From NCBI GenBank assembly GCA_043228905.1, contig JBHGNT010000016.1, positions 8,184,001 through 8,248,000 on the forward strand: a stretch of 64,000 nucleotides of DNA, read 5' to 3'. Source of the stretch: Azolla caroliniana (Eukaryota > Plantae > Polypodiophyta). The notes beneath the pieces were generated by a model. It was given only the letters and a program-made list of their open reading frames with translations. It was not told where the DNA came from and did no database searches. The position numbers and the translations under genes were made by a program. Each line of letters begins with the position of its first letter. Position 1 is the first letter of the stretch. Positions 1-64,000 of the stretch are shown one piece after another.

Positions 1-29
1 ATGTGAGCCCTAGAGTGACAAAGTGGACA

Positions 30-600
30 ATGTGTCTGCATCGTGCATTCCAACGTTGAGCAATCACGATTTAAGCATGTTGTGCACTAGACCGCCTGCC
101 GGAATCTAACTTCCTCCTCTTTTGGCAATGCTCTCTGTAGTGCTCCCATGGACATTGTATTATTGTTTTGCACTTGGTCCATATCGAGTACCTGGTCGAT
201 AACTTGCGTTATGGTCTTGTCTTTGAAATCAAGCATTGCCAAAGTTGTCCTAAGTGGTTCTTTAAGGATCGTTTGGAATATCTCCTTCACATCCTCATGT
301 GATGGTGGTCTTGACAATTGTTTACACAAATTTTGGAATCAGATAACAACATGGGGAACTGTTTCATATGACTCTTGATACACGGTGTAGAATTGACACA
401 TCGACTCTCTTCGTGCTACCCGTCGTTGATAGTGTTTGATGAATTTTTCGCTTAATCACTCGAAGGAGTCGGACTCTCCTTGATCATGTCGGGAATACCA
501 ATTAGCAGCCTAGCCCTCCAACAACAAACCAAATCCAACAATTTTTTATGCATTTGCGTCGGCCTCTGATAATTCACTGAGAGACATGGTTCCCCTGCCA
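30..600 (-). mobile_element. Degenerate LTR-retrotransposon gag remnant
   Basis: ORF 87-329 resembles a gag capsid region and is followed, past a stop, by Cys-rich knuckle-like codons (CTTC...CPLCHSRAH); heavily disrupted. Confidence 0.45.
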
Positions 601-749
601 TGTCATGAGGAATGCGCATAGGTGCGCCTTAGTAACCAGTTCATCATTGGAAGTTAGTTTGAAACAATAACATAGAATTGTACAATTATATCCACTTTAT
701 TTGATAGTGGGGAAATGTTGACAAAAAACAACTACAAAAAAGATCTCGT

Positions 750-3170
750 CATGGACCAAATCGGCGACAAAGATATAAAATAAAAAGGAGATAATAAGTA
801 ATTACAAAAAATACTTATTAACCAAGGAGTTTTACAAGAGAATTCGATGAACTGGACTCTTCACATAGGAAGGTTTACAACTGGTGGTGAACAAAATTGT
901 TCGACAAGAGTGTGAGGCTTCACTTTATTGGAATTATTAGTTAGGAATGACGAGCTTGATCTCACCACTCTGATGGTTGAGACCAACCCACGTGTTGCAC
1001 ATTCATGTGTTCCCCAATAAACTCAAGTAGAATCATCCTTAACGTCTTGACTACATGGCTCAAGTGTTAGTGCAATAGGCTTGTAGCCTGTAAGGCACAT
1101 GTTCTAGCCTCATGTCATGACCTCTTGAAATGGGTACCACCTCCAAATTCTTATGATGTCACTTATTTTTTTAGTGGATTAGGAAGGGTATGCCCTATGC
1201 AACCCACTTGGGAACCAACAGGAAATTTGACCGACACACCATAAAAAGTCGTAGAGTTCCATCAACAATATCCCCTTAAACCCCCAAGACCTACTACTCC
1301 AACACATACCCATAGGAGGGGGGTGGTCACAATGGGTTTCCTCCATATGGCTCCAAAAGGGAAACATGAAAGACTGGATGAAGTTTGATCAAAGGTGGTA
1401 ACTGGAGACAAAAAAACAACTTTATTAATTTGACCATTAATGCGAAAATGGTTGGGACACCGGAAGTCAAGTTTTGTGCATGGTCTCTTTGTTAGTAGAT
1501 CTTTATGGAGAAGCCAAAATAAATATCCAATCAAGAATGAAGGGGCATGTTCAAAATTTTGTTGGGCTTATTGAATTTGTCTAATTTAGATGTGCATCTC
1601 TTGTACTTGCTCCATCTCATCTAAGAAAGATTATGTAAGATGTAGGCCAAAGACTAAAAAGAAGGAATTTGTTTTGTAGAAGAATGAACAATATTATTAT
1701 AAGAAATCTCTACCATACAAAGCCAATTAATCTACTCATCATGTTGATAGGAGATAAAACAACGTAAGTATTGCTCAAGTTTTGATTGGTTTGTTCAATT
1801 TGACCATTGCTTTATGGGTGATGCCCAGAGGATAACAATTTACATATCTACAAAAGTTTCGAGAGACATTTCCAAAAACTCGCGATGAATTGCAGACCAC
1901 AATCACTAACAATAGTACATGGTAGACCATGAAGGCAAAAAACTTCTCGAAGTAGGGGTGGGATTGTAGACCATGAGCAATCATAACCTCCATGCTTTGG
2001 TAATCGTGTGATCTTAACCTTGTCGAATACATCGGCAAACTCTTGATATCTCTCTAGCATAAGAAATATTGCGAAGACCAATCAATCTTTGGGTTCAACC
2101 ATTCAAATTAAGATGATTGGTGCATGGGGACTAGAAATTACACTACAAGATATTACGTACGGAGTCTCCTTGACTTGTACCTCCAAAGGTAGTGTATAAA
2201 CTCTTACAAAACTTAAGGAGAGTTCATGCCCAACCACAACCTCCATGGCTACTATGTGTTCTAAGGCCAAAGTTGGAATTTGGGAGGTTTGAGCAAACTC
2301 ACGATCCATGATGATTGGTAATCCCATGATGATCGATGCATGGGGGGTAGAAATTAGACTAAATGAAATTATGTAATGAGAAAACCATTCCAATGTAGGA
2401 CCAATTAATAATGTTCCAATAAGACCGACATATGTTTCTTCAGTACGATATGCATACGGATGTAGTTGACGGATTAAATGTATATAATTTAGAAATCCGC
2501 ATAATTTAGATCGATTACTATCAAATGATGCATGTCATTTAATTTTAGAACTTCAAAGAGTTGCTAGTGGATCTTGAGAAACGGAAACTTCCCTAAGTTG
2601 ATGATTCTCAACTTGTAGCTCGATGACCATTTGCCCGATTTGTCAATATGTTGCCTCGGTAATTTTAAGTATCATGTTTAATGTGCATTCCCTCATGTTG
2701 ATTTATAACCAGCCTATAATGGGTGAGTTGACAATCAAAGCCCCGGTGAATAATGGTCATAACTATAATGGTTCTCTCGAAGAGGCGAAGGATATAATTG
2801 GAATGGTTGATTCCTAATGAATAGGTTCTAATTTTCATTGTTCAAGACGGGCAGTAATACTAAAATACAAGCTCTTCTTATGGCAACCACCACTGGACGT
2901 TGTTGTTTAGAAGTCAAAACATAAATAATAAATTGAATCAAATATAATAATAATAATAATAAGAGCATACCTAAGTGGTGAAGACTATTGATAATAAGGA
3001 AGATGTAGAGTCCGAATCTTGTTAGATTCCCATTCAAACTATCATTGGACCAATCCGAGAAGGAAAGACAAACATATAAATTAGAAAAGGAGATAAGAAG
3101 TAAATAAGGGAAATATTATATTAACCAAGGAGTTTTATTACAGAATTTGATGAAGGGGACTCTTGAAATG
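750..3170 (-). mobile_element. Highly degenerate Ty3/gypsy remnant bounded by diverged ~110-bp direct repeats
   Basis: Repeat GGACCAA...AAAAGGAGATAA...TTAACCAAGGAGTTTTA...GATGAA..GGACTCTT at ~752-860 and ~3047-3165; between them fragments such as YQEFADVFDK, HGLPCTIVSDCGLQF and RPCTKLDFR, matching pol pieces of the intact element at 33-39 kb. Confidence 0.55.
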
Positions 3171-3184
3171 TAATGACTCAATTA

Positions 3185-4701
3185 TCAAAGAGAAGACCAA
3201 AATGGCAGTCCAGGAATCGAATAACCACCATCAACGATAAAAATGTTACCAGTGATGTACGATGAAGAATCGCTTGCAAGAAACACTACCAAAGATGTTA
3301 AATCTGGATTTACATGCCCCCACCTTTGTAAAGGTACCAGCTTTTGTGCAGCCTCATGTATCCAAGCCTTTGCAAACAGCCCTTCAGTAAGCTGGGATTT
3401 GAATATTCCCGCTGCGATCGCATTGACACGGATACTGAACTTTCCGAGTTCTATTGCCATTACCTACACAATAAACATAGGTGTGTGTTTTTGCAAATGA
3501 CAATGCCTTATCAAATCTTAGCTAATCTAACACCACATCCTCATTCCATTTCATAGATAAACACAAAAGTCTTGATTTCATATGATAGAAAAGGGTAAGA
3601 TATTACACTATATGCACACCTTTGTCAGTTGATTCACAGCTGCCTTAGAAGGCGCATAGGCAGAATGTCCCACAAAGAGACCACGCTCGAGACCTGATAT
3701 CGAGGATATATTGATGATCGATCCAGCTATGTTTGCTGAACGCATGCGTTTGCCGATCGCCTTGCTCATTAACCACAACCCTCGTAAATTTGTGTTCATT
3801 ACTTTGTTCCATTCATCCCCATCCAAGTTAAGCGACAACTTCACCTCGCCTAAGGAAAGCACACGTGAGACGATCATCTTTGCGTCTTAGGTTCAGACAC
3901 TAATTTGCACTGATGGGAAGGAGCAGTTCAGTTCCATGTACGCTATTAAAATTTTACAGAGATAAGAATGAAGCAACCATGGTGTTCCAGAAGATCTTTC
4001 TTTAGGAGTTCTACGGTATTCTCTTTTTGAACCTACTGCCAATCCAATATCCTTATGTCCTTCCATATGATTGGGGAGCATGATTCAGATGCCCAACTAT
4101 ATGATTGATCACTTATTGAGATTTTGAGTGCTACCCAATATTATGGAAAAGAACATGTCATGGATAAGTTAGGAAGACACTTTGAATCTTCCCGGACTCT
4201 TGATCTTACATATCCATCTGTTACACTAACACCCCGAAACCTTATCAAATTCCAGGTATGTGTATGCATATATGATAGTTACATATACATTACCCTTTTT
4301 CTGGGCATGACCGATTATGGTGGGAAAGCCAAATGAAGAACAGCAGGCAGAGACGATGGCCTACCTACTAGGCCGGCATTGTTGATAAGGATATCGATCC
4401 GTCCAAAGGCATCCCAAGCTTTTTGGACTGCAGCATCGAGAAGCGACTCCTCTGAAGCGCTCACATCGAGCTCGATCAGGGCATGGTAAGGCCTACCTGC
4501 TATTTCTTCTTCTTCTTCTTCTTCTAGTTTTGGTTGTTCTAGTTGTTGCAGGAGGTCCCTGAGGAGGTTTGTTCTGCGTGCAGCGGCTACGACATGGCAT
4601 CCGTGGGAGGCGAGGCTGAGGCAGAAGTGTCTGCCCAGGCCAGAGGACGCCCCACTGACCATCACCACCTTCCCCTTTAACCCCTTCATCTCCATCTCCA
4701 T
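3185..4701 (-). CDS. Peroxisomal short-chain dehydrogenase/reductase (NAD(P)-binding Rossmann fold), 3 exons: 4701-4365, 3849-3620, 3463-3185; 281 aa
   Basis: SGASSGLG glycine motif, NNAG, NISS, catalytic YAPSK, IRVNAIAAG and VDGG; GT-AG introns restore the frame (846 nt total); C-terminal SSL is a plant PTS1. Confidence 0.92.
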
Positions 4702-4759
4702 CTGCTTCTGCTTCAATCACAAAATGAAGAGAGATTCTAGCCAGAGGAACAGAAGCGAG

Positions 4760-4820
4760 TAAGCCCGAATTCGAACCCAAGACCTAGGACTAATAGCATA
4801 ACAGTTTATTACTAGGCTAA
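4760..4820 (-). promoter_or_regulatory. tRNA-like Pol III A/B-box module (SINE-head-like) just upstream of the SDR ATG
   Basis: Minus strand TAGCCTAGTAA (4819-4809) and GGTTCGAATTC (4777-4767); T8-to-G53 spacing 43 nt; no full cloverleaf. Confidence 0.5.
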
Positions 4821-4849
4821 AGTAACTATGGTTAAGAAAGATTGATCTT

Positions 4850-5320
4850 CATATATATATATATATAGATATATAGATAGATAGATAGATATAGAGGGAG
4901 GGACGGATTTTATTATGGTCTTCTAGAGCTCAAATATGACCAAAAATATTACATCTCCACGTAATACATTTGTTCTAGAGCGTAGGGACTTTCGATATTT
5001 AAAATACTTTACCAATGAATATTGCAATCAAGCGTGCACACATTGTGACAATGAGAGAAGTTCGTACATCGATTGGGTTTGGCCGAACATGTGTGGAAAG
5101 CATAGTCGAATGTGGTCAATGGTACAACATTGTATCATAGTGTGATACTCAGAAGCTCATTGATTGCTCTCATCTCTTGTACACCAACGCCTTGTCTCAC
5201 ATCACAGTGCATGCGAATGAAGTCGCATGGAAGCAGTGATTCAGATGTAAGACAACAAGATGGGCTCTAACATGTATCAACGTGTGTTGTTTCCGTACTC
5301 CGCGAATAATAGGGTTTTGT
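4850..5320 (-). mobile_element. 3' fragment of an RTE-type LINE with (TATC)n/(TA)n tail
   Basis: Aligns by eye with 57360-57830 (e.g. ACCAAAAATATTACAT; GATGGGCTCTAACAT); both copies end next to a GATA-type microsatellite. Confidence 0.65.
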
Positions 5321-5677
5321 AGTTAGGTGCAACTTCTCATAAATTTAGGAAATTGCAAGCATATATTCACTTGGCACCCCGAATTCATTCGCCTCCAAAG
5401 CTTTCTTGAAGTCTACAAAGCAACAATAGACTTTCCTTCATTAATACTTAGAGTGTGACAAGGTGATTGATGGTGTTATGTGTTTTCGAAAGCCAACTTG
5501 TCCATTGTCATGGACAAGTATAATAGAGTAGAGTAAACACAAGACTAAAAAACAAGAGAGAGGAAAAGAACAAGAACTCAACTTATAGAATCTATAACTA
5601 GTGTTGTTCACCTTGATTAGAATCAAGGTGCACCTGAGTATTTATACCAGAAGGTAGGACTATGTAAGCCAGCTAGA

Positions 5678-5790
5678 AATAGAGAATGCATGAGGATGCA
5701 CGCAATAGAGAATGCACGAGGATGCATGCAATAGAGAATGCATGAGAATGTGTGCAAGCTAGAAATGAGGATGCATGTAAGCTAGGAACT
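5678..5790. repeat. 26-bp tandem repeat (about 3 copies plus degenerate copies)
   Basis: AATAGAGAATGCAYGAGGATGCAYGC repeated three times; may be U3 of an old solo LTR. Confidence 0.75.
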
Positions 5791-5842
5791 TCCAATGTTC
5801 AATCTACACTACATGAAGTTATAGATTTATAAGGATGTATAT

Positions 5843-5917
5843 GTAGCTCAATTGGTAGGGTTGCCCAATAGAGACAATGAGGTCTTGTGTTCAATCCCTT
5901 CCTTCCTCTGTGGCATA
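5843..5917 (+). mobile_element. tRNA-derived SINE-like head (single unit of the dimer at 41.4-41.8 kb and 60.3-60.5 kb)
   Basis: GTAGCTCAATTGGTAGGGTTGCCCAATAGAGAC...GTTCAATCCC matches 60325-60397. Confidence 0.65.
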
Positions 5918-6299
5918 TGTCTATGACATCTGTAAGTTGTCTTACCATTTTTTCAACTCATACACTTATCTTTGATTCTATTATACATGCAAATAATTAT
6001 CATTAGCAAGCCAACCATGATAGTTCGGTAGTTGTTTATAATATAATTTATATCTCTGCCTTTATGTAAAGGTTTGATACAATTTGTAGTCAAATCGTAG
6101 GGCATGACATGTTGCAATGCATGATTAGACATATGACTTATCCATGCATGCGCTTCCTTTCTTGTTTATTTGAGCATTAATACATTAAAGATCTCTTGCC
6201 TTTCAAGGGACCAATTTCTTAAATCATATCAATATAAGAGATAGGGGTACAATAGGAAACTTAGAGGCAATGACCTCTAACTTTATACCTTTGCCAACC

Positions 6300-6319
6300 G
6301 GCGGTTACAATAGAAAAGG

Positions 6320-6370
<51 letters not shown>

Positions 6371-8893
6371 AACCTCTGTACAACAATAATAACAATGATA
6401 ACAACACAATCAAGTGATTTCCCTAAGTCATATTTATACTTATATGACTTTAGGACTATTTACAAATATAGCCATGATAGGCACACTAGAAACATATTTA
6501 CAGATATGTCCCTGGATCTAGTTCCCAATTACCTCTTTACCGGTTTCTACAGCCGCCATGTACTCCGCTTCCGTTGTTGATAGTGCAACGGATTTCTGCA
6601 CCCTCGACTACCACGATACGGCTCCCCTTGCATATGTCATGACATATCTGGACGTGGACTGGGTGGTATCTACATCAACTGACATGTCTGAATCCGTGAA
6701 TCCTTCAAGTTGTGGTTTACCTAAGCTGAATCGGAGGCACATACTTGAGGTGCCTTTCAAGTACTGGAGTATCCACTTGACCGCGTTCCATTGTTCTCTT
6801 CCTGGATTGCTCATGAACCGGCTGACCACTCCAACAACATATTTGATATCCGGTTGGGTACACACCATTGCGTACATCAAGCTTCCAACTACGGAGGCAT
6901 ACGGTATCTGCATCATTTTTGACTTCTCTGCCTTTGTCTTCCAGCTCTGATTTCCAGGCAGATTGCAATTTGCCAGAAGTGTCGATCCGACCGGCTTCGC
7001 ATTGAACCGTTGGAGCACCTTCGTCACGTACCTCTCTTGTGACATCCATAATAGCTTCTTCATCCGGTCCCAGACTATGTGCATCCCCAATATTTGTCTT
7101 GCCGAACCCAAATCTTTCATTGAGAAGGTTTGGTTCAAGGCCTTCTTCAGATTCCCGATTTTGATTCGATCACTGTCCGACGATCAACATGTCATCCACA
7201 TACAGAAGTAGTATCATGAAGTCTCCTCCGTCAAACTTCTTTACAAATACGTAGTGGTCGGCCTGCATCTTGTGGTATCCTTGGTCGGTCACGAAGGAGT
7301 CGAACTTTCGGTACCATTACCGGGGAGCTTGCTTCAGTCCTTACAAGCTCTTCTTCAACCGGCACACCAGGTTCTCCTTTCCTTTCTTGACAAATCCTTT
7401 TGGTTGCTGCATTTAGATCTCTTCTTTGAGGTCGCCATGCAGGAACATCGTCTTGACTTCTAGATGCTCTACCTCGAGGTCCATGCTTGCCGCTATGCTC
7501 AACATAGTCCGAATGGACATCATCTTGACTACCAGGGCCAAGATCTCGTTGAAATCCACTCCTTTCTTCTGTTGAAACCCCTTCACCACGATCCGGGCTT
7601 TGTATCTTGGTGGATTTCCGGCGTCTCCCGGTTTCAGCTTGTACACCCACTTGTTCAATAGCTCCGTCAATTCATATGTGTGGTTCTCATGCAGGGAATC
7701 CATTTCGTCTTGCATGGCACTTAACCACTTGCGGTTGTGGGTGTCTTTCTTTGCTTCTTCGAAGCTTTCCAGCTCCCCCTCGTCGGTCAGCAACACATGC
7801 TCTTCATCCAAAAATCTCCGGGGGGCTCTTCTCTCCATGAGAGGATATCATCTTCCATGGTTTTCGACCACCAGTTCCTCGGTTTGCTCTTCATTTGAAT
7901 CCGATTCAGGGTCTTGTCCAGTTCAGTGTCAAAATCTTCTTCTTCAGTCAATTCGGTTTCTTGTCCGACTCCGGCTGGTTCTTCGAGTGTCATCTGGCTT
8001 CCGGCTGGATGGGTCCTTGCATCTTCTAACCGATCTCTGTCGATCAACCTAGAGTTCGCTATCTTCTTCTCTGACTCCTAGTTGGCAATGGTCTTGTCTT
8101 CCATGAAGACTATGTCATGACTCCGGAAGACCTTCTTGTCGACCAAGTTCCACACTCAGTACCCGAACTTGTCATCTCCGTATCCAAGGAATATGCATGG
8201 CCAGGACTTCGGATCCAGTTTCGCTCTCTTGTCCTTTGCAACATGCACGTAAGCGAACACCTTTAGATGCTGATAAGACACGTCTTTACCAATCCATACT
8301 CTCTGTGGTGTGTCTCCTTCCAAGGGTGTTGAGGATGATCTGTTTATCACATATAGGTCATTGTCATCAGCGCCTCAACCCAAAACGTCTTGGGTAACTT
8401 TGCATGTGCTAGCATGCTCCGGACTCTCTCCATTATTGTCCGGTTCATTCTCTCGCCCAGCCCGTTCAGTTCCAGTGCCTTCGGTATGGTGAATTCGAGC
8501 CGGATTCCCTTCAACCGACAGTACTCCTCGAACTTCCCCCAGTATTCTCCTTCGTTGTCTACTCGAACCGCCTTCAGCTTCCAGCCAGTCTCCCTTTCCA
8601 CTCTCGCATGGAAGTCCTTGAAGACGGATAGTAACTGGTCCTTCGTCTTTAGCGGTGAGACCCATAGCTTCCGGTTGTGGTCGTCTATGAGCGTCCCCAA
8701 GTACTATGATCCGGCATGTGACTTCGTGTCCACTTGGCATACATCGGTATGCACAAGCTCCAACGGTGCATTCCGTCTCATCGGTGGTCTTCATTGGAAC
8801 GAAGTTCGGTTTTGCTTGCCAGCCAAGCAATCAGTGCACTTCTCATGTTGCACGTCTTTTACCTCCGAAATGAGGTTATCTTCGGCTAGTCTT
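6300..8893 (-). mobile_element. Degenerate Ty1/copia element 1 (integrase, RT, start of RNase H)
   Basis: Integrase (VRVDNEGEY, RMNRTIMERVRSML), RT (KWVYKLK, YKARIVVKG, MKDLGSARQILG, YAMVCTQPD); frameshifts; cut at 8893 by an LTR; left boundary approximate. Confidence 0.85.
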
Positions 8894-9657
8894 TGTTATG
8901 AAGGCGCTCCGGCTCTTCTTAATGCACAATGGATCGTGAAGTGTTGGATCGTTTAGTGTGCTCAAGATAGAAAAGGAAGGAGAAAGGAGACTTACCTCTG
9001 TAGCAACCCAAAAGCTTCTATTTCATTACGTGCAGAGAGAACCTCTCTCCTCAGTCTTCTCCTACATCTCACTCTTACTTTTCACCTAAGTATATAAGTG
9101 ACTTACATATTCATAGCTAAATAGTTGTTTTTTATGTCCACTAGTAGCTAATTTCCTAATAGCTACTATAAAAGATCTTATTTCCCAATAAGCATCACAT
9201 CCTTTTGTTGAGCTTGTTTCTTAACACTCCCCCTCAAGCTCAACTTAGCCTTTCTTGAGGTCATCTTCAATCTTCTTTTCTTCATGCTTTTCAGCTATCA
9301 TACCAATGCTTATAACTCCCATCATGTCCCGAAACTGTGTATGTTTTTCTATGCTCAGTCTCTTTGTAAGAATATCAGCCACTTGTTGATTTGTGCTTAC
9401 ATACAATAGATCCACATCTCCATCAATCACTTTTTCTCTAACAAAATGATAATGCACTTCAATGTGCTTTGTTCTTGCATGGAACACTGAGTTTTTGTCG
9501 AGCTGAATGTTGCTCATATTGTCACACCAAATGATGTGACTGCACCATCTATATACTCTCCCAAATCAGCAAGCAATCTTTTGATCCATACCTCTTCAAG
9601 TTAAGTGGCTATTGCAACTCCTCTATATTCAACTTCAGTACTTGATAATGCAATAGT
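8894..9657 (-). mobile_element. 3' end of Ty1/copia element 2 (RNase H, PPT, 3' LTR ~8894-9226)
   Basis: FHARTKHIEVHYHFVRE...QVADILTK; PPT GAGGGGGAG next to TGTTAAG; LTR TG...CA interrupts the pre-integrase region of copia 1. Confidence 0.75.
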
Positions 9658-10812
9658 TGTCATGATATGACAATATTCGAACCCATGACCTTATGTTGCA
9701 TGGGTCGAGCCCTTGCCATTAGACTATATATTGTAATACGAAAGATATCATTTTCATTTATTATTTCACTATAGAAAATTGATGTATTTTTCCAAATTTC
9801 TCTGGAACATTCCAGAAACTTCAGGAGTACTCCTGAAAACACTATAAAAGGAGACACAAGGCATTATTTCAAACCAAATTGGTTCAATGCTAGTCTTAAG
9901 CCTCACAACTATTCTTGTACTTACTCTTAATATAATATATCTTTTGTTATCGTCACTCTCTCTCTCTCTCTCTCTCTCGATCTAGACCCCTCTCTTTCTC
10001 TCTCTCTCTCTGTCCTTCTCTAGTGAGTTCTACACCCTTTTCTCTCTGTTAGTACTAATTCACATTTTTTAGTACTAATTCCATCTTTGTCTTAGTATTG
10101 TTCTTGACAGTTTGATCGATTTTCCTCAGCCTCTTACCCCTCCTTCCTTTCATACTAATCCTCTTATCCTCCCTAGTAAAATGACAACTGTTAGCGCTTA
10201 GGAATACCAATCTGTTTTCTCGGAGCTTCAGTGCTTAAAAGAGAAGTTTGTAGCACTAGGGCAAGAAAATCACGGTCTATTGGGGGATCTTCAACAAATA
10301 ACTTTAGAAAAACAACAACACGGGGAGCTGACGTTACGTGTACAAAAACTTGAAGCGACTATTGTATCACTACAACAACAAGGATCAAGCGCTCAAGGGA
10401 CTCACAAAGAACCCAAGATCAGACTTCCTATGAAATTTGATGGGACTCGATCACAGTTTAGAGGTTTTCTTAATCAGGTATGCTTAGTGATTCAAATGCA
10501 TCCTTCTCGATATCCCACTGATGCATCATGAGTGGGACTAGTAGGCATGCTACTTAGTGGCACGACTTTGGCATGGTTCGCCCCTTGTTAGAAAAAAACT
10601 CTCCCTTGTTAAACAAATTCGAAGAGTTCATTAGCGAGTTTAAAGCCTGTTTTGGAGATACCGATAGTGTTAGGATGGCAATCAACAAAATCCGAAAATT
10701 GCGCCTAGGTGAGTGGCTGGCCTTGGCTTATGCTGTGGATTTTCGTCTTCTCACCACCGATATTCCCTGGGATGACCAGAAATTAATGGAGCCATTTCGT
10801 TTTGGCCTACGT

Positions 10813-13800
10813 TGTTGCGTTATTACGCGCGTGCGTGTAGAACGAGGCGAGACCATGGGGGTCTTGGACCGAGGAACAAGAGAGCAGGAGGGGAGCAAGA
10901 AAGACAACGGTCGTGCTTCGCACACACACAAATACACAGAAACTGCAACCGATTGAAACAAGATGAATGTGTGTATGTATATATATATATATCAGATGAA
11001 AGGGGTTACAACCGGCGGGCCGGTGAGCGACAAGCTCTGACGCCTACACGCACACACGCGCGAGATGGAGACTCTGCCGGAAGCACTCGGGCGTTCCGTG
11101 GAGCAAAGTCAGCCTCCTGAAAACTTGCACAACACAAATACAAAGAAAGACGGAGGAGAAGAGCTTGATCCCAGTCCAACAACACTTTGTCCTCAACCAA
11201 AGCGATTTTACGATTCCTCTCCCTCTCTTTTATAGCCCAAGGAGGGAGGCCGTTACAACCTGTTACATCATCTTTATTCTCTGTCCTTTCAGACAGAGAT
11301 ATGCCTCAATTTCCTACCTATCAAATCTGTGTGACCTAGGATATTCACATCAGTCGACTTGTAGCTAAATATGTACATTACAACAAAACTTGTGCACTCG
11401 TGTAAGGGCCGGTTCGCCCACATTATTCTCCGATTCCGCCTAGGGACGGTTTTCTCCATGACATCCGCCCCCACCTAACTGCACATCCACTAGTATGCGC
11501 CAAAATAGACTCTTGCCGGAGAAGACCGGCCCACGCTTACCCTTCATCCTCCAGATCGCCATTCACTCCGAACCGGTCGTCCTCGCTATTCATGTCGTCT
11601 GGGTTCAGTTCATCCTCGTGCCGCATTTTGAATGCTTTGATCCTTTTCCCAGCCACCAGTACTGCCATCCTCATCCCGTCGAGCTCCACAAGATGGTAGG
11701 TCCCATTGTTGTTGGCGCTTGTCACCACGTAAGGCCCGAACCACCTCCTTGCAAATTTCCGCATCGCCTTGTGCTAGTTGTCGAGGCTTGCATCATATAC
11801 CAGAACCCAGTCCCCTTCCTCAATTTTCTTTGACCTTAGTCAGTGGGTCCGGTCGAATCGTCCCTTGTTCTTTACCGTCGCGGCCTGTTGCTTTTCCGCG
11901 GCTAGTTCCACATCCTTCGGTCTTTGCAAGAGTTGTCAGATCCGCACCGCTAACAGCTCCTCCCAGCTCATCTCGTCTCCCCAATCCACTGTGGCCCATG
12001 AGGAGATCGTTCACTCCATCGGCATGACCGACTTCTGCCCGTACATAAGCTCCGTTGGCATGAACCCAATTACCAAACTGTGCGTAGTTCGGTCGGCCCA
12101 CAACGCATAGGGTAAGAGCCGCGGCCAGTTTCCGACTTGGCCTCCACATGCCCGCACTAAGGCTTTGACGATCGGCCCGGGTCCGCGTTCCACGTTCCCG
12201 TTCGCCTCTACATTGTACGTCATGGTGAGCGAGAGTTTAACCCCTAGCTGGTCAAACAGCTCTTCAGCCTCTTGTGCATCCAGTTCTCCACGGTCGGCTA
12301 CGATCTTTCCTACGCACCCGTACTGGCATACCACTTCTTCGATCAGAAATCAACACACGACCGCGGTTGTTTTGTTTTGCAACGCTTGGCCTTCCACCTG
12401 GTTCGTCAGGTCCTCTCGAGCCAGCACCAGATATCGCATCTGCCTGACCCACATCGAAATCATCACCAGATCCACCATCCATTTGAAGTGGACGGTCGGA
12501 GGGTAGGTCGGGTGGAGCTCATCCCGATGTCGGACTATGGAGTGCATCTGACAGCTTTCGCAAGCTATCACGAAGCAATGCACATCCCGGTATAGTGCCG
12601 GCCACCAGTACTTCCCCTTCAGCTTCTCGAATGTGGCCCACGTCCCACGGTGTCCGGCCTAGGGACTCTCGTGGTACGCCGTCAGCAGTTCCTCCTGTTC
12701 CTCTTTCTTCGCCACAACCCGGAGTGGGATGTCGTTTCTCTTCTTCGGGTGCTTCCATATGCACCCATCCCGTAGGAAGAATTGGTATGCTTTCTTCCGA
12801 ATCCGGTTGGTCTCTTCCTTCATCCACGCCACATCCGGTATCATTGTCTTTAGGAACCTGCCGATCTGTAGCCACTCCCGGTCGTACTTGCTCTCATCGA
12901 ACTCGTTAAGCACCGGAGTGCTCCCCTTCCTTGTTGCTACGTAAGCCGTCTCGAAGAAGTCCACGCCGACTTCTTCGTCCTCCGAAACCATGTTGTCATC
13001 ATCATTGAATCTCACCCTCGAAAGCATGTCGGCCATGGCGTTGTCCTTTCTGGAAATGTGTCGTATTTCCGGATTCAGGGACTTGATGTACGCTATCCAC
13101 CTGAGCATTGCCAGGTCCGGCGTCATGCATCCGGAAACCATACCGAGAAGCGGCAGGTAGTCCGTCTCAATTATCACCTCCGTCCCGATTAGGTAGTCCT
13201 TGTCGGCCTTGACCGCCGAAACGATACCCCAGAGTTCGCGTTTAACTTGGGCGTACCCTCGTTGTCGTTCACTAAGGACTTTCGCGCCGAACCGGATGGG
13301 GAACCTCGTGCTATTATAATCCTCTTGGTTGATCACCCATCCGATTCTGGTCGGACTCGTGTCTACGGTCACGTAAACCGGAATGTCTTTACCGTAGACC
13401 GCTTTCCGGAGTGCCGGTGCCGCAGCAAGTGCTTCTTTCATTTTCCGGACCGACTCCGTATGCTCCTCTCTCCACTCGAATTTACGCCCTTTCTTCAGCA
13501 ATCCATAGAGCGGCTCCACAACATGGGCGTAATGTGGGATCCAGATATGGTAGAATGCGCATGTTCCCAAGAATCTCCAGACTTCCGTGACCGAATTGCA
13601 GTCACGCTTCATCACAGAGATGGCCTCTACCTTGGCCGGCGATGGTTTCCGACCGAATGGCCCGCATAGGTGCCCGAAGTCCATGACCTTTGATTGCCCG
13701 AAGGCTGATTTTTCCCCGAAGAAGGTGAGCCTCACGCCCTCTAGTCTTTGCATCACCTTCTCGCAATCATCGACATGATCCGCCACGAATTTCCGGCATC

Positions 13801-16800
13801 CGTCTGGTCCGATTGTCTCGTCCTTATCCTCCACCGGGCATCCTTTGATCGGGATGTCGTCTAAGAATGACATGGTGATGTCTGGGATACAATCCCTTAG
13901 CACTTTGTTCATTGCGTTCACCATGTGGGCTACCCAGTTCGTCCCTCCTTGCGGAAGGGTACACATCCGTACTAGGCCGAGAGGAGTCCGCATTGTCGTA
14001 ATGTCCCTACTCTCCACGGTTAGCTGAAACTGATCGTATCCCGAGTACAGATCACCGACCGAGTACATTGACCTTCCGGCGAAAGCCTCCGCGAACTCGT
14101 CTATGGTCGGTCCTATTCCTGCGTTCCGAATGGTCACCTTGTTGACCGGTTGCAGGTCCTAAATGAAGCGCAACGTGCCATTCTTCTTGGGCATGGTAAA
14201 CCACCGATTAGAATACGGGGCACTCGACGGTTCGAGGATGCCTATATCCACCTTCTGTTTCGGCAGCTCCATCAGCTTCGGGATGTGAGCTCTAGGTACT
14301 GGAATCGGTTTGAGATTCCACGGTACATGCGGTACCGTGAAGATCACCATCGGCTCCACAATCGTCGGGTCTACGCACCCGATCTCCTCCGGCGAGAATG
14401 CGAAGGCCTTTCTGTGCCTCCCGAGCATTCTCCAAAACCAGTCCTCCTCCGCCAGTAATAGAAAGCCACCCCCACCGACCTTGAGCTCTCGTAGCGTTAT
14501 GTCGGTGAACCGGTGTCCTATGCTAGCCGGATCTTGTAAACTTGGGTCCAACGCGACCCCTTTCATCTGTAACTCGATGCCTTCCGGCAAGGGTGCCGCG
14601 ACTGGCCTCACCTTCCGGTCCATAGTCTTGTACTTCGTGTCCACTCGGGCCGTCCGATCCGACTCGAGTCCTCTACGAAAGTCGGCGATGACTTCATACA
14701 TCTTTTCTGAACATACCAGAATCTTCTAGTCTTCACTAAGGCCCTCTCCGAACACGTCCCGTAGCTTCCCCAAGGTGTTGTCGAAAGAGACCGCCTCCAC
14801 GGCTCCGTTGATTTCCTCTCCGGGGCCGAGGACTCCACATGCCCTAAGTCGCTCTTCTGCCCGCTTCTTCTCCCAGCCAACGACGCCGGTTATTGTACAA
14901 CCTCTGCCATCGAAGAACCAAAACTTCCTACCTATGGTACAAGTTTTCTTCCCTATAGTACATATGTGGGGTTTTCTCGGGGTGTCTGGATCGCGGCCCC
15001 ACGCCTTGATAGCCCTTTCTAAAAATACCCTCGGCTTTCACCGCCGAGGGTCTCTCGGTTTCATTCATGGTTTGGTCATACCGTCAGAAATTGGACAGAG
15101 CGACGCCCGTCCTGGCTCTTGACTCGCGAGTATGCTGAACCGTTGTCCAACACCTTCATCTCCATTCGTGCTGCTATGATGTACGGTTCCCCAAGTATCA
15201 CCGGATGCGAGGATGTCTCCTACACAAAGAAGTGTTGATCGATCTCGACATCACCGATTTTCACTCGTACATTCGGGAGGCTCCGTGTAGCTCCCCTGTG
15301 GCATGCATCGCCGCCCGTATTTTCCACCCGTGCTTGGTGTTGATCGGCCACTTGCCCTTCTTGTAAAAGTCCATGGACATCAGGTTGATTTCCGAACCGT
15401 GGTCTACCAACGCCACCACCGGCTCGTGGACATCTTCGATCTTAACGGGGGTCTCTATAGTGGCTCTGGCCCAATGTAGCCTCGAATAGTGGCTTTCTGC
15501 CAACTCGTCTTCTAGGGCCATGTCTTCTAGGTGCGTCATTCGCACCTCCACCGGCTTCTCCGGCTCTAGCTCCGGCTCTGTCGAAAGCCTTTTTCGCTTC
15601 ACCAAGTCTACGATGGAGTCGTGGAACTCCTTCTTGGCGATCCCGAGCACTTCCCTCAGCGACAGTTCCACTTTGTTGTCGTGGATCCGTTCCTCCAGGA
15701 CCTTTTGTAGGTTCGTGGTCCTTTCGATCTCCGTGCTCAACCGGTAACCGGCCTTCTTGGCTTTATCCGGTGCGTCGGGTGCACCGGCGTCATTCTGCCT
15801 CAGCCCGAACTGGGTCTCATACCGTTGTGAGGGTCCAGCCCCTCTGGTTTCTCCCGCACGCTTCTCTTCCATCAGAACCTCGTAGTTCTGACACGGGGCT
15901 TCTACGAAGCCCGTCTTTTTTTCGACCAGGTCACTCCACCCGGTTACCTCCTGGACCCGTCTTTCCACGCGGTCCGCTTCCTCTTTCCTCAATCGTACGT
16001 TGACGAGGCCTTCTAGCATCAACAATTAGAACCCGGAGTCCTTCGTCTTCCGGACTTCGTCGCTCCCGACCCGGATTCCTGCCGACGCCGAGTAGTGGAC
16101 AGTCTTCGCATGGCGAGCTGCCACTTCTTCCATCAGTCGCTTCATTCCCCCTCGTCCGACGTTCTGTTCCAGGGCCCTCCTGGTTTCACTAGCGTGTACC
16201 CGCCTGTTCCACAGGTACACCACGTTAGACCTTATCTCTTCAGCGAAATCCCTGCAGTCCTTCTCGGCGTGACCGACCACGTCGCATCAGAAGCACCGAT
16301 GCCTGGTTGGAGGCCTTTGGTCGCGGGCTTGTTCGCCGCCATCCCTCCATGCCTGTGCAATCTGGAGGTCCCTTACCATCTGAGTCAGCTCCTCCAGAGC
16401 CGCACCTCCGGACGGACCCTTGGCCACGCCGGTCGAAGTCGAGCCCGTCTCGAGCCAATCTTGGGTCTACTCCCTTCGCGCCGGTGGGGGTACCTTGAGC
16501 TTCCTTGCCGCAACAGAGCCTGCCCCCGTCGAGCCTTTATCAACCCATTCTCATCGTTTGTCGAAATGGCCGCAGACTCTCTTCACCACGGCCCAGTCAG
16601 CCGTTAGCCAGTCGGCGGTCTCCAGCAGGAGGCCCACTTGCTCCCGGTCCCTCACGTCCACCGATTTAACGAACAATAGGACACGGCTTGTGTCCAGTAT
16701 GGTTCAGTCCAGCGCCGAAAGACACGCGAAGCGTTCTTCAAACTGCTGGAGGAGCATCGACGCGTTTCTCCCCTTTTCGGGGGTCTCCACCCATTCCATG

Positions 16801-17851
16801 AAGTCTCGCTTCGATAGCCGAAGCGCGTCATCAAGCCTGTATTTCTCAAGGAGCCAACCTTCGAACTCTTCCTAGGTCCAGATCTCAGTCCATACCTCGA
16901 GCACCTCCGCATGGATGCCCGCCCGGCATTGCCACCCGAGGGAATCCAACCAGTCGCCTGTCCTCCAGAATGTCCCTCATCACCATTTCGGCTCAGTAGG
17001 CCTCCAAATAGCTCGTGGCTTCCTTTCCACCGAACTGGCCTATCGTGCCAACGATCGCTTCAATGGCCCTATCGAGGGCGCCTATGCCTTCGCACGCACT
17101 CACTATCCGATCCACAGCTGAAGCCATGGCTTCTGCAAGCTCCGATCCCCTCATCTTTCTATTCCTCTGCCGCCTTTTCACGTCGGGTTCACCAAATATG
17201 TCATGTTATTACACGCATGCGTGTAGAACGAGGTGGGACCACGGGGGTCTTGGACCGAGGAACAAGAGAGAAAGAGGGGAGCAAGAAAGACAACGGTCGT
17301 GCTTCGCACACACACAAATACACAGAAACCGCAACCGATTGAAACAAGATGAATGTGTGTATGTATATATATATATCATATGAAAGGGGTTACAACCGGC
17401 GGGCCGGTGAGCGACAAGCTCTGACGGCGACATGCACACACGCACGAGATGGAAACTCTGTTGGAAGCACTCGGGTGTTCCGCGGAGCAGAGTCAGCCTC
17501 CCGAAAACCTGCACATCACAAATACAGAGAAAGACGGAGAAGAAGAGCTCGCTCCTAGTCCAACAGCACTTCGTCCTTGACCAAAGCGATCTCTTTTACG
17601 ATTCCTCTCCCTCTCTTTTATAGCCCAAGGAGGGAGGCCGTTACAACCCGTTACATCATCTTTATTCTCTGTCCTTTCGGATAGAGATATGCCTCGATTT
17701 CCTACCTATCAAATCTGTGTGACCTAGGATATTCACATCAGCCGACTTGTAGCTAAATATGTACATTACAACAAAACTTGTGCACGCATGTAAGGGCCGG
17801 TTCGCGCACATTATTCTCCCATTCAGCCTAGGGACGGTTTTCTCCACGACA
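10813..17851 (-). mobile_element. Ty3/gypsy element B, full length with disrupted ORFs; LTRs 10813-11463 and 17199-17851; 4-bp TSD ACGT
   Basis: Matching ~650-bp TG...CA LTRs; ACGT at 10809-10812 and 17852-17855 restores host gag FGLRNDV; protease ALVDHGSEINLM, RT FLDD, RNase H, integrase with GPY; PPT TGGGGGCGGA. Confidence 0.93.
17177..17194 (-). promoter_or_regulatory. Primer-binding site complementary to tRNA-Trp 3' end (element B)
   Basis: TGGTGAACCCGACGTGAA, 4 nt inside the 5' LTR, complementary to plant tRNA-Trp ...TTCACGTCGGGTTCACCA. Confidence 0.85.
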
Positions 17852-18353
17852 ACGTAATGATGTCAAGGATTTACTCTTAACTTTCCCCGAAGAGCCAAAG
17901 TCGTTGACAAAAGCAATCAGTCGCATGGTGCGATGCGATAACCGCCTTTTCGAACGACGTTCGAAGAGTCAATTCCAGATGCCGAGGACAAGATCAAAGC
18001 CCACTTACGCCTTAGTTGTAGCAGAACCTTTTCCAAGGGAGTCATATAATGTGTCTCCATCAAATATTCCAACTCCGATGGAAATCGACACCACACGTCG
18101 TCACGGACCATTATCGGAAGAGGAAAAGCAGCGACGCCGAGCAAATCAACTACATATGTCTCTATTGCGTTGGACCAGGGCATATTGCGGTAAACTATCC
18201 CCATAGGCCAAGAAGACGGGTAAACCAAATAGTCGCTAGTTCTAATTGTACTAAACCCGAGTCTATTTCAGTAGGAATATCTGATAGTCCTAATAGTAAT
18301 AATAGCCCAAGACTTTCAAACAAATTTGAAATCCTTAGTCAACTAGAAGAAGA

Positions 18354-18406
18354 GTTAAACGATTAAGTCCAGCCAAAATAGGAGATGTTTGGTTGGACAA
18401 CCCTAG
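18354..18406 (+). promoter_or_regulatory. Putative -1 ribosomal frameshift signal at gag/pol junction (copy A)
   Basis: G_TTA_AAC heptamer, 6-nt spacer, 11-bp stem GTCCAGCCAAA/TTTGGTTGGAC; the -1 frame opens into protease. Confidence 0.7.
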
Positions 18407-21400
18407 ATCTGCGCAACCCATTAGTGTTTCCATTTCCTCTAAGCAAGTTAGCAATGTGTTCTTAGCTCAAGTAATGGTTAGTACTAAAAGTATTCCTCCA
18501 GTACATGTTTGCCCAGCATCAATAGTAGTTATTGATGGTCGTCCCATTGATTCCGGAAAAATTGTAGAAGAGTTAGAGCCAATTCAGGTTGTCCTAGATA
18601 ACTTAGTGTGTGTAGTATCATTTAATATAATTAGTAGTCCAGAACATCCAATTATCTTGGGATTACCATGGTTCGAATTACATAACCCAAACATATATTG
18701 GAGAGCAAGAGAAATCTAGGGATCTACTCATAGGATTGCAACCATTTCGCTACGTCAATTGCGTGTGAAAGGACGCAAGGAAGTAGTGTTTTTCTTCGCA
18801 ATATCAGTAAAACCTTCCGACACCACTAAAGAGGAATCCACAGTTCAACTTCCAAAGAAGCATCGTCATTATGCCAATGTGTTCAATAAGGTACAAGCTA
18901 ATACGCTTCATCACCACCGACCGTATGATTGCCCCATTGATTTACAACCGGGAAAAGAGCCACCATGGGACCCGATCTATAGCTTGTCACCAACCAAGCT
19001 AGAAGTCCTTCGAGCCTATATAGAGGAGAATTTGGCAAACGAGTTTATTCGAAATTCGAAATCTCCAGCCGGCGCACCCATTTTCTTTGTCAAGAAAAAG
19101 GATGGATCACTTCGTCTCGTCGTAGATTATCGTGGCTTGAATAAGGTCACCATCAAGAATAGGTATGCACTCCCCCTTATCTCAAGTCTTTTAGAACAAA
19201 TCAATGGTGCAAGGTTCTTCACAAAGATTGACTTACGAGGAGCATATAACCTCGTACGAATCCGACCAGGAGATGAATGGAAGACCGTGTTTCGCACCAG
19301 ATATGGGCACTTTGAGTATACGGTCATGCCATTCGGTCTCACTAATGCACCAGCAATCTTCCAGCACATGGCAAATGATATATTCCTAGATCTCTTGGAT
19401 GTTTGTTTGATCATCTATTTGGATGATCTACTGGTTTATTCGAAGACTCAAGAAGAGCATGATTCTCATGTACTGTTAGTACTAAAACGGCTTCGAGAAC
19501 ATAGTCTTTATGCAAAACTAGAAAAATGTTGTTTCGAGTGCAACCAGGTGGAATTTTTGGGCTATGTCATCTCCTCAGAAGGTATCTCTATGGATCCAGC
19601 TAAGGTCAAAACTGTGATAGAGTGGTAGACTCCACGTTCATTGCAAGATGTGCAATGCTTTTTAGGCTTTGCCAATTTTTACCGCAAGTTTATACAAGAT
19701 TACTCAAAGCTTATTCTGCCTCTCACACAACTTACCAAGAAGGGACAATCATTTGTTTGGTCTAAATAAGCGGACATGCCTTTTGAGAGTCTTAAGAAGG
19801 CATTGACATCAGCGCCTATTCTAGCTCATGTTGATCCGGAAAAACCTTTCATCATTGAGGTAGACGTGTCGGATTTCGCCTTGGGTAGCATTTTTTCACA
19901 ACAAGACGATGATGAAAACAATATCTTTTGTATTACAATATATAGTCTAATAGTAAGGACTTGACCTGTGTAACATAAGGTCTTGGGTTCGAATCTTGCC
20001 ATATCTTATGGCTTTTCACTCATGCTAATTTGACGTCGTTGAAATCAACTATGAAATTCACGATAAAGAGCTATTAGCAATAGTGGACACTTTTACGCAA
20101 TGGAGGCCATTTTTAGAGGGATCTTTTCATCAAGTCACCGTATTCAATTATCACAAAAATCTTGCCTACTTCTAGAATGCTCGTGTATTAAATCGACGTC
20201 AAGCTTGTCGGGCCCAATTCCTCACTCGCTTCGACTTCAAAATTACATATCGTTCTGGGAAGCAGTAAGGGAAGGTTGACACGTTATCGCGGCGCTCATA
20301 TCTAGCACTGCATCCCGATGAGCCAGCATTCGATAACCAAAAGTAAGTAATCCTGGGACCAGCACGACTGCAATCAACGCGGGTTTTCGATATGCCATTG
20401 GATTCCCACATTATTGATACCATACGTGAGAACTTGAAGACAGATGCTTTCGCTCAAGCCATTCTAGGACAAATTGATCCCTCTCGGGCATCTTGTTCAT
20501 AGTCGCAACAACCAGGTACGGATTATCGAAAATACAAATGTCATGATGGATTACTATTCTTTAAGAAGCTCTTGTATGTTCCTAATGGTTCTTGTCACCT
20601 TCGAGTAGTCCAAAATTGTCATGACACATATACAACTGGGCATTTTGGTAGTACTAAAACGTTAGATTTAGTACAACGATCATTCTGGTGTCCCCATATG
20701 CGACGATTTGTTGAAGATTATGTTCGGACATGTGATACATGTTGCAGAGCAAAGATGCCAAGACATCATCCATATGGTTTATTGGAACCATTACCAATTC
20801 CAAACAAGCCGTGGCAATCCATTGCTCTAGATTTCATCATAGATCTTCTAGTTTCTAAGGGATTCAACGCGATCTTAACAGTAGTAGATCGATATACGAA
20901 GATGGCCCATTTCCTACCATGTACTAAGGAAATCACTAGTGAAGAAACCGCCAAAACTGTCATGCGTGAGGTATGTCGACATCATGGACTCCCCAATAGT
21001 ATCATTAGCGACTGTGGACCCAGTTCATCTCGAAATTCTGGAAGCACCTCTTCAAAATACTCAAGGTCACTTGTAACCTCTCCTCCGGCTACCACCCGCA
21101 AACAGACAAACAAGCAGAACGAACAAATCAAACGTTGGAACACTATCTTTGGTGTTTTTTAAGCTATCACCAAGATGACTGGGCAGATATTCTCCACTTC
21201 GCCAAATTTGCGTATAATAACTCTGTCCACTCATCGACTAAGGTTACACCATTTTATGCTTATACGGGCTATCATCCCCGGTGGTTTGTATTCGAAACTC
21301 CGGAGTTACCCACAAATCCTTGTGCAGAGGATCGTTTGGAGCTGTTACGCAAGATACATGCGGATTTATCTACTCATTTACAACAAGCTCAACAAACACA

Positions 21401-21855
21401 TAAGGATTATGCGGATCGTTATCGGGTTCCATCCCGTTTTAACATTGGAGATCGGGTATGGCTATTACGCCGACACATCAAGACTACTCACCCATGCGAT
21501 AAATTGGATTATCGGGGACTGGGTTCTTTCCCTATTATCGGGAAAAAATAATGATGTCGCTTTTTGTCTCGATCTACCTCCTCAACTATGGATACATCCG
21601 ATATTTCATAGTTCTCTTCTAGAACCCTATCAGGAGAACACTATCCCAGGTCGTATCAAACCACCTCCACCTCCGATCGAGCTTGAAGATGGACCTAAGT
21701 ACGAGGTTGCCGCCATCTTCAGGAGTACTCCTGAAAACACTATAAAAGGAGGCACAAGGCATTATTTCGAACCAAATCGATTCAACGCCGGTCTTAAGCC
21801 TCATAGCTATTCTTGTACTTACTCTTCATATAATATAATATATCTGTTGTTATCA

Positions 21856-21907
<52 letters not shown>

Positions 21908-24900
21908 TCTCTCGTGAGTTCTACGCTCTTTTTTCTCTCTTAGTACTAATTCGCATCTTTTAGTACTAATTCCCTCTCTCTCTTAGTATTGTTTCTGCCA
22001 GCTTGGACGCGCTCTCGGATGAAGTGATAGTGTACTTCGATATGCTTCGTGGGCACATGGAATATGGGGTTTTGGGCCAGATGAATATTGCTCATGTTGT
22101 TGCAGTACATAAGAATCAGATCCTTGATGGGAACGCCAAGATCCTTCAAAATTCTTTTTAGCCACACGGCTTCACATGCAACGACGATCGCTCCCATGTA
22201 TTCAGCTTCTATGCTCGATTGTGCGACCGTCGATTGCTTCTTATTGCTCCATGAGATGGCTCCATTGTCGAGGGAGAAGACGAATCCTCTTGTTGATCGT
22301 CCGTCGGATTTATAGCCGGCCCAATCGGCATATGTGTACCCTTCGAGTCAAATGATCGTGACCAACTTATATAGGATACCGAAATCCATCGTGCCATGGA
22401 CATACCTAAGTACTCTCTTATCGCAATCGAGATGAACATTTCGAGGGTTCTACATGAATTGGCTAAGTAGACCGACCAAATAGCTAAGGTCGGGTCATGT
22501 GATGGTTAGATAGATTAAGTTGTCGATTAGTTGATAATACTGAGTTGGCTCACACTCTTCTGTTCCCGAGTTGGCATCGAGCTTAAGGTTGCGATCGAGG
22601 GGGCTTGAAACAGGTTTGCACTCAGTCATTCCGAACTTGTAGAGTAAGTTGAGAATGTAGTGCCGTTGGGAGATTAGTATCCCGACTAGTGTCCGAATTA
22701 CTTCGATACTGAGGAAGTAATGGAGCTCGTGCATATCTTTCATTTCGAATCTGCTGAATAGGAGTGATTTGACCTAATTGATGTCAGTTAGATTTTTTCC
22801 TTTGATGACCAGATCATCTACATAAAGGATGATGACAATCGGGTTGTCCGACTTGCTTTTGATCTAGAGGCAATTATCTGATTTTGACATTCGGAAGCCG
22901 ATTTGATGAAGATATTGGGTGTCCTTCAAGTGCCAGGCACACGGTGCTTGTTTGAGTCCATATAATGGCTTCTTGAGTCGGCAAACTGCAGTCGGATGCT
23001 TGGTTGATTCAAAATGAGGGGGTTGAATCATGAAAACCTCCTCTTCTAACTCACCTTGAAGAAAGGCGTCCTTTACATCCATTTGATGGAGGTGTCAGCC
23101 TTTAGCAGTTGCGAGAGCAATGACTGTCCGAATAGTTGACATTTTTGCCATCGGGGCAAAGGTCTCCTCATAATTGACTCCGTGTGTTTGAGCATATCCC
23201 TTAACTATGAGTCGTGCCTTGTAACGATTGATCGAGCCATCGACATTATATTTGACCTTGTAGATCCACCTCGAGTTGATCGCTTTCTTGCGTGTAGAGC
23301 GGGGAATGAGATCCCTTGTCTCGTTTTTGCAAAGTGTCTGCATTTCCTCATTCATGACTTTGACCCATCGTGGATCCTTGGCTGCTTCGGAAAAAGTTCT
23401 TGGTTCTTGGATAGACGTCACCTTCATCATAAAGGCATAATTATATGCTATATAGTCATCATAACCATATCGGCTGATCGGGTTTTTCTCTCGGGTGGAA
23501 CGACAAAGGTTCTCATTTGCAGCACCTATGGCTTTCTTAACTCCATTTGTCAGGATAATCGGGACATCAAGGCCTTCAAACTCACTATCGAGGGAGTGAG
23601 TAGACTCGTTGTCGACTGGATCTTCGTATTCCGGCATTTTGGCCTTTCCTTTGTCCAACTTTAGACTCGGCCGAGATGTGCTTTGATCGCTCAACGACTC
23701 TTGAGGTCCACTATGTCTGGTCGTTATTGGACTTTCTTCAAACATGTGTTGAAATCAATCTTCGTCTTTGATCTCTTGGTCGGCCAAGTTTAGGTCAACT
23801 GGGGTTGGCGTCGGAGTTGTCTCTGGTTCATACAAGGATGTCGATTCGTCAAAGACGACATCACAACTCACTCAAACTTTTCGAGTAGATGGGTTATAAC
23901 ATTTGTACCCCTTTTGTTCAAGTGAGTACCCTACGAGGATACATTTCTCCGATTTGGGGTTCGAGCTTTTGTCGTTTCTCGGCAGGAATATATACATAAG
24001 CGATTGAGCCGAATATCTTGACGTGGGATAAATCTGGCTTCTTTCCGAAGAACTTCTCGTGGGGTGTGACATCGTGTACCCAGAGGTTGTACAACTGTTC
24101 ATGAGGTAAACATCTGTGCTAGCCGCTTCTGCCCAGTACGACTTTGGCAGGTTCTTCTCGTTCATCATTGCCCATGCTACCTCTACTATGTGCCAATTCT
24201 TTCGTTTGGCTACTCCATTTTGTTGAGGTGTGTGTCGGCACGAGAATTCTCGTTGAATTCCTTCATTTTGGAGATAAGTTGTAATTTCGTCCGAGAAGTA
24301 CTCCTTGCCTTTGTCCGATCGAAGGCATCAAACATGCCGACCTGTTGCCTTTTCGACTTTGTTTTTGAATTTTTGGAAGTGGCCAAACACCTTGCTCTTT
24401 AGCCACATAGGGTAGATCCAGGTGTGCCTGGAGAAGTCATCGATGAACGTTGTTGTGAAGATTCTGGGCTACGGTGAGAAACCGGGAGATATTGGAGGAA
24501 TCGGCAAGGTGCACCATGTGCACCCACTCTTGTAGAACTTGTATAGGGAATAGGGGCGCCTTTATGGCGCCGAACGGAAATAAAGTCGGGACGAAGGATC
24601 CCATGTATCACGGGATTTATCCCACATAGTCACGCGACCCTCACCTTGTTCTATAAAAGGGAGGGCGCGCTTCTTGTACAGGGGTTCCCACCCGCTGGGT
24701 CCCAAACAATTTTGCTCTTTACTTAGGGGTTCCACGGAGTTCCCTCTACGGGCTCTGTGTTCTTTGTATTACAGTATTAGTCTGTCTCTTTCTCGTAGTG
24801 TCAGTTTTTGTTTTCGTTTCCATCTGTGTATCTCCATTCCTATCTCTGTTAGGGTTTTGGGTGTTGGTGTTCTTTGTTAGGGTTAGGGCGTGAGTTCGTC

Positions 24901-25295
24901 TATGGACGTGAGTGAGTGAGCGCAGCCAGGGCGGCAGACATCGCACGCACTATCTTTGGTTTCTTGTAGGTTTCTTGTGGGTTTCTGTGGCGTTTCGGTG
25001 TGTGTGGGTGTGCGGTGGTGGTGTTGGTTCCCGTTGGTCGCGTCGAGCCCGTGTGTCGGGCAATCCGTTGGCAAGTCTCTCTCCTTGTTGCGCAAGACCC
25101 TTCTCGTACCGGTTAGCCCGTGCGCTTCCGGCAGGCGGCTTGGCGACAGGAGGCGGTCGTTCTGGGAGGAGGCATGCCCTGCCCAAGGATCCCGTTGTGC
25201 GAATGAGCCCTGGTGCTCCCGATCGATCCTGGGATGCAGGCTCCCTCTTCCTCTCTGTGTGAAGCCGGCGCGGTAACGAGCAATGTGTACATATA

Positions 25296-28200
25296 TGTTA
25301 TACATGTATCCCCGATACATACTAAGTGTGAAAAGGCCAAAACTGGTCTTCCACTTAGTTGTGTGGGGAGAGAGAGAGTGTGTGAGTTAGTGAGTGTGAG
25401 AGAGCGAGTGTCTATGTTCTCCCTGTGTGGTTTTTCCCCCCCTTTTTGCCTTTGTTGCAGAGATTTACCTCTCTCTCTTCTTATAATCTCCACCCAGATG
25501 TATCAATTGAATCCCTTTGTCATTCACCCCCTATTCCTCTCGTGCACTCCTTCTTCATCCTTGACTGTCAGTGCATTACGATCAAGAGCATATTGTCTCT
25601 TGATTTTCTGCTCTATTGATTGTCATCAATGGTATCAGAGCGAGAGAGACAACGAGGGAAGCTTTGGAGTCGGAAACAACAAGCGTCCGAGACTCGTAGC
25701 GGCGTAGGAGATTCGTGTGGTAAGCGTTGGAATATCGGGCTCGGCTGAAGCATCTACCTACTGTTGGGCATCTCCAGCATCTTCAACATTGAAGAAAGGA
25801 ACATGCTATTCACAGGTATTTCCCTTGGTTAAACTCTCTAATTATCCATCATATCCGAAACATTTTTTGGGTGGAAATAAGTTGTGGTGGGAGAGACCCC
25901 TGCCACATTTGCAAGAGAGATTTGGGGTTAATGTGAATGCATAGCAAAGCCGATGCCTACAGTTTGTGGTTCGGCAGATGTATGTGAGTCAATGTCGTTG
26001 CTACATTTGGAAGAGAAATTTGGGGTCAATGTGAATGTATAACAAAGCAGTTGCCTACAATTTGTGATTGGGAGATGTATGCTAGTCAATATTGTTGACA
26101 TTTCAGAAATTATATGTCTTTAAGTGGTGCTTGTTATATGCAAGATTGGTATCAGCCCTCTTTGACAGTTCATAGCTGATATTTTGGAAGTTGTATGCTT
26201 TCAATGGTGTGTGTTGCACGAAAATAAAAAAATAAAAAAATTGGGTATCAATTGTTTGACTGTTTGCCATAAGCTAGTTGGTTACTAGTTTTTGTTGCCC
26301 AATCGTTGCTTGATATTGTCGTTCACTCCTATGGAGTCTGAAATGTTGGATGTATCTAGTAGCACTTATGTTGCTCGTAATAGTTCAAGTAAGAACTATT
26401 CATTTTTGGGAAAAGATCATATTGAGATCCGGAAATTTGATGGATCTAATTTTGCTTTGTGGAAGAATTAGATGCGAATTTATTGGTTCAAAGAAAGCAA
26501 ACGAGGCCCCTAGGTGGCAAAGCGAAGAAGCCGAATGACATGGATGATGATGATTGGGAGGAACTTGATGCCTTGACCATGTCCACTATAAGACTGCACT
26601 TGGCGGATAGTGCCTACTTTACTGTTTTAGACAGCCAAAACTCCGAAGAACTTTGGAAAAAACTATGCAATACCTATGAGAAGGAGACTGCAGCAAACAA
26701 GGTGTATTTGATGAGAAAGTTATATGACCTTCGTATGAAGGATACGGATAGTATTGTGTCTCGTTTAAATCAGTTTGATGCATTATGGTTGCAATTGCAA
26801 GCTCAGTAAATGACCATGGATGATGAGCTGAAAGCGGTATTTTTGCTATGCACATTGCCTAGCTCATGGGACACATTTTGCACCGCTATTAGTGCTAGTG
26901 TACCAAACGGGAAATTGGTGTATAATGACATAAGTGGAGCACTATTGGGTGAAGAAATACGTAGGAAATCTATGGTTTGCTCACAAGTTGGAGATGCATA
27001 TAATGTTCAAGATGCTGGTTATGGTAAAAACCAGCAACGTGGTAGAAGCCAAACCAGAAATAGTCATGGAAATCATGACAAGAGCAGAAGTAAGTCTAGG
27101 AAGAGACTTGTGGAATGCCATTATTGCCACAAGAAGGGTCATATTAAGAAAGACTATTATGCCTTGAAGAACAAAGAAAAGGAAAAGAGTAAAACTCATG
27201 GTGATGGGCAACAATTGGTTGCTTCATCATCTTCGTTGAAACTAGAGGAAATAAATGTTGCATGCGATGATGGTGTTGACATCTTGGTCATGGATGATGA
27301 TGCTACCTATGTTGAGGCTAATATTGCTCATGCGTTTGCTCATACATGGTTGTTGGACTTTGGTGCTTCATTTCATGTGACTCCACATAGAGAGTGGTTC
27401 ACACAATACGAAGCTAAATCACTTGGTACAGTCTGACTTGGAGATTCACATCAGTGTGATGTGATTGGCATCGGAGATGTCATGGTACAATTTTCTGATG
27501 GCTCTCAGTTTACCATACAAAATGTACGCCATGTGCCTGAGCTAACTCGTAGCTTAATGTCTGTTGGACAGTTTGATAACATTGGTTTTAAAGTGATTTT
27601 TGCTACCCAGTCCTTTCGTATTACGAAAGGAAATATGGTTATTGCTAAAGGGAACAAAGTTGGTTCACTGTATCCTTTAGTTGTCCATCAAAAGGAGCAT
27701 CTTTTGACAGTCATAGAACAACCTATGACTTGCATTTGGCATGGCCATTTAGGTCACATGTCTCGTACTGGAATGGAAACATTAGCTTGGAGAAGGTTGT
27801 TTCTCGCGAAAATGTTGCAGATGCATTGACTAAGGCCTTACCACAAGATGCATTGGAGCATTGTTGTTACTTGATGGGCATTACTTAGTACCTTACGTTA
27901 CACACTTGCTGTGTACATTGTGTAACATGCCCATCAGGTGGGAGGTATAGGTCTAGGTCTTGTACAGGTCAACCTTCCATTATTTGTACTCCTAGTTTAG
28001 GCCTTTTAGTGGGAGATTGTTATACATGTATCCCTGATATATACTAAGTGTGAAAAGGCCAAAACTGGTCTTCCACTTAGTTGTGTGAGGAGAGAGAGTG
28101 AGTGAGTTAGTGAGTGTGAGAGAGCGAGTGTCTATGTTCTCTCTGTGTGGTTTTTTCTCCCCTTTTGCCTTTGTTGCAGAGATTTACCTCTCTCTCCTCT

Positions 28201-28347
28201 TGTAATCTCCACCCAGCTGTATCAATTGAATCCCTTTGTCATTCACCCCCTATTCCTCTCGTGCACTCCTTCTTCATCCTTCATTGTCAGTGCATTACGA
28301 TCAAGGGCAGATTGTCTCTTGATTTTCTGCTCTATTGATTGTCATCA
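25296..28347 (+). mobile_element. Internally deleted Ty1/copia element E; LTRs 25296-25628 and 28018-28347; TSD ATATA
   Basis: Closely similar LTRs, PBS TGGTATCAGAGC (tRNA-iMet, 25630-25641), gag with CHYCHKKGH, protease WLLDFGASFH, then a jump at ~27783 to the RNase H end (ENVADALTKAL); PPT AGTGGGAGAT. Confidence 0.92.
25906..26103 (+). repeat. ~96-bp diverged tandem duplication in the leader of element E
   Basis: ACATTTG.AAGAGA.ATTTGGGGT.AATGTGAATG...GCCTACA.TTTGTG occurs twice. Confidence 0.75.
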
Positions 28348-29200
28348 ATATATGCGTGTGTGTCCCCGGTTGGCGTAGGGTTGTGTGTGTGTGTGTGTGT
28401 GCGTGTGAGGGTGCGGTTAACCGGGCCATGACCCGTGTCACTTTTGGCCCTTGTACATACGAACAAAAGGGCGGTAAGGATGGGTGAGCGCCTTCTCACT
28501 CTGCGAACGGTCACCGGTCGCTTCCGAGGAGAAACCGAAACCGGCCGGCAAGGTCTGACCCGGACACCATTTGGGCCCAAACCGGCCGACAGCACGGCAT
28601 GCTTAGGAGGATTTGGTCCTCCGGAAACTCCACTCTTGGTCCATGACCCCGGTGGTCCCGCTTGGATCCAACATGCAAGGGCAGATCTCCACGTCAACGT
28701 GACATAATATCGGCATCCGCCGAATGTGGTTGTTTGTGCCGGTCCCCATACATCTGAATGAACTACATCCAGGATCCCTTTGCTCACATTTCTCTCTTTC
28801 AGGAACGGTTGTCGGTGTCGTTTACCGAATTGGTAGGCTTCACATACGCTTGCAATCACCTTTTCGGTAAAAGTCGGGAGTCCGATGATGACTCCTTTCA
28901 ATTGTGTTCCTTTAAGCTTCTGGAGATTGATGTGGTTGATTCTCTTGTGTCATAGTTTCAGGTCCATTTCGACGTTGAGGCCTTTTGCAAACATGGCCGA
29001 TATCACCTCATTCGACTCGAGGATGAACATTTGGCCTCCTCATCGACCGTGAGTTATGAGTAGATCATCTTTTTCAACGAAGCACCCTTCATTGTTGAAC
29101 CGCACTTGCATGCCTTGTTCTACTATCTGGCCGACCAAGACCAGATTTTTCATGATGGTTGGGACATGCAAGACGTTCTTGAGGTAGGTTTGTTTGCTGA

Positions 29201-32200
29201 TGTCGTGATGTTGCATGTTCAGTGGGAGAAAAAGTAAAAATGTGTGGTTCCACGCACATTACACAAATACTTGTAAAAAATGGAAATAAATCAAGAATAA
29301 ATAATCCTAAGGCCTAATGGCATTGAGTGCATATAGAGAGGTGCAAGTAGGATTTGAACCTTGCACCTCCAAGATAGATGGCAATTAACTTACCACTAAA
29401 GCTACTACCAAGTGCTCTAGATTTTGTATATTTCCTTGTCATATTCAGTATTCCATAGGAAACAAATGTACAAAACCATGGGTTTTAAGCCTATGGTTTT
29501 GTGCATGCCACAAGAAAAACCATGTGCCCAAAAACCATGGGTCCAAGCCCATGGTTTTGTGCATGTTTGAAGCATGGATAGACCTATAAAAACCCTTCTA
29601 AGGCTTGTGTAAGGGGGGCTCAAGATGTGATATCACCATCATCATCACCATCAATATAAAATTCTTCTTATAATTATAATTCTTATTGTTCTTCTTCTTT
29701 TCTCATTGATCAATATTATCATACTTCTTATTGTTCTTCTTATAATCGTCAATCTTTCGATCTTCTCAAGTGTAACAATGTTTCCTTGACTCTAAAATTG
29801 ACATTGTCCTCTTTTCGATAACTTGGCGAACGTCCTCCTAGGCGCAAACGTTCTCCCCAGTCCAAGACCCCGACGGTCACACTCAAGTAGCACACACACG
29901 CGCATCTTTGCAACATCTCTTGGTGAACCTAACGTGAAGAGTGGTAGGGGAGGATGAAGATTGATGATGAATATCTCGTGGAGGCAATGTCAAAGATAAT
30001 GATAGAATTTTCAAGAGAAGGGAAAAGACCAGATGCGGCCCAACAAGTCGTCGAAAGTGTGGTCGAGCGAGTCGGTTGTTTCGACAGGGGCAATGTCCAA
30101 TTTTTTCTAGAAACCTACAATGTCGAGATGGATTCGAGAGGTGTAAACGAATATATGAGGCTGGAGTAGTTTTGTCGGGTGGTGGATGAACCGATCTACA
30201 AAGAGGTAAAAGAGCTTCGAGAAGCTCATGATTCGTGGGTGAATTTCACGGAGGCTCTATTGGAGGCATATGGCGACAATAGAACGAAGGGACGAGGTCA
30301 GTGTGAGTTTGACCAGTGGATGGCATCGGTGAAGACCCACCAAGGCACGACACAAGCATTCCTAGACTTCGAGCGTCATTTTTCTCAACTCTCGGAGTAG
30401 GAACAAAGATTGGTGGGGGTGGATAAGGTGTTGTTGTTCGTGAAGTCGATCAATCAAAGGGAAAGGATGGCAATCAGACTCAAATTTGAAGAAGATTACG
30501 ATGCAAATGGCCTCACCAAGGATTGGACCAAAGTGGAAAGAGTATGCCGACTACACGATAAGAGGAAGACGAGATTCTCATCGCAACAACACAACTCATG
30601 AGGGATGGTGAAAGGAGGACAAGATGCGACTACACACTACCACCAAAGGAAGAAAGCTCGAAGAGGGAAGGTTCCACAATACTCGACATAGAAGTCTTTA
30701 TGAGAGAGGCATTCGAGAACTTAAAGGCACAAGTTAAGGTTGAAGAGAAGCTTCAAAAGGAGCAAAAACGGAGGAAAATGGTGATCGAGGAAGAAGAGAC
30801 CTCCCAACAAATGCGGAGTAATGATACGGCCAATACGAAGGCCCAGGTTCGGTGCGACAATACCACGGGAGAAGGTGTGGAACAAGCCACCTTCTCGACT
30901 TACGGAGGAACAACGATCAAGAGAAAGGCCGAAGACTCGAGAGTGGGAAATTCCGCTTTAAGAGTGGATGAGCATTTCGGAACACACGTTGTGTCCGAAA
31001 TATCGAGTGAAGAAGGTGCAAGCATGAGCAAAGCTTGCGTGATCGAGGGAGATAAAGAGTGCACGGCCGATGTGATTGAGGCAGTAGCCACGAGGAACGA
31101 CATCGCGTCGGAGATGGCAATGGACGAGTCCACGGCGGATGGCCGTGTCGAGACTTTCGCAACACTTGACCTAGAGACTTGGGCAGTTGCGTTCGAGAGC
31201 CAACATGAGACCCAAGAGACGGAGAGTGGTGGGGAAGAAAAGATTGAAGCCAATGCGAATAAAAACGTTGAGGGAAAGATGGCTATGGATGAGTCGACGG
31301 TGACCGATGGTGCCGAGGTTCTCCCCACAATTGTTCCTGAGACTTCGGCAGTTGTGCCCGAGTGCCAACGTGAGACCCGAGAGACGGAAGGTGGTGGCGG
31401 GAAATCGAAGGACCGAAATGATGATGAGGACGAAGAGGAGGATCACCACAGATGAAGGGATCCCTCCACACCGATTCCGGAGACTTCGGCAGTTGTGCCC
31501 GAGAGCCAACATAAGACCGGACAGATGGAAGGTGGCACCGAGGAGATGAGGGTCAAAACCAGCGCATACGGAGTAACGGTGGCCAACAAGGAGGCCAAGA
31601 ACAAAGCTACAATAGAGTTCGATGAAGAGCCAGAGAGCAACAAGGAAGGAAGAACCGGAATACAATTTGGATGGAAGATGATGCAGTTGGTATTCCAACC
31701 CGAACGGAAGCCAACCCGGATGGGAGCTGATCAACCGGGCCCGACCCAACGGAAACCTGGACATAACCCAATCGTCCGAGTCCGATTCGGCCGAATGTGA
31801 ATCCAAACGAAGGCCGACCAAGCCAGAAGCTGATTGGTCGAGACCGATCCAAACAGAAGTTCAGTCGGCCTAGCCGAAGGTCGAAGCAGACGAGCCGCGA
31901 CACCCGGTCGAGGATGTTGAGCATGAGGAAAGGCAAACAAGAGACATGTTCAAAGTAGCGGACAAAAAGATGGTGCGGGCGAGGCACAAGAAAGGAGGAA
32001 ATCAAAGACCAACCACCTTTGACCTTGCCACATCACTCTTTTCTTCTTGGCACATACTAGAGGATGTGCAATTTGGTGGGGGTGGATGTCGTGATGTTGC
32101 ACGTCTAGTGGGAGAAAAAGTGAAAAAGTGTGGTTCCACGTACATTACACAAATACTTGTAAAAATGAAAATAAATCAATAATAAATAATCCTAGGGCCT

Positions 32201-32755
32201 AATGGCATTGAGTGCGTATAGAGAGGTGCAAGTAGGATTTGAAACTTGCACCTCCAAGATAGAAAGAAATTAACTTACCACGAAAGGTACTACCAAGTGC
32301 TCTAGATTTTATATATTTCCTTGTTATATTCAGTATTCCATAGGAAACAAACGTACAAAACCGTGTACACAAAACCATGGTTTTAAGCCTACGGTTTTGT
32401 GCATGTCATAAGCAAAACCATGTGCACACAACCATGGGTTTAGCCCATGGTTTTGTGCAGGTTAGAAGCATGGATAGACCTATAAAAACCCTTGTAAGGC
32501 TTGTGTAAGGGGGGGGCTCAATATGTGATATCATCAGCATCACCATCAATATAATATTCTTCTTCTTATATTATTCTTCTTGTTTATCTTCTTCTCGAGT
32601 GTACAAATTTCTGATCTTCTCAAATGTAACATTGTTTCCTCAAATCTTACATTCACATCGTCCTCTTCTCAATAACTTGATTGTCATCCTCCCTGGTCCG
32701 AGACCCCGGTGGTCCCATTCAAGCGAAGCACGCACGCACACACATCTTCACGACA
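29201..32755 (+). mobile_element. Non-autonomous gag-only LTR element C; LTRs 29201-29915 and 32087-32755
   Basis: Paired LTRs; Trp-type PBS TGGTGAACCTAACGTGAA (29921-29938); PPT TGGGGGTGGA; degenerate gag plus acidic repetitive ORF and no pol; removing the element plus 4 bp (CTGA/CCGT) restores host GNDGKQTYL. Confidence 0.85.
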
Positions 32756-33388
32756 CCGTCGTTCCCGAATGAGACATTTCCGATATGCCAAATTGGGTGA
32801 GTTGTGTCATCTCTAGTTTCGACATAGTCGGGTCGATCGGGCTTTCTCAATTCTCGGAACCAATCTTTGTGAGAAGTCATGTGATTGGACACTCCAAAGT
32901 CGACAAACCATACATTGTCTAAAGGAGAGGTATTTGTCGGACCCTGTGTCGACATCGTGTGCTTTATACCTCATTACGAACATTTTTCCATGGTCGTCAT
33001 AATCGGAATTCGTGGCATAGTTCATGAGTTGTTGGTTGCTCAAAACCGACTCTCGTTTCTTCTTTCGGCACTCCTCTTCGTAGTGGCCAAGTTTTCCACA
33101 GTACCCACATTTGATCGGGCTGTTTTGGTAGCTTAGTCCGGTAGGATGGCTCCCCCTTCTACTGAACTCCCTAGGAGTGTTCCTGGCCTCCTGCCAATGG
33201 TGGGAATTACGTTCTCAGGGCGGCTGACCCTGTCGGCCCCGGCCGAATCAACCTCTGTTTCCTTAGCCGAATCCTCTTCCCTCTGTCAGGAACAGTACTG
33301 AGACAGAGAAGGAATTAGTACTAAACGAAGGATTAGTACTATGAGAGGTGTAGAACTTCTTCAAGAGAAGGAAGGAGTGAGCGAGATG

Positions 33389-33428
<40 letters not shown>

Positions 33429-36400
33429 TGATAAGAAAGATATGTATTATATGAAGAGAATATACAATGGTGGCTAAAAGGCTTAAGACTGGCGTTGAAC
33501 CAATTTGGTTCAACATAATGCCTAGTGCCCTCTTTTATAGTGTTTTCAGGAGTAATCCTGAAGCTTCTAGAATGTTCCAGAGAAATCTGGAATATACACT
33601 AATTTCCTATAATAAAATGTAAATGAAAATAATATCCTACGTATTACAATAGATGGTCTAATGGTCAAGAGCTCGACCCATATAACCTAAGGTCATGGGT
33701 TCGAGTCTTGCCATATCATGACACTATCCCCCCTTTAAAACGACGAGTGTCACGAGCATTGGTCACATTCTCGATCGGTTCCCAAGTACGTTCGTTGGGA
33801 CTATAGCCTAGCCAATCGACTAGATAGTAGAGCTTGTTGCGAACAATCTTGGAATCAAGGATGGCGGCAACCTCGTACTCCGGCCCATCTTCAAGCTCGA
33901 TCAGGGGTGGCGGTTGGATAAGACGTCCTGGGATGGTGCTCTCGTGGTAGGGTTCGAGGAGAGAACTATGAAACACCGGATGTATCCGAAGTTGAGGAGG
34001 TAGATCAAGACGAAAAGCGACATCATTAATCTGTCCAATAATACGGAAAGGACCTAATCGCCGATAATCCAACTTCTCACATGGGCGAGTAGTCTTGATG
34101 TGTCGTCGTAGCAGCCACACCCGATCTCCAATATTAAAACTGGATGGAAGTCGATGACGATCCGCGTAGACCTTGTGTGTTTGTTGAGCTTGCTGGAGAT
34201 GAGTAGATATATCCGCTTGTATCTTGCGTAACCGCTCCAAACGATCCTCCGCGCACGGATTTGTGGACACCTCTGGGGTTTCAAGTACACTCCACCGGGG
34301 GTGACATCTCGTATAAGCATAAAATGGCGTAACTTTAGTGGATGCGTGGATAGAGTTGTTATAGGCAAATTCGGCGAAGTGGAGAATATCTGCCTAGTCG
34401 TCCTGATGATAACTGAGAAAGCACCGCAGATACTACTCCAACATTTGATTTGTTCGTTCAGCTTGGCCATCGGTTTGTGGGTGGTGGCCGAAGGAGAGGT
34501 TACAAGAGACCTTGAGCATGTTAAAAAGGTGCTTCCAGAATTTTGACACGAACTGGGGTCCACGGTCGCTGATGATACTATCGGGAAGTCCATGATGCCG
34601 ACATACTTCACGCATGACAATTTCGGCAGTGTCTTCACTGGAGATCTCCTTAGTACATGGAAAGAAATGAGCCACCTTCGTGTATCGATCGACCACTGTT
34701 AGAATCGCATTGAACCCCTTAGAGACTGGGAGATCTGTGATGAAGTCTAGAGCAATGGATTGCCATGGCTTGCTTGGAATTGGTAATGGTTCTAATAAAC
34801 CATATGGATGATGCTTTGGCATTTTTGCTCTGCAACATGTATCACAAGTCCGAACAAAATCCTCGACAAATTGTCGCATACAGGGCCACCAGAATGATCG
34901 TTGTACTAAATGTAATGTTTTAGTTCTACCAAAATGCCCAGCTGTATATGTGTCATGGCAGTTTTGAACTACTCGAAGGCGGCAAGAACCATTAGGAACA
35001 TACAAAAGTTCTTTAAAGAAGAGTAATCCATCATGGTATTTGAATTGCCGATAGTCCGTACCTGGTGGTTGCGACTGTGAACACGACACTCGAGAGGGAT
35101 CAATTTGTGCTAGTATAGCTTGGGCGAACGCATCTGTCTTCAAGTCTTCACGTATGGTATCGATAACGCGGGAATCCATGGGCATGTCAAAGATTTGTGT
35201 TGCTTGTAGTCGTGCCGGTCCCAAGATGACTTGTTTTTGGTTATCGAAAGCTGGCTCGCCGGGACGGGGTGCTAGATACGAACGTCGTGATAATGCATCT
35301 GCCTTCCCTTGGTGCTTCCCCGGACGATATGTAATTTTGAAGTCGAAACGCATGAGGAAGTGGGCCCACCAAGCTTGACGTCGATTCAACACACGAGCAT
35401 CCTGAAAGTAGGCAAGATTCTTGTGATCACTAAATACGGTGACTGGATGAGAGGATTCCTCCAGAAAATGCCTCCATTGCATAAAAGAATCCACTATTGC
35501 CAATAGCTCCTTATCATGAATTTCGTAGTTAATTTCGGCGGCGTCAAACTTGCGTGAGTGAAAAGCCACAGGATGTAGCTTCTCATCATTCCCTTGTTGT
35601 GACAGAATGCTCCCCAATGCAAAATCCGATACGTCAGCTTCGACAATGAATGCTTTTTCCGGATCAACATGAGCTAGAATTGGAGCCGATGTAAATGCCT
35701 TTTTAAGACTCTCGAAAGCCATGTCCGTTTCTTCAGACGTGATGAACAGTTGTCCCTTCCTGGTAAGTTGTGTGAGAGGTAGAACGATCTTTGAGTAATC
35801 TTGTATAAACTTTCGGTAAAAATTGGCAAAGCCTAGGAAGCATTGCACATCCCGCACCGAACGCGGAGTCTGCCATTCTACCACCGTTTTGACCTTAGCT
35901 GGGTCCATGGAGATGCCTTCTGACGAAATGATGTAGCCGAGAAATTCCACTTGGTTGCACCCGAAACTACATTTTTCCAGTTTACATACAGACCATGTTC
36001 TCGAAGTCGTTTTAGTACTAATAATACATGAGAATCATGTTCTTCTTGGGTCTTTGAATAAACCAGTAGATCATCCAAATAGATGATCAAACAATCATCC
36101 AATAGATCTCAGAATATATCATTTGCCATGTGCTGGAAGACTGTCGGCGCATTAGTGAGGCCGAACGGCATGACCGTATACTCGAAGTGCTCATATCTGG
36201 TGCGAAACGCGGTCTTCCATTCGTCTCCTGGTCGGATCCGTACGAGGTTATATGCTCCCCGTAAGTCAATCTTCATGAAGAACCTGGCACCATTGATCCG
36301 TTCTAAAAGACTTGAGATAAGGGGAAGAGCATACCTATTCCTGATTGTAACCTTATTCAAGCCACGGTAATCTACAACGAGACGAAGCGATCCATCTTTT

Positions 36401-37191
36401 TTCTTAACGAAGAAAATGGGCGCGCCGGCTGGAGATTTCAAATGTCGAATAAAACCATTTTCCAAATTCTCCTCGATATAGGCCCGAAGGACTTCCAGCT
36501 CGGTTGGTGACAAATTGTAGATCGGTCCCCATGGCGGCTCTTTTCCCGGTTGTAAATCGATGGGGCAATTGTACGGTCGATGATGAGGAAGTGTGTTGGC
36601 TTGTACTTTATCGAACACATCGGCGTAATGACGATACTTCTCGGGAAGTTGAACGGTGGATTCTTCTTTAGTGGTGCTGGAGGGGTTTATTGATATTGCA
36701 AAGAGGAACATTTCCTCCTCGCGCCCTTCTTTACGCAACTGACATAGCGAAATGGTTGCCATCTTCTGAGTTGACCCTTGGGTTTGTCGACACCGGATTT
36801 CTCTTGTTCTCCAATCTATGTCTGGGTTATGTAACTCGAACCACGGTAATCCTAAACTATAGGATGTTCTGGGATACTAATAATATTAAATGATACTACA
36901 CATGCTAAGTTATCTAGGACAATATTAATGGGCTCTGACTCTTCTATGATATTTCCGGAAGCAATGGGACGTCCATCAATGACTACTACAGAGGCTGAAC
37001 ACTGGAGTTTTCTTAGGGATATCTTATGAGCTTGAGCAAATTTCTTATCCATAAAGCAAGAGTTAGCTCCGGAATCTAGGAGTGCTAGGACATGTACTGG
37101 AGGGGTACTTTTAGTACTAACTATTACTTGGGCTACGAACACATCACTAACTTGCTTAGAGGGAATGGAACCACTAATGGGTTGCACATAT

Positions 37192-37244
37192 CTAGGGCTG
37201 TCCAACCAAACGGCTCCTATTTTGGCTGGACTTAGTCGTTTAAC
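37192..37244 (-). promoter_or_regulatory. Putative -1 ribosomal frameshift signal at gag/pol junction (copy F)
   Basis: G_TTA_AAC, 6-nt spacer, 11-bp stem; the -1 frame reads VKRLSPAKIGAVWLDSPRYV into protease. Confidence 0.72.
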
Positions 37245-38383
37245 TCTTCTTCTAACTGACTAAGGACATCAAATTTGTTCGCTAGATCTGGGCTATTAGT
37301 ACTATTAGGACTATCAGATATTCCTACTGAAATAGGCTCGGGTTTAGTACAATTAGAACTAGCGACTATTTGGTTTACCTGTCTTCGAGGCCTATGGGGG
37401 CAATTTATTGCGATATGTCCTGGTCCACCGCAGTAAAGACATAGTCGATTTGTACGGCGTCGCTGCTTTTCTTCTTCGGATAATGGCCCTCGACGACGTG
37501 TAGTGTCAATCTCCATCGGAGTCGGAGTATTCGCTGGAGGCGCATTATATGACTCCCTCGGAAAAGGTCTTGCTACCACTGAGGCGTAGGTGGGCTCTGA
37601 TCTTGGCCTCGGCATCTGTAGTTGTCTTTTCGAACGTCGCTCAAAGAGGTGGTTGTCACATCTCACCGCGCGACTGATTGCTTCTGTTAAGGACTTTGGC
37701 TCTTCGGGGAAGGTCAAGAGTAAATCCTTGACATCGTTGCGTAAACCATAACGGAATTGCTCCATCAACGCTTGATCATCCCAAGGGATATCGGCAGCGA
37801 GTAGGCGAAAATCTGCAGCGTATGCGGAAGCTGGATGGTCACCTTGGCGTAATCGCCGAATTTTGTTGATTGCGGTCCTGATGCTGTCAGTATCTCCGAA
37901 ACATGCTTTAAACTCACCTAGAAACTCTTCAAAATTGTTGAGTAACGGAGATTCCTTTTCTAATAGTGGAGCGAACCATGACAACGCTGAGCCACTTAAC
38001 AAAGTGCCTACTAAACCCACTCGTGATGCATCGGTGGGATATCGGGAAGGATGCATTTGGATAACTAATCGTACCTGGTTAAGGAACCCTCTAAACTGCG
38101 ATCGCGTTCCATCGAACTTCGTGGGAAGGCCAATCTTGGGTTCTTTATGAATCCCTTGTGTTCCGGGCCCTTGTTGTTGCATCGCTACGATGGTTGCTTC
38201 GAGTTGTTGCACGCGTAACGCAAGTTCCCCATGCTGTTGTTGCGTTTGCTGCTTTTCTAAGGAGATTTGCTGAAGATCCCCCAGCAATCGTTGCTTTTCT
38301 TGTTCCAAAGCATGGAACTTCTCTTTCAAGCATTGAAATTCCGAGAAAACAGATTGATATTCTTCAGCGCTAATAGTGGCCAT
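37232..38383 (-). CDS. gag: Intact retrotransposon Gag (383 aa; coiled coil, capsid, CCHC knuckle)
   Basis: Open ORF with ATG; PTKFDG, LRQG, PTPMEID and CLYCGGPGHIAINC motifs. Confidence 0.85.
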   Translation of the reverse strand: MATISAEEYQSVFSEFQCLKEKFHALEQEKQRLLGDLQQISLEKQQTQQQHGELALRVQQLEATIVAMQQQGPGTQGIHKEPKIGLPTKFDGTRSQFRGFLNQVRLVIQMHPSRYPTDASRVGLVGTLLSGSALSWFAPLLEKESPLLNNFEEFLGEFKACFGDTDSIRTAINKIRRLRQGDHPASAYAADFRLLAADIPWDDQALMEQFRYGLRNDVKDLLLTFPEEPKSLTEAISRAVRCDNHLFERRSKRQLQMPRPRSEPTYASVVARPFPRESYNAPPANTPTPMEIDTTRRRGPLSEEEKQRRRTNRLCLYCGGPGHIAINCPHRPRRQVNQIVASSNCTKPEPISVGISDSPNSTNSPDLANKFDVLSQLEEELND

Positions 38384-39784
38384 GGGATGAAAGAAAAGAG
38401 GAATAAGAGATTAGTAGGAAATGAGAGAGATAGAAGGTAGAAAAATTGGTTCAAACTGTCAGGAACAGTACTGAGACAGAGAAGGAATTAGTACTAAATG
38501 AAGGATTAGTACTATGAGAGGTGTAGAACTTCTTTGAGAGAAGGAAGGAGTGAGCGAGACAGGAAGAGAGAGTGTGTGTGTGTGATGATAAGAAAGATAT
38601 GTATTATATGAAGAGAATATACAATGGTGGCTAAAAGGCTTAAGACTGGCGTTGAACCAATTTGGTTCAACATAATGCCTAGTGCCCTCTTTTATAGTGT
38701 TTTCAGGAGTAATCCTGAAGCTTCTAGAATGTTCCAGAGAAATCTGGAATATACACTAATTTCCTATAATAAAATGTAAATGAAAATAATATCCTACGTA
38801 TTACAATAGATGGTCTAATGGTCAAGAGCTCGACCCATATAACCTAAGGTCATGGGTTCGAGTCTTGCCATATCATGACACCCTCATGCGACTGAGAGTA
38901 GAGCATCTGACCATCAGGTGCATTGCTCCTTCGTCGGACGTGATTCTCAACCAACAGTATCGATTGAAGGTCGAAAAAGGAGAGAGGGTTCTCCCTTGCA
39001 AGGATGGCCGATCTGATCGTGTCGAATCGTGGTGTTAAGCCATTTCATCATCGTTGATGGTAACATTGATTGATCCGAGGGCATCGCACGGCTCCTTGAT
39101 CTTCAAGGTATAACTAGTGATCGACATATCCCTTTGCTGAATATTGTTCAACTCCTGATGGAGTTGAAGCTTGCGTGCAACTGTATTGGCAACAAAAATC
39201 TTCTTGAGGTTGCTCCAAGCTTCTTTTGGCGTTTTTGCCTCTCGTATATAACCAAGCATGTGATCATGAACGCATGATGCTAGACAATACAACACACGAT
39301 TTGCTGCTTGCTCCCATGCTAGGTAGTCGGCATGTATTGGGTTGGGTTGGTTTTCATGAGCTCCTTCAATGTAGCTCCAATAACCTTGACAAACAAGGTA
39401 TTGATGCATCTTTTATTCCCAAGATGCGAAGTTTGTCCTGTCAAGCTTCTCTGTAAGAAGAGTGCTTCCCATCTGAGTATTCATCATGTCGTTTTCTTCT
39501 TTGTTGTTGAACTGGTTCTATTGATCGTTAGTGTGTAGTACAACACAATTGATCAAGTTTGATCAGACAATCACACGCTCTAATATTGATAGAGTGTATA
39601 AGACAAAGGCTAGTCGTACACAATATGAGGGTTTGATGGATAATAACTAAGTTACAAATGGTTGGTTTAAATACCAACTAACCTAGGGCAATTGCCCTTT
39701 CTACTATTTATAAAACTAGCCTAGTATGTCCACTTACTAGTGAGAAAGTCACTTCATTAGGGAGGTGGGGTTTGATTCTCAACA

Positions 39785-41400
39785 TATGTAAAATCCACTT
39801 GTTACAATACTTCTTAGTTTCCTCTATCTATCTATCCTATGTAGGGAGAGGGACATCTTGTAATGCCACTAGAAAACCTAAATATACATTTGAGGAAATT
39901 ATCCCCACATGATGTAACATCTTGAAATTCCACATAAGAATACCTTTCAACTTCTTCATATAGGCTTTCACCCCATGTCTACAATCAAACATGGAAGAAT
40001 TATGCATATTCCAATTGTGTTTTAGTTCCCAATATAATACAAATGGAACAATATTTCCATCTCGTCATTTGAATCATTTTGAACATATTGAGAAAAAACT
40101 CATTTTTGAGGTCTCAAATGACTTGCCAAACATTCGATAAGTACTTCCAAATTATACATGTTATAGGACATATAATGAACCTGTGTGTATTGTCCTCCAA
40201 CATAATGGTGCAAAAGAAACAAATGCCTAACCCTAATCCTCATCTCTTTAAGGCTAAACCTAACAAGAGCCCACCAATCATGTCTCTCCATATCAATAGC
40301 TTTGCACAAAATGGCAAATGAGAATGCCAACCACGTTATAATATTTACCACCACCTTGCATTCGACTTACATACATTCCACACTTTTTCTACTTTAAGAG
40401 ATAGCCAAGATAATGATGTCATTGCATGATGATACAATATATTTATAGTGAACTATAACAAGTGTGTACCATGCCGTAATCACCAATTCACCCAAGGTGC
40501 AACATTTGTTTTCAATGGCAAAGATCCATGAAACAATGTTATATCTTGTAATTTCTCCCAAATAAATCCGTAATTTAGGGGAATACATAACAATCGTTTG
40601 GCATCTTCAAATTTTGACAACTGTTGAGATTCATTATCAACCAGATATCCCAAATTTACAACCCCCAATCGAAATAAACAATTGAATTGAAATCTCAGCT
40701 TCTCTTTTCCATGCCAATACAACACCCGAGAATAAACAATCAATTCATTTTGCAATGAATTACAAAATTCTCGATCTGAACTTGATGGTGCCCACTCAAA
40801 AAAAGATAATGCATCTTGCCATGACCTTACCGACTGTTGTACATATACAAAATGTCAAATCTTTAGAGAAATACATCCATTGAGTAATGGCCACCACGAT
40901 GCTTGATCTTTGTTTTTCCATGCACCGATCCTTCATGCTCAATAAAATATTGTGTCATAGATATCCATAGTTAATCTTGTTGACACATATCTCGTAATAA
41001 TGCAAATCTACGAGCCATCAAATTCATTTCCAAATCCAATTTTTTTTGCACCACCTAACCATTTAGGAATAACCAAATGGTCCCATGAAATCCATGTAAC
41101 TCCCATTGTTTCTCCCTTCGGCCATAACAAGAACCGAAGAGGTTGCAACAATATTTGTAATGCTTTATTAGTTCAAGGAAGTAATGGTAAAAAATATAAT
41201 AACATGGGTATCAAGATACATTTCACCACTTTGAGTCATATATGAAAGGGCCATAATTGGGACTTCCAATTCATAAATTTGACCTTCAATTTACTACCAA
41301 TCAAATCAATTAGTTGAACATTTGCAACATCAACACCCAATGGATATCCCAAATGCCAATAAATTGATCCTCGTGTAATCACTAACCCTCACCATCCCAA
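39785..41400 (-). mobile_element. 5'-truncated degenerate L1-type LINE (3' part), sibling of 60555-63198
   Basis: Colinear with ~61598-63198 (HGKEKLRxQFNxLFRLG; zf-RVT-like CFFC; shared 3' AAGTGGATTTTACATA). Confidence 0.85.
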
Positions 41401-41401
41401 T

Positions 41402-41791
41402 CTTTTTTTTATCATAATTAGCTTACCCTAGTGGTAAGTCGTTTACACTATTATGACTACATCTTGGGTTTGAAACCCAATTTCCTCACCTCTCTATTAC
41501 TCCATAGGTATCTCTTATTTCAATATATACCATTGTGGAATGTAGGGGTTGAACCCATGACCACCTAGTGTCCATTGGGCAACCATACCAACAAAGCTTG
41601 TAATTAGCTTACCTTAGTGGTAAGTTGTTAACACTACAAGCACTGCGTCTTGGGTTTGAAACCCAGTTTTCTCACTTCTCTCTATTATTTACTTCATATA
41701 TATCTCTTAATTCACTAGATGCCACTGTGGAATGTAGGGGGTTGAACCCATGACCACCTGGTCTCCATTGGGCAACCTTACCAACAAAGCT
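41402..41791 (-). mobile_element. Two tandem copies of a ~190-bp SINE-like element made of two convergent tRNA-like modules
   Basis: Each copy has a plus-strand module (TACCYTAGTGGTAAG...GGGTTTGAAACCC) and a minus-strand module (GTTGGTAAGGTTGCCCAATGG...GGGTTCAACCCC); homologous to 60325-60522; A-rich end next to the LINE. Confidence 0.7.
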
Positions 41792-42677
41792 CTCTCTCTC
41801 TCTCGCTCTCTCGCTAAGGGAAAAATACCAAGATATACTAGGACCCCTCCCACCCTCTCAAAACTATTCGATACCCTAGATATAAAGAAACTAGGTAGAT
41901 ATATCGTAGAGCTATGACAACATAAAGAGAATAAGCTATAAAATGCTAATCATAACCTTCCTAATATCCACCAATATGTAACCAATGATTTTTTTCATGG
42001 ACAGGTGGGGACAATGAACATGGACAAACATGCACCACTTGGCCTCTCCTTCGTTGAAGCAGAAAACCAAAGAACAACCAAACGCCCTCGGATGTCGGAC
42101 CTCAAAGTCACTCATTGTGTAGAAGCAATTAAGAAGATACGGGAACGTGAGTTACACCACCTAGAAGCTATGGTCGGGGTACCTTTTACATGGGGACCAT
42201 GGGCCAGACCCACATCGAAACCCTTTGATCTCTTGCTCCTTTTCAAGAGACTTGGATGAAAAGGAAACTAGGCCTAGCACATGGCCATTTCCTTTATAGA
42301 ACATGTCACACCGTAACACATTTTGTACAGTACTAGAACTCTTTTATCTAAGTTTATTTTTATTTTTATTTTTGACAATTCGGTACACGTCCCATTTTGT
42401 TGTAACCTATTGTCTCATGGGCCAAATTGGGTCTCAGAAGACGTTAATATATCTTCCTTCCTTCCTTCCTTCCTTTCTTTCTTTCTAATGATAACCTTAC
42501 CTTGGGACAAGTCATGGGGGGCATTTTTCGAATTAAGTAAAAACTAGGGGTACTCGAAGAATATTATTAACCTAAAGGCTTTTCTTCTTCTTCTTCTTCT
42601 TCTTCTTCTTCCATCACTATTTCTTCTTCGTCTCAGCCTTCTTCTTCTTCTGATTCTGCTGCAGGTGCAGAGCAGCC

Positions 42678-45600
42678 ATGGTGAACCTCACCATTCGCCT
42701 CAGTAAAGGCTCCAGTGTCGGGGCCATATCCACAGGAGGAGGGATAGGTGGTGGTGGAGGAGCAGGAGGAGCAGGGGGACAAAGTGGAGGCGGAGGACTA
42801 GGAGATGGTTCGATGCTTCTCGGACACGCTTCCTCTTCGATCGATGGAATCCCTGCTTCGATTACAGAACAGTCCATAACCGTTTCTTGTCCCGATCACT
42901 TGGTTCTTTCAGACCTCCCTGTCGCTAAAGGTGTGGGATCTGTACCCGATGTCACTCTCGTTAAGGTTCTCGGTCGCAAAGCTCGGCGACGCCTCGGTGA
43001 TAAGGTCCACTTTTGTGTCCGTTGCGACTTCCCAATCGCTATCTATGGCCGCCTGGTGAGTACATGTATGCGTGTGTGTTGTTGGGTAGAGATAGAGATT
43101 ATGGTATTGAAATTTGAATGTAAATCGTGAGGCCTGAAACATGACCTATGGGGCAGACCCATGAAGAGAGTTACAAGAAGATATTCTTGTTTTGCTGATA
43201 TAGAGGATGTAGTCCCATTTTTCTCATTGTATGTTTCTCGTAACGTCACCTCTATGTACTTCTCGTATTTGTGTCTCTAGATGGCATTGATACAAGATAC
43301 AAGATAGAGAAAGAAAGAAATGAAGATATAAGTGTCTTTTAATAGGCTAAAATGTCCTATGAGATTGAAAGTCATGAAATGTTGTCTTAGGGCGCTGCAT
43401 TAACAAGATACAAGATAGAGAAAGAAAGAAATGAAGATATAAGTGTCTTTTAATAGGCTAAAATGTCCTATGAGATTGAAAGTCATGAAATGTTGTCTTA
43501 AATAAATGAATGTAACTAGTTTAGTGAACCTGCCCACAGTACCAGAGAGAGATCGGAAGATAAACACGAAAACGAGTTCAGGTTATTGCTATATTCACAA
43601 TATCAATTGGAAACCATCCTCGTGAGATAATGCTTTGGGAATAGTCTAAGCTGCATGATCATTTTAAAGATCTATTGTAATGTAGGTTTTTCAATAGGCG
43701 TCTACATTGTAAATATCTCAAGGTATTGTCCCATAAAAATAAAACAAAAGTTTTGTAAATAGGAAAAATTACTCTCCTTGATGTAAGTGGGGCATTTGAA
43801 ATAAAAATGTGTGTTAGAGACAAAGTAATGTTTCCAAAAGCCCACAGACCTGTGAGACCTAATTGAAAATTACAGTTTCTATTTTTTAATGTATTGAATG
43901 CCATTAGACTAGGAGGACAATATGATATCATTAGCCTTTTCTGGAGGACAAAATGATCTATAAGACCAAGGTTTGCACATCATCAAATGCGCAATACATG
44001 TGGTAGATATAAGTGGATTACAAATGAAAGGGAATCCGTATGTTATATTGCTAGGTAAGAATAAAATATGAACGTGTGCCATCATCCCATGAACTGTCTG
44101 ATGGCATCAATATCCTCTGTCCTAAGCTGTTGTCACCACTGCTACATGAGAGAGAGAAAAACTTGAAGGGGGCCTTATCTAGCTTCATTGTTGAGAAACA
44201 GTCTCTTGAATGGGGAGTTTCCTCTAGATTATAAACAAGATAACTTATTAACAATAAGCATATGCAGAGCATCATCAAGGCCTCAAATATGAAGCAAAAT
44301 AAACCAATCATAATTTGAATGAACAGATGGTTAACTGCTCTGTAATACATTGGCCTTAATGTGTTAAGTGAGAATTATTTTTCTGTTTTTGGGTTCTAAT
44401 CTACATGTCATTCTTTGTTTTAGTATGCTGTCATATACAATGTTTCTTGTCGGTTTAGTTCATTACATATATACCTACATACACAAAATAGACGTGTTAA
44501 CATAATAGCATGGCCATTAGTGCTCAATAATGGACATTGTTGGGAGTCTTTGAATAGAACTCCTTGTCAGCGTCTACAATGAAGAGGTTAAAAGTAGTGG
44601 AAAGCTTGTGATATTTCCACAACCAATTTGGAGAGCAAGGGAAGCGTGTGAGAGTGGAAAGAGTGGCAAGGATCATTTTAAGATTGAAAAGTTATTGTAT
44701 ATAGGGAATGCTGTATGTAAAACAGTGAGCCATTTTAACTTTAATGTACGTATAACCAATTAATTATTTAATGCCTTCCTTTCTCCACAGGTTGATATTG
44801 ACACAACAGTTATTTGAGTTAATGTTTTATTTCAAGAGTACAAAGGGACTTTTAAGGCTCATGTATCAACATTTGTATAGAGTAATGTTAAGTCCATGAA
44901 ACATGGCATGGAGTTTCTACCACATTCAAAGATTGATGGGCATACTCAGCCAGCCATAAACAATTTTGGAAGGAAACATGTTCTCTTCCCAATGAAACCA
45001 CAATTGCAACATGTGTTGTGGTTGCTATGATAGACTTTTTTGGAGTTTCTAAACCCTGTGTTTTTGTTTTTTTATGTGCATTCTATGATTATATAAACGT
45101 TCTCCCTCAAATCTTTCTAATCTCAAGGATCTCTTAGCTGTTACTTGAAAATATGATAACCTAATGGGATTATGCAAGATGTAAGCTGTTTTGAAATGGA
45201 TAGCGACTCGTATGCTGGGAATGTGTGCTATACTGCTGGGGTATTATATAACAATTCTAAAATCATTTTTAGAGCTTTGAATCTAGAATTATGATTTGGT
45301 GCTCTAAAGTAGATTGTGAAATTTCTGTGCGACAAAATTGCTATGAGCCAATCTTAAACATTGTGGTTGTAGAATGGTATTTGAGCTGAGGTTTTTAAGA
45401 AGAAGAATATATGTTATGTGCTTCATAAAGCATGGCATCCTGATGTCAAGCATAGACAATTGATTTTTAAGCTCACCAAGCACTTTGTTTGAAGTTGATC
45501 CGCGACACTAAGTTATAGAATGAACACGGAACTCTCAAAACAAATTAAGAAGATGCATGTTTTAGATTGCTATTTATGGAGTAATTTTTATGTTCCAACT

Positions 45601-46757
45601 GTGTCATTTGAAGTAGGTTCTATTTTTCAGGATCCATGTGAACACATCTTTTGCCTGACATGTGCGCGAAGAGATTCTAATTGTTACCTGTAAGTGTTTG
45701 AATGCCAGTTATCTCGAAATATATGAAATCTTAAGGAGAAACGAGAGGAGACAGATTATTTCTATTTACATTTTCTTTTCATATATGTAGTTGTGGAGAG
45801 AGAGTAATACGCATACAGAGGATGGAGGTTCTTGATGGCATTTTCATTTGTGGTGCACCCCGCTGTTTGCGATCATTCATAAAAAGGCAAGATTTTCAAC
45901 TTCATGTTAGGGAAACTCATGTAGACCTCATAGATCTCGCAGATGATAAAGAAAGAAGCCAAAATGATGTTGATTCACAAAAAGGGCTGTCATCAGAGAC
46001 ACAGATTCAGATCTCAACGTTTTCAGGTTCTCCTGCCACTGCTCAATTATTACCAATGCAAGAACAGAGAACAGGGCAATCACACCCTCAAACACTGGAT
46101 AGTCAATCTTCAAGAGGGCCAATTCCTCAAAGCATATCTGCACCTACATTGGATGAGAAACAACTGAATAGGCCAGAATTTGAACATCAAAAGCAGCAAT
46201 CATCAAGTCATCATAATAATAATTTTAATAATAATATTATTAATATTGATAGACATCGACGACAGCAGCGACAAGATAGGCAACAAGTTTCAGAAGAGAA
46301 TCATTTTGAGGAACAAGCTCAACCAGATCCACAACAACAAGGGCTTCAGCCTCCACTCCAACAACAAATGCAACAAGGCATGATGATGATGATGATGCCA
46401 GCTACTCAGCCAGGTATGATCCCTATGTTTTCACCGCAGCAATATCCTATGCCGCCTTATGCAATGCAACAAGAAGGGCAAGGTATGCAACCCATGTATA
46501 CTCCTTACCAGATTCCGCCTCCTGGAGGACATTTGTTAGCATCGCCACCTTTACCACAGGCTCCTCGGCCTCCTCCTGTCGCCCCTCCACCACCACTTAT
46601 GCCTCCTCCACCACCTAAAAGAGGAAAATATGAGCAAGGTATAATTCCTCCTGCCGATCCCCAAATGGTGGATTCACAAGGCTATATGTGGCCAGGTGGC
46701 AACCCTGGTTATGATTCTAATCGGAACTTTGGGGGTTGGCCACCCCCACCCACATGA
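42678..46757 (+). CDS. HAKAI: E3 ubiquitin ligase HAKAI homolog (m6A writer complex subunit), 3 coding exons: 42678-43055, 45631-45689, 45791-46757; 467 aa
   Basis: ITVSCPDHLVLSDLPVAKG, KVHFCVRCDFPIAIYGRL-DPCEHIFCLTCARRDSNCYLC (RING), GIFICGAPRCLRSF...HVRETH (C2H2), Gln/Pro-rich tail; GT-AG junctions keep the frame. Confidence 0.93.
43292..43500. repeat. ~98-bp identical tandem duplication in HAKAI intron 1
   Basis: ACAAGATACAAGATAGAG...GAAATGTTGTCTTA twice, separated by a 13-bp spacer GGGCGCTGCATTA. Confidence 0.85.
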
Positions 46758-47721
46758 TTTTTGTGTACATATATACATTAATGCCCCACCTTAGACTCTT
46801 TTTTTGTTGATGGTGCAGTGAAATCATCTGAACTTTTCAGTGATGTGCATGATGCCTATGCCCAACATCTGGGCTTTTTTCTCTAATTCAATCTTTAATG
46901 GCAGTGCTAGTGGCTAGTGTGGAATGTGCTTACATTTAATGGTACTTGGTGTCTACAAATGTTATTTGCACTTCCTAAATTAGGCTTAAATTCTTGAGCT
47001 TGGATTTAGAAGGTTACATCTAATCAGTTTCAATCATAATTCTTATTCTAATATGAGCTTGGGCACCCCACTCACATTATTATGTACATATTTGTTTCTA
47101 ATGTTTTTTACCCTGAGAAAACCCTTCCTATTTTGTTTGTGGTGGTAAATAAAATATGATAAAATAATCTGAACTTTATGATGTGTGTGATTCTTCATGT
47201 TTCCCTCTAATTTAAAGTTACATTCTCAATGTCTTTTAAAAATGGGATAAGTTAGCGTTTCACATTCATGGATGTGTGGGGTTTTTATGCATCTGCATAT
47301 ATACATGTTTATAGTTTGTATGTTGCTCAACTATGGTTAAATTGAACAAAATTAAATTTACAAAATAACCTGCAGGAAATATAATAATTAGCATGGAAAT
47401 CAAATAATATTACAAAGCCAACTTTACCAAGCAACTGGATGTACACATTTGATCGAAAATCAAATAAGAAATTCTGTGCTGCATATGAATGGATTCAGTA
47501 GTTTTCGAAATGAGTGTTATTATGATTGTAAAAAGAGCTCTTACTTCATGATTGTTTAAGAATTCATTAACTGATTTTCCAAAAATGGATATCTGGTGGA
47601 CATTTAGTTTTTTGAGAAAACCAGATGGAATGGTGCAATATAGTTATTAGTGATGTGTAATCATAGTTCCTAATATTTGCGTATGTCCAATTTGGTGGAC
47701 GTTTGCGAACATTTGCATACA

Positions 47722-47877
47722 TTTGCGTATGATATGTGACATTCGTTGGATTTTTTGTTTCCTTTTGGGTCTTTTTTTCTGATATTCGTCATGAAGCATA
47801 TGTTTGCGTATGATACGCGACATTCGTTGGATTTTTTGTTTCCTTTTGGGTCTTTTTTTTCTGATATTTGTCACGAA
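47722..47877. repeat. ~81-bp tandem duplication
   Basis: TTTGCGTATGATA...CATTCGTTGGATTTTTTGTTTCCTTTTGGGTC... twice; explains the duplicated peptide in ORF 47647-47964. Confidence 0.8.
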
Positions 47878-47932
47878 CTGAAGTCTGAGCAGTGAGGAGT
47901 GAAACAGAATTCTGAGAAGTGCGAAACAGGGT

Positions 47933-48208
47933 TCAAAGACCATTTTCCAAAATTTGATTCCCATCTTGGTGAGGAATAGTTTGTTTCTGAGGTTTCATAG
48001 CATCTTGCTTGGTGGACAGGGCAATGGTCCTGGGAGGAACTCGCTGGGATATGGCAGCTCTAAAAACATCCATAACACAATCCCGCTCAGCATGGCAAGA
48101 GACAATCAGTGGGGTCCGCTCATGCGGTGGTTGGTTCAGATGGATTTGGAGAGGTTGAGTCTGAGGCTGGGGCTGGGGGAGGGAGGTTGGAGGAGTAGCT
48201 TCTGCCAT
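47933..48208 (-). CDS. Possible small gene or first exon, 91 aa, unknown product
   Basis: GCCATGG start context after CT/GA-rich UTR-like sequence; GC-richer than flanks; Pro/Gln-rich N-terminus; no recognisable domain. Confidence 0.3.
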   Translation of the reverse strand: MAEATPPTSLPQPQPQTQPLQIHLNQPPHERTPLIVSCHAERDCVMDVFRAAISQRVPPRTIALSTKQDAMKPQKQTIPHQDGNQILENGL

Positions 48209-48274
48209 GGCCAATAGCAATTCAGTCACAAAATCATGGCAATAGTAACAACAGAAGAAGAAGAAGAAGCCTGC

Positions 48275-48326
<52 letters not shown>

Positions 48327-49350
48327 ATGTACAGCTTATGTATATATCTATGTATCGCATATGGATTTCAATCATACTTGGAGCCTTTTCACGTATGAGT
48401 ATGATACGAATATTGACGTATGAGTATGGCACGAATGGGAAGTGTGGCTAGAACTATGTGTAATGACTATTATTTCCTAAATTGCTCATGCTTTGAGCTT
48501 TGGAGGTTAGGGTTTCTCAATTTTCACACAATCAATTGTAATAAGCATATATCAAAGGTGAAGTTTGTTTGTATATGACCGAAAGAAGTTTGTGTTGGTG
48601 AAGCGGTAGAGAACACAATGTCAATCTCTTGGAAAATAAAGAAAGAGGTCACCCCATACATCAGAATGCAATTACATCTCAAGATTGCTCAAGGTTTAAG
48701 AACCAGCATACACATCCCATGAAGTTAAAAGAATGAAAATCTCTGCCCCTTGAGTATATTTGATATACCATAAAGTCCTACCAACAATGATGGTGGTAAG
48801 CTTATGTCTAAGAACCAGGATACATATCCCATTGAGTTTAATAAAGAACAAATAATTCGGCAACTGAGAATCTTTGATACACACTATAAACTCATAGCAA
48901 CCATTATGGAGATGAGCCTATGTCTAGCTGTTAACTACTCTTGGATCTGCAGACAATGTTTGCCAAAAAGACTTTTTCAGGCCCGCATGTGCTCATTTTT
49001 GCAAGATCCAATCAATAAGTGTGCTATTTTGCATGAAGACCTTTTACTTTGTATTAGCACATTTTCATTAACCTCCAAGATACCATTCAAAACGTTCAGC
49101 ATGTCCTTTTTGAGATCAAGTGATACATGTGGTGTGATTTTGAACCCTTTGGCACCCTTCACTCATGGGAGTTTCATCTTCCCAACTACATACATAGTCA
49201 TGATGAACATTTGTGAAGACCCATATTTAGGGTTCAAGTATCACTATCTTTGAAGGCTTTGATGAATGACATTTTTTCCTGAAGGTATCCACGTGCTTCT
49301 TCAGCTATTTCTGACCAATGTGTACACATTCCAGCAATTTCTTTTTAAAT

Positions 49351-52035
49351 TCATGTACTTTTGATCCATTTAGATTCATTCTCAAAGGCAAATCTACCAA
49401 CCTCTATGTTTCCCCATTTTTCACACCCTGTGAGCATTGCATCCCAAATGAGGGGAAGAGAATCAGATTGCATTTTTGCAGCCATCTTGAGGGCCATATC
49501 TAAATGGCCCGCCCGAGCAAGAAGAGAGACCATGCACGTGTGATGCTCAATAGTAGGACTAATTCCATAGTCCTCAGTCATTATCTCAAGATATGCTTGA
49601 CCCTTCTCCACCAAGCCTCCATGACAACATGCAACTAGAACACCAACAAAAGTGCCAGAATCTGGCAAAACTCCTTCAAGTTGCATGTGTTCGAAGCATC
49701 TCAAAGCCTCTACCCCATGCTTGAATTTGGCATATCCTGCAATCAATGCATTCCACGAGTTCACGTCTCGAGATGGAAGCATATCAAACACATCTTGCGC
49801 CTTTATAAGCAATCCACATTTCATATACATGTCCGCAAGTGCATTCCCGATAGACACATCTGCTTCCAGCAAACCTTCCCTATCCACCTCAGCATGAATT
49901 TCCTGACCTTTCTCTATGGCTCCAATACTACCACAAGCCTTCAAGCCACAAACATAAGTCACCACATTTGGACTGATCCCATTGGATTGCATCTGATTGA
50001 AACAGTTCAATGCTTCTTTTCCATGTCCATTATTGGCATATCCTGCAATCAATGCTGTCCATGAGACTGTATCGCGAACAATGAGTTTGTCGAAAACCTC
50101 CTGAGCATGCTGAAGCAAGCCACATTTTGCATACATATCAACCAATGCACTGCCAATAACACTATCTCTTTCTAATAACCCTTGCTTGGAAATCTCTACA
50201 TGTATTTCTCTGCCTTCTTTGATGGCCCCAAGGCTGCCACAAGCTTTCAAAGTACATACAAATGTAACAGCATCTGGAGAGATATTCTCGTCTTGCATCT
50301 GTTCAAAACAAGCTATTGCTTCCTTACCACACTCATATTTTACATAACCTGAGATCAATGCGTTCCATGAGATCACATCACGAACCAAAAGATTATCGAG
50401 TACTTCTTTTGCTCTTCTGAGGTATCCACATTTCGAATACATGTCAACCAAAGCACTGCCCACTACAACATTCTTTTCCAAACATCCTCGTCTGGAGATC
50501 TCTATATGTATTTCTCGGCCCTTGTCTATGTCCCCAGTGGTAGCACAAGCTTTCAACCCACAAACGAGTGTGCTAACATCAGGGGCAACTCCTTCGAGCT
50601 GCATATGAGAGAAGCATTTTAATGCTTCTTTCCCATATTCATGTCTAGCATATCCAGACATTAGTGCATTCCATGTGATTACATCACGTAAAGGAAGAAC
50701 ATCAAACACCTCTTGTGCTTTCATGAGCAAACCACAGTTCCCATACATGTCAACTAATGCATTACCAACAGCAATTTCTTTATAGAGCACACCTTTCTTT
50801 ACAGTTTCAGCATGTATTTCCTCACCTTTTGATGTTTCCCCAACTCTCCCACACGCTGTCAACGAGCATACATAAGTGACAGCATTCGGGGTCACCCCTT
50901 TGAGTTTCATTCTTTCAAAGCATTCAAGAGCTGACTCTCCACTCTCATACTTAGCATATCCTGATATAAGTGATGTCCACGATACTACATCTTGGATGCA
51001 AAGATCATCAAAAGCTTCTTGTGCATTTGCAAGCAACCCACACTTCGCATACATGTCGACTAGTGCATTGCCAATCACTATATTATCTCTAATCATCTCT
51101 AATTTTGCTATTTGGGCATGAATTTGTTTACCTTCTGTAGATGATCCAATGTGAGTACAAGCATTCAAGCAACAAACAAAAGTGACTGCATTAGGAGGTA
51201 TCCCTTCATTAAGCATCTGTCCAAAAGAATATAGTGCTTTCATACCACTATTTTGGTTTGTATATCCTGCAATCAAAGTCGTCCACGAGACTATGTCACG
51301 ATTTGAAAGATCATCAAACACTTCTTGTGCTTTTGTAACAAAACCAAATTTGGCATAGAAATCTATCAAAGCATTAGCTACAACAACATTCTTCGCCATA
51401 AGACCAATCCTAGCAATCTCAGCGTGTATCTCTATGCTCTTATCTATGGATCTAAAAGAGTAACAAGCTTTCAAAATGTAAACAAAAGTAACGACATTGG
51501 GAGAGATACCATGATCTTGCATCTCTTCAAAGCAATTGAAAGCCAGTTCAAAATGCTCTTTCTTCGCATACCCATAGATTATAGCATTCCAAGATCCGAT
51601 TGATCGAATTGGGAGGCGATCAAAAACCTCTTTTGCCTTATTGAGATCACCACATTTAGCATACATGTCAAGCAAAGCATTCCCAACAAAAAGGTTTTGA
51701 TCTAGAAGACCCTTTCTAGCTATATCCGAGTGTAATGTATACCCTTTTTGGCTATCTTTGAGCTCAGCACAAGCTCTGAGTAAGGACACAAAGGAAGCTG
51801 GATTCAAGAGTGAATGAGAATTCTTGTTTTGCAGGATTTCTTCATACAAATGGAGTGCAAGATGTGATTCACCATTTCTGATATGAGCTCTTAGGGCAGA
51901 AGAAAACCCATGAAATGGTTTTGTGGGCATGCCAGTTATGAAGATGAAAAGAGTTACTATATTTCTACTGAAGCTCTGTTTTCTTGTGGAACTGCAATAA
52001 GAACCAAGGGAGTGAGTGGGTTTTGAGCCCACAAC
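49351..52035 (-). CDS. PLS-class pentatricopeptide repeat protein with partial E domain (putative organellar RNA-editing factor)
   Basis: About 7 P-L-S triplets (GNALVDMYAKCG...RDVVSWTALIAGY...PNVVTYVCGLKAC), then YGISPTIEHHTCMVSLLARAG and an E1 motif; ORF opens at an acceptor-like TTCTTACCTTAG (52037-52036); first in-frame ATG at 51930. Confidence 0.92.
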   Translation of the reverse strand, partial: VVGSKPTHSLGSYCSSTRKQSFSRNIVTLFIFITGMPTKPFHGFSSALRAHIRNGESHLALHLYEEILQNKNSHSLLNPASFVSLLRACAELKDSQKGYTLHSDIARKGLLDQNLFVGNALLDMYAKCGDLNKAKEVFDRLPIRSIGSWNAIIYGYAKKEHFELAFNCFEEMQDHGISPNVVTFVYILKACYSFRSIDKSIEIHAEIARIGLMAKNVVVANALIDFYAKFGFVTKAQEVFDDLSNRDIVSWTTLIAGYTNQNSGMKALYSFGQMLNEGIPPNAVTFVCCLNACTHIGSSTEGKQIHAQIAKLEMIRDNIVIGNALVDMYAKCGLLANAQEAFDDLCIQDVVSWTSLISGYAKYESGESALECFERMKLKGVTPNAVTYVCSLTACGRVGETSKGEEIHAETVKKGVLYKEIAVGNALVDMYGNCGLLMKAQEVFDVLPLRDVITWNALMSGYARHEYGKEALKCFSHMQLEGVAPDVSTLVCGLKACATTGDIDKGREIHIEISRRGCLEKNVVVGSALVDMYSKCGYLRRAKEVLDNLLVRDVISWNALISGYVKYECGKEAIACFEQMQDENISPDAVTFVCTLKACGSLGAIKEGREIHVEISKQGLLERDSVIGSALVDMYAKCGLLQHAQEVFDKLIVRDTVSWTALIAGYANNGHGKEALNCFNQMQSNGISPNVVTYVCGLKACGSIGAIEKGQEIHAEVDREGLLEADVSIGNALADMYMKCGLLIKAQDVFDMLPSRDVNSWNALIAGYAKFKHGVEALRCFEHMQLEGVLPDSGTFVGVLVACCHGGLVEKGQAYLEIMTEDYGISPTIEHHTCMVSLLARAGHLDMALKMAAKMQSDSLPLIWDAMLTGCEKWGNIEVGRFAFENESKWIKST

Positions 52036-53574
52036 CTAAGGTAAGAAGATTGGGGGTAACATTCAAAAACTTGTATTAGGAGAATAAAGAGTTCAATGAG
52101 TGAGTTTGTTCTTCCACGGAGACTCTATGGCCATTCCGTAATGGCATGGTGTATGTATGGCTTGCAATTCATTGGTTCGAACACTATGGCCTTATGGATT
52201 TCCATACTTATATAGCACACAACCTTGTGTATATCAAACAAGCAGTTGTTTGGGCCCTAGAACATTCGCAACGTGTTGCACGTGCATGTGCATGTGTGTC
52301 CTCTTGTTCGTCAAAAAGAGACAAGGTGAAACTATCCTTGGATTAACACTAAGCATGATTAACTCATATCGTAAGGTCAAAGCAGAACACTTCTACCCAT
52401 TTGTTAAGAGTCTATTACTAAACAATAGACCGAAATAAAGTAAAATAAAGGTAAATCGATTGGAGAGAAGAACTGGTTCCACTTGACCACCCACAAGCTA
52501 TGATCAAGACATGGCCAACTTACCATTGACATCCCATACCGACGGATATTAGGATGACTAATAACTTGGAAGAGATAACATGATCGTCACGGCAAAAGCC
52601 TAGGCCGCACCATTGGTATCTTAAGACAACAACCTTCCGACATAATGTGTTTTATGAGGGTAGCTAGGCCTCATATTTAAACCTCTTCCTAGGCCTCTTA
52701 AATCAATGTGCCTTTCTAAAAGACTCTCCATTCATTGGTTGTCAAGATCATGATACCATTCCTCAAGAGTCAAAAGGTATCATATTAACAAGTTCAAGTT
52801 GCAATCTTGATATCTGTATTATATGTACTCCTTGAAAACGTTGTACCTTTCATGATTCAAACCTTTAGTTTGAACCTTGTGGCAATTTGACATCAATCTC
52901 TATTTTCCTCAGTTTTTAGGTTTTCTTCCTTTACCTTGTACTCTTAAAAGTCGAACCTCATGGCAAGCTAGTAGCAGTCAATTGATCTAATGGTTTCAGT
53001 TCAAGTCTACTTGGAAGAAGAATATAAGGAAGCCTCTTGAAATTTGAAATCAATTTACGTGTCCAAAAGGGAGAGGAAATTAGCATGACATTAATTTGAT
53101 GCATTGGCTTTATACACAATGTAAGAGACATCACACACTCCCTCAAATAATTGTATGTAGATTCACATTGCAAGTTTGTGGGGTTCAAATCTTGAGTGAT
53201 AGTTATCACATTGTGTTTATCATGAAAATGCTTCATGCTTGTGGTTTAAGAGCATGTACACTGACAAGATTTCTCCTAAGAATGGTCTACAACTCTAATG
53301 TTGACATTTAGATTTAGGCAATGCTAAGAACGGTAATCAAAAGATGGGGGTCTAATTAGGGGGGATATTGCATGGTAGAGAACTAGAGATAGAGGTACAA
53401 GTCCCTAAACGATTATGAAATCAGCATTGGACATTCAAAGACAAAAGAAAAAGGAAATTGAAAGTCATATTCTCATTAAGAAAAACAACTATATATGAGC
53501 CTAATGAGAGCTACCATGCCTACTTTGCAAAAACCATTAATGAACTAAAAAAAGGACACCCACTTTGGGTACAA

Positions 53575-56439
53575 ATTTTTTTTTTTCCAAAATGAAGCTA
53601 CTTTCCCATTAGTTAGGTAAGATTATTACAAAGAGACTGTACAAGGAGGCTTAAGCATAGAACGGGGAATCACCCTCCGCTCAAGTCCTAGAAATTGAGA
53701 CTAGTTACAACGCTTTTCAAACGGACTACTTAGTGTAAGTACCAACAGCTAAAACAATGCCCTGTACTGATGACTAGTACGAGACAACTCTTGGGGCCGA
53801 CAACAGAGGGAGGGTGGTAAGTGAGCCGGAAACAGCCAACGTGGGGGCTGGTAGTTCCACCTCGGGCCACTCCCTCCTAGTGTCACCATAGGCGTGTTCC
53901 GCCATTTCTGCCAAAAACGCAAATGGGCAGTATCCACGTCGGAGGAGTGGCTGCAAACCTCGTCCAATTGCCCTCGTAGGCAGCTAATAAGCGCAAACCA
54001 TATGTCCATGATCACTTCCTCCGGGGGTCGCACCAGATCCTAGAAGACCTTTAGGCAACGCGCTTTCCATACGTACCACAGGGTGAAGCCTGCGATCAGC
54101 ATCCAAATGTCCGGGAACCTAGGGGATGCGGACTGCAAGCCTCTCCCAAATCGAATCTTGGAGATTTTTCCTTGCATGCATACATAACACCAACTATCCG
54201 CATTGAAGGCATCCGTCCACCTATCACCAGAATGATCAAGCCATGCCGCAGCACTCCACGATGTTGTTCCTTCCACTTCACATGCCAAAAGGAGGCGAGT
54301 CACCCTATCCCATACCTTTTGAGCGTGAGGGCAATCCCATAGACAATGCCTCAGAGTCTCAATAGGTGAATGGCAAAGTGGGCAGCCTAACGGGCCGCCA
54401 CGTTTACCTAGCCATTCGCCAACTGGAACCACATTATGCTCGATTTGCCACCAAAAAAACTTTATCTCTTCCGGCAAGTGGAGACACCAGAGACCCTTCC
54501 AGAAGGTAATGAGCACCTCATCCGGGATGCCCAATGTACGCCAACCATTGCGTAGGGGGGGCGTGTAGCTGTAGTTGAAAGGCTCGACCTAGTTTAGTGT
54601 TGTACTCGAAGAAATGGTGAAATCTGCCATCATGTTTCTACCTGAAATCCCTTGGGTCCCATTCTAGTTCGACGAGGGGACGACAACCATACACCCATAA
54701 CTTCAAGAAGACCGTAGTTGCAATTGGTCGAGAGCTAAGCTGGAGGAAGCAAAGTTGAAGCTGCGGGAAAGGAAGTTGGAGAAGAACCGCATGCTATTTC
54801 GCAGGGCCGCAGCATGGTGGGCTAGAACAGACGACAAGGTCAACCGTCATTTCTTTCACTCCAGGGCACCCAAGGGTGGTGGTGGACATATACAAGGGCT
54901 GCGCAAACCAGACGGCTCAATAACGGAGGACAAGGATGAGATTCTGCATATGACAACCCAATATTATCGCGACCTGCTCGCACCTATGCATATGCAGCAA
55001 AACACGGAGCTGGTTGAGAGAGTGATGGCTTGCATTCACCCCAAGGTCACCCAAGAGATGGAAGTTGTGCTTGATAGCCCCATTTCTCGATTAGAACTCT
55101 CAGAGGCACTTCGAGATTTGCGGAGAGGAGCATGCCCCGGCCTTGATGGTCTCTCACGAGATTTTTTTGAGATTCATTGGGAAACCGTTATCCCGATAGT
55201 GGAAGCTGGGATTCAAGAGATTTGGTCCTCAGGAGTGATGCCAACTGGACTAGCGGAGGGAATGATCTATCTCATCCCTAAAGCGGCAGGGCGAAGCCTT
55301 GAGCTGCGCCAATGGCGCCCAATCACGATCCTTAACACAATATACAAGATACTCGCAAAAGTCCTAGCTAGGCGAATAACAAGCTTCCTACCGGACATCA
55401 TACATGAGAATCAAACAGGGTTTATCAGAGGTAGGTGTATCTTTGACAATGTGCTGCTTCTCTGGGAAGTTATGGCATTGGCAGATAGCACCGCATCGAG
55501 CTCGGCTATTCTGATGTTAGACTTTGAGAAGGCCTATGACAGGGTGTTATGGCCCTTTCTGGAAAGAGCGATGAGAGCTATGGGCCTTCCCCCGCAATGG
55601 AGGAATTGCACTTCTGCACTCTATCGGACTGCTACCAGTAGCATGTTGGTATCTGGTGCAAGGGGCCCCGCCTTCCAACTACATCGCTCAGTGAGGCAAG
55701 GATGTCCCCTAGCCCCATATCTCTATCTCTTTGTAACCGAGGCTTTCTTAGCCTTCTTACAAGCACCAAGAAATGGACTAAGGGGATTTCCCATCCCCAA
55801 TGCGACTGAGGATCTTCTGTTATCTGAATATGCCGACGATACAGTCCTTTTTTTGCAGGGCGATGATGCAAATCTACAACGAGCTGAACATCTTGTTGAA
55901 GACTTTTGTCAGGCTGCCGGTGCCAAGATCAATTGGGATAAAACCCAAGGCCTGTGGTTCAATGAACAAGAGAAGCCAAGGTGGCATCCCCATGCTGATT
56001 TTGCATGGGTCCCTGACGGGATGACATTCAAGTACCTCGGATTTACAATGGGGAGGGCAATCCCCAAGGGAGCGCAATTGTCACATGTGCAAGCCAAACT
56101 AAGCAAGAAGATGAACCAATGGAGCAGGTCTAAACTATCCTTTGCTAGGAGGGTTCTTATTGCGAACCAAGTGATGCTTGCCACTATGTGGCACTCAGTC
56201 TCGTGCTGGATTATGGTCCCTTCAGGCTTGCGCGCGGTTAAGGCTGCCATCAGGGGGTTTATATGGTTAGGAAAGGACAACCCGATGGCTGCCGCCAGAG
56301 TGTCATGGCATTGGTTAACACAACCGTGGGCCAAAGGGGGGCTTGGCCTCATAGACCCCTTAATGCAGAGTCGAGCATTGCTAGCCAAAATGGTGGTTCG
56401 CTGCCTCCTACCAGGTAAGGGGTGTTGGAAGGTTCTACT
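53575..56439 (-). mobile_element. L1-type LINE insertion with 5' inversion; poly(A) at 53576-53586; TSD CCACTTTGGGTACAA
   Basis: C-terminal zf-RVT part on minus (53749-~54690), RT part on plus (~54690-56439; LDFEKAYD, QGCPLAP, YADD); identical 15-bp flanks at 53560-53574 and 56440-56454. Confidence 0.9.
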
Positions 56440-57359
56440 CCACTTTGGGTACAATTTTAATGTTTCTACATGCTCTTTGGTTAGAAGACCTTTGAATTTC
56501 TCCTACTAATTCCAAAATTTTCATGGCATCACCCTCACGATTTATAGGTTGAGATTGTTCATAGAGATTTTCCAATATATGAATGTTCATTGAGAATTGC
56601 TCGTTGGGCAAGCTTGCAAAATAAATATACATTATACCATGGGCTTTTCGACATAAAATGGTGGAGAAGTGCACCATGCATTCAAAGCTTTGACCTAATT
56701 CTTATAATAATAATAAAATGATAGCATGGCTTATGTGTGATGGTGGTTTCCTAAATGAGTATGATTATTGTCGATGGTGCACGATGGAAAGGATGTGCTT
56801 AAGTTGCCCAATAATGTCATCAGACATGGTAAAGCCAAATGATGGTCATTGTGCGTGTACATGACCATAAAACCATGATATAAAGTGAAACATATATGAC
56901 ATGCCATGTTCAAATCACTATCGAGAGAGCAATAAAAAATCAACATACATTAAATAAAATACCAATTGTTAAGTACGGGTCATTTGGTTCAAGATGCACA
57001 AAGGCCTCGACACCAACAATATACATAAAGCTAAATAGGACACTAAAAAAAGGTGGGAGATAGTAAATCTCAATTAAAACCTATAGCCAAATGGCCACCC
57101 TAATGTGAAAGGGGTCAAATCTCATTGTAAAAAGCTATAAAAGTCATGTTTTGGTAACTTTGGTAGGCTTCTCAATCTTCCACTTGAGACAAAGAGTGAT
57201 TAAGGTTAAGTGTTAATTAGCCAAATCATAATAACTCTACCTCTTGTATGTGTGACATATATATCTTCATAATAGAAGCGTTATTTATCTGATCTTGTAC
57301 TCTTCTTATGTGTATGTGTATTTATGGATGATCTTCTATTAAGAGAGAGTTAAAACAAG

Positions 57360-60290
57360 ATAGATAGATAGATTCTATTATCATCTTCAGAGGTAAAATA
57401 TGACATATGAGACCAAAAATATTACATTTCACGTGATACATGTGAAAGTGAGTAGTGACTCTCGATGTTCAAGCACTTTACCAATGAATGTTGCAATCGA
57501 GACTGCACATTGTGGTTGTGAGAGAAATTCGTGCAAAGATTGAGGTTGGTCGAAGATTTGTGGAAAGCATGGTCGAATATGATCATAGGCAGAGCATTGT
57601 ATCAAAGTGTGATACTCAGACTCTCGAACTTGTTTGGAGAAAAGTATACATAGTTGGCCACTCTCATCGCTTGTACCAAATGCCCCATCTCACATCACAA
57701 TGCATGTGAGCTAAGTCACATGGAAGCAATGGTTTGAATAGCAGACAACGGGATGGGCTCTAACATTGTATTGATGTGTGTGATTTCCCCATTCCGCAAA
57801 GAATATCGTTTTGTAGTTAGATGCAACATGATAGTATAATGGGTGAAGCGTGAACCGCCACATTTGTCCCATGTCATGATACATTGGCATTGCAAAAACG
57901 CCTCATTTACAGTAGAATCTAGTGATGCATCATTAAGCAAGTGTGTTGCATCCCATCTACCAAACCACTTTTCCATATCTTGCATCCAACTGGAACACAA
58001 AATTTTGTTTTTATGTGTCTTTTGGATCTTTTTGTTTCCATTCTAGGAAGTCGATGTGAGGGACTTTTTTCACCTTACGCATGTATTCAACAACCCTTTC
58101 CATGGCCACGATCTCAATGGGGAGTGATCCCGTCTCAAAGAGGAGAGTGTATGGCGTTTGTTTCTTAACTTGTAGAAACTTTGTAAGAAAATGTTTCTGG
58201 ATATTTTCAAACTCTTTCCAAGTGGATTTTGGGATGCTACCACCCCATACTTCCACCCCATAGAGAAGCACCGGTGTCACCAAAATGTGAAAAAGATATT
58301 TCTTGAGGACCCAACACTTAATATCACCATGATTGCATGTGTTCTCAAATGCATAATATGCTCTCTTTACCACCTCTAAGCAGTGTGTAGCACATTCATT
58401 CCATCTATGATTTGAAGTCACTTCAAGGCCAAGATATTTGAAGCTTTCCAAACATTCAAGTGGCTCATTATTGTACATAATGCATGGTTTATCTTTTTAT
58501 TGGCTCTTCACAAGCATAATCTTTGTTTTAGAGCTATTTACACTTAACTTAGTATGCATGCAAAAAAAATCCAATGCCTTCATAATATGTTGTGCATCTC
58601 CTAAAGTATTTGCAAAAACCACAACATCATCTGCATATAGCAAAAGCATAATGACAACATTCCCAATGGCAACTTCTTCAACACATTCTTCCTTTACGAA
58701 TTTGGCAACCATTTCTTCCAATTTATCGATGCATAGACCAAATAGAGTTGGTGAGAGTGGACATCCTTGCTTAACACCAATAGTGTTATTGAAAAAATCT
58801 GAAAGCATGTCTCTCATGCGCACACAACATATAACCTTCTCATATATTTGGGAAATTTCAAGCATATATTCACTTGACACCTCAAGTTTCTCCATTCGCC
58901 TCCAAAGATGCTCACAAGGTACCATATGAAAAGCTTTCTTGAAGTCAACGAAGCAACAATATAAACCTTTACCTCTAAGGCGACTTTCCTCCATTAATAC
59001 TCAAAGGGTGACAAGGTGATCAATGGTGCTATGGTGTTTTTGAAAACCAGTTTGTCCATAAGCTCTCTTACCTTTTTTTTCAATGTATGCACTTATCTTT
59101 AATTCCATTATGCATTCAAATAGTTTTGTCATTAGGAAGCCAACCATGATGGTTCGATTGTTGTTTACATTATTTACATCTCCACCTTTATGTAAAAGGT
59201 TTGATCCAATTTGTAGTCCAATTGCACAACATACCATGTTGCAATGCATGATTAAACATATCACTTATCCGTGCATGTGCTTCTTTCCCGTCCATTTCAG
59301 CATTTCAACCTTTATACATTGAAGATCACTTGCCTTTCGAGAGGCCAATTTCTTAAGTCCTATGCATATATCTTCAATTGTAACGAAATGAGACATATGC
59401 GAAAGAGAACCATAAGACATCATCTTTCTAAAAAGAGATGGCTCGTATAAATTCTTACAATGCTTAGCCAAGTCAAGAAGTGTTAAGTCACCGTAACTCT
59501 CAACACATTTCCCCTTTAGATTTCCCCAAAATTTAGCACATGCATGTGCTTTCTCTTGTGTTCAGAGAAATTCTCGAGTAACTTCCCACATTCTTCTTTT
59601 TCTTTGAATAAACCTTTTGTACTCATGCAAATGCTTTTGGTAATTTTGTTTATCCGTAACTACATCAAAAATCAAAAGGCACTTTCGAGCTTCATGGCAT
59701 TCTTTATCAAACCATTTTTTCTTTGAACTACATTTCTTAATGCATTTCCAAGATGTGTGGTTGGTCGAGAAACATTTTGTTTGTACATGAGAGAATGACT
59801 TTCTTAAAAGCTTCCCATTTGCATTCTAGTGTGACACCATGTTGTATCTTTGTCATTTGTAACATATACTCAACCATCTTGGAATACATGGGTGCTTGTT
59901 TAAGGTTCATGCTCAAGTGTAGTTTTTTATTATCTCCAATGGCCTTCTCACAATCAAACCTATGCCTACATATGAGGTCAATACATAAAGTCTTATGATC
60001 GGATTCTAGTGTCAATTCACCAAATGAGAAGTTATGTATATGGTCCAAAATACCTTCAGAAAGTCGCACATAGTCGATTACACTATTTCCATTGTGTTTT
60101 CTACATGTAGAACTATTAGTATTGGGCCATAAGGATACACTATTTGCAATAAGCAATCTGGTACTATTGCACATTTGTAGGAGTAACTTCCCAAATTGGT
60201 TTGAATCTTTTTCATCACTAAAAGAGTGGTTATACATTTGTATATCCTCTTGCATCCTTCATATATGTGACAAGATTTTTGTGCATCCGC
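57360..60290 (-). mobile_element. Degenerate RTE-type LINE (endonuclease and RT remnants)
   Basis: SVIDYV endonuclease motif, CFVDFKKAF, GVKQGCPLSPTLF, LLLYADD, FKYLG; many stops; truncated at a (GA)n tract; (TATC)n tail. Confidence 0.88.
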
Positions 60291-60324
60291 GAGAGAGAGA
60301 GAAAGAGAGAGAGACCAGATGGAT

Positions 60325-60522
60325 GTAGCTCAGTTGGTAAGGTTGCCCAATGGAGACCAGGTGGTCATTAGTTCAACCCCTACATTCCACAATGGCATCT
60401 AGTGAAATAGAGATATATATGAAGTATATAATAGAGAGGTGAGGAAATTGGGTTTCGAACCCAAGACATGGTGTTTGAAGTGTTATCGACTTACCACTAG
60501 GGTAAGCTAATTACGATAAAAA
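60325..60522 (+). mobile_element. ~195-bp SINE-like element with two convergent tRNA-like modules
   Basis: Plus-strand TAGCTCAGTTGG (60326) and GTTCAACCCC (60371); minus-strand TACCCTAGTGG and GGTTCGAAACC; A-rich end. Confidence 0.72.
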
Positions 60523-60554
60523 GAGAGAGATATATATATATATCTAGATAGATT

Positions 60555-63198
60555 GATTGATTGATTATTACTCATTTTAAGAATTTGATTGGGCCAGAGT
60601 TGATTATTAATGAGGATGTCTTGAAAGCACGACAAGAGTTTTATAATGTAGTTGGGAGTGTCGTGAATACAAATATTTGTCAAGAATTGGATGCTGATTT
60701 TGAAGAAGCTGAGGTGGAAAAGGTATTGTTACACCTTCCAAATGGTAAAAGCCCTGGTTGGGATGGTGTTACAAATGAAGTTTTTAAGAAGTATGCTAGC
60801 ATGCTTAAGAGTCCATTCACACAAATGTTTCAACAATGTTGGGATTCTGGTTTCATGCTTGAGAGTTGGAAGGTGGGCTTAATCTAATTGATACCAAAGC
60901 TAACATCTCCGGAGTCATTTCATCAATGGCGGCCTATTTCATTGATGGGAGGGTTGTACAAAGTGTTTGCAAAGATATTATCCAACATACTTAAGAAGTT
61001 CTTACCTCAATTTATTCATCCATCTCAATATGGTTTTATTACAAGTAGAAATATATTGCATAATGTTTTGAATGTTCAAATGGCGAGCGATTATGCTTGA
61101 CATACACATCAAGAAATGGTTATGGTGTAATTAGATTTGGAAAAAGCATATGATCATGTTAATTGGTCTTTCCTCTCAGGTGTGATGTATAATATGGGGT
61201 TCGGTCCTCGTATGTGTCGACTTATCTTTTTGCTAGGGCAAAATGCAACCTCTCGTGTGATGCTTAATGGCGGAGTCACTTCGAAAGTGTTTCTTACTAG
61301 ATCCGTGCGGCAAGGATGTCCACTAAGCCCATTGTTATTTGCTATTGTTACACATCCTTTGTTTGTAATGTTGTCAAATCTTGCGGCCAATGGTGATATT
61401 GTGGGTTTGCATCTTCCTTGTGGTGGACAATTGGTGGCACAAGCATTGGCAGATGATTCTTTTATGTTTTTACAAGCCTCAAAAGAAAATCTTAAAAGGA
61501 GTATGCAAGTTTGGGATCAATTTGCTTTGGCTTTAGGGTTGTATATAAATTGGAGGAAGTCTCGCCTTATCTCTTGTATGGAGAGTGATTTGGAATGTTT
61601 GGGATGGCGAGGGTCAGTGATTACACGAGGTTCAATTTATCGACATTTGGGTTATCCATTGGGCATTGATGTTACAAATGTTCAATTGATTGATTGGATT
61701 GGTAATAAATTGAGGGACAAATTTATGTATTGGAAGTCTCAATTATGACCCTTTCATGTATGACTGAAAGTGGTGCAATGTATCTTGATACCCATGTTAA
61801 TATTTTTTGCCTTTACTTCCTTGGACTAAGAAGGCATTACAAAGCATGTTACAACCTATTTGGTTCATGTTGTGGCGGAAGGGAGAAATGATGGGAGTTA
61901 CATGGATTTCATGGAACCATTTGGCTACTCCTAAAAGGTTAGGTGGTGCAGTAATATTGGATTTGGAAAGGCATTTGATGGCTCGTAGATTTACATTATT
62001 ACGAGATATATGTCAACAAGATCAACCATGGATATCTATGATGCAATATTTTATTGAGCATGAAGGATTGGTGCATGGGAAACCAAAGATTCAAGCATCA
62101 TGGTGGTCACTACTGAATGGAAGTATTCCTCTAATGATTTGACATTCTGTATGTGGACAACATTTGGTAAGATCGTGGCAAGATGCATTATCTCTTTTTG
62201 AATGGGGACCATCAAGTGATCGAGAATATTGTAATTCATTACAAAACGAATTGCTTGTTTCTTCTCGAGTGTTTTGGCATGGGAAAGAGAAGTTGAGATC
62301 TCAATTCAATCGTTTATTTCGATTGGGGATTGTACATTTGGAAGATGTGGTTGATAATGAATCTCAAAGGTTGTCGGATTTTGAAGATGCCAAGAGATGG
62401 TTATGTATTCCCCCAAATTATGGATTTATTTGGGAGAAACTACATGATATACCATTGTTGCAAGGATCTTTGCCATTGAAAACCAATTTTGCACCTTGGG
62501 TAGATTGGCGGTTACAAGATGGTACACGCTTGTTACAGGTCACTACAAATACATTGTATCATCATTATCTTGGTTATCTCCTAAATCAATGAAGTTGTGG
62601 AATGTATATAAGTCAAACGCACGGTATTACAACGTGGTTGGCATTCCCATCGACCATTTCGTGCAAAGGAATTCATATGGAGAGTTATGATTGGTGGGCT
62701 CCCATTAGGTTCGGCCTTAAAGAGACGAGGACTATGGTATGACACTTGTTTCTTTTGCACCGTTCCATTGGAGGATAGTACACATGGGTTCATTAAATGT
62801 CCTATAGTGTGTACCATTTGGAAGTACTTATCAAACATTTGGAAAGTTTTAACCCATTGTTGTTTGAGACCTCAACGATGGGTTTTTTCTCAATATGTTC
62901 AAAATGGATCAAATGATGAGATGGAGATATTGTTCCAATTTTTACATTATTGGGGTCTACAACACAATTGGAATATGCGTAATGCTTTCATGTTTGATAA
63001 TAGACATGGGGTGAAAGCCTATATAAAGAAGCTTAAAGGTATTCTCATGTGGAATTTTTGGATGTTAGAGCATGTGGGGATCATTTCCTCAAATGCATAT
63101 TCAGGTTTTTTAGTAGCATTACATAACGTTCCTCTCCCTACATAGGCATATGATAGGTAGAGGAGCCCTGAAGTGTTGTGATTAAGTGGATTTTACAT
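60555..63198 (+). mobile_element. 5'-truncated degenerate L1-type LINE ORF2
   Basis: KSPGWDG, WRPISL, DLEKAYD, RQGCPLSP, LADD, RHLGYPLG, CFFC zf-RVT; several stops. Confidence 0.9.
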
Positions 63199-63252
63199 AC
63201 AATTAATATAATTGTGTGCTTTTACCAAAGAGAGAGAGAGAGAGAGAGAGAT

Positions 63253-63293
<41 letters not shown>

Positions 63294-64000
63294 AAGTGCT
63301 AGTTATACTAGGGTTGTGAGACCAAAGGTTCAAGGGTGATGGACAACCACTCTTGCCCAATTCGCTACTAATAGTAAATAGAGGTCTAGATAATTTGGCC
63401 AACGATATCGACGTTGAGGTGTAACTTCATCAATCCATAGAAATGTTTCAGTGTCATGTGCATGGAAACTACACAGAAGTACCACACAATATTCTATTGA
63501 ACTCGAGAAAAAAAACATCATAATATTAATGATCGATTCTAATGCATTTCAAACAAACGAGGACATATTTAGATGTTTATTTGTGTTAGAGAGCTTAGTT
63601 CTATATTAATTATCTGATTTCACATTCTCATCATGCAAATTGTGGACCCAATCTTGGCCTTTTTAAGCCATTGGAATTTCCCAAAGTATTTCTCACTTGA
63701 CCAATAGTAAAGAGGTTTATGATGAGGCTTTTGAGGGGAGTAGTTTACATTTCAAGGGAAGCTTTTTAGAGAAAAATTTCACAACTTTAACTCCACAAAT
63801 TGAAATTGCATGATTCTTGATGTTCTGGAAACCTCTCACCAAGATATTTCTAATGGTAGGCATATAATAAGGTTCTAGAAACATCCACTAAATCATTTAG
63901 TTCCCCCTAATGCGTAAGTATGTTGGTGGCATGATATTGTTCACACCATCCAATGTTGAGTCTAAAAGTTTCCTAGTGTTGAAAAGAGGAAATGCCATAA

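Follow-up and report, generated by a model that had tools for sequence, protein, structure and literature searches.

Outer LTR edges of two gag-pol chromovirus lineages carry a conserved antisense tRNA-gene-type promoter signal with predicted TFIIIC/Pol III binding

Results

A self-priming chromovirus with an interrupted pol

Within the window (the whole 64-kb stretch of DNA analysed here), the retroelement referred to below as element B is a 5.6-kb gag-pol element that lies on the minus strand and is bordered by a 5-bp target duplication, GAGGG. Its 3' LTR (TGTCA..TGACA) spans 33284..33723 (-) and is directly preceded by a polypurine tract (33724..33736, -); its 5' LTR, with the same termini, spans 38457..38880 (-). 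The Pfam domains found between them on the minus strand follow the Ty3/gypsy order, gag-RT-RNase H-integrase with a C-terminal chromodomain: gag at 37232..38410 (-), part of the reverse transcriptase at 36109..36876 (-), a frame with RNase H and integrase at 34433..36034 (-), and the integrase C-terminus with its SH3 and chromodomain at 33716..34393 (-). Pol is interrupted by two frame changes and the C-terminal end of the chromodomain is shortened; the three aromatic residues of the cage (Y24, W45 and Y48; EYEV..VDW.GY in the alignment) are nonetheless present, which makes it a group I chromodomain as defined in PMC3350952.

A Pol II TATA box is found in the 5' LTR at 38690..38696 (-), and the predicted self-primer, at the start of R, follows it by about 33 nt (38652..38663, -). 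The primer-binding position (38443..38454, -) offers 12 nt complementary to the predicted RNA 5' end and no tRNA primer-binding site. Similar self-priming complements of 9-12 nt, the RNA start again being predicted, were found in five related loci (L003, L008, L012, L013 and L017). The self-primer sits within a short palindrome at the start of R (window LTR positions 210-235), whose letters change together with the primer-binding site between families (L003, L008, L012, L013, L017, L018 and L024). By its self-priming and its aromatic-cage chromodomain, element B matches the Tcn1/Tf1-sushi type of chromovirus (PMC6317226).

The two LTRs are identical over their first 299 nt and show several differences in and after a microsatellite (four in the last 105 nt), possibly the trace of a recombinant U5 or of gene conversion. 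Elsewhere in the window, an 894-codon PPR frame (49351-52035, -) has its best named matches mostly in ferns, at about 36-51%, and the exon of an SDR gene resembles those of many seed plants at about 50%. The host is a land plant and likely not a seed plant.

An antisense A/B-box module at the LTR tips

The sequence-only reading had placed an A box from 33654 (TGGTCTAATGG) and a B box from 33698 (GGTTCGAGTC) at the edge of the 3' LTR, with 45 nt from T8 to G53 as in tRNA genes, and the same module in the other LTR at 38811; location, spacing and identity were all borne out. The A box (T8-G19) occupies 33654..33664 (+) and the B box (G52-62) 33698..33708 (+), with G53 at 33699; the intervening AGGTC (33690..33694, +) is tRNA variable-loop-like and corresponds to tRNA positions 44-48. 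In the 5' LTR, the identical module (38811..38865, +) is aimed outward into the flank. Both modules read on the plus strand and are antisense to element B because the latter is on the minus strand; T8 and G53 fall at LTR positions 70 and 25, respectively. At this spacing of 45, the boxes show no mismatch to the consensus A and B boxes.

In their A/B layout and tRNA-like spacing, the boxes match a type 2 Pol III promoter. The chance level was obtained by counting a loose A+B pattern in order-2 Markov shuffles: four matches were seen, versus 0.055 expected per 64 kb. In the 5' LTR of element B, 115 nt separate the A box from the Pol II TATA box, which lies further inward and faces the opposite way. 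The identification of an antisense tRNA-type Pol III module in the U3 of a gag-pol chromovirus is supported by the sequence, the action of TFIIIC and Pol III on it being a prediction.

The module in related chromoviruses

Relatives were collected by an integrase-chromodomain alignment, which yielded 79 metagenome loci from the best 80 of 556 confirmed stretches. The LTR start was set by rule in 54 loci and by eye in one, and three were too short, leaving 52 loci and the window. These were scored for antisense A and B boxes against the consensus boxes, with at most three mismatches and a spacing of 42-48, a range chosen after a wider pass. Within this set (best 80 of 556), the antisense pair was found in 14 of the 15 members of lineage A, to which the window's element belongs, in one of six members of lineage B and in none of the 32 other chromoviruses. 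The corresponding counts on the sense strand, for the same best 80 of 556, were 1/15, 0/6 and 0/32. Mismatches averaged 1.7 as observed versus 5.9 in shuffles. The first pass, with a spacing of 38-60, had also returned a control locus (L050) with two mismatches and three sense-strand rows with three mismatches in the window's palindromic family. Since the rows of lineage A include near-copies, the count of families weighs more than the count of rows.

A relaxed pattern run over 369 kb of loci (from the best 80 of 556) gave ten matches, each of them antisense and at an LTR start. A profile model recognised 18 carrier loci among the best 80 of 556: 14 of lineage A, L024, L018, L057 and, by a weak, AT-rich match, L020 (E 0.41). 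L012, L033 and L017 had at first been candidates for weak carriers; the profile model gave E 1.4 for L033 and no match for the other two. Every evaluable member of lineage A (15/15) carries the module once, complete and with a spacing of 44-47. Relatives with the same type of chromodomain and no module are L017, L012, L015, L020, L025, L069 and L021.

The pol frames are open over 1044-1235 codons in six carriers (L001, L003, L004, L006, L008 and L018), and the families are therefore likely autonomous. The carrier loci all come from one accession series and thus possibly do not represent independent hosts. No integrase relatives were found in viral contigs; three matches to the module pattern there had no pol nearby and were treated as chance.

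Conservation between families and between copies

Across eight LTR families (best 80 of 556), mean pairwise identity was 0.81 for the B box, 0.90 for AGGTC and 0.60 for the A box. In the same eight families it was 0.28-0.29 for the spacer, 0.34 for the upstream flank and 0.29 for the downstream flank. Apart from the module, the U3 regions of these families share only short patches, the rest being at background identity. Because box positions were chosen by score, which inflates their conservation, we also examined sites that had not been scored. AGGTC, noticed after looking at the data, is kept (at least 4 of 5 letters) in 8/8 families versus 0/32 controls, and the T that follows GG in 8/8 families versus 9/32 controls (both for the best 80 of 556). 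Twelve modules aligned without guidance were invariant at tRNA positions 8, 14, 44, 46, 47, 53, 54, 55 and 58. The better preservation of the boxes relative to the spacer between families is therefore upheld by pairwise identities, by unscored sites and by the unguided alignment. Some boxes are not canonical: L003, L004, L006 and L013 have T at position 10, and L006 has lost C61.

Individual copies behave differently from families. Eight individual copies from the window's family, mostly old ones, show differences at 18/88 positions of the B box (0.20) and at 9/48 of its invariant sites (0.19), versus 81/500 (0.16-0.18) for the flank; only the four A-box invariants (1/32 differ) and the tip are better kept. 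Decay of the boxes at the rate of the flank was part of the refuting result set out by the sequence-only reading, and on this point the outcome is split: between families the boxes are conserved, whereas among these eight copies the B box does decay like the flank (0.20 vs 0.16-0.18). The latter fits neutral decay of dead copies, and integrated copies show no sign of selection.

In the window's family itself, variants were counted at 6% or more in the 685 contigs of run X1. They fell at 6/54 upstream positions, at 1/11 A-box positions (the degenerate position 12) and at 4/8 loop positions; none were seen in the hairpin arms or the B box. The arm outside the boxes is as invariant as the boxes (0/17 variant positions in X1), which points to an RNA or hairpin constraint in this family.

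Neither a tRNA gene nor a shared RNA structure

The module is not a tRNA gene. ARAGORN predicted no gene in the window or in any of the 60 loci scanned out of the 79, and Rfam at E<=10 returned no match on either 5.8 kb or 111 nt. As the sequence-only reading had stated, the acceptor stem does not pair (3/7); the anticodon stem scores 2/5, and no covariation was seen. By contrast, its Met-tRNA-like label found no support: variation is highest in the would-be anticodon loop (23/64 positions differ), and CCCAT forms a hairpin arm. Its description of the module as a promoter-like relic holds in that the module is promoter-like and not a tRNA, and falls short in that eight or more LTR families, belonging to two lineages, have the module, so that the evidence goes beyond a relic.

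In the window's family only, the module folds into a rod hairpin (33653..33719, no strand assigned) whose loop, 33682-33689, is the variable part (z -4.5, 0/200 shuffles). In each of the seven remaining families, where z on the tRNA-sense strand ranged from -1.9 to +0.8, no such hairpin was found. The module alignment gave no consensus pair, the D and T stems across families were no better than shuffles (254/500), and no T4 terminator is common to the eight families. Folds, consensus and shuffles together rule out a cloverleaf or rod structure conserved across families. What is kept across families is the linear promoter sequence and its spacing, and the lack of a shared RNA structure favours a role at the DNA level. 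A SINE inserted in the LTR was also rejected: only 5-48 nt separate the B box from the LTR tip, and neither tail nor target duplication was seen.

Other modules in the window

A diverged copy of the element, copy A, carries the module in its 5' LTR (9673..9726, -). Both boxes had been said to persist there; they are present, at a spacing of 44, with C61, an invariant site, lost from the B box. The 3' LTR of copy A is missing its first ~165 bases. A module copy of about 79 bp is inserted in inverted orientation in the pol of copy A (19919..19997, +), and the short similar letters at both junctions are as in a templated repair event, which this insertion may represent. The second chromovirus lineage is represented by a solo LTR (5506..5928, -), L024-like, with an antisense module whose A box is at 5844 on the plus strand.

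A/B-like units are also present elsewhere in the window. A different LTR element (29201-32760, +) has LTRs about 88% identical and an acidic ORF without Pfam match, and no self-priming site was seen in it. Its LTR contains, some 150-205 nt from the edge, an A/B-like module in antisense orientation (29348-29405, -; E 0.002) whose B box is surrounded by a 10-bp stem; the trait may thus extend beyond chromoviruses in this host. An isolated A/B-like unit (4768-4821, -; E 6e-4) lies beside an SDR gene exon and a microsatellite.

A SINE-like repeat of about 205 bp with two convergent A/B-box modules is found beside GA microsatellites at 60310-60525 (+) and, in tandem, at 41395-41800 (-). Its left head, which begins some 9 nt ahead of its A box, shares about 82% of its letters with the L024 LTR module; its right end is A-rich. 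The suggestion that the LTR module could seed SINEs is met halfway by these data: a free repeat does share the head of the second lineage, and any exchange may have run in either direction.

Phylogenetic distribution of the module

A tree was built from 618 pol columns and 32 rows (best 80 of 556), and groups were named after the first tree. Lineage A (support 99/98) and lineage B (100/98) each form one clade, and lineage B is sister to the module-less L015/L020. A single clade of all carriers was rejected (p-AU 0.0085). Within lineage B, the module is clear in L024, L018 and L057 only, and doubtful in L033. The simplest history is two gains, or a transfer of U3 between co-resident lineages; one old gain followed by several losses is the alternative.

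Discussion

A predicted Pol III-type promoter that would act on chromatin

The U3 tips of two gag-pol chromovirus lineages thus carry a conserved, backward-facing tRNA-gene-type promoter signal at which TFIIIC and Pol III are predicted to bind. Conservation in eight families and in a second, non-sister lineage points to a selected TFIIIC/Pol III promoter, and the module probably is a selected promoter of this type. The boxes face outward and the TATA box lies 115-190 nt inward of them (in the families where it was read), so that they cannot drive the genomic RNA; such a promoter must therefore do something else. Supposing that it is a selected Pol III-type promoter, we lean towards a barrier function or an opening of chromatin as its main use. 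The specific proposal that the module binds TFIIIC and recruits a Pol III complex, which would travel with the element and shield the LTR's Pol II promoter as a chromatin barrier, seems to us almost evenly balanced, slightly on the unfavourable side.

According to this proposal, the module would have originated from a tRNA or from the head of a tRNA-derived SINE. The reverse transcriptase plausibly copied it immediately following plus-strand priming, a step that would account for the antisense orientation. Selection would operate in active master lineages, not in dead copies. TFIIIC would occupy the boxes and TFIIIB the AT-rich DNA between the A box and the TATA box, and the complex, standing between the flanking DNA and the TATA box, would stop silencing that spreads inward. 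Such a barrier would benefit an element that is predicted to be directed to H3K9-methylated chromatin by its group I chromodomain; MAGGY has a chromodomain of the same group, and it binds H3K9me2/3 (PMC3350952). In fission yeast, a tDNA barrier depends on TFIIIC as well as on Pol III and is active whichever way it is oriented (PMC2040200). The yeast barrier being orientation-independent, the fixed antisense orientation of the module is not explained by a barrier alone.

In a rival explanation, the promoter works and its product is what matters, namely a short RNA, antisense to the element, that would cover the U3 tip and the polypurine tract and tune copy number or feed small-RNA pathways. The module indeed has a full A+B promoter fixed in the antisense direction, and the hairpin of the window's family (z -4.5), with its variants confined to the loop in run X1, would suit an RNA product; foamy-virus U3 cassettes do make miRNAs (PMC3993851). 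However, the hairpin is missing in the other seven families and no consensus structure emerged, and with no shared T4 terminator the 3' end of such an RNA would depend on the flank. We consider this explanation fairly unlikely. The 12 sequencing runs consist of assembled contigs, most of them only guessed to be RNA, and the sole run recorded as RNA, X6, contributed three contigs, all outside the module, an outcome that counts neither for nor against a transcript.

A scenario that dispenses with function is unlikely in our estimation, yet has data on its side. The reverse transcriptase could repeatedly copy co-packaged tRNA or SINE RNA after plus-strand priming, and different families would so acquire different SINE heads at the same position and in the same orientation, as mere passengers. 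The host does hold free A/B-box repeats, one of them 82% like the L024 LTR module, and these SINE-like heads make repeated neutral capture possible; the carriers do not form one clade (p-AU 0.0085), and the B box decays at the flank rate in old copies. On the other hand, 15/15 evaluable members of lineage A have one complete module at a spacing of 44-47, neither acceptor stem nor tail nor target duplication accompanies it, and the persistence of the boxes next to spacers at background identity calls for selection or very frequent replacement. A role in integration is improbable: TFIIIC, held 15-60 bp away from the end of the cDNA, might aid the intasome, or the LTR might be a landing pad for Pol III-targeting elements. 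In every family the B box is indeed close to the LTR tip, at 5-48 nt, but that distance varies widely and no insertion was seen upstream of the A box in the window copies or the family LTRs inspected. Finally, it is very hard to credit that the boxes are a chance by-product of the LTR-end palindrome. The B box does lie in a hairpin arm of the window's family, where the palindrome gives weak sense-strand matches (three rows); nevertheless, boxes occur in families without a hairpin, 0.055 matches are expected per 64 kb and 0/32 controls carry the pair (best 80 of 556), so that controls, families and unscored sites already largely refute this origin.

Taken at its widest, the barrier reading would be that a tRNA-type TFIIIC/Pol III site was incorporated, on two or more occasions, at the outer LTR margin of autonomous chromoviruses that seek heterochromatin, as a boundary that they carry with them. 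A barrier of its own and a Pol III promoter that fires outward would then come with each insertion, and heads would pass between spent LTR tips and the SINEs of the host, possibly in either direction. We advance this wider picture as a tentative one, with roughly a one-in-three feel to it rather than an even one. If true, the open question of how retrotransposons inserted in silent chromatin are transcribed would have a simple, testable answer in a TFIIIC site that the LTR itself supplies, and LTRs at high copy number would spread numerous possible TFIIIC sites, along with SINE heads, across a plant genome.

Comparison with known systems

The sequence-only reading knew of no antisense case in a gag-pol chromovirus, and we likewise found no report of antisense tRNA-type boxes in the LTRs of coding chromoviruses in full-text searches of the literature outside subscription journals, Repbase and supplements. 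A 2026 paper on TRIMs cites, in its available part, only Cassandra and Helenus/Ajax for LTRs of this kind (PMC13570524). What is new here is that LTRs with small-RNA promoters would extend from non-autonomous TRIMs to coding elements.

The nearest likeness is to Helenus/TRIMp3 (Kojima 2024, PMC10886601), which includes one plant family, in Selaginella. There too, both LTRs contain tRNA-derived sequence with conserved A and B boxes and no functional cloverleaf. However, Helenus elements are non-coding TRIMs of 311-1263 bp with a tRNA primer-binding site, whereas element B is a self-priming 5.6-kb gag-pol element whose relatives have long pol frames. Pol III is thought to make the RNA of Helenus itself; here, the boxes face away and a Pol II TATA box is kept. 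The same paper argues that autonomous partners depend on Pol II and that long stretches of LTR are unlikely to be common to them and Helenus, and it remarks that "not a few" Repbase LTRs resemble parts of tRNAs, only those below 1 kb having been analysed (PMC10886601). Cassandra, as described there, resembles the present case in keeping a small-RNA-gene promoter in plant LTRs and differs in that this promoter is of the 5S type, belongs to a non-autonomous element and drives the element's own RNA.

With Tcn1 and Tf1-sushi elements (Neumann 2019, PMC6317226; Novikova 2010, PMC2864245), element B shares the order Gag-RT-RH-INT-chromodomain, the aromatic cage, self-priming, a 5-bp duplication and a non-seed plant setting. 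In contrast to what is found here, the available sections of these two papers mention no Pol III boxes. They place plant Tcn1 in mosses and lycophytes only; if the present host is a fern, the range of self-priming Tcn1-type elements goes beyond these groups (PMC6317226, PMC2864245).

Foamy viruses (Kincaid 2014, PMC3993851) are, like the elements described here, autonomous LTR retroelements with A/B-box Pol III units in U3. They are retroviruses, and their units produce hairpin miRNAs bounded by terminators, whereas the present module has no conserved hairpin or terminator, follows tRNA numbering and lies antisense at the LTR tip. For the mechanism, our model is the tDNA/TFIIIC barrier (Scott 2007, PMC2040200), in which a type 2 Pol III promoter stands between chromatin domains. 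In that system the promoters belong to host tRNA genes at a yeast centromere; here, the promoter would be carried by the transposon itself, and its barrier role is predicted.
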